From Candidatus Jordarchaeia archaeon (GTDB taxonomy: Archaea; Asgardarchaeota; Jordiarchaeia; Jordiarchaeales; Jordiarchaeaceae): a stretch of DNA of 16,952 nt. Numbering within the stretch: position 1 is the first letter of the stretch; the number at the start of each line of letters is the position of its first letter. The notes beneath the pieces are model-generated. The model was not told the origin of the DNA, searched no databases, and was given only the letters and a program-made list of their open reading frames with translations. This document shows, in pieces, positions 1 to 16,952 of the stretch. The stretch is taken from assembly GCA_029856435.1 (NCBI GenBank), contig JAHQXB010000142.1:1-16952 (forward strand). The letters run 5' to 3'. Made by a program: the position numbers and the translations under genes.

Positions 1-116
1 CGGTTTCCTTTGTGGTTCTCTTTCCTTTATTGTTCCTTCTTTTTCCAGAAAGGAGCCTTAATAGGGCTTATTTCCAATGGGAACAGAGACCTCTTTTCCC
101 TAGGGGAATTATCCTC

Positions 117-124
117 AAAAAAAA
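117..124 (-). terminator. Candidate oligo-T terminator downstream of E1
   Basis: T8 run on the minus strand about 70 nt after the E1 stop. Archaeal intrinsic terminators are oligo-T tracts. Confidence 0.3.
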
Positions 125-192
125 TCCCCAAATCCCAAGGTGCACTAAAAACTTTTTATGACCCGATTTGTTTTTTCGGTTCCAATCGAAAA

Positions 193-1185
193 CTATGATA
201 TTTTGGCTCTCAGTTTCAGAGGTTTTCCCAGAGATTTGTCATATACGAAAAGTAGATCACCCGAGGCAAGATCCATATCTTCAATTTTTGTATCGTCTTC
301 AACAAACCTAGTTTTGTGGATAACCCTAATAGGAGCAACTAATCCTAAAGTTGCAGTAAGACGGTTTTTTAGTTCTCGAATAGTTTCTTTTTTGTCAATT
401 GCATATTCTATCCCTTCCAATCTGTATTCGTCACTACAGATGATACATTTAGGGTTCCTTTCGAGTTTGATTGTGGTGAAGCTTTGGCTTAACCCATCAT
501 AAAATAGATAATTGTCAATCAGCGTAGGTAAATCTAGTAATATTTTGATGGTTTCTTGCGCTTGAATGCCACTGAGGACAGCGCTAATTGTTGAAACTCC
601 GGGGAACTTTGGAGGTTCAACATTTTCCCTCTTCTTCCCCGGGGGTGTACACGATTTTTGGAATCTTTCACGCGGGAGAAGAGGTTGACATTCAAGGCAG
701 GGAGTCCGGTAGGGTATTATGACCTGAATGTTGCCGTACCATCCATACATCCCCCCATGCACTAAAGGTTTTTTTAAACCAACACATAATGAGTTCAGCC
801 AACGTCTAGCCTCGAAGGTATCAAGTCCGTCTACAATTACGTCACTTTCCTCAAAATATTTACGGGGGACTTCAGTCAAATTTTTACTCAGATCTACAAT
901 GTGGATACTCGGATTAATCTCTCTAAGTTTTTGTGCGGCTATTTTGGCTTTAAATTCGCCAATATCTTTTTCAGTAAATAAAAGCTGGCGATTGAGATTA
1001 GATAATTCAATTGTATCCATATCTACCAGTATTAATTTTCCTATACCCATTAATGATAGGAAAACTGCAACCATCGAACCTAATGCGCCAACTCCTGCTA
1101 TGAGTACTGTAGATTGCTGTATTTTCCCCTGATTCCACCCTTCAAGTATTTCCTGCCGATGATACCTACCTTCAACTTTTTCCAA
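193..1185 (-). CDS. Ubiquitin-activating enzyme E1-like protein (ThiF/MoeB/UBA fold with C-terminal ubiquitin-fold domain)
   Basis: Motifs RYHRQ, GVGALGS (nucleotide binding), DxDxIELSNLNRQ, two Zn-type CxxC pairs (CLEC, CIIC) and a candidate catalytic Cys in KSCT. The C-terminal ~70 aa has a beta-grasp pattern. Start moved from the ORF-track position 1251, which overlaps the E2 gene, to TTG at 1185, preceded by an SD-like GTGAGG (330 aa). Confidence 0.92.
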   Translation of the reverse strand: MEKVEGRYHRQEILEGWNQGKIQQSTVLIAGVGALGSMVAVFLSLMGIGKLILVDMDTIELSNLNRQLLFTEKDIGEFKAKIAAQKLREINPSIHIVDLSKNLTEVPRKYFEESDVIVDGLDTFEARRWLNSLCVGLKKPLVHGGMYGWYGNIQVIIPYRTPCLECQPLLPRERFQKSCTPPGKKRENVEPPKFPGVSTISAVLSGIQAQETIKILLDLPTLIDNYLFYDGLSQSFTTIKLERNPKCIICSDEYRLEGIEYAIDKKETIRELKNRLTATLGLVAPIRVIHKTRFVEDDTKIEDMDLASGDLLFVYDKSLGKPLKLRAKIS

Positions 1186-1229
1186 GGTTAATTCCTCACA
1201 AAAAGTAAGGTACGACAGTAAAAAAAGGA

Positions 1230-1688
1230 TTACTTTTTGAGACGGTCCCAAGTAGCATACTTTTTAACGTATTCTTTTGCGGTCTTACTGAATTCCTCCA
1301 GATTCCTATTCATTTGTCTGGCTGCTTCCGTATTAAGGGGAGAGTTAGGATTTGGGTAATTAAGAAGATTCCTTAAAGTCTCTACAACGCCTGCCATGCT
1401 CATAGTGGGTAGCCAGTCCTTGCCAAGAATATTTACACACACATTTTTTTGAAATATATTGGGATGCCAAATGTTCGTTTTCCAAATTACTTTTGGAGGT
1501 TCGTAGGGGAATTTTCTTGGAAGTATTATCTCTATCTCAAATACCCCTCCATCGTATATTCCCGTGCCTATAATAAATCCAGCCCACCTTCTCAAATCGC
1601 CATCAACTGGATGAAAGGATGGTTCCTCTTCTTCCATTATTTTAGCTTCTTGTACTAGTCTTGACTCATATTCCTCATCTGATAGTAT
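1230..1688 (-). CDS. Ubiquitin-conjugating enzyme E2 (UBC fold)
   Basis: Motifs YDGGVF, FPYEPPKV, WHPNI...VC (HPN plus catalytic Cys), DWLPTMS and PNPNSPLN. The frame stays open upstream of ATG 1637 and encodes the otherwise missing helix 1 (LSDEEYESRLVQEAKIM). The start is placed tentatively at ATA 1688, 7 nt after GGTGG. The product call is firm and the start is uncertain. Confidence 0.9.
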   Translation of the reverse strand: MLSDEEYESRLVQEAKIMEEEEPSFHPVDGDLRRWAGFIIGTGIYDGGVFEIEIILPRKFPYEPPKVIWKTNIWHPNIFQKNVCVNILGKDWLPTMSMAGVVETLRNLLNYPNPNSPLNTEAARQMNRNLEEFSKTAKEYVKKYATWDRLKK

Positions 1689-1773
1689 CTTGATCCCACC
1701 AATACACTTGCCTTTTTTAAGCAGATACTAACCCCTAAGGGGAGGAGTTAACTTATACAGTATCTATTTTGAA

Positions 1774-1792
1774 TTATAAGTTTAAAAATATA
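1774..1792 (-). promoter_or_regulatory. Candidate internal promoter for E2-E1
   Basis: The minus strand reads ATATATTTTTAAACTTATAA in an AT-rich patch about 90 nt upstream of the proposed E2 start. Confidence 0.3.
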
Positions 1793-1980
1793 TTTGGGGA
1801 GACAAACGCGGTCTAGTGTTTTAAAAATAGCAACTTAAGGTTGAGGCTTTTTGTGGGGTATTAAAACTGCTTCTATTTAGAAAGTTTGTTAGCTTGAGAA
1901 ACTCCCAACAGTTAACGTTAAAGAAAAACTATTAAACCCATCATTCCTCAAAAAACAACCACACACATACATTGTGTAGT

Positions 1981-2179
1981 GCAGCCGACTCCTCAGCACG
2001 GAATGCGGGAAGTTCGAAAAAGCCCAAAAAGAGGGCAGGGTCACAACCGGGAACATCCCCCACCGAAAACAGAGGAGATGTGCCTGCCTCAACCGTTCCC
2101 CGGGCGAAAGCCTCCCCATGAAACTTGAGGGAGGAAGACCCAAAGTTACGCAAAGTTAACGGGGGGTCAGAACGGTTAC
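1981..2179 (+). ncRNA. Candidate structured non-coding RNA, family unassigned
   Basis: About 57% GC over 1981-2180 versus about 32% at 1861-1920, with no credible protein. The ends pair: 1983-1987 with 2173-2177 and 1988-1994 with 2161-2167, with G.U pairs valid on + only. Nested stems are 2031-2039/2083-2090, 2053-2057/2077-2081, a GGC-GAAA-GCC hairpin at 2103-2112, and 2111-2116/2129-2134. Loops are A-rich or GNRA-like on +. A TATA-like CTATTAAA lies at 1929-1936. Confidence 0.45.
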
Positions 2180-2409
2180 CCTCCCTCTGTGCGTGTAACT
2201 AGGTATAGTTTGTCATAGGGTTGGACGCCGGCTTTTCCTAATGTGGTACCATCTTCAAGTTGTTGCCCTCTATATACTAAGATTAAAGTGGAAGCGGGAA
2301 CTCTTTTTTTCTTAGCTACCTGAGACTTTAGAGTCTCTATTTCGGTATCTTCACTTACATCAAACTCTAAAACTTCGCCACCAATTGCAGAAACTATCTT
2401 CACTATCAT
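2176..2409 (-). CDS. Ubiquitin-like modifier (77 aa, C-terminal GG)
   Basis: Collinear with ubiquitin at a +1 offset: DTEIETLK, LVYRGQQLEDGTTL (ubiquitin LIFAGKQLEDGRTL), LYLVTRTEGG-stop. SD-like GGTGA upstream. Neighbours are E1, E2 and RING genes. Confidence 0.93.
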   Translation of the reverse strand: MIVKIVSAIGGEVLEFDVSEDTEIETLKSQVAKKKRVPASTLILVYRGQQLEDGTTLGKAGVQPYDKLYLVTRTEGG

Positions 2410-2416
2410 TTTGTTC

Positions 2417-2668
2417 TCACCATTTTCTAACTTCTCTAATGTTTAGTGGTTTTCCACAATTAGGGCAGAAGCCCTTTATCTTCAACCACTCCAAAAGATG
2501 GTCGCGATGTGCTGGGAGCCCGCAAAAAGGACAATAAACTACCCTTTCTTCCTCTTTCACTTTTAAATTACACACGATACACTTTGCACTCCTAGTCCAA
2601 TCCCAAGTACCTACCACCTTGACATCGGTTATTATAAATCTGTCGGAACCGGCTCCCTGCACTTGCAC
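2417..2668 (-). CDS. Small RING-finger protein (putative E3 ligase), Rbx1/Apc11-like
   Basis: Ligand pattern C30-x2-C33-x12-C46-x2-C49-x4-H54-x2-H57-x10-C68-x2-C71, with EWLK..CP. GTG start after GAGGT. Ends 7 bp before the ubiquitin start. Confidence 0.88.
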   Translation of the reverse strand: MQVQGAGSDRFIITDVKVVGTWDWTRSAKCIVCNLKVKEEERVVYCPFCGLPAHRDHLLEWLKIKGFCPNCGKPLNIREVRKW

Positions 2669-2705
2669 TTACCTCTCTATGTTTATCTATATCTAGCATT
2701 TTTCC

Positions 2706-2720
2706 AATTATAATTTTTTT
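2706..2720 (-). promoter_or_regulatory. Candidate BRE/TATA promoter of the RING-ubiquitin unit
   Basis: The minus strand reads AAAAAAA-TTATAATT about 40 nt upstream of the GTG at 2668. Position and sequence only. Confidence 0.35.
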
Positions 2721-2734
2721 GATTCAGACATTCA

Positions 2735-2843
2735 GGTGATGTAAAATCGTTCGATTTCGCCTCAAAAAGGGGGGTGTTTATAGGGCTTCTTTCACGATTT
2801 GAAGCTTTATTAGGGAGATGGAATCGAATAAATCTGCATCACC
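2735..2843. mobile_element. MITE (109 bp, non-autonomous) with IS1-like terminal inverted repeats and 10-bp target-site duplication
   Basis: Left end GGTGATGTAAAATCGTTCGAT (2735-2755) versus the reverse complement of the right end GGTGATGCAGATTTATTCGAT (2823-2843): 16/21 identical. A perfect direct repeat CAGACATTCA abuts both ends (2725-2734 and 2844-2853). No ORF inside. Confidence 0.8.
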
Positions 2844-3209
2844 CAGACATTCAAATGCGAGGTGAGATTTGTATATTTTGTTATTTGGCCGTGTAGATTT
2901 TCCCAACTTCTCTTGTTATTTTTAACTTGGGAAAAGTTTGTACCTCCTGTAAATATTTAAAATTAGGAGTCTACTCCCTTTCCAAAAGCGAGTCTTCTAC
3001 TTAGGGCTTATTTTTAAAAATTTTAGCTATAAACTTGTTTATTAAACTATTCTTGTAGATTCCCTAAAGAAGCTTGTTCACATCATAGATTATTATTACT
3101 CCTAAAGGTGTTTTTAATTGAAATCCTTACACTTTGGGCAAGACTTTTAGCTTTCCTATGATATACTTAATTTATCCAGATAAAACACAATTCCTTTGAG
3201 GGCTGGCAT

Positions 3210-3665
3210 TTGTCAGAAGAAAAAGAGAAAGTTAAAATTCAGATTGAGGCCATCAAAACACCGGCGGGTGAGGTTCCCACAGTGGAATCTTTGAAAAGGG
3301 TGGTAGACGGTTTAAACACCCTAAATTCTGACATAGTAAATCTAAGTATGAATGTAGCAAGTAACATGTCTGCCATAGATAAAGAGCTCAGAAATATCCG
3401 TAAACTAGTTGCGGAGGGAACAGTTTCCATTGAAGTTATGTCACAGAAACTGGAGAAGGTTAGTAAACAGTTAGAGGCGTTAGTCAAAAGTGAAAAAGAG
3501 AAATGGGAAACACTCCAAGGAATTATGATGGACATAGCTGAAATTATAAAGGGTTTTCAAACCACACTTGAAGAGTCCTCATCAAGGGTGGACCAGAGAA
3601 TAAGTGAAACTCTCAAAGCCCTCGCAGAAATAATTGCCGTTTCTGCGAAAGAGGAACAAAAATAA
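3210..3665 (+). CDS. Hypothetical coiled-coil protein (151 aa)
   Basis: TTG start after a GAGGG SD-like motif. Heptad-rich helical sequence (e.g. MSQKLEKVSKQLEALVKSEKEKWETLQ). No TM segment or signal peptide evident. Confidence 0.8.
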   Translation: MSEEKEKVKIQIEAIKTPAGEVPTVESLKRVVDGLNTLNSDIVNLSMNVASNMSAIDKELRNIRKLVAEGTVSIEVMSQKLEKVSKQLEALVKSEKEKWETLQGIMMDIAEIIKGFQTTLEESSSRVDQRISETLKALAEIIAVSAKEEQK

Positions 3666-3707
3666 CATTGAAATTATTTGATTTTCTAAACAAAACCTAG
3701 ATACGTA

Positions 3708-3877
3708 TTGTTATGAAAAAGCTTTTCATTCTTTATCTAAAACGCGAAGCTTATGTTGGTTTGTTATGAAAAACTTGAGGTTTTCATTCTTTATCTAAAA
3801 CGCATAAGCGTATGTACGTTTACAATGAAAAAATTTGGTTTTCATCATTTGTCTAAAATGCTTTAGCGTATGTGTGT
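3708..3877. repeat. Three degenerate tandem repeats (53-59 bp), each with an ATGAAAA...TTTTCAT inverted repeat
   Basis: Units start at about 3708, 3761 and 3820. TTTTCATTCTTTATCTAAAACGC is identical in units 1 and 2 and degenerate in unit 3. All units end in a AGC(G/T)TATGT-like motif. Confidence 0.85.
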
Positions 3878-4049
3878 TTAGTTCGTAGGGGACTGATCTA
3901 ACATCATTCGCTTCTTTCCAAAAGGCGGTTGATTTTAAGGCCCCTCTACTTGAACAATTAACTTTTATACATGTTTAATACCAATCATATTTTTGTCTGT
4001 ATTTTTTGGGAGCGGTATGTGGAGGACAAATAAAAAAGAGAATGGAAAT

Positions 4050-5831
4050 TTACTCGATTGAAAGTTGGGGCTCTTTCCTAGTATATTTGCCTTCGCCTTC
4101 AACAGTATAGGATAGTGAAATCTCCTGTCCCGGCTCTATTCTCATAAATTTCCATGTAAGCACTAAGCCGTCGATAGTTTCAGTAACTTTTGGCGGCATT
4201 TCCTCTGGTTTCCACTCCACCAAACTGAAACCGGGGGCTACAAAGTCCTTTACTGTGACGTTTGCGATGGAAACTTCTCCGGTATTCACTATTGCCAGTG
4301 GAATTATGTGTTGTCCTGCTTTTGCGCCCGGAGATATAGCCTCTTTGTATATTCTTACAGCGCGTCGAGTATATTTGATTCCAATTTTTGGAGGGTTTGT
4401 TTCCAGCTCCAAGTATTCTACATTGGGTCCTGGTGATGTTGTGTTTGCCGTTGCTCTTAGTGGGGTTGTATAGTTCTTCTCAGGCTTTGGCTCCCAAGCC
4501 ATAATGGGGTAAACAAATTTTACATACTGTCCGGGATTTAATCCACCCACAAAGTTTTTCAGGTTCCTGACAAAAACCGTGAATCCGTGTCTTGTTGCAG
4601 GATTATCGTCGTTGGGATTGGTTATGATTTCTATGCCTTGAGATAACTCCTTTTCATTTACATAAACTTTTACGCGTTCATGTGCTGGGGGTTTGAAGTC
4701 TTCTGGAATGGTGTCGTAGATTGTTACCTGATCCAGCTGGGCGCTGCCAACATTTGACACTTGTACCGTTACAGTCATAGGTGTTTTGTCGTAGGCATCA
4801 ACTTGGGGCGGGGTGAATGTTTTCTCAACCAGAATCCTCTCCACTGGTAGTATAGTGTCCTCCTTTGTAATCTTGGCATATACGTGTCGTGTTACCTCTT
4901 TAACCACTTTGTAATCGACGTTTGTTTCAAAAACTGGGATTGTAGGACTTTTTATGCTAAATTTGTATTCCCAAGATTGCCTTGGTGGAATATCCTTGTT
5001 GGGCTCCAGAACAAGGAGTGGCTCCTTCTTTTCTCCTTTTATTTGGAAGACTTCCACTTTGAGAAGCCTTTGCAGAAATTCGCTGGTGTTCATAAATTCG
5101 AGTGTGCAATCCCAAGTTGATGGTTGGCTGGGGGATTCTGCCGGTTCCAGCGCAAATCTGCTGTCAGAAACAGAAATAATGTCAGGATTGAGGAGCGATC
5201 TGGTTCTATCCTTAATGTGGTACTCTGCGATAACTTTGCCCGCAGCAATTGGGTCTATGGACTCTGCGGTAACGCTAAATTTAACGACTAGTGATGCTTC
5301 ACTTCCCGGAGATAGTTCGAAGTTCTTCCATACAACTTCCCTCGTTTCAGGTTCAAATTCTGCGGTTCCCGTGTTAGGCGGTTCTATTTCTGGATCTCCA
5401 AAACCCTTCGGTATGAACTTTCTAACCTTTACCCTGTCTATGTACGCGTCTGTGGGGTTACTAACCGTTATAGTGCTACTCACGGGCATGGGTCTACGGT
5501 AGACCAGCGCCCAGTTAACTATATCATCTTCGTAGCAGGTGTCTATTACTTCCTTCAATTTAAGTACTGTTTCCTCAACAGGTACGCTATACTCCATAGT
5601 CCATTTTTTGCCTGCCTGTACTGCACCAACTGGTATGACACTCTCCTTCAAGGAAGTGGTTTCGATGCCTCCTAATCGAAGCTCAGCATTCCATATTCTA
5701 TTCTTCGAACTATTGTTGTTTACGGAAATGACGCCTTTTACATTTAGACTTTTGATTTCATGTTTCTCTGTGATAACGCAATCAACGTTCTCAGTTACAT
5801 CCACATTAAGTTTTATTCCTTCTGCGCTCAC
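4050..5831 (-). CDS. Mu-adaptin homology domain (MHD)-like protein with additional Ig-like (DUF11-type) domains
   Basis: The N-terminus LNVDVTENVDCVI...VKGVISV...ELRLG and the segment GTAEFEPETREVVWK...PGSEASLVVKF resemble the mu1/mu2 C-terminal domain. Two further beta-sandwich repeats follow (VTVQVSNVG...IYDTIP; LAIVNTG...VKDFV...LTWK...IEPGQ). No signal peptide. CDS certain, annotation moderate. Confidence 0.7.
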   Translation of the reverse strand: MSAEGIKLNVDVTENVDCVITEKHEIKSLNVKGVISVNNNSSKNRIWNAELRLGGIETTSLKESVIPVGAVQAGKKWTMEYSVPVEETVLKLKEVIDTCYEDDIVNWALVYRRPMPVSSTITVSNPTDAYIDRVKVRKFIPKGFGDPEIEPPNTGTAEFEPETREVVWKNFELSPGSEASLVVKFSVTAESIDPIAAGKVIAEYHIKDRTRSLLNPDIISVSDSRFALEPAESPSQPSTWDCTLEFMNTSEFLQRLLKVEVFQIKGEKKEPLLVLEPNKDIPPRQSWEYKFSIKSPTIPVFETNVDYKVVKEVTRHVYAKITKEDTILPVERILVEKTFTPPQVDAYDKTPMTVTVQVSNVGSAQLDQVTIYDTIPEDFKPPAHERVKVYVNEKELSQGIEIITNPNDDNPATRHGFTVFVRNLKNFVGGLNPGQYVKFVYPIMAWEPKPEKNYTTPLRATANTTSPGPNVEYLELETNPPKIGIKYTRRAVRIYKEAISPGAKAGQHIIPLAIVNTGEVSIANVTVKDFVAPGFSLVEWKPEEMPPKVTETIDGLVLTWKFMRIEPGQEISLSYTVEGEGKYTRKEPQLSIE

Positions 5832-5979
5832 AGCCTTTCCCTCGCCTAATTATTTAGGCGCAACCATTTTCTATATTATTACTTATCTTATTACACTTCG
5901 ACATTCTTTAACCTTTTTACTTGCACTCAAAATTGGTTTTTTGATTGTGTGTTGGCGCTTGAATTCTACTTTTTAGATT

Positions 5980-6669
5980 CTAACTTATACTAAACTCTGT
6001 TCCTGCTAGCCATTCTACTCTTATTTCATCACCTGGCTTCATTTTCCTGAAATTGGTTTTGGGAGCTACGGTTTGGGCATGGGTAAAGAAGTAGTCTATT
6101 TCATGCTCGGTTTTAATATGCATGGGTATGGCCAGCTGTGGTTTAATGTCTGCGATGGCGTTTAGTGATTGGCTACTGTTAAAGGCTTCTGTTTCGTCTA
6201 CTCCAATAAGCAAAACATCGATTGGATACTGTTCTAATAGTCCCTTAGTCATGGCATCCCCGAGGTTTGCTACTCGCACTTTGTCTATTTCTACTATGAA
6301 GCATAGATTGGGGGTGTTAATTGGCTCTCTGGATGGGCCGTGCCTAAGTTCCAGAGCTGTTATTTTTATGTTAGGTCTCTCAAAGGTTTCTCCGCTTTGT
6401 ATTTTCCTTACAAGCCATTCCGGCGCGCCTTCCTTTAGGGCTACTTTGATAGTTTGCTCGTCCCCCAGCAGGAATGCCTTTTGTTTTGCGGAAAGTTGGG
6501 CGGCGTTACCCAAATGATCCCTATGCTCATGCGATACACAGATAATATTTGTTTTTTCAGACTCGGGCACCAATGCTTTATTACTCACTATACCTGGATC
6601 GAAAATAACGCTGACCTTAGGCGAGTAGAATTTGAATGCCGCGTGGCCAAAGTACTTTAATACTGGCAT
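5980..6669 (-). CDS. Metallo-beta-lactamase-fold metal-dependent hydrolase (UPF0173/UlaG-like)
   Basis: Motifs YFGHAAF, IFDPG, HEHRDH (HxHxDH), LGDA and terminal IPMH. The start is placed at ATG 6669 (GGTGA 7 nt upstream) rather than 6708. Confidence 0.9.
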   Translation of the reverse strand: MPVLKYFGHAAFKFYSPKVSVIFDPGIVSNKALVPESEKTNIICVSHEHRDHLGNAAQLSAKQKAFLLGDEQTIKVALKEGAPEWLVRKIQSGETFERPNIKITALELRHGPSREPINTPNLCFIVEIDKVRVANLGDAMTKGLLEQYPIDVLLIGVDETEAFNSSQSLNAIADIKPQLAIPMHIKTEHEIDYFFTHAQTVAPKTNFRKMKPGDEIRVEWLAGTEFSIS

Positions 6670-7111
6670 ATCCAAATCACCAATTTTCATATTCGGTAAT
6701 ATCATCAAAAGGTTAGGCTTTTCGCATAATTTTTTGAGTGCTTAAAAACAATGATTGAAGTTTGTCATTAATTATGATAAGAAAATTGGCTGTATTTCTA
6801 GGTTTTGGTTACCTAAAAGATACATAGTATACAATTATTTTTTTATCTGAGTTCTCGACAAGAAAATTTTTAGTTTGCATGAGAAAAGTTTGTTTGGGCC
6901 TTAAAATTAGGTCTGTGGTCTGAATTCTTCAAATTCATTTCCTCATCTATGGTGTTCGTAGTGGAAAAATAAGTCTCCATAAAAAAGCCTCTCCGGGGAG
7001 GATAAATCAAACGAAGCAGTACCGCTTCTTAAAAGTTGCTGGGAAGAAATAAATAGCTTTAGGTTGAATATTCTATACGAGTTCTGATATTTTTCTCGTG
7101 GTGAAAATACC

Positions 7112-7678
7112 TTGGGAGAAAAATATGGCAAACCACCGAATGAGCCATTAGACACTCTGTCTCTGGATGAAAGGTTTGACAAGGTCGAAGAAGTTACAAT
7201 AATTGAACTTGAAGAACTAGCTGATGCCTTAGAGTTCCTTTTAGACTTGCAGCCGCATGTCTGCGCAATCAGAGGCAGCGACTACCCCTGTATACTCTGC
7301 GAAAATAAATGTGATGTCGGACAGTGCAAAGAAGTAAAGGTTATGCGTGGAAAAGGCCAAAAAACAGTTAACAGCTCCCTACTATCCCTCAACTTTGAAA
7401 AGAGAGATGCCTTCGAAGAATACCTGATTAGTAAACTGGTTCGAGAACTGGTTCGGGAGAAACTTAACGTTATGAACCCTGAGGAAGGTTACGACATAAC
7501 ATTCTTCTTTAAACAGGAAGACCGTTGGAGAAAAGACGAGATTATAGTCTTCATACTAGGACTGTTTGATAAAGTGAAAACACTGATGCCAGAAGCTAAA
7601 GCGGTAATAAACACTTGGATAAGAAACAAAGTAAAAGCCTTTGAAAGAGATGAAACCCTTAAAAAAATGAAAGAATAG
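7112..7678 (+). CDS. Hypothetical protein with Cys cluster (188 aa)
   Basis: TTG start 8 nt after GGTGA and a protein-like composition. Cluster H-x-C-x8-C-x2-C-x3-C-x4-C. Confidence 0.78.
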   Translation: MGEKYGKPPNEPLDTLSLDERFDKVEEVTIIELEELADALEFLLDLQPHVCAIRGSDYPCILCENKCDVGQCKEVKVMRGKGQKTVNSSLLSLNFEKRDAFEEYLISKLVRELVREKLNVMNPEEGYDITFFFKQEDRWRKDEIIVFILGLFDKVKTLMPEAKAVINTWIRNKVKAFERDETLKKMKE

Positions 7679-7801
7679 TGGAGTTTTCCCACGAACGGCA
7701 TTTTCATAGTTTCTCTGTGAAGCACACTTGTCTCAATCCAAGTGACAGGTTCTCATTAATGTTTACCAAAATGTAGAAGGATTGATTTTACTAAAAGGTA
7801 T

Positions 7802-9043
7802 TTAATCCTCAGTAGGCAGTAGTTCCTCAGTCTTTCCTGTTATTGCATTTATCTGTTGTTGTATAGTTCTCATTTCTCCCCGAATTTTTGCTCTTTGGGC
7901 GGCGTACTCTGCTTTTTGTAATGCTCCAGACTGGTACCTTTTAGTAATGTAGTCCAACTGGTTCTGGAGCGAGCGCATTCTTGAATTTAAGCTTTCTAGT
8001 TCTTCACGTTTAGCAGCGTCAGTTATTAGAGACGAGGATACAGGTACTGAATGGGTAACTGTCCGGATTGTTTCAGAAGGCGTAATACCTTGACTCAGCA
8101 CTCGTGCAGCAAACTCTCTAAACTCATCTATGAATGCGTCAAACCTCTTTCTTAAGGTTGTAACCTCGGTCATTAACTTGTCAATTTGGGGGGTGTACGC
8201 AGCGGCTATAGGCTGCGGAGCTTTTGAAATATCCTCCATAGGCCTCGCTGTCAATACGGGTTTAATTCTCTCTTCACCTGATGCAACATCCGTAGAGACG
8301 CTAGGTTCCACTACTGCCTCACTAATCTTTTCCTTATCTAGTATAGCAAGGGCTTCTTTGGGCTTTGAAGGTGTAAGTATCCATCTAAAGATGTTTTTTG
8401 CTAAAACCATATTTTGCGAGGTGTTGAGTCCACCCATTATCCTATCTCTAAAAATTTCGTATGAACCTAGAGCGGCAACTCTACCATTTCCATAATTAGC
8501 AACTGCTAGGATGATGGCATCTGGAGGTTCAGCGGTTCTACTCGTAATTGCTAAGGCTTCTGCTTCTCCCACAATTTTTATGCTACAACCTGCGGAATAG
8601 CATAATTCTGTTATTCCCTCTGTGACGGGGTGATCCTTAAACTTGGTAATTTTTGGTAGGTTCTCCAAACCCAAGTTTTGTCTCTCATCAGTTACTTGGT
8701 TATTCTGAAAAGATATTCCAAAATTCTCAGCCAGCTCATTAAGATTGGTTCTCAGTCCCCGGTCACCGCCAGCATGGCTTAATAAAACTACGCCACCACC
8801 TCTGGAAACGTAATCTAAAACCGCTCGGATTTCACCCGGCTGCAGTTTAGACTGGTCTGGACAAGGGAATACCACAGCGTCAAAATCCTTCAATTTCTCT
8901 AACGTGATTGGAAAATCAACGAATCTTATACTCTGAATACCCTCAGTTTCCAGTACTCCTTTGAGTGCAGCATAACTTGTTGTAATGCGCCCACGTTCTT
9001 TCTGCGTTTCGTCAAATAGCACTCGCCACTTAATTTCAGCCAA
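7802..9043 (-). CDS. GIFT/IFT52-N-like (GldG/DUF4350-type) domain protein with C-terminal coiled coil and helical hairpin
   Basis: Motifs VLFDETQKE, ITLEKLKDFD, LDYVSRGGGVVLL..GG...TNLNELAENFGI, GRVAALGS..IF.D and NIFRW, followed by a low-complexity linker and helical C-terminus. TTG start after AGGAGG. Confidence 0.8.
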   Translation of the reverse strand: MAEIKWRVLFDETQKERGRITTSYAALKGVLETEGIQSIRFVDFPITLEKLKDFDAVVFPCPDQSKLQPGEIRAVLDYVSRGGGVVLLSHAGGDRGLRTNLNELAENFGISFQNNQVTDERQNLGLENLPKITKFKDHPVTEGITELCYSAGCSIKIVGEAEALAITSRTAEPPDAIILAVANYGNGRVAALGSYEIFRDRIMGGLNTSQNMVLAKNIFRWILTPSKPKEALAILDKEKISEAVVEPSVSTDVASGEERIKPVLTARPMEDISKAPQPIAAAYTPQIDKLMTEVTTLRKRFDAFIDEFREFAARVLSQGITPSETIRTVTHSVPVSSSLITDAAKREELESLNSRMRSLQNQLDYITKRYQSGALQKAEYAAQRAKIRGEMRTIQQQINAITGKTEELLPTED

Positions 9044-9221
9044 TGGTGAGCCTCCTATTACGTAAGTGATGTAAACTAAGTTTATAAATTGATTTTTTAA
9101 TCACTCTAAAAGATATTTTTAGAAATAAAGCTTTTAATCTTTTTTATACGAATGTTCAAAAAATTATTTTTAACACTCAATGGCTGTTACCCCTTTTAGT
9201 ACATTTTATAATAAGCTTTGT

Positions 9222-9653
9222 TTAAAAATCTAGAAGATAAAGTCCTGTGGCGTTATCTTTAGCCCGTGTTATCTTTTTGTCTATTTCTACTAAAAATATT
9301 TCACAAGTGACTGAAACAACGCATCCCTTAAGCACATGTCCGCCAAAAGCTTTTCCTTCCCGGTCGCCTACTACAACATGAGCGTGGACCATCACTTCTC
9401 CTTCTCTGTAGGAAACATTTCCAATGCATGATAACAATTCCAAATCTGATTCCAACTTCACGGATTTATATTCACCCTCTTCAAAAAAACCAATATTGGC
9501 CTTTGATAAAGCTCCAATGGCGCTAAAAAGGCCGGAAACTATTTCATATTTTTTAGCTAATTCACTTAACGCCTCTAATAGATCCTCTCCTTTTTCTAAT
9601 CTTGCAACAATAATCCTTCTAGAATTCGACTCAATTGATTTCAACTTCTTCAC
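9222..9653 (-). CDS. PPC domain-containing protein (DUF296/AF0104 family)
   Basis: Motifs RLEKGEDLL, SAIGAL, ELLSCIGN and HAHVVVGDREGKAFGGHV, which are typical of PPC/DUF296. Confidence 0.92.
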   Translation of the reverse strand: MKKLKSIESNSRRIIVARLEKGEDLLEALSELAKKYEIVSGLFSAIGALSKANIGFFEEGEYKSVKLESDLELLSCIGNVSYREGEVMVHAHVVVGDREGKAFGGHVLKGCVVSVTCEIFLVEIDKKITRAKDNATGLYLLDF

Positions 9654-9858
9654 CCTTATAAATCGTGGAGGACAAAAGTCTAATTTTTGACGTCCACCGT
9701 TTTTTAGATGAATAATTTTTTAACCTTAGGTTAGACTTATTTATGTTTCTCACACTTCAATAATATAGTCTTGATTCTATCCTCAAATCTACCAATTGAT
9801 ATAAGGAATTCATTCACAAAGGGTGTTAGCCAAAGAAAAAACGCTGGGAGACCAAAAA

Positions 9859-12525
9859 ATGAGTGAAAAAGTAGGTCTTCTTAAATATATGCAAAAAGAA
9901 CCTACGCCCAAAAAGGAACCTTCTCAAGAAAAAATAGAGGAAATCGAAACCGAAGTTGATGAGGAGGTGAGTGGCGATGAGGAGGAAGAAGTGGAGGTAA
10001 AGTTTGAGGGATTGCCCTACTTTTGCCCCGAAAATTACGGTCCAGGTTTAGTTCTATCGGTGGAGTACGATGGAAAAAGCAATCTGGCATTCGCGCGTTT
10101 ATACGACCCCAAAACCAAAAAGCTCTTTTGCTGGTATGATAATACCAACCACCATCCCTACTGCTACTCCGACCTTGACTGCGAAAAATTACGACAGAAT
10201 AAAAAACTGATGAGCCACGAAGGCTTACTAAACTTTGAAGAAGTCGAAAAATACGATTTGCTCTCCGACAAAACCGTAAAAATGACAAAAATTGTGGCAA
10301 AAGACCCACTAGCCATAGGCGGCAAAACCAACTCCATAAGAGAAATTCTGCCCAAAGCTTGGGAAGCCAGAATCAGATATCACGACAATTTCATCTTCGA
10401 CAGAAACATAATCCCCGGACTCTTCTACCAAATAGAAAAAGGAAACATAATAAAAACTACCACCGAAATTCCCAGCCCCATAAAAAAACAATTGGAAACC
10501 GCCCTAGGAGAAACAAACAAATTCAGAGATGTGCTCGACGAGTTCCTCCCCCTATTCCTAACCCCAGTACCCGACATAAAAAGAGCCGCCATAGACATAG
10601 AAGTCTACTCCCCCATCCAAGACAGAATACCCGACTCATCAACCGCAGAAAACCAAGTAATATGCATATCAATAGTTTCCAGCGAAAACGAGAACAGAAT
10701 TTTGCTCCTAAGGAGAGAAGACGTCGAAGCCGGAGAACGGCCCAAAGGCCTACCCCAAGATGTCAAAATAGAATACTTCAACAGCGAACCCCAAATGTTA
10801 AAAAGGGCCTTCGAAGCCATGAGCGAATACCCCATAATAATCACCTTTAACGGCGACAACTTCGACTTAAGGTACCTATACAACAGAGCCGTCAGACTGG
10901 GCGTCAAAAAAGAAGAAATACCCATAATCCTAACAAACGAATTCGCCTACATGACCACAAGCATCCACATCGACCTATACCGATTCTTCCACAACCGATC
11001 CATCCAAGTCTACGCATTTTCAGACCGCTACAAAGAAGAAACACTGGACGCCATATCAAAAGCCCTACTAAACGTTGGAAAACTCACCCTCAACAAATCA
11101 ATCCACAAATTATCCCTCCTAGAACTCGCATACTATTGCTGGTGGGACTCCCAAGTCACCCTCAAACTAACACAATTCGACGGCAACCTAGTCATGAAAC
11201 TAATCATCCTACTAATGCGCATCTCCCGACTATCCGCAGAAGACCTAACAAGACAAGGAGTATCTTCCTGGATAAAAAACCTGTTCTACTACGAACACCG
11301 CATAAGAAACTACCTCATACCCCTCCCAGAAGACATAAACCGCATAAAAGGAATCGGCGAAACCAAAGCAATCATCAAAGACAAAAAGTTTAGAGGAGCA
11401 ATCGTAGTTGAACCAGAGGCAGGAGTCCACTTCAACGTAGCAGTACTCGACTTCGCCTCCCTTTATCCCAGCATCATAAAAGAATACAACCTGAGCTACG
11501 AAACCGTAAGATGCCCACATCCAGAATGCAGAAAAAACATCGTTCCAGAAACAAACCACTGGGTATGCACAAAACGCAACGGAATAACCTCCATAATAAT
11601 AGGCTTCCTAAGAGACATACGCGTAAAATGGTTCAAACCAAAATCCAAAGACCGCACACTAAAAGAAGAGGAGCGAATATGGAACTCCATAGTCGAAAGA
11701 GCACTAAAAGTGTACCTAAACGCCAGCTACGGAGTCTTCGGCGCCGAACACTTCCCCTTCTATTGCTTACCAGTAGCCGAAAGCACCGCAGCCATCGGAA
11801 GATACGCCATCCAGAGAGCCATAGGCAAAGCCAAATCCCTAGGAATGAAAATAATATACGGCGACACCGACAGCGTCTTCATAAAAAACCCTTCACCCCA
11901 ATCCATTGAAGAACTCAGAAACTGGAGCAAAAAGGAACTCCAAATAGACCTTGAATTGGATAAGGAATACCGCTACGTAGCGTTATCCGACCGTAAGAAG
12001 AATTATCTTGGAGTCTTCAGAGATGGCTCCGTGGACATAAAGGGCCTCACTGGAAAAAAGAGAAACACTCCCCAATTCGCCCAGGAATCCTTCCTCAAAA
12101 TGGTAGAAACCCTAAGCCGGGTCCAATCTCAAGAAGACTTTGACAAAGCCAAAAAAGAAATTCAAGAAATTGCGAGAACCTGCTACAACAAAATAAAAAA
12201 CAAAGAATTCAGCCTAGAAGAGTTTGCATTCCACATACAAATAAATAAACCTCTTCACAGCTATGTTAAGACTACCCCGCAACACGTAAAGGCGGCGAGG
12301 CAACTTACCAAGAATGGGAAGGAGCTTAAACCTGGTGATATAATCTCATTTGTGAAGGTCAGGGGTAAAGATGGTGTACGGCCGGTGGAACTTGCAAGTA
12401 AAGAGGAGATTGATACTGAAAAGTATCAAGAGTACCTTAAATCTACTTTTGAGCAGGTGTTGGATGCGATAGGTATAGATTTCCAAAAAATCATTGGGGT
12501 CACTAGGCTAGATATGTGGGTATAG
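9859..12525 (+). CDS. polB: Family B DNA polymerase (PolB1-type, archaeal)
   Basis: Exonuclease motifs DIEV, FNGDNFD and YCWWD. Polymerase motifs DFASLYPSII, K..LNASYG, YGDTDS and KKNY. No intein. ATG 9859 (GGAG upstream) is preferred over GTG 9823. Confidence 0.97.
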   Translation: MSEKVGLLKYMQKEPTPKKEPSQEKIEEIETEVDEEVSGDEEEEVEVKFEGLPYFCPENYGPGLVLSVEYDGKSNLAFARLYDPKTKKLFCWYDNTNHHPYCYSDLDCEKLRQNKKLMSHEGLLNFEEVEKYDLLSDKTVKMTKIVAKDPLAIGGKTNSIREILPKAWEARIRYHDNFIFDRNIIPGLFYQIEKGNIIKTTTEIPSPIKKQLETALGETNKFRDVLDEFLPLFLTPVPDIKRAAIDIEVYSPIQDRIPDSSTAENQVICISIVSSENENRILLLRREDVEAGERPKGLPQDVKIEYFNSEPQMLKRAFEAMSEYPIIITFNGDNFDLRYLYNRAVRLGVKKEEIPIILTNEFAYMTTSIHIDLYRFFHNRSIQVYAFSDRYKEETLDAISKALLNVGKLTLNKSIHKLSLLELAYYCWWDSQVTLKLTQFDGNLVMKLIILLMRISRLSAEDLTRQGVSSWIKNLFYYEHRIRNYLIPLPEDINRIKGIGETKAIIKDKKFRGAIVVEPEAGVHFNVAVLDFASLYPSIIKEYNLSYETVRCPHPECRKNIVPETNHWVCTKRNGITSIIIGFLRDIRVKWFKPKSKDRTLKEEERIWNSIVERALKVYLNASYGVFGAEHFPFYCLPVAESTAAIGRYAIQRAIGKAKSLGMKIIYGDTDSVFIKNPSPQSIEELRNWSKKELQIDLELDKEYRYVALSDRKKNYLGVFRDGSVDIKGLTGKKRNTPQFAQESFLKMVETLSRVQSQEDFDKAKKEIQEIARTCYNKIKNKEFSLEEFAFHIQINKPLHSYVKTTPQHVKAARQLTKNGKELKPGDIISFVKVRGKDGVRPVELASKEEIDTEKYQEYLKSTFEQVLDAIGIDFQKIIGVTRLDMWV

Positions 12526-12658
12526 AGATTTCCTAGTTAAAATTAATAAGACAGAACATTACTATTACTTCTATTAAGTGTTCTTGTTTAACGTAAACTA
12601 TTTATCAAATATTTGCGTCTTAATATATTAACTGTAAAAATTTTATGAGGCTTTAACT

Positions 12659-13669
12659 ATGGAGCAAGTTCGTAATTTGCTTATTCGGAATGTTCTGCCT
12701 ATAATGAGCCCTGACACTATGAAGGAGGAAAGCGCTGACTCCTTTCTTGCAACGTTCGGGGGATATATGAAACAGATTGCCGCAGTCGCCAAGCATGATT
12801 CTGGTTTTGCCTTATATGAAAGTAACGTGGCTCCTATACATGAAAAGTATGGCGACTTCTTTTCGACGGTTGCGAAGATTACTGAGGCTGCAGGAATTAA
12901 GCTCTATGCGGTTATTTACACCTTTGTAGACAACTACTATGGTGTGGATCCCTCCTATAAGACTTATAATGCTAACGGTGTGGCTAACGAGTATTATGTC
13001 TGCCCCGCCAGGGAGTCCTTCTGGGCTTATCTTAAAAGTGTTACTGAGGAAGTGATTCGGTTTCCTATTGCTGGCATTATACTACTGGGCAATACCTTTG
13101 TGAGGCAGGAGTTTTGCTTCTGTGAGAGTTGTAAAAAGGAGTTCTCAGCAGCGGCGGGAATAGATACGTCTTTCACATGGGATGGATTGAGGGATAATGA
13201 TCAACTCTTTTCCAAGTGGCTGGATTGGCGAGCTGAAAAAATGTACAATGCTCTTTCGGGAATCTATAGTGTAGCTAAGAAGAAGGAGGGATTGGACTTC
13301 TTAATTGGTGTTGATATTGATCCCGAAGTGGGCTACGAGAAGGGTGCCTTCAGGCAGCTTGGACAGGACGTGGAGGCGCTTTCTGGGATATCGGGGCACT
13401 TGCTAGTCAGCATTAACCCGTGGTCTCCTATCTTGCCTAGTCCCGGCTCACCGGAGTATAATATTGAGATTGAGAAAATGAGGTTCATTGATAACATAAC
13501 TGCCCGCAGAAGGAAGGTTTCCTTCAAGTATTGGACTCTGATTAATGAGAATGATTTTGATACGGTTAAGAGTATAGCCACCAGATTCAAAGCCACCAAA
13601 ATAGTTTCGGATTTGGACTTTCCTGAAAAGTACAGAATTTGGAGAGAAGCGCACCTAAGCATAGCTTAA
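12659..13669 (+). CDS. Glycoside-hydrolase-like TIM-barrel protein (GHL10/GHL6-like), possibly non-catalytic
   Basis: Motifs AKHDSGFALYES, DFF...AEAAGIKLYA-like segment, VCPARESFWAYL, CFCESC...F and WLDWRAE. The usual acidic D-G-I-x-L-D strand reads AGIILLGN. Confidence 0.72.
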   Translation: MEQVRNLLIRNVLPIMSPDTMKEESADSFLATFGGYMKQIAAVAKHDSGFALYESNVAPIHEKYGDFFSTVAKITEAAGIKLYAVIYTFVDNYYGVDPSYKTYNANGVANEYYVCPARESFWAYLKSVTEEVIRFPIAGIILLGNTFVRQEFCFCESCKKEFSAAAGIDTSFTWDGLRDNDQLFSKWLDWRAEKMYNALSGIYSVAKKKEGLDFLIGVDIDPEVGYEKGAFRQLGQDVEALSGISGHLLVSINPWSPILPSPGSPEYNIEIEKMRFIDNITARRRKVSFKYWTLINENDFDTVKSIATRFKATKIVSDLDFPEKYRIWREAHLSIA

Positions 13670-13782
13670 CCCCTCTTGTAGGGAAAAACCCTCTCACGCC
13701 TTTTTCCCATTTTTTCACTATTTTTGTTCCCGAAAACAATTAATAAATGAAGCTTATGTAAAAATTAATTACTTTTTGGAGG

Positions 13783-14694
13783 TTGAGCCGTATTAAGATA
13801 CAGGGTGTTATACCTGCTATGGTTACTCTTTTCGACGAGGAGCAGAGATTGGACGAAACAGCTATGCGGGAACATGTAGAGTTTCTGCTGGATAGGGGTG
13901 TTCACGGAATTTTTTGTTTGGGTAGTATGGGTGAGTTTGCCTATTTGTCTGAGGAGGAGAGAAACAAAACTGTTAAAATTGTGGTGGAACAAGTGGCTGG
14001 AAGGGTTCCGGTTATTGTGGGGACAAGCCATTTTAGCACTAGGGTTTCCATAAGGCTTTCCCATGAGGCAGAAAAACTTGGTGCCGACGCTGTGATGTCT
14101 GTTTTAGTTCCCTATTTCCCCCTAACCGAGGAAATGGTCTACAACTACTACAAGAAACTGGCGGAGGAAGTAAATATACCTGTTTTTATTTATAATTTCC
14201 CAATGGTTACTAGATTCGATATAAGCCCCGAAACCATTGCCAAGTTAGCTGAAATTGATAATGTTGTGGGTTTAAAGGACACGGTTATAGACGCAAATCA
14301 TACCAAAAGAGTTTTGGAACTTGCTCCCAAGGACTTTATAGTAATGCCTGGAAGCGAGCTAACTTTACAGGCATCACTGGAAGCGGGAGCAAAGGGGGCA
14401 ATCTTTGGAACCTCAAACATTGAACCCAAACCTCTATGCGAGGTTTTCAAGCTATATAATTCTGGAAACGTGGAAAAAGCGAAGGCGTATATACCTGAAG
14501 CCACAAAACTCTTAGAATTACTACTCGTAGCTCCGATGGAGTGTGGGCCTTCCCTAATAAAAAATGCAATGATGCTCTATGGTAGAAAAATATGCACGGT
14601 GGTTAGAAGTCCACTGCCGCAAATAAACGCGGAGCAACTTGAAAAATTGAAACTTACTATGGAAAAGCTTGGGCTTCCCCATAAGGAACAGTGA
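13783..14694 (+). CDS. DHDPS/N-acetylneuraminate-lyase family aldolase, YagE/KDG-aldolase-like
   Basis: Motifs GVIPAMVTLF, LGSMGEF, IYNFP (Tyr) and VVGLKDT (Schiff-base Lys). Lacks the DapA-specific Arg after YNxP. TTG start directly after GGAGG, so the exact start is uncertain. Confidence 0.9.
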   Translation: MSRIKIQGVIPAMVTLFDEEQRLDETAMREHVEFLLDRGVHGIFCLGSMGEFAYLSEEERNKTVKIVVEQVAGRVPVIVGTSHFSTRVSIRLSHEAEKLGADAVMSVLVPYFPLTEEMVYNYYKKLAEEVNIPVFIYNFPMVTRFDISPETIAKLAEIDNVVGLKDTVIDANHTKRVLELAPKDFIVMPGSELTLQASLEAGAKGAIFGTSNIEPKPLCEVFKLYNSGNVEKAKAYIPEATKLLELLLVAPMECGPSLIKNAMMLYGRKICTVVRSPLPQINAEQLEKLKLTMEKLGLPHKEQ

Positions 14695-14798
14695 AATGGA
14701 AAAACAAATCCCAGTTACATTCCCTCATAAACTCCTTTTTTCGCATCACAACTGGATGGAATTTGTATTATATCTCGGATTCTATTAGGAATTGCGTC

Positions 14799-15461
14799 TT
14801 ATCTACTCTTTTTCTCATTGTATTCTCTCATGTACTTTTTCAAGTCTTCGTCTGTTAAGTCGTACCAGTTTTCATAATAGTCTGCAACCGCGAACATACA
14901 TGCTTCGCTAACAATGAGGCAAACTATTTCGTCTGCAAATTTTTCCACTCTTGCGAGAGAGCTTCTTGGGGAAACTGGTACTGCTACCACTATCTTTTCC
15001 GGTTCGTCTTTTCTGATCGATTTAACTGCAGCAATCATAGTGTAGCCTGATGCCAATCCGTCATCCACAACTATGACGGTGCGATTCCGTACATTTGGGG
15101 GTGGCTTATCCCCTCTAAATTCCTTTATTCTTCGCTCTATCTCTCTCCGAACACCTTCTGCTAGTTTCTCAATTTCCCCTTTTTCCAAACCGAGGCGCGC
15201 CACAAGAGGTTCATTCAACACGATTGTACCGTCTACAGTTACCGCGCCAAACCCAGCCTCTGGATTCCAAGGAATCTGAATTTTACGGGTGACTATCAAA
15301 TCTAGCTCTGCATTGAGTTCAAGAGCCACATAGACACCTACAGGAACGCCCCCCCTAGGTATAGCTAGCACTATGGCATCTTTGTTCCGATACTTTTCAG
15401 CTAACCGTTTTCCGAGCTCCTTGCCAGCATGTTCCCGATCCTTAAAAATTGAGTATCGCAT
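14799..15461 (-). CDS. Type I phosphoribosyltransferase family protein
   Basis: Motifs FKDREHAG, LAIPRGGVPV, RKI..P.NPE..FGAV, PRPP-binding VIVVDDGLASG, VVAVPV and VADYY. Confidence 0.93.
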   Translation of the reverse strand: MRYSIFKDREHAGKELGKRLAEKYRNKDAIVLAIPRGGVPVGVYVALELNAELDLIVTRKIQIPWNPEAGFGAVTVDGTIVLNEPLVARLGLEKGEIEKLAEGVRREIERRIKEFRGDKPPPNVRNRTVIVVDDGLASGYTMIAAVKSIRKDEPEKIVVAVPVSPRSSLARVEKFADEIVCLIVSEACMFAVADYYENWYDLTDEDLKKYMREYNEKKSR

Positions 15462-16371
15462 TCATAACCACAGTTAAACTGTATCAAAAAACCCTAAAAA
15501 ATTATCGAAGGAGTGATAAGTTAGCTCTATGACGCGATGCGATAGCTATGCTTTTCGGGCTTGAGTTGCTTATCGGCGAGTTTTTACCTGAATCTCTATA
15601 GATTTTCTCATTAATTTTTCCTAAACCTCTTCTTAACCCGGGGGTTACTTAAGGCTTCTTTTCACAAAAAAGGCGGAAAAAACCACATTTCTAGAAGGCG
15701 GGCACTGTTAACCTGGCGTCACTTGTTGTGGGCAGGTTCGTGGTGTGCAGGGAATGTCTTGGTTTAAGCCTAAATTCGGCGTTTAAGGCAGAGGAAAATA
15801 CTCACTTAAGACGTAGAAGGTGGGAAAAGTTACAAAACAGCACCACCTCTCAACAGGAGACGCTGAGGAAACGGTGCCGAAGGCGGAAAGGAAAAAGTTA
15901 AATGGAAAGTCTATATGACCTACCGTCGGTTATGTAACCTGTTCTGCGGCTTAATAATGTGTTAATTGAGCTGTATGTGGGAGTCGTAATCCGCTGCTTA
16001 GCTGCGTTCGGTGCTGTGTTGCATAATTTTACTTTTTCTAATGTTTATATAGTATTTTGAAATTTTTTCAAATTAGCGGTGGAAAATTATAAAAAATACA
16101 TCAAAAATATATAAAGGAAAAAAATAAAAATGGTACAACACAACAGCGTTTGGGAAATATTTATTAAGCTTTACTTATTCCTAAAATTGGATGAAATTAA
16201 CAATTGTTAAAAACTATATTTACAGGGAAGTGGAACAAATTGTTCGGTTTATTGATATATGCCGCCTATGCTGTTTTAAGAAAAGTTTATTACGCTTATA
16301 AAAACCTTACAAATGAGGAGAGAGTAGGCGAAGAATTGACAACTAATTAATGGTTAGGAGGAATTTTAAAT

Positions 16372-16638
16372 ATGTCAAGCTCCAAAGAAAAGAAGGGCCA
16401 AGTGGAGGTTAAGGCAGACCGTACATTAGACGCAATTGGACTCTACTGTCCGGAGCCCATATTCAGAACTAAAGAAGAGATCGAAAAGCTAGAAGTTGGC
16501 CAAGTCTTGGAGATCTTGGCTGACGACCCAGCCGCAGAGGAAGACATCACCCGATGGGCTAAAAGAACTGGGAACCAACTTTTAAAATTAGAAAAGAGTG
16601 GAAGAATACTGCGCTTTCTAGTGAAAAAACTAAAATAA
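16372..16638 (+). CDS. tusA: TusA/SirA family sulfurtransferase
   Basis: Motifs LDAIGLYCPEP (CPxP persulfide Cys), GQVLEILADDPAAEEDI..W. GGAGG SD upstream. Confidence 0.9.
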   Translation: MSSSKEKKGQVEVKADRTLDAIGLYCPEPIFRTKEEIEKLEVGQVLEILADDPAAEEDITRWAKRTGNQLLKLEKSGRILRFLVKKLK

Positions 16639-16952
16639 ATTGAACATCTAAAAAAACCTTAGCCAACGTTAGAAAAAGTAATAGTGAATAAACTCTGTGG
16701 GTAGGTTGTTTAATTAAAAATTCAACAAATGTTTCTCACTATATTCAGATAAATATTATTTCCTAAAGAATGTAAAAGATGTCTGGAAAGGCAGAAAATA
16801 TAAAAAAAGATAAAAATTGGAAACCTCTTCTATTTCTAAAATAGTTAGTGAATTAAAACTGTTATGCGTAAGCTCTCAGCGTACTCAGAATTCTAGTATG
16901 CTTTAAGGGGAAGAAAAGACTCAATAGTTGATGTGAATGGGGACTGTATGCT

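What the first reader, a model, noticed from the sequence alone, without database searches (positions are those of the whole stretch)
1960..2180. Unassigned ~200-nt structured RNA inside the ubiquitin cluster, antisense to and overlapping the ubiquitin stop codon
Seen: a GC island (about 57% vs about 32%). End-to-end closing helices AGCCG/CGGTT and ACTCCTC/GGGGGGT enclose a multibranch set of hairpins with GAAA, GCAAA and AAAA loops on +. There are mutually exclusive pairings: 2091-2098 with 2170-2177 (8 bp perfect) versus 2095-2100 with 2049-2054 or 2007-2011, and CAACCG is duplicated at 2044 and 2090. Short RNase-P-like words occur in the expected order (GGGAAGTTC, CCGAAAAC, TGAAAC, CAGAA..GGTTA), but spacing and P1/P4 geometry do not fit cleanly. 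Inference: either a novel trans or antisense ncRNA transcribed from the TATA-like site at 1929-1936, a switchable 3'-UTR element of the RING-Ub mRNA on the minus strand, or a highly reduced RNase P-like or IS-derived RNA.
Basis: partly seen in the sequence, partly recalled or inferred. Interest (0 to 1): 0.75.

Follow-up and report, generated by a model that had tools for sequence, protein, structure and literature searches.

The report
Gene-less IS607 mini-transposon with guide-RNA end
The GC-rich "structured RNA" beside the ubiquitin gene is one of about 50 decaying copies of a 318-base, protein-free jumping element derived from an IS607 insertion sequence; it keeps the folded guide-RNA scaffold of the TnpB nuclease, which is a known and fairly ordinary kind of element.

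Summary
The GC island is real, but it is not a single-copy RNA gene or part of the ubiquitin operon. Window 1858-2175 is a 318-bp insertion. Three congeneric genomes have the empty site (TGT-GGG-TTACCC) at exactly this point. The same unit occurs about 50 times in this Asgard genome, with 48 distinct right flanks. It has GG at both junctions and no terminal inverted repeats or target duplication.

A covariance model of its last 128 nt finds low-copy homologues in other Asgard families. There the match overlaps the 3' end of tnpB, ends at a shared ...AGAACGG terminus, and is preceded by a serine-recombinase tnpA. That is IS607 architecture. Twenty-two of 29 modelled base pairs show compensatory changes. 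The TGGG/GG target matches the published IS607 target and TAM.

The element is therefore an IS607-derived MITE that keeps the left end and the TnpB omega-RNA scaffold. A read-out transcript from this copy would carry a guide antisense to the last ubiquitin codons. No intact cognate tnpB was found here, copies are 7-12% decayed, and expression is unshown. The scan reached the same conclusion earlier for other copies in this genome. This is a known kind of element and interest is low.

The parts
1854..1857 (+). Target and TAM-like motif TGGG at the left junction; GG at 1856-1857 is the crossover dinucleotide
   Evidence: Empty sites in G004, G003 and G001 read TGT-GGG-TTACCC. The family left-junction logo is (T/A)GGGG. 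TGGG with a strict GG is the published IS607 (CboIStron) target and TnpB TAM (PMC10690162).
1858..2175 (+). The 318-bp inserted element, an IS607-derived MITE: interior 1858-2173 plus the right-junction GG at 2174-2175
   Evidence: Flank alignments to the congeners break at 1859/2174. blastn and nhmmer give about 27 full-length and about 25 partial or interrupted copies. There are 48 distinct right flanks.
1858..1905 (+). Left end (LE), homologous to the LE of a full-length IS607 (tnpA_S + tnpB) in a same-order genome
   Evidence: A 17-nt match at 94% (E=0.03), and by eye an alignment of about 50 nt to G008 locus L084, about 90 nt upstream of its tnpA ATG as read. This is the least diverged region of the family, at 5-6%.
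1918..1936 (+). BRE/TATA-like box TTAAAGAAAAAC(C/T)ATTAAA, a candidate internal promoter for + strand transcription
   Evidence: Nearly invariant in 22 of 24 full-length copies. The promoter role is inferred only and no transcription data exist.
1975..2047 (+). Upstream part of the GC island: 5' part of the RNA candidate, assumed to come from the tnpB 3' coding region
   Evidence: Derivation from tnpB is inferred. By eye, the family consensus here can be read as a zinc-ribbon-like remnant (ADSSQSPECGK). The tblastn match for the window copy lies further right, at about 2052-2138 (E=0.002), while copies in G003 reach E=1e-17.
2048..2175 (+). Conserved omega-RNA scaffold core (model R1). Helices: 2053-2059/2074-2081, 2093-2098/2170-2175 (terminal), 2112-2116/2129-2133, 2137-2141/2164-2168, 2145-2149/2155-2160
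   Evidence: The covariance model hits 14 of 151 Asgard genomes. In distant genomes the hit overlaps the tnpB 3' end and stops at ...AGAACGG. 93% of cells are paired, 22 of 29 pairs show changes on both sides, and 0 of 500 shuffles reach this.
2176..2195 (+). Right flank, which would be the guide segment of a read-out omega-RNA; it is antisense to the stop codon and last codons of the ubiquitin-like gene
   Evidence: The position follows from TnpB omega-RNA architecture, with the guide 3' of the RE (PMC10690162, PMC10055086). The sequence is flanking DNA that is present in the empty sites. Inferred, not shown.
2176..2409 (-). Ubiquitin-like gene (ends ...TEGG-stop). Context only, not part of the element
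   Evidence: ORF list. 97% identical to the congeners right up to the insertion point.

Best explanation
Window 1858-2175 (+) is a non-autonomous, protein-free derivative (MITE) of an IS607-family insertion sequence, the family that carries a serine-recombinase TnpA plus TnpB.

Shown:
- It inserted at a TGGG site directly behind the ubiquitin stop codon, in this lineage only.
- It is bounded by GG on both sides.
- It consists of an IS607 left end, a conserved AT-rich promoter-like box, and the last roughly 200 nt of a former tnpB gene. That stretch is the template of the TnpB guide RNA (omega-RNA) scaffold and ends exactly at the right end.

Inferred:
- A serine TnpA supplied in trans moved it by conservative GG-to-GG recombination.
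- If transcribed from the internal box, the RNA would run out of the right end and acquire a guide of about 16-20 nt, UUACCCUCCCUCUGUGCG.... That guide matches the restored empty site TGGG|TTACCC... and would let a compatible TnpB cut that site and restore the element by homing.
- No intact cognate tnpB was found in this assembly and the copies are 7-12% diverged from their consensus. This copy is therefore most likely a decaying relic whose GC-rich fold is inherited, not a function of the ubiquitin operon.
For: - Copy number: blastn gives at least 40 matches at 76-88% identity. The unit extends from 1855 to 2175. nhmmer gives 76 HSPs and there are 48 different right flanks.
- Boundaries: the left end reads GG|GGTGTTAAAAC and the right end ...CAGAACGG|, with no TIR or TSD.
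- Empty sites: three congeners are empty at exactly this point and read ...TGTGGGTTACCC.... A related hot-spring contig also joins 1798 to 2174.
- Parent architecture: covariance model R1 hits the tnpB 3' end in other Asgard families. Pfam finds Resolvase upstream, and Cas12f1-like TNB or OrfB_IS605 in the overlapping ORF.
- Shared ends: the ...AGAACGG terminus is shared, and the LE resembles that of G008's IS607.
- Coding remnant: TnpB C-termini match translated MITE copies.
- Structure: compensatory changes occur in 22 of 29 pairs.
- Literature: IS607 TnpA_S and TnpB both specify TGGG with a strict GG, and the scaffold ends ...UCGG (PMC10690162). Stand-alone omega-RNAs and omega-RNA-bearing PATEs are already described (PMC10691335, PMC10055086).
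Against: - No full-length parent with matching ends was found in this genome or genus. The assembly has 181 contigs and repeats break it.
- The one IS607-like locus in G000 (C177) has an intact tnpA but a broken tnpB and unrelated ends.
- Within the family, G-U cells (46) and A-C cells (36) are similar, so the copies themselves give no strand or structure signal.
- The covariation alignment (A2) was fitted to the model, which flatters it.
- Transcription, RNA ends and any TnpB partner are untested.
Confidence: 0.9

Rival explanations
1. A domesticated or still-active guide module. The roughly 48 copies would form a dispersed library of omega-RNAs used in trans by a TnpB or a dead TnpB-like (TldR-type) protein. 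Alternatively, this copy's outward transcript would act as an antisense RNA on the ubiquitin mRNA 3' end.
For: - The promoter-like box is nearly invariant.
- Paired columns are slightly less diverged than unpaired ones, 7.2% against 11.5%.
- Stand-alone omega-RNAs can work in trans (PMC10691335).
- G000 carries about 17 TnpB-type zinc-ribbon hits.
Against: - The closest G000 TnpB is only about 28% identical to the omega-RNA-associated TnpBs, and the nearer relics carry stop codons.
- Many copies are truncated or interrupted by other MITEs inside the scaffold.
- Guides are simply the local flanks, with no meaningful second targets.
- The insertion is absent from congeners, so the ubiquitin operon does not need it.
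Confidence: 0.06
2. An IS200/IS605 (Y1 transposase) palindrome-associated element (PATE) rather than an IS607 derivative.
For: It has no TIR and no TSD, and carries an omega-RNA at the right end. This was my first guess before testing.
Against: - GG sits at both junctions and the target is TGGG.
- Full-length relatives carry a Resolvase-type tnpA, not a Y1 transposase.
- No 5'-TTGAT/TTAC-type TAM is conserved at the left flank.
Confidence: 0.02
3. A novel single-function structured RNA of the ubiquitin cluster: an ncRNA gene, a 3'-UTR switch or a reduced RNase P.
For: The GC island lies in AT-rich DNA, has several hairpins with GNRA-type loops, and offers alternative pairings.
Against: It is multi-copy. 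It is absent from the orthologous locus in three congeners. It has no Rfam match, and its fold energy is not better than shuffles.
Confidence: 0.02

Closest known systems
IS607-family elements with TnpA_S + TnpB + omega-RNA, e.g. the Clostridium botulinum IStron (Zedaveinyte et al., PMC10690162)
   Same: GG core dinucleotide at both junctions. TGGG target and TAM. No target duplication. The omega-RNA scaffold overlaps the tnpB 3' end and stops at the right end with ...CGG. Excision is precise and restores TAM plus target.
   Different: This element has lost both genes and is 318 bp long. It has no group I intron. The host is an Asgard archaeon. The scaffold sequence is unrelated at the nucleotide level and matches no Rfam family.
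Stand-alone (effector-less) omega-RNAs and omega-RNA-bearing PATEs/MITEs of OMEGA systems (Altae-Tran 2021 as summarised in PMC10691335; Meers et al., PMC10055086)
   Same: A protein-free mobile unit that keeps the transposon ends and the guide-RNA template. There are many copies per genome and each has a different flank-derived guide. It would need TnpB and transposase in trans.
   Different: Those described are mostly IS200/IS605 (Y1) derivatives in bacteria and haloarchaea. This one derives from the serine-recombinase IS607 lineage. No compatible TnpB was found in the same genome.
IS607 TnpBs guided by RAGATH-18-derived RNAs (PMC11061315)
   Same: An IS607 TnpB with a conserved structured RNA at the right end.
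   Different: No RAGATH-18 hit, or any other Rfam hit, was found on this element even at E up to 10. I read only that paper's abstract.

Membership tests
IS607-family transposable element (non-autonomous derivative) | Insertion at a GG dinucleotide, GG at both junctions, no TIR and no target duplication | tested here: met
   The empty sites read TGT-GGG-TTACCC and the occupied site reads TGTG-GG-[316 nt]-GG-TTACCC. The junction logos agree.
IS607-family transposable element (non-autonomous derivative) | Homologous full-length elements encode a serine-recombinase TnpA followed by TnpB | tested here: met
   Loci L064/L084 and L078/L083 have a Resolvase ORF (E=4e-19 and 7e-26) followed by a Cas12f1-like TNB/OrfB_IS605 ORF that overlaps the RNA match. 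L062/L085 shows the same arrangement by ORF inspection only; its tnpB is frameshifted and it was not Pfam-scanned.
IS607-family transposable element (non-autonomous derivative) | Ends shared with an autonomous element in the same genome, so that trans-mobilisation is possible | tested here: not met
   No G000 locus with tnpA or tnpB shares the MITE ends. LE similarity was found only to an IS607 in a same-order genome. The assembly is fragmented, so absence is not proven.
TnpB omega-RNA (reRNA) scaffold | Lies at or overlaps the 3' end of tnpB and terminates at the transposon right end | tested here: met
   In six full-length relatives the R1 match lies at the tnpB 3' end and ends at ...AGAACGG. 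The tnpB ORF stop falls from exactly at that end to about 76 nt beyond it. TnpB C-termini align to translated MITE copies.
TnpB omega-RNA (reRNA) scaffold | Conserved secondary structure supported by covariation | tested here: met
   93% of cells are paired, 22 of 29 pairs show double changes, 0 of 500 shuffles reach this, and slid controls give 39-51%. Caveat: the alignment was fitted to the model. The in-genome copies alone show no signal.
TnpB omega-RNA (reRNA) scaffold | Transcribed, bound by TnpB, and guides TAM-dependent DNA cleavage | not testable with these tools
   The only RNA-labelled runs hold fragments from relatives, as contigs without strand information.
IS200/IS605 PATE | Y1 transposase partner, subterminal hairpins and a conserved 4-5-nt TAM 5' of the LE | tested here: not met
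   The partner is a serine recombinase and the junction motif is (T/A)GGG with a GG core.
Rfam families (RNase P, SRP, RAGATH-18, H/ACA) | Score at or above the family's gathering threshold | tested here: not met
   There are 0 gathering hits in the window. The best hit is Pab91 at 17.6 bits against a threshold of 71.

The most novel reading that the evidence does not exclude
The family is not dead. Its conserved internal promoter would drive omega-RNAs from about 48 loci, used in trans by a divergent or unassembled TnpB or TldR-like protein. This copy's guide is antisense to the last ubiquitin codons. It would then either police the empty site behind the ubiquitin gene or dampen expression of the eukaryote-like ubiquitin operon.
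Probability: 0.05. Interest if true: 0.6.

Novelty: new member of a known kind. Interest (0 to 1): 0.2.

Why it matters
Mainly as a correction. A striking GC-rich "structured RNA" inside an Asgard ubiquitin operon is transposon debris, so it should not be read as part of eukaryote-like ubiquitin regulation.

It also documents that IS607-type elements, like IS605, spawn gene-less MITEs carrying an omega-RNA in Asgard archaea, with the same TGGG/GG target logic that was shown experimentally in Clostridium. The covariance model gives a handle for annotating these elements, which break assemblies and mimic ncRNA genes. The 48 dated insertions and the precise empty sites could serve as markers for strain and species history in this genus.

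Tried and rejected
- Rfam: gathering mode on the whole window and E-value mode on 1700-2400 gave nothing usable. A weak H/ACA (Pab91) match on the minus strand was rejected as noise.
- tRNA/tmRNA scan: none.
- Single-sequence folding on both strands was not significant.
- RNAalifold on the in-genome alignment gave a poor consensus. The wobble-based strand test within the family was uninformative, 46 against 36 cells.
- Search for an autonomous parent. "Solo" left or right ends are mostly at contig ends or next to unrelated genes. nhmmer found no copy next to a tnpB. R1 run with filters off on all 12 G000 tnpB loci gave only 11-14-bit hits beside two broken tnpB relics. The C177 IS607-like locus shares no ends with the MITE.
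- IS110 bridge-RNA and IS200/IS605 readings were considered and dropped, because the flanks are diverse and the junction is GG with a serine recombinase partner.
- Expression: the best DNA holder is probably the source sample. RNA-labelled runs held only fragments from relatives at under 95% identity, as contigs, so nothing can be said about transcription.
- Guide matches elsewhere in the genome were only chance-level 16-20-nt hits, plus one assembly duplicate.

Full report
**Observation.** The window carries, on the minus strand, an E1-like gene (193-1251), an E2 (1230-1637), a ubiquitin-like gene (2176-2409, ending TEGG-stop) and a RING gene (2417-2668). Between E2 and Ub lies a GC island: 51-57% GC in 100-nt windows over about 1950-2250, against 29-35% in the adjacent intergenic DNA.
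- Rfam finds nothing at gathering thresholds in the whole window. In E-value mode over 1700-2400 there is only noise. ARAGORN finds no tRNA or tmRNA.
- Folding 1960-2200 alone is not better than dinucleotide shuffles on either strand (z -1.24 and -1.49).
The 8-bp pairing 2091-2098/2170-2177 is real. The proposed outer closing helices are specific to this copy and are not conserved in the family.

**It is a dispersed repeat.** BLAST of 1940-2200 against the window's own genome (3.54 Mb, 181 contigs) gives more than 40 matches at 76-88% identity.
- A wider query shows that the repeated unit runs from about 1855 to 2175. A profile search gives 76 HSPs, corresponding to about 27 full-length copies plus truncated and interrupted ones.
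- Forty-eight right ends have different flanks, apart from one assembly duplicate.
- The source-sample DNA run shows summed contig depth of 400-5,000 over the element against about 70 over the flanks.
- Copies begin GG|GGTGTTAAAAC and end ...GGGTCAGAACGG|. They have no terminal inverted repeats and no target duplication, and T or A precedes the left G-run.
- Copies are 7-12% diverged from their consensus, with mean pairwise identity of 86% and a transition:transversion count of 465:178.

**It is an insertion at this locus.** The orthologous loci of three congeneric genomes align to window 1200-1859/1860 and 2174-2700 at 94% and 97% identity, with the two blocks abutting.
- The G004 sequence reads ...GAGGCTTTTTTGTGGGTTACCCTCCCTCTG.... 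The empty site is therefore TGT-GGG-TTACCC, and the occupied site is TGTG-GG-[316 nt]-GG-TTACCC.
- A contig from a related hot-spring organism also bridges 1798 to 2174.
- The ubiquitin stop codon (2178-2176) is flanking DNA. The element ends one base before it.

**What it derives from.** No copy in this genome lies next to a tnpB or any transposase gene. I built a covariance model (R1: 129 positions, 29 pairs) from the last 128 nt of 30 copies from this genus and searched 151 Asgard genomes.
- Fourteen genomes have matches. In other genera and families the matches are low-copy and sit at the 3' end of an ORF of about 400 aa on the same strand. In several cases that ORF follows one of about 150-215 aa beginning ...YARVSSxDQKxDLERQ.
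- Pfam identifies the long ORFs as TnpB (Cas12f1-like TNB, E=1e-17 to 1e-20; OrfB_IS605) and the short ones as serine recombinases (Resolvase, E=4e-19 and 7e-26). This is IS607 architecture.
- All six full-length relatives that I fetched end in ...(C/T)(T/C)AGAACGG, like the MITE. They also share GATGTG...CCGTTC...GAAAGC...ATGA... landmarks.
- The left end of the G008 element (GGGGTTCTGAAACTGCTTCTGTTTAG...AAGTTTATTAAC) aligns with the MITE left end.
- TnpB C-termini match translated MITE copies. G003 copies reach E=1e-17 and the window copy E=0.002.

**RNA structure.** Within the genome the copies give no strand or covariation signal: 46 G-U against 36 A-C cells.
- The model-based alignment of 23 homologues from about a dozen genomes gives a clear signal. 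93% of cells are paired, 22 of 29 pairs show changes on both sides, 74 such cells compare with 21±4 in shuffles (0 of 500), and slid controls give 39-51%. The alignment was fitted to the model, so this flatters the result.
- The compensatory swaps are nevertheless visible by eye: GACCC/GGGTC becomes GACTC/GAGTC or GGAGAC/GTCTCC, and CTCCC/GGGAG becomes CCCCCC/GGGGGG or CTCTCC/GGAGAG.
- The terminal helix CCGTTC/GAACGG is invariant.

**Comparison with the literature.** For the C. botulinum IStron (IS607 family), TnpA_S integrates at TGGG with a strict GG requirement and excises precisely. TnpB requires a TGGG TAM, and the omega-RNA scaffold ends ...UCGG (PMC10690162). The present element matches each of these sequence features: a TGGG target, GG junctions and a scaffold ending ...ACGG. 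Effector-less omega-RNAs that work in trans, and PATE elements that encode omega-RNAs, are already described (PMC10691335; PMC10055086).

**Mechanism: shown and inferred.**
- Shown: the element's identity, boundaries and target motif, its copy number, its parentage from IS607 tnpB/RE, and conserved structure of the 3' 128 nt.
- Inferred: mobilisation in trans by a serine TnpA. G000 has intact Resolvase-type ORFs at C177 and C53, but the C177 element has a broken tnpB and unrelated ends.
- Inferred: transcription from the conserved TTAAAGAAAAAC(C/T)ATTAAA box at 1918-1936.
- Inferred: a 3' guide equal to 2176-2195, which is antisense to the last ubiquitin codons and matches the empty site next to its TGGG.
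- No intact cognate TnpB was found. The best G000 TnpB is about 28% identical, and two nearer relics carry stop codons and have only 11-14-bit R1 matches beside them. Public RNA data were uninformative.
- The most likely status of this copy is a decaying relic.

**Earlier scan notes.** After I had formed an IS200/IS605-type guess, notes on other copies in this genome proposed an IS607-derived mini-transposon with 56-58 copies. I took that as a lead and tested it independently. It holds.

**Verdict.** This is a new member of a known kind of element. It has low intrinsic interest, but it corrects the annotation of the ubiquitin locus.

Noticed in passing
G000 contigs C22:19112-19287, C138:38012-38191, C126:317-497, C45:1272-1450, C136:6690-6866, C84:26402-26575, C150:276-454, C132 (two copies): A second MITE of 176 bp with 14-bp TIRs (GGCGATAGATTCGC) has 26 near-full copies at about 92% identity. 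Nine of them sit in the same CCCCGGG hairpin of the IS607-MITE scaffold, in both orientations. Its other insertions also lie at CCC|GGG-type sites, so it seems to prefer that target and repeatedly disrupts the omega-RNA scaffold.
   Followed up: partly
G000 C150:~470-670 and C106:~6510-6660: A third MITE of about 154 bp, with long subterminal palindromes (ATTACCCATAAGTGCTATGGGTAAT...), is nested in two other copies of the element. It has 16 near-full copies at about 78% identity.
   Followed up: partly
G000 C177:~11290-13100 (minus strand): An IS607-like locus has an intact 214-aa MerR-HTH/Resolvase tnpA, a tnpB broken into several ORFs, and a weak (11-bit) R1-like match downstream. Its ends are unrelated to the MITE. 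Further Resolvase hits lie at contig ends (C53, C35), which suggests unassembled multi-copy IS607 elements.
   Followed up: partly
window 1945-1952 and 2015-2036, minus strand: Read in the sense of the ubiquitin operon, the inserted element brings oligo-T tracts (T6, T5, T5) between Ub and E2. In archaea these could terminate read-through, and the congeners lack them. The effect on E2/E1 expression is untested.
   Followed up: no
window 2049-2054 / 2095-2100: GGGAAC can pair with GTTCCC and so competes with the terminal helix for GTTC. The GGAAC word is also the conserved W-N codon pair of the TnpB GAWN motif in full-length relatives. Its conservation may therefore be protein-coding legacy, or it may form a pseudoknot arm of the omega-RNA. 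This is unresolved.
   Followed up: no
window 2725-2853: An earlier first-reader note reports a 109-bp IS1-like MITE with a 10-bp TSD beside the RING gene promoter. I did not check it. Together with the elements above, it would make this locus and genome unusually MITE-rich.
   Followed up: no

Follow-up and report, generated by a model that had tools for sequence, protein, structure and literature searches.

The N-terminal arm of a small RING finger E3 in an Asgard ubiquitin operon, and a candidate hairpin partner encoded beside it

INTRODUCTION

What does the N-terminal arm of a small archaeal RING finger protein bind, and is it related to the strand by which Rbx1 engages a cullin? The question is raised by a gene in a 16 952-nucleotide stretch of DNA from Candidatus Jordarchaeia archaeon, the whole of which was analyzed and is termed the window below. 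A first-pass annotation had noted that the RING domain is preceded by a segment resembling the cullin-binding strand of Rbx1 and Apc11. On that basis it was suggested that the protein may be an archaeal precursor of the RING subunit of the CRL and APC ligases, and that a cullin-like scaffold would be encoded elsewhere in the genome.

In eukaryotes, control of the cell cycle and of signalling depends centrally on cullin-RING ligases and the APC/C. If the arm docks on a separate scaffold, archaea would already possess the modular arrangement of a RING with its scaffold.

Two earlier studies bear on this family. In the srfp protein of Caldiarchaeum subterraneum, mutation of I30 and W58 impaired the ubiquitin cascade, both residues being needed for activity (PMC5654768). 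In an alignment of Asgard RING E3s a conserved N-terminal region was recognized, named the ‘N-loop’ and modelled as a loop; a Helarchaeial E3 from which residues 1–19 had been deleted bound the UEV domain of UEV-Vps23 more weakly (reported KD values, 0.26 mM and 8 mM), and an uncharacterized neighbour gene was listed in the ubiquitin–ESCRT cluster (bioRxiv 10.1101/2023.07.25.550441). Thus the srfp-type gene and its conserved arm were already known, the latter from the 2023 preprint. The literature that we searched contained no paper linking the arm to Rbx1 or to cullins, and both that link and the pairing of the arm with a hairpin are put forward here as hypotheses.

RESULTS AND DISCUSSION

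The RING finger protein is encoded in a ubiquitin operon

Four co-oriented genes in the order RING–Ub–E2–E1 occupy positions 193–2668 of the minus strand, with the RING gene first (Table 1). The RING protein passes the cut-off of the Pfam family model Prok-RING_1 (32.1 bits, cut-off 29.1), and falls slightly below that of zf-RING_2 (27.0 bits). Its closest homologues, at 72–78% identity, are annotated as RING finger proteins of Freyarchaeota or Jordarchaeaceae. Relatives at 47–51% identity occur in Lokiarchaeota/Promethearchaeota, and there are more members of the family in Helarchaeota and Atabeyarchaeum. At the other end of the operon, residues 281–336 of the E1 give a weak match to the Pfam ubiquitin model.

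Table 1. Positions of the RING gene, its parts and the adjoining features in the window
Feature	Position	Strand	Basis and remarks
Small RING finger E3 gene	2417..2668	-	83 aa, GTG start, stop included; open reading frame and Pfam Prok-RING_1
N-terminal arm, residues R10–W24 (RFIITDVKVVGTWDW)	2597..2641	-	Conserved in 35 homologues; in register with the Rbx1/Apc11 strand
RING domain C30–C71, C4-H2-C2 ligands, E2-contact residues V32 and W61	2456..2581	-	Invariant ligands, model pLDDT 80–89, Foldseek
Ubiquitin gene	2176..2409	-	77 aa, free GG end, 7 bp after the RING gene; Pfam ubiquitin 56.5 bits
Gap between Ub and E2 genes	1638..2175	.	540 bp, splits the operon; no convincing open reading frame, merely short overlapping ones
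E2 (UQ_con) gene	1230..1637	-	Pfam UQ_con 113.8 bits
E1 gene (ThiF and C-terminal ubiquitin-fold tail)	193..1251	-	Pfam ThiF 215.9 bits
Neighbour gene, TPxGxVPT hairpin module and one long helix; candidate arm partner	3210..3665	+	151 aa, divergent (head-to-head) from the RING gene

Because of the operon context together with the match to the RING family, we identify the product of this gene as the srfp-type E3 already known from archaeal ubiquitin operons, and an ordinary member of its family. It shares with the C. subterraneum srfp (PMC5654768) and the Asgard homologues its size, its place in an operon with Ub, E2 and E1, a RING-H2-like cross-brace and the Ile/Val and Trp that contact the E2. 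The window differs from the srfp operons in several respects. There is no linked Rpn11/JAB gene, the ubiquitin ends in a free GG, and the operon is split by the non-coding gap. Rfam gave nothing for the whole window, and nothing for the gap region at 1600–2250 at the gathering threshold or at E ≤ 1. A GC-rich structured block in the gap had been marked by the first-pass annotation as a finding of its own. In this genus the operon also lies apart from the ESCRT cluster. The RING–Ub–E2–E1 cassette of other Asgard classes adjoins the ESCRT genes Vps4, ESCRT-II, Vps28 and UEV-Vps23, and genomes of Loki-, Atabey- and related lineages have it beside UEV-Vps23 and further ESCRT genes. Here contig C40 carries the operon and contig C81 the Vps23-like genes, and the divergent neighbour gene is still joined to the operon.

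The RING domain, which ends HRDHLLEWLKIKGFCPNC, is held by ligands (C30, C33, C46, C49, H54, H57, C68 and C71) that are invariant in 35 homologues, so that the C4-H2-C2 order read by the first-pass annotation extends through the family. W61 is likewise invariant in the 35, and V32 is nearly so (23 homologues), the position being Val or Ile in 35/35; these residues correspond to W58 and I30 of the Caldiarchaeum srfp. A Foldseek search with the RING model, one of the comparisons with Rbx1 and Apc11 that had been proposed, did place both among its matches (Rbx1 at rank 10, Apc11 at ranks 42–44), and these stand there among generic RING domains and are not singled out from them.

A conserved arm precedes the RING domain

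The first CxxC of the RING is preceded by the segment RFIITDVKVVGTWDWTRSAKC, and the reading frame gives the residues of the arm and the RING as they had been quoted. Lack of conservation of the arm in orthologues had been named as telling against the proposed relation to Rbx1 and Apc11. Against this, the 35 homologues conserve the segment (G20 and W22, nearly invariant, at 90% or more), and it is retained across the Frey/Jord-, Loki-, Hel- and Atabeyarchaeial proteins. The Helarchaeial RING E3 belongs to the same family and has the same arm, the homologue P0017 reading KRFIIRNIITVGKWDW ahead of its first Cys. In several more distant members of the family the RF is lost and the second W is replaced by F, L or P.

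How widely is the arm distributed among RING domains? The closest relatives without it (families f5, f9, f14 and f23) have their RING at the C-terminus of longer proteins. Fifteen-residue segments were scored with a position matrix made from 11 Rbx1/Apc11 strands, and among 141 representatives of the closest RING clusters, scores above 10 were found solely in this small family. In the remaining 128 relatives nothing upstream of the first Cys scored above 9.6, and the median was about -5. The arm as a general feature of prokaryotic RING proteins was therefore rejected, since these 128 relatives lack it. In the loci L075–L079 and L085–L095 the nearest RING relatives are the C-terminal domains of proteins of 178–483 aa that have no W-containing arm, for example LKIATVDLEERC ahead of the first Cys.

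In the monomer model the arm has a pLDDT below 50 and is not packed on the RING. Its conservation, set against this low value and the confident model of the RING, makes the arm look like an element for binding a partner.

Comparison of the arm with the strand of Rbx1 and Apc11

For reference sequences we took database entries named RBX1 and ANAPC11, which were matched by the query sequences at 99–100% identity. The strand of the Apc11 sequences reads KVKIK.W.GVA.W.W, in agreement with the motif that the first-pass annotation had given. The spacing between R and the first W of WxW, stated in that annotation to be the same as in Rbx1, is indeed 12 residues in the archaeal arm and in the real Rbx1 and Apc11 sequences alike. 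The linker from WxW to the first Cys is off by one, with five residues in the RING protein and six in Rbx1/Apc11.

Could the arm then be a true homologue, or a precursor, of the cullin-binding strand, in a family ancestral to the CRL and APC RING subunits, with a diverged cullin-like or pre-cullin scaffold in Asgard archaea? The RING of the Asgard ubiquitin operon is a natural candidate for such an ancestor, and the profile comparisons provide further points in its favour. When a profile of the 35-sequence family was aligned using hhalign, the arm fell in register with the strand at 86.7% for Rbx1 and 87.7% for Apc11. Against Rbx1 and Apc11 jointly the value was 95.0% (E = 3.6e-8), over 79 columns beginning at archaeal residue 6. 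The score was 47.4 for the full-length profiles and 37.2 for those of the RING alone. In addition, the 15-mer of the window scored 25.5 with the strand matrix, placing it at about rank 9 of 1.84 million six-frame reading-frame positions in the genome.

Other comparisons go against such an ancestry. The arm profile alone aligned in register with the Rbx1/Apc11 strand at a score of 9.5 (P = 0.018), and 37 of 300 column-shuffled strands (12%) reached an equal score. When the arm profile was searched against 177 635 PDB sequences, neither Rbx1 nor Apc11 was found at E ≤ 10, the best match being an unrelated beta protein (VKFVGTWEFT). With the whole-family profile the PDB search favoured RNF24, Arkadia and EL5, and scans with the protein and the family profile returned generic RING-H2 domains first, with Rbx1/Rbx2 appearing only at E > 3. 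The family models zf-rbx1 (PF12678) and zf-ANAPC11 (PF12861) were not among the best 25 of the 35 Pfam matches (E ≤ 0.1) of the RING protein. In the genome as a whole their best matches were on contig C81, below the cut-off, with none on the RING gene of the window. The third-zinc insertion of Rbx1 is absent, appearing in hhalign as a 14-residue gap in the archaeal profile, which has the eight ligands alone. Lastly, the RF and the second W are missing from several lineages of the family.

In our view the likeness of the arm to the Rbx1/Apc11 strand is real at the level of sequence, being in register, specific to the family and above what composition would give. That of the arm taken alone appears statistically weak and the segment too short to establish homology, so this likeness is not decisive. 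Common descent of the two strands is, on these alignments, doubtful, and the fuller proposal of an archaeal precursor of the CRL/APC subunit is in our estimate unlikely. Of what was proposed, the conserved arm and its in-register alignment stand; the arm-only statistics, the two Pfam models and the missing insertion do not follow it. The comparison with Rbx1 and Apc11 favours the proposal in hhalign (86.7–95.0%), and goes against it in zf-rbx1, zf-ANAPC11 and the PDB, where other RING proteins are preferred.

The proposal further implied a cullin-like scaffold elsewhere in the genome, and this part was not borne out by searches at the level of sequence. The Pfam Cullin model has no match in the genome itself, which is 97.8% complete, and Cullin_Nedd8 gives matches there only at E = 0.35 or worse. 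Among 301 Asgard genomes drawn from the whole phylum, none had a match above the Cullin cut-off. Three weak Cullin matches in the phylum were discarded as winged-helix domains of PheRS-alpha and of a wHTH protein.

A hairpin and coiled-coil protein is encoded head to head with the RING gene

If the arm has a partner other than a cullin, where might it be encoded? One candidate is the gene divergent from the RING gene. Its homologues, 20–79% identical in an alignment of 34 sequences, keep this position beside the RING gene in Loki-, Atabey- and Frey-lineages, among others. Strong conservation is confined to the N-terminus, K.[IV].[IV]..[IV].TPxGxVPT...L..VV.GLN, within which T17, P18, G20 and P23 are invariant in the 34 sequences. 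In the AF2 model (pLDDT 84) this forms a small hairpin at residues 14–23, followed by an uninterrupted helix over residues 25–150. Searches of Pfam, the PDB and the ESM Atlas with this protein returned just coiled-coil noise and unnamed Promethearchaeota clusters.

The neighbour is present in 94 of the 301 Asgard genomes. An arm-bearing RING lies within 1.5–2 kb of it at 22 of the 30 close loci and at 12 of the 20 distant ones, and the two occur together in about 15 families. By comparison, the neighbour is absent from the four families whose RING relatives lack the arm (0/29 in f5, 0/68 in f9, 0/11 in f14 and 0/7 in f23). These counts of linkage and co-occurrence come from kin and are not independent, and are to be read as a pattern and not as a statistic.

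The association is not exclusive. In two families (f17 and f19) the neighbour stands beside an E1 with no RING, and the locus of f19 has in addition what may be a Ubl gene; inspection by eye of these RING-less lineages revealed no arm on another protein beside the neighbour. The neighbour is therefore a component of a ubiquitin-like system in its own right, not tied to the arm alone, and this counts against a docking function that is specific to the arm. A complex prediction using the RING alignment and the neighbour alignment gave 0.17 and 0.20, where the mark was set at 0.32, and counts neither for nor against a contact.

A second pair of arm-bearing RING and hairpin

A second such arrangement is found on contig C81 of the same genome. 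Here a 74-aa RING protein (zf-RING_16, 27.7 bits) has an arm, KYITLTKHFVGKWKW (ending FVGKWKW), directly ahead of its first CxxC. Its gene is divergent from that of a 463-aa AAA ATPase (PF00004, 91.7 bits), residues 8–48 of which match the hairpin module of the neighbour (hhalign 93.5%, E = 2.2e-7). This pair of RING and ATPase is kept in four genomes of the genus. The best evidence here that the arm and the hairpin work together is the existence of two independent pairs, in one of which the hairpin is carried on a different enzyme.

A proposed model for the docking of the arm

We can now suggest how these elements might fit together. The preferred reading, to which we would give a probability of about one half, is that the protein is an srfp-type E3 whose arm docks on the TPxGxVPT hairpin of the neighbour. 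It would do so on the principle by which the Rbx1 strand engages a cullin, with a non-cullin protein as the partner. The RING domain would recruit the E2~Ub of the operon through the surface formed by V32 and W61; this step is taken from the family and from the mutants published for the Caldiarchaeum homologue. The N-terminal arm of about 20 residues, probably unfolded alone, would serve as a docking strand that pairs by beta-augmentation, and its likeliest partner would be the hairpin of the head-to-head protein. The long helix of the latter could form an oligomeric coiled coil, making this protein an adaptor, a scaffold or the primary substrate. We infer the contact of arm and hairpin as a candidate pairing from the gene linkage and from the duplicated pair, and the scaffold implied by an Rbx1-like arm is more likely to be this hairpin and coiled-coil neighbour than a cullin.

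The model has features in common with Rbx1, Rbx2 and Apc11. These too are small proteins of RING-H2 type with an N-terminal hydrophobic strand, and WxW a few residues before the first CxxC, and a comparable docking of the window RING on a separate scaffold is probable. There are also differences. In addition to lacking the third-zinc insertion, the archaeal RING has C4H2C2 ligands and does not reach the Pfam models of these subunits. No cullin or Apc2 has been found to accompany it, and the candidate partner is a hairpin and coiled coil and not a cullin fold.

A different partner is indicated by the Helarchaeial E3, where the effect of deleting the arm on the binding of the UEV domain argues against docking on the hairpin. 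According to this view UEV-Vps23, of an Asgard ESCRT-I-like machinery, is a substrate that the arm recognizes as a loop, and in the same study UEV-Vps23 was ubiquitylated in vitro (10.1101/2023.07.25.550441). The arm of P0017 is that of the present family, and the position that the cassette has in Loki-, Atabey- and related genomes, next to UEV-Vps23 and further ESCRT genes, is in keeping with such a role. Yet the reported dissociation constants correspond to very weak binding. Moreover, in this genus, where the operon and the Vps23-like genes are on separate contigs, it is with the hairpin neighbour that the operon stays, and the second arm-bearing RING is paired with an AAA ATPase that bears the hairpin. 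The preprint assigns the arm to UEV-Vps23 and makes no link to Rbx1 or to the hairpin, whereas the linkage observed here points to the neighbour; we regard UEV-Vps23 as the partner of the arm in the window as quite unlikely.

Many RING E3s dimerize via flanking segments, and the arm, unpacked as it is in the monomer model, might likewise serve self-association (a RING dimer joined by a sheet between its two chains) or regulation within the molecule. The likeness to Rbx1 would then be a convergence of amphipathic Trp-rich strands, of the kind that the column-shuffle control shows to match easily. This reading would leave unexplained both the duplicated pair and the hairpin protein, to which the arm is tightly linked and with which it co-occurs across lineages, and is very improbable.

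What would docking on the hairpin mean for the origin of the eukaryotic ligases? It is conceivable, although we think it rather unlikely, that the arm of the Asgard srfp proteins and the strand of Rbx1/Apc11 share descent, that the design in which a RING is plugged by a strand into a scaffold is older than the cullins, and that the hairpin protein or its AAA-fused paralogue was a scaffold later replaced by cullins. The likeness of the arm to Rbx1 is best treated as a lead, reasonable but unproven. The pairing of arm and hairpin is a testable idea, requiring a few small recombinant proteins.

Other genes associated with the ubiquitin modules

Several further observations were made at these loci. 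The region of contig C81 at about 8.5–11.1 kb (loci L001 and L098) is a second ubiquitin-related module, in which the hairpin at the N-terminus of the ATPase reads TPxxxVPT. This module also encodes a 235-aa fusion of Peptidase_M48 with a RING, together with a protein in which UBC/RWD/UEV-like domains stand in tandem. Further along the same contig there is a JAB gene at 15.4 kb and a Vps23-like gene at 29.3 kb.

In two of the loci without a RING of this family, L059 of genome G051 (1941–3138) and L061 of genome G066 (1577–3132), an E1-like (ThiF-type) gene is overlapped at its 3′ end by the hairpin gene, which is followed in L061 by a possible Ubl gene of 103 aa. Together these loci suggest a simpler module of E1, hairpin protein and Ubl.

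Within the window itself, the region 4050–9043 encodes a protein of 593 aa that contains DUF11 and gives a weak match to adaptor mu-homology, an ARPC4-like protein of 188 aa and an IFT52-GIFT-like protein of 413 aa. The ARPC4-like, IFT52-GIFT-like and mu-homology-like genes in the rest of the window are consistent with an Asgard genome. This order of genes resembling eukaryotic signatures is retained in one related contig (L012), and in a Lokiarchaeial locus (L008) an IFT52-GIFT-like gene is found after the E1.

Follow-up and report, generated by a model that had tools for sequence, protein, structure and literature searches.

A predicted mu-homology domain joined to CLIPPER-type Ig-like domains in a probably cytoplasmic protein family of Asgard archaea

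A stretch of 16,952 nucleotides from a Candidatus Jordarchaeia archaeon (contig JAHQXB010000142.1, hereafter the window) encodes a protein, P0001, whose residues 1-325 are predicted with high confidence to form a mu-homology domain (MHD) in which the interleaved A-B-A topology is kept. Judged from its sequence, P0001 is most likely soluble and cytoplasmic, and it belongs to an archaeal protein family. On balance we favour the explanation that it is a cytoplasmic docking scaffold made of an MHD and CLIPPER domains and related to the stock of the eukaryotic MHD.

The gene for this MHD-CLIPPER-CLIPPER protein occupies positions 4050..5831 of the minus strand, which carries all features given here, as a single ORF of 593 aa with a GTG start and the stop codon at 4050-4052. 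It is present in a single copy in its own genome, and in the alignment the orthologs, all about 593 aa long, share its start position. Two stretches quoted by an earlier note on this DNA, which had proposed a mu-adaptin homology domain fused to extra Ig-like domains, are found at residues 8-54 and 139-185. The N-terminal part of MHD subdomain A (residues 1-111, positions 5499..5831) contains D11, E14, G33, N39-x-S41, W47, Y81 and E94, and the structural alignments start here, at model residue 1-4 and mu2 166-169. It is subdomain B (residues 112-213, 5193..5498) that resembles PF00928 and AP-3 mu most closely in sequence, with PF00928 spanning 127-209. The first return strand into subdomain A (residues 214-226, 5154..5192) corresponds to mu2 beta15 in the truncated-model alignment described below. 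It is followed by a predicted extra beta-sandwich with approximate boundaries (residues ~227-300, 4932..5153), carrying W240, C242 and N248-x-S250, and by the last MHD strands (residues 301-325, 4857..4931), which match the strands at the C-terminus of all solved MHDs. In the tail, the first DUF11/CLIPPER Ig-like domain covers residues 331-470 (4422..4841; PF01345, best stretch 335-380) and the second, CLIPPER-type and DUF7507-like, residues 486-593 (4053..4376; PF24346 near its cut-off). In the favoured explanation, subdomain B would sit within subdomain A, the arrangement known from AP mu, delta-COP and FCHo/SGIP, and a lineage-specific third beta-sandwich would lie between the last MHD strands, ahead of the two CLIPPER/DUF11 domains.

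The full-length AF2 model of P0001 has a pLDDT of 90.8. Its best structural match is mu2 (3h85_A), with a Z of 18.0 and an rmsd of 3.5 Å over 228 of 253 residues, model 3..325 facing mu2 168..435. Solved MHDs match residues 1-325 across the whole domain at Z 14.6-18; every one of the structural ranks 1-49 is an MHD (mu1-4, delta-COP, SGIP1), and the first non-MHD row has an rmsd of 10.1 Å. With the mu2 MHD 1h6e_A, 210 of the 219 modelled residues align at 3.2 Å (96 % cover), and the modelled chains of mu1, mu2, mu3, mu4, delta-COP and SGIP1 all end opposite model residue 324-327. Foldseek compares the model to MHDs with a TM of 0.58-0.67 by target, at an E of about 1e-10, and eukaryotic PF00928 clusters of the ESM Atlas match at TM 0.74 and 0.71. 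The structural comparison that the earlier note had suggested supports an MHD in which the interleaved topology is retained.

As the contrary outcome that note had named a simple string of independent DUF11 domains. A truncated model (residues 2-236, pLDDT 91.6) aligns over 2..225 with mu2 168..412 at Z 16.2 and 2.9 Å over 203 residues, its best 50 matches are all MHDs, and mu2 412, which it reaches, lies in the return segment. Since this model returns to subdomain A although the later domains are missing from it, the plain DUF11 string fails; in the predicted models the chain goes back to A after B, so that B is inserted in A. Behind the insertion there is a mismatch in size, where P0001 214-325 (112 aa) faces mu2 401-435 (35 aa), and the AF2 model has six strands at 239-309. 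From the aligned ranges we infer that about 75 residues between the equivalents of beta15 and beta16 form an extra beta-sandwich. The architecture proposed at first, an MHD that lacks a longin domain and is followed by two DUF11/CLIPPER sandwiches, stands, except that this third sandwich inside the MHD had been overlooked.

The mu-adaptin likeness is also beyond chance at the level of sequence. PF00928 matches P0001 with an E of 3.1e-6 and 27.2 bits, below the Pfam gathering cut-off of 31.6, and is found at E<0.01 in 16 of the 19 orthologs, while the homolog P0054 is above the cut-off with 40.9 bits. A family profile consisting of 85 family MHD regions was searched against PDB and found AP-3 mu (E 3e-5, aligned to profile positions 110-221), delta-COP (0.017) and AP-2 mu (0.07); the matches at E below 0.1 were MHD proteins only, with no other Ig-like fold. 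The diverse profile (A2) is required for this result, as the profile from orthologs only (A1) finds AP-3 mu at just E 0.09 and a single-sequence phmmer search of P0001 against PDB gave no match. A six-frame PF00928 search of the genome itself gave nothing at E<=0.01 and is uninformative, because the control genomes were silent as well.

The MHD of P0001 can be compared with those of known systems. The C-terminal domains of AP mu (3h85, 1bw8, 1h6e; mu1, mu3, mu4) have the same two-subdomain all-beta fold with B inside A, and match at Z 15.7-18 over 210-230 residues; the sequence relation is weak but specific, with an identity of 12-18 %. Unlike AP mu, P0001 has no N-terminal longin domain and does not keep the Lys of K203, and it has about 75 extra residues (the third sandwich, between beta15 and beta16) and two CLIPPER domains after the MHD. 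Delta-COP (4o8q) and SGIP1/FCHo (5aws, 5jp2) share the fold with P0001 at Z 13-15.7. Delta-COP, SGIP1/FCHo and the stonins use the MHD as a general motif-docking module on otherwise unrelated domains, and this role of the non-AP MHDs is the one that we propose for P0001. The arrangement differs, as in the non-AP proteins the MHD is C-terminal, behind a longin domain, an F-BAR domain or disordered regions, whereas in P0001 it is N-terminal with Ig-like domains after it.

The characterised MHDs all bind other proteins or short linear motifs. P0001 would most likely serve as a scaffold for docking between proteins in the same way, with its MHD surfaces taking up a partner protein or short linear motif and its Ig-like tail providing a rigid spacer or a second binding platform. 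In the Jordarchaeales, one likely partner would be the MBL-fold hydrolase encoded directly upstream (229 aa, 5980..6669 on the minus strand; PF13483 at 7.2e-22). Its HxHxDH motif is intact and its start was set by ortholog alignment.

The MBL and MHD genes are co-directional and 148 bp apart. Identity falls from 97 % to about 51 % across the loci, of Jordarchaeia and Freyarchaeia type, in which the pair is retained while the other neighbours differ. One could read P0001 as a dedicated non-catalytic subunit that targets or regulates the upstream hydrolase and has no wider scaffold role. A complex prediction points weakly the same way, with an ipSAE of 0.51 against 0.00 for the best of three controls; by the tool's own account, scores in this weak band mislead more often than not, except where the guess was already likely. 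In the calibration of the tool, 58 of the 80 solved complexes reach the mark, as do 2 of the 110 mismatched pairs; passing scores of <=0.60 comprise just 7 of the 80 solved complexes together with both passing mismatches. At least 96 % of contacts are shared between the runs for the MBL-MHD complex, and the partner pLDDT is at least 89. The pairing, however, is seen only within this order: no locus checked from other Asgard lineages has an MBL gene closer than 1.5 kb, although nearly all of the phylum has the MHD protein. A further point against the partnership is an AT-rich TATA-like element of the MHD gene's own, about 45 bp upstream of it. We regard a role confined to the hydrolase as unlikely.

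A ubiquitin cassette was considered as another conserved partner and was rejected, being kept only among close Jordarchaeia (83 % identity) and absent around the Freyarchaeia-type and Helarchaeia orthologs. The neighbours of the Helarchaeia ortholog are instead genes for a Ras-like GTPase and for ThiS/SAMP2.

On sequence grounds, residues 331-593 are two DUF11/CLIPPER Ig-like domains. PF01345 matches P0001 with 45.1 bits (cut-off 24.6, E 1.4e-11) and matches all 19 orthologs, and PF24346 reaches 26.2 bits, just under its cut-off of 27. In the hmmscan comparison of PF00928 with DUF11 that the earlier note had suggested, the DUF11 family is above its cut-off and PF00928 below. The region corresponds to CLIPPER (PF01345) and CLIPPER_2 (DUF7507), PDB 9IFR, and the Lys, acid and Asn positions of the first domain are conserved. 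With the isopeptide triad of CLIPPER domains defined as in 10.1101/2025.04.25.650565, K337, D373 and N463 of the first domain are a candidate triad; they are conserved in orthologs, with D373 replaced by E in two, and N463 is retained in only 69 of about 153 sequences family-wide. The second domain has K496, D529 and E587 and no Asn, the Asn position being Glu or Asp. A C-terminal family profile (A5) shows a weak likeness in PDB to the gamma-adaptin ear only (1gyv_A, E 0.0012, 72 positions); CLIPPER structures such as 9IFR were not matched by it at E<0.01, and Pfam gave no PF02883 match in P0001.

The likeness to DUF11 extends into the MHD. By hhalign, subdomain B (D2) is aligned with the C-terminal CLIPPER domains at 97.9 % for D5 (E 4e-13) and 94.8 % for D4, and an N-x-[GS] motif is found in all five sandwich units. 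From these alignments we conclude that subdomain B is homologous to the CLIPPER domains in the tail of the same protein. Because subdomain B is itself DUF11-like, which the earlier note had overlooked, its choice between MHD and DUF11 is no either/or.

This homology raises the question of whether P0001 is just an archaeal structural protein with five DUF11/CLIPPER repeats, of the kind seen in adhesins, porins and proteins associated with the S-layer. The first three repeats would then pack MHD-like by chance, the MHD likeness would be convergent or due to general Ig-fold ancestry, and there would be no functional tie to adaptors. Apart from the shared motif and the kinship of D2 with D4 and D5, it agrees with this proposal that PF01345 is the sole Pfam family over its cut-off in P0001 and that the named ESM Atlas clusters nearest to residues 1-330 are archaeal DUF11 proteins, Thermoplasmatota included. 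CLIPPER domains are also typical of cell-surface adhesins, and the known CLIPPER proteins are long, secreted and fibrillar (10.1101/2025.04.25.650565). P0001, by contrast, has no export signal, as the earlier note had said: the N-terminus is polar and acidic, no 19-residue window is TM-like in hydrophobicity, and neither a signal peptide nor a TM segment was found. The context of a secreted fibrillar adhesin, with signal peptide and sorting domain, is thus absent for P0001. Family-wide, 100 of 101 representatives are free of an N-terminal TM or signal-like segment, a TM-like one being present in a single representative, and where paralogs are extended at the N-terminus, the added stretch is acidic, HEAT-like or proline-rich. 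Packing by chance is also hard to reconcile with the cover of a solved mu2 MHD, return strands included, with a family profile that finds MHDs and no other Ig-like fold in PDB, and with a family member that clears Pfam's own cut-off for PF00928. A purely structural protein is distinctly unlikely.

Of the cargo adaptor proposed by the earlier note, the fold, the topology and the architecture hold up, and the function stays hypothetical. D11 lines up with mu2 D176, as the note had said, and the spacing D11-E14-G33 equals that of mu2 D176-E179-G198. HMMER aligns the family 'liditE' with mu3 'YFDVVE', a fragment that is not significant by itself. The tyrosine pocket of mu2 comprises F174, D176, K203, W421 and R423. 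The equivalents of D176 and E179 in its first strand are present in the ortholog group, where D11 and E14 are invariant in 19 of 19 sequences, but among 102 diverse members of the family only 26 have Asp at position 11, so no ligand site common to the family can be named. Moreover, N38, at the position of K203, is variable, and the inserted sandwich of about 75 residues adjoins the strand expected to carry W421 and R423.

Partners from an AP core are not evident. P0001 has no PF01217 match and its MHD begins at residue 1; lacking a longin domain, it is not an AP mu subunit and has no place in an AP core. A longin-like protein (PF01217, 26.9 bits) is encoded in the genome, but the gene neighbourhoods that we looked at contain no longin gene. 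HEAT-repeat proteins of the genome match Adaptin_N, which we rejected as evidence of an AP core because six control prokaryote genomes match as well, so that the matches show only HEAT repeats. Some paralogs have HEAT-like N-terminal extensions. A longin domain was also sought in the N-terminal extensions of about 110 aa found in paralogs and rejected, as Pfam gave no match and the pattern seen by eye, beta-beta-alpha-alpha over about 85 aa, is too short. The strong form of the adaptor proposal, a true YxxPhi-type cargo receptor in a proto-coat with separately encoded longin and HEAT-repeat proteins, is in our judgement very improbable.

The family occurs in 253 of the 301 genomes of the phylum, in 77 of the 90 high-quality ones and in 66 of 70 genera, Heimdallarchaeia included. 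Supplementary Table 3 of Eme et al. 2023 (Nature 618:992) gives PF00928 candidates, the first entry being Jordarchaeia_GBS07_35160. This protein opens with the same N-terminal sequence and can be equated with P0003, an ortholog 84 % identical to P0001. In that paper, the mu C-terminal domain is described in Asgard archaea without fusion to a longin domain, and the statement in the earlier note that longin-less MHD homologs had been reported there is thereby borne out. The table concerns the same family on the basis of Pfam only; to this are now added a predicted fold with its topology, the sandwich inserted in the MHD, the tail of CLIPPER domains, the near-universality in the phylum and the MBL neighbour. 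The 'mu/sigma subunit' of Xie et al. 2021 was set aside as an MHD report, since it means the longin domain IPR022775. Our literature search found no dedicated study of an Asgard mu homology domain or Adap_comp_sub.

The family would be a relative of the stock that gave the eukaryotic MHD, and it looks so because a CLIPPER-type repeat can still be recognised in subdomain B. It is conceivable, although we consider it doubtful, that the eukaryotic MHD, and perhaps the adaptin-ear sandwich too, arose from an archaeal cytoplasmic CLIPPER/DUF11 repeat protein that was already a motif-binding adaptor recruiting enzymes such as the MBL hydrolase, with the Asgard family as a surviving relative. The supports named for this origin are the recognisable CLIPPER repeat of subdomain B and the gamma-ear-like last domain. 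Membrane traffic in eukaryotes counts the AP and COPI adaptors among its hallmarks; if such an origin is true, the choice of cargo or partner by MHDs would be older than the AP/COPI coat. Compared with the sparse PF00928 hits of 2023, a predicted full-topology MHD in most Asgard genomes with a sequence link to prokaryotic CLIPPER is a sharper case, and the family offers a concrete, clonable candidate for what the MHD did before coats. The N-terminal fold of P0001 is also found in DUF11 proteins of Thermoplasmatota, so the family is not an Asgard-only 'eukaryotic signature', and this occurrence calls for caution about an exclusive tie between Asgard archaea and eukaryotes.

Rfam and tRNA scans of the window gave no match.

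The window is the whole 16,952-bp contig of a 3.54 Mb genome (completeness 97.8%), and the names on the nearest homologs of the 593-aa protein under study, P0001, are Jordarchaeia and Jordarchaeaceae. As had been claimed, a single minus-strand ORF with a GTG start codon occupies 4050-5831, and both sequence motifs quoted by the earlier note are found in its 593 residues. The reported lack of an export signal holds as well: the N-terminus is polar, a hydrophobicity scan of P0001 found no TM-like window and the orthologs share the start residue. The observation made on this stretch is confirmed.

In Pfam searches, P0001 matches DUF11/CLIPPER above the cut-off (45.1 bits), falls slightly under the cut-off for DUF7507 and matches PF00928, the mu-homology domain (MHD) of vesicle adaptors, at residues 127-209 with 27.2 bits, under the cut-off of 31.6 (E 3.1e-6). 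PF00928 is matched at E<0.01 by 16 of the 19 orthologs, and P0054, a remoter family member, exceeds the cut-off (40.9 bits; profile positions 12-236 of 259). A search of all PDB sequences with a profile built from 85 diverse N-terminal regions of the family retrieved AP-3 mu (E 3e-5), delta-COP (0.017) and AP-2 mu (0.07), all MHD proteins, and the sole non-MHD match was the gamma-adaptin ear (E 0.19).

The AF2 model of P0001, built from an ortholog alignment, is all-beta (pLDDT 90.8, pTM 0.71). Foldseek matched it to MHDs at TM 0.58-0.67 (by target) and to multi-Ig chains only with rmsd >30 Å. With VIA-align, model residues 3..325 superpose on mu2 168..435 (Z 18.0, rmsd 3.5 Å, 228 of 253 residues), followed in the structural search by mu1, mu3, mu4, delta-COP and SGIP1 (Z 14.6-17); for 1h6e_A, 210 of the 219 modelled residues are aligned. 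Residue ~325 corresponds to the last MHD residue in every aligned solved MHD. Because the alignment spans the whole domain, the C-terminal strands completing subdomain A must have counterparts in P0001.

As a direct test of topology, residues 2-236 were folded separately from 50 sequences (pLDDT 91.6, pTM 0.81). This model aligns with mu2 168..412 (Z 16.2, rmsd 2.9 Å, 203 residues) and its best 50 structural matches are all MHDs, with FCHO1 newly among them. Since it reaches mu2 412, the chain re-enters subdomain A after subdomain B (112-213), with strand 215-222 at about mu2 beta15. The models do not depict the simple row of separate DUF11 domains that, according to the earlier note, would refute its reading: both the 2-236 model and residues 3-325 of the full model fit mu2, which supports the MHD fold and the proposed architecture of MHD plus beta-sandwiches. 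Mu2 413-435 is matched in the full model only, up to residue 325, from which we infer that residues ~227-300, comprising six strands and containing W240, C242 and N248-x-S250, probably form a third beta-sandwich inserted between beta15 and beta16.

Comparison of family sub-alignments with hhalign relates subdomain B to the second C-terminal CLIPPER domain with a probability of 97.9% (E 4e-13) and to the first with 94.8%, while the two CLIPPER domains match each other with 97.1%; at the sequence level this shows subdomain B to be homologous to both. In several paralogs the best match of the Pfam DUF11 model falls within the MHD, and an N-x-[GS] motif is common to all five sandwich units. A profile of the C-terminal region had the gamma-adaptin ear as its sole PDB match (E 0.0012); CLIPPER structures such as 9IFR did not appear at E<0.01. 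By language-model features, the clusters closest to residues 1-330 are archaeal DUF11, Thermoplasmatota among them. By shape, the truncated MHD model is nearest in the ESM Atlas to Thorarchaeota (TM 0.90), Promethearchaeota (0.89) and Thermoplasmatota DUF11 (0.83) clusters, followed by eukaryotic PF00928 clusters (0.74 and 0.71). The Thermoplasmatota DUF11 cluster (776 aa; PF27408 AF2028_C in 23%) has an MHD-like N-terminal fold over 225 residues (rmsd 2.5 Å), so the fold extends beyond Asgard archaea. The MHD may be a specialised arrangement of CLIPPER-type repeats already present in archaea.

D11 and E14 of P0001 are, by colinear spacing, what we take to be mu2 D176 and E179. D11 is invariant among orthologs, but Asp stands there in just 26/102 family-wide; E14 is conserved in 102/110. 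Given that D11 is not family-wide, that the position equivalent to mu2 K203 is variable and that the inserted sandwich adjoins the strand bearing the remainder of the Tyr pocket, the family as a whole is unlikely to share a conserved YxxPhi site; P0001's own ortholog group may possess one. Of the earlier interpretation, fold and architecture are supported; a cargo-adaptor function for P0001 is putative, and its strong form is unlikely.

Eme et al. 2023 (Nature 618:992) report every AP domain in Asgard, 'not fused to each other', and give as first PF00928 candidate Jordarchaeia_GBS07_35160, a P0001 ortholog. The family is therefore already listed in the literature, and what is added here is structural and evolutionary detail.

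The 24 close homologs, each of ~593 aa, come from Jordarchaeia, Freyarchaeia, Helarchaeia and Lokiarchaeia. An exhaustive profile search yielded 756 clusters (50% identity level, E<=1e-3), with Heimdallarchaeota among the named members. Of 301 genomes searched from the phylum, 253 contain a match, including 77 of the 90 rated high-quality; by genus the count is 66 of 70. Matching genomes have 1-6 matches each, and that of P0001 has one. Among representatives whose MHD is complete, 1 of 101 carries an N-terminal TM-like segment; other extensions are acidic, HEAT-like, proline-rich or a ~85-aa module without a Pfam match. Such a pattern fits a cytoplasmic, modular scaffold. In some paralogs long proline-rich PPAPPG-type repeats, recalling profilin- or SH3-binding tracts, precede the MHD, and in others HEAT-like repeats do (as listed: P0100, P0112, P0089, P0081, P0141; P0105, P0117, P0150, P0169, P0098). 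P0001 itself carries neither.

Only one neighbouring gene is conserved, that for the MBL-fold hydrolase lying upstream (5980-6669, minus strand; PF13483, HxHxDH intact), adjacent in all Jordarchaeia- and Freyarchaeia-type loci whose upstream flank was covered and found beside the MHD gene in none of the checked loci of other lineages. Complex prediction of the two proteins gave an ipSAE of 0.51 (runs 0.49, 0.61, 0.51; best of three controls 0.00), with at least 96% of contacts shared between runs and partner pLDDT of at least 89. The calibration mark was passed by 58/80 solved complexes and 2/110 mismatched pairs, with just 7 of those 80 and both passing mismatches scoring <=0.60. The prediction hints that the two proteins might bind.

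A full eukaryote-like ubiquitylation cassette lies at 193-2668, all on the minus strand, with Pfam matches to E1 ThiF (193-1251), E2 UQ_con (1230-1637), ubiquitin (2176-2409) and a RING finger (2417-2668). The ~540 bp separating E2 from ubiquitin (1638-2175) hold no convincing gene, and this gap recurs in a related Jordarchaeia genome. Among the loci compared, the cassette is close to the MHD gene in close Jordarchaeia only. The family is linked to a Ubl gene a second time, and in another way, at a Helarchaeia locus (L014:10081-11391), where the ortholog is followed downstream by genes for a 323-aa Ras/Roc-family GTPase and for a ThiS/SAMP2 ubiquitin-like protein.

Adjoining the MBL gene is an ARPC4-like gene (7112-7678, plus strand; PF05856, 30 bits, above cut-off), and near it one whose 413-aa product combines an IFT52 GIFT domain with a coiled coil at the C-terminus (7802-9043, minus strand); both are eukaryote-signature-like and retained in a related Jordarchaeia locus. 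A 151-aa predicted coiled-coil protein of no Pfam family (3210-3665, plus strand) is encoded convergently to the MHD gene; it has a 153-aa counterpart in close Jordarchaeia and is absent beside Freyarchaeia-type and Helarchaeia orthologs. A 336-aa ORF without a Pfam match (12659-13669, plus strand) separates the genes for a family-B DNA polymerase (9823-12525) and DHDPS (13783-14694), and a related genome has a gene of 336 aa at the equivalent place.
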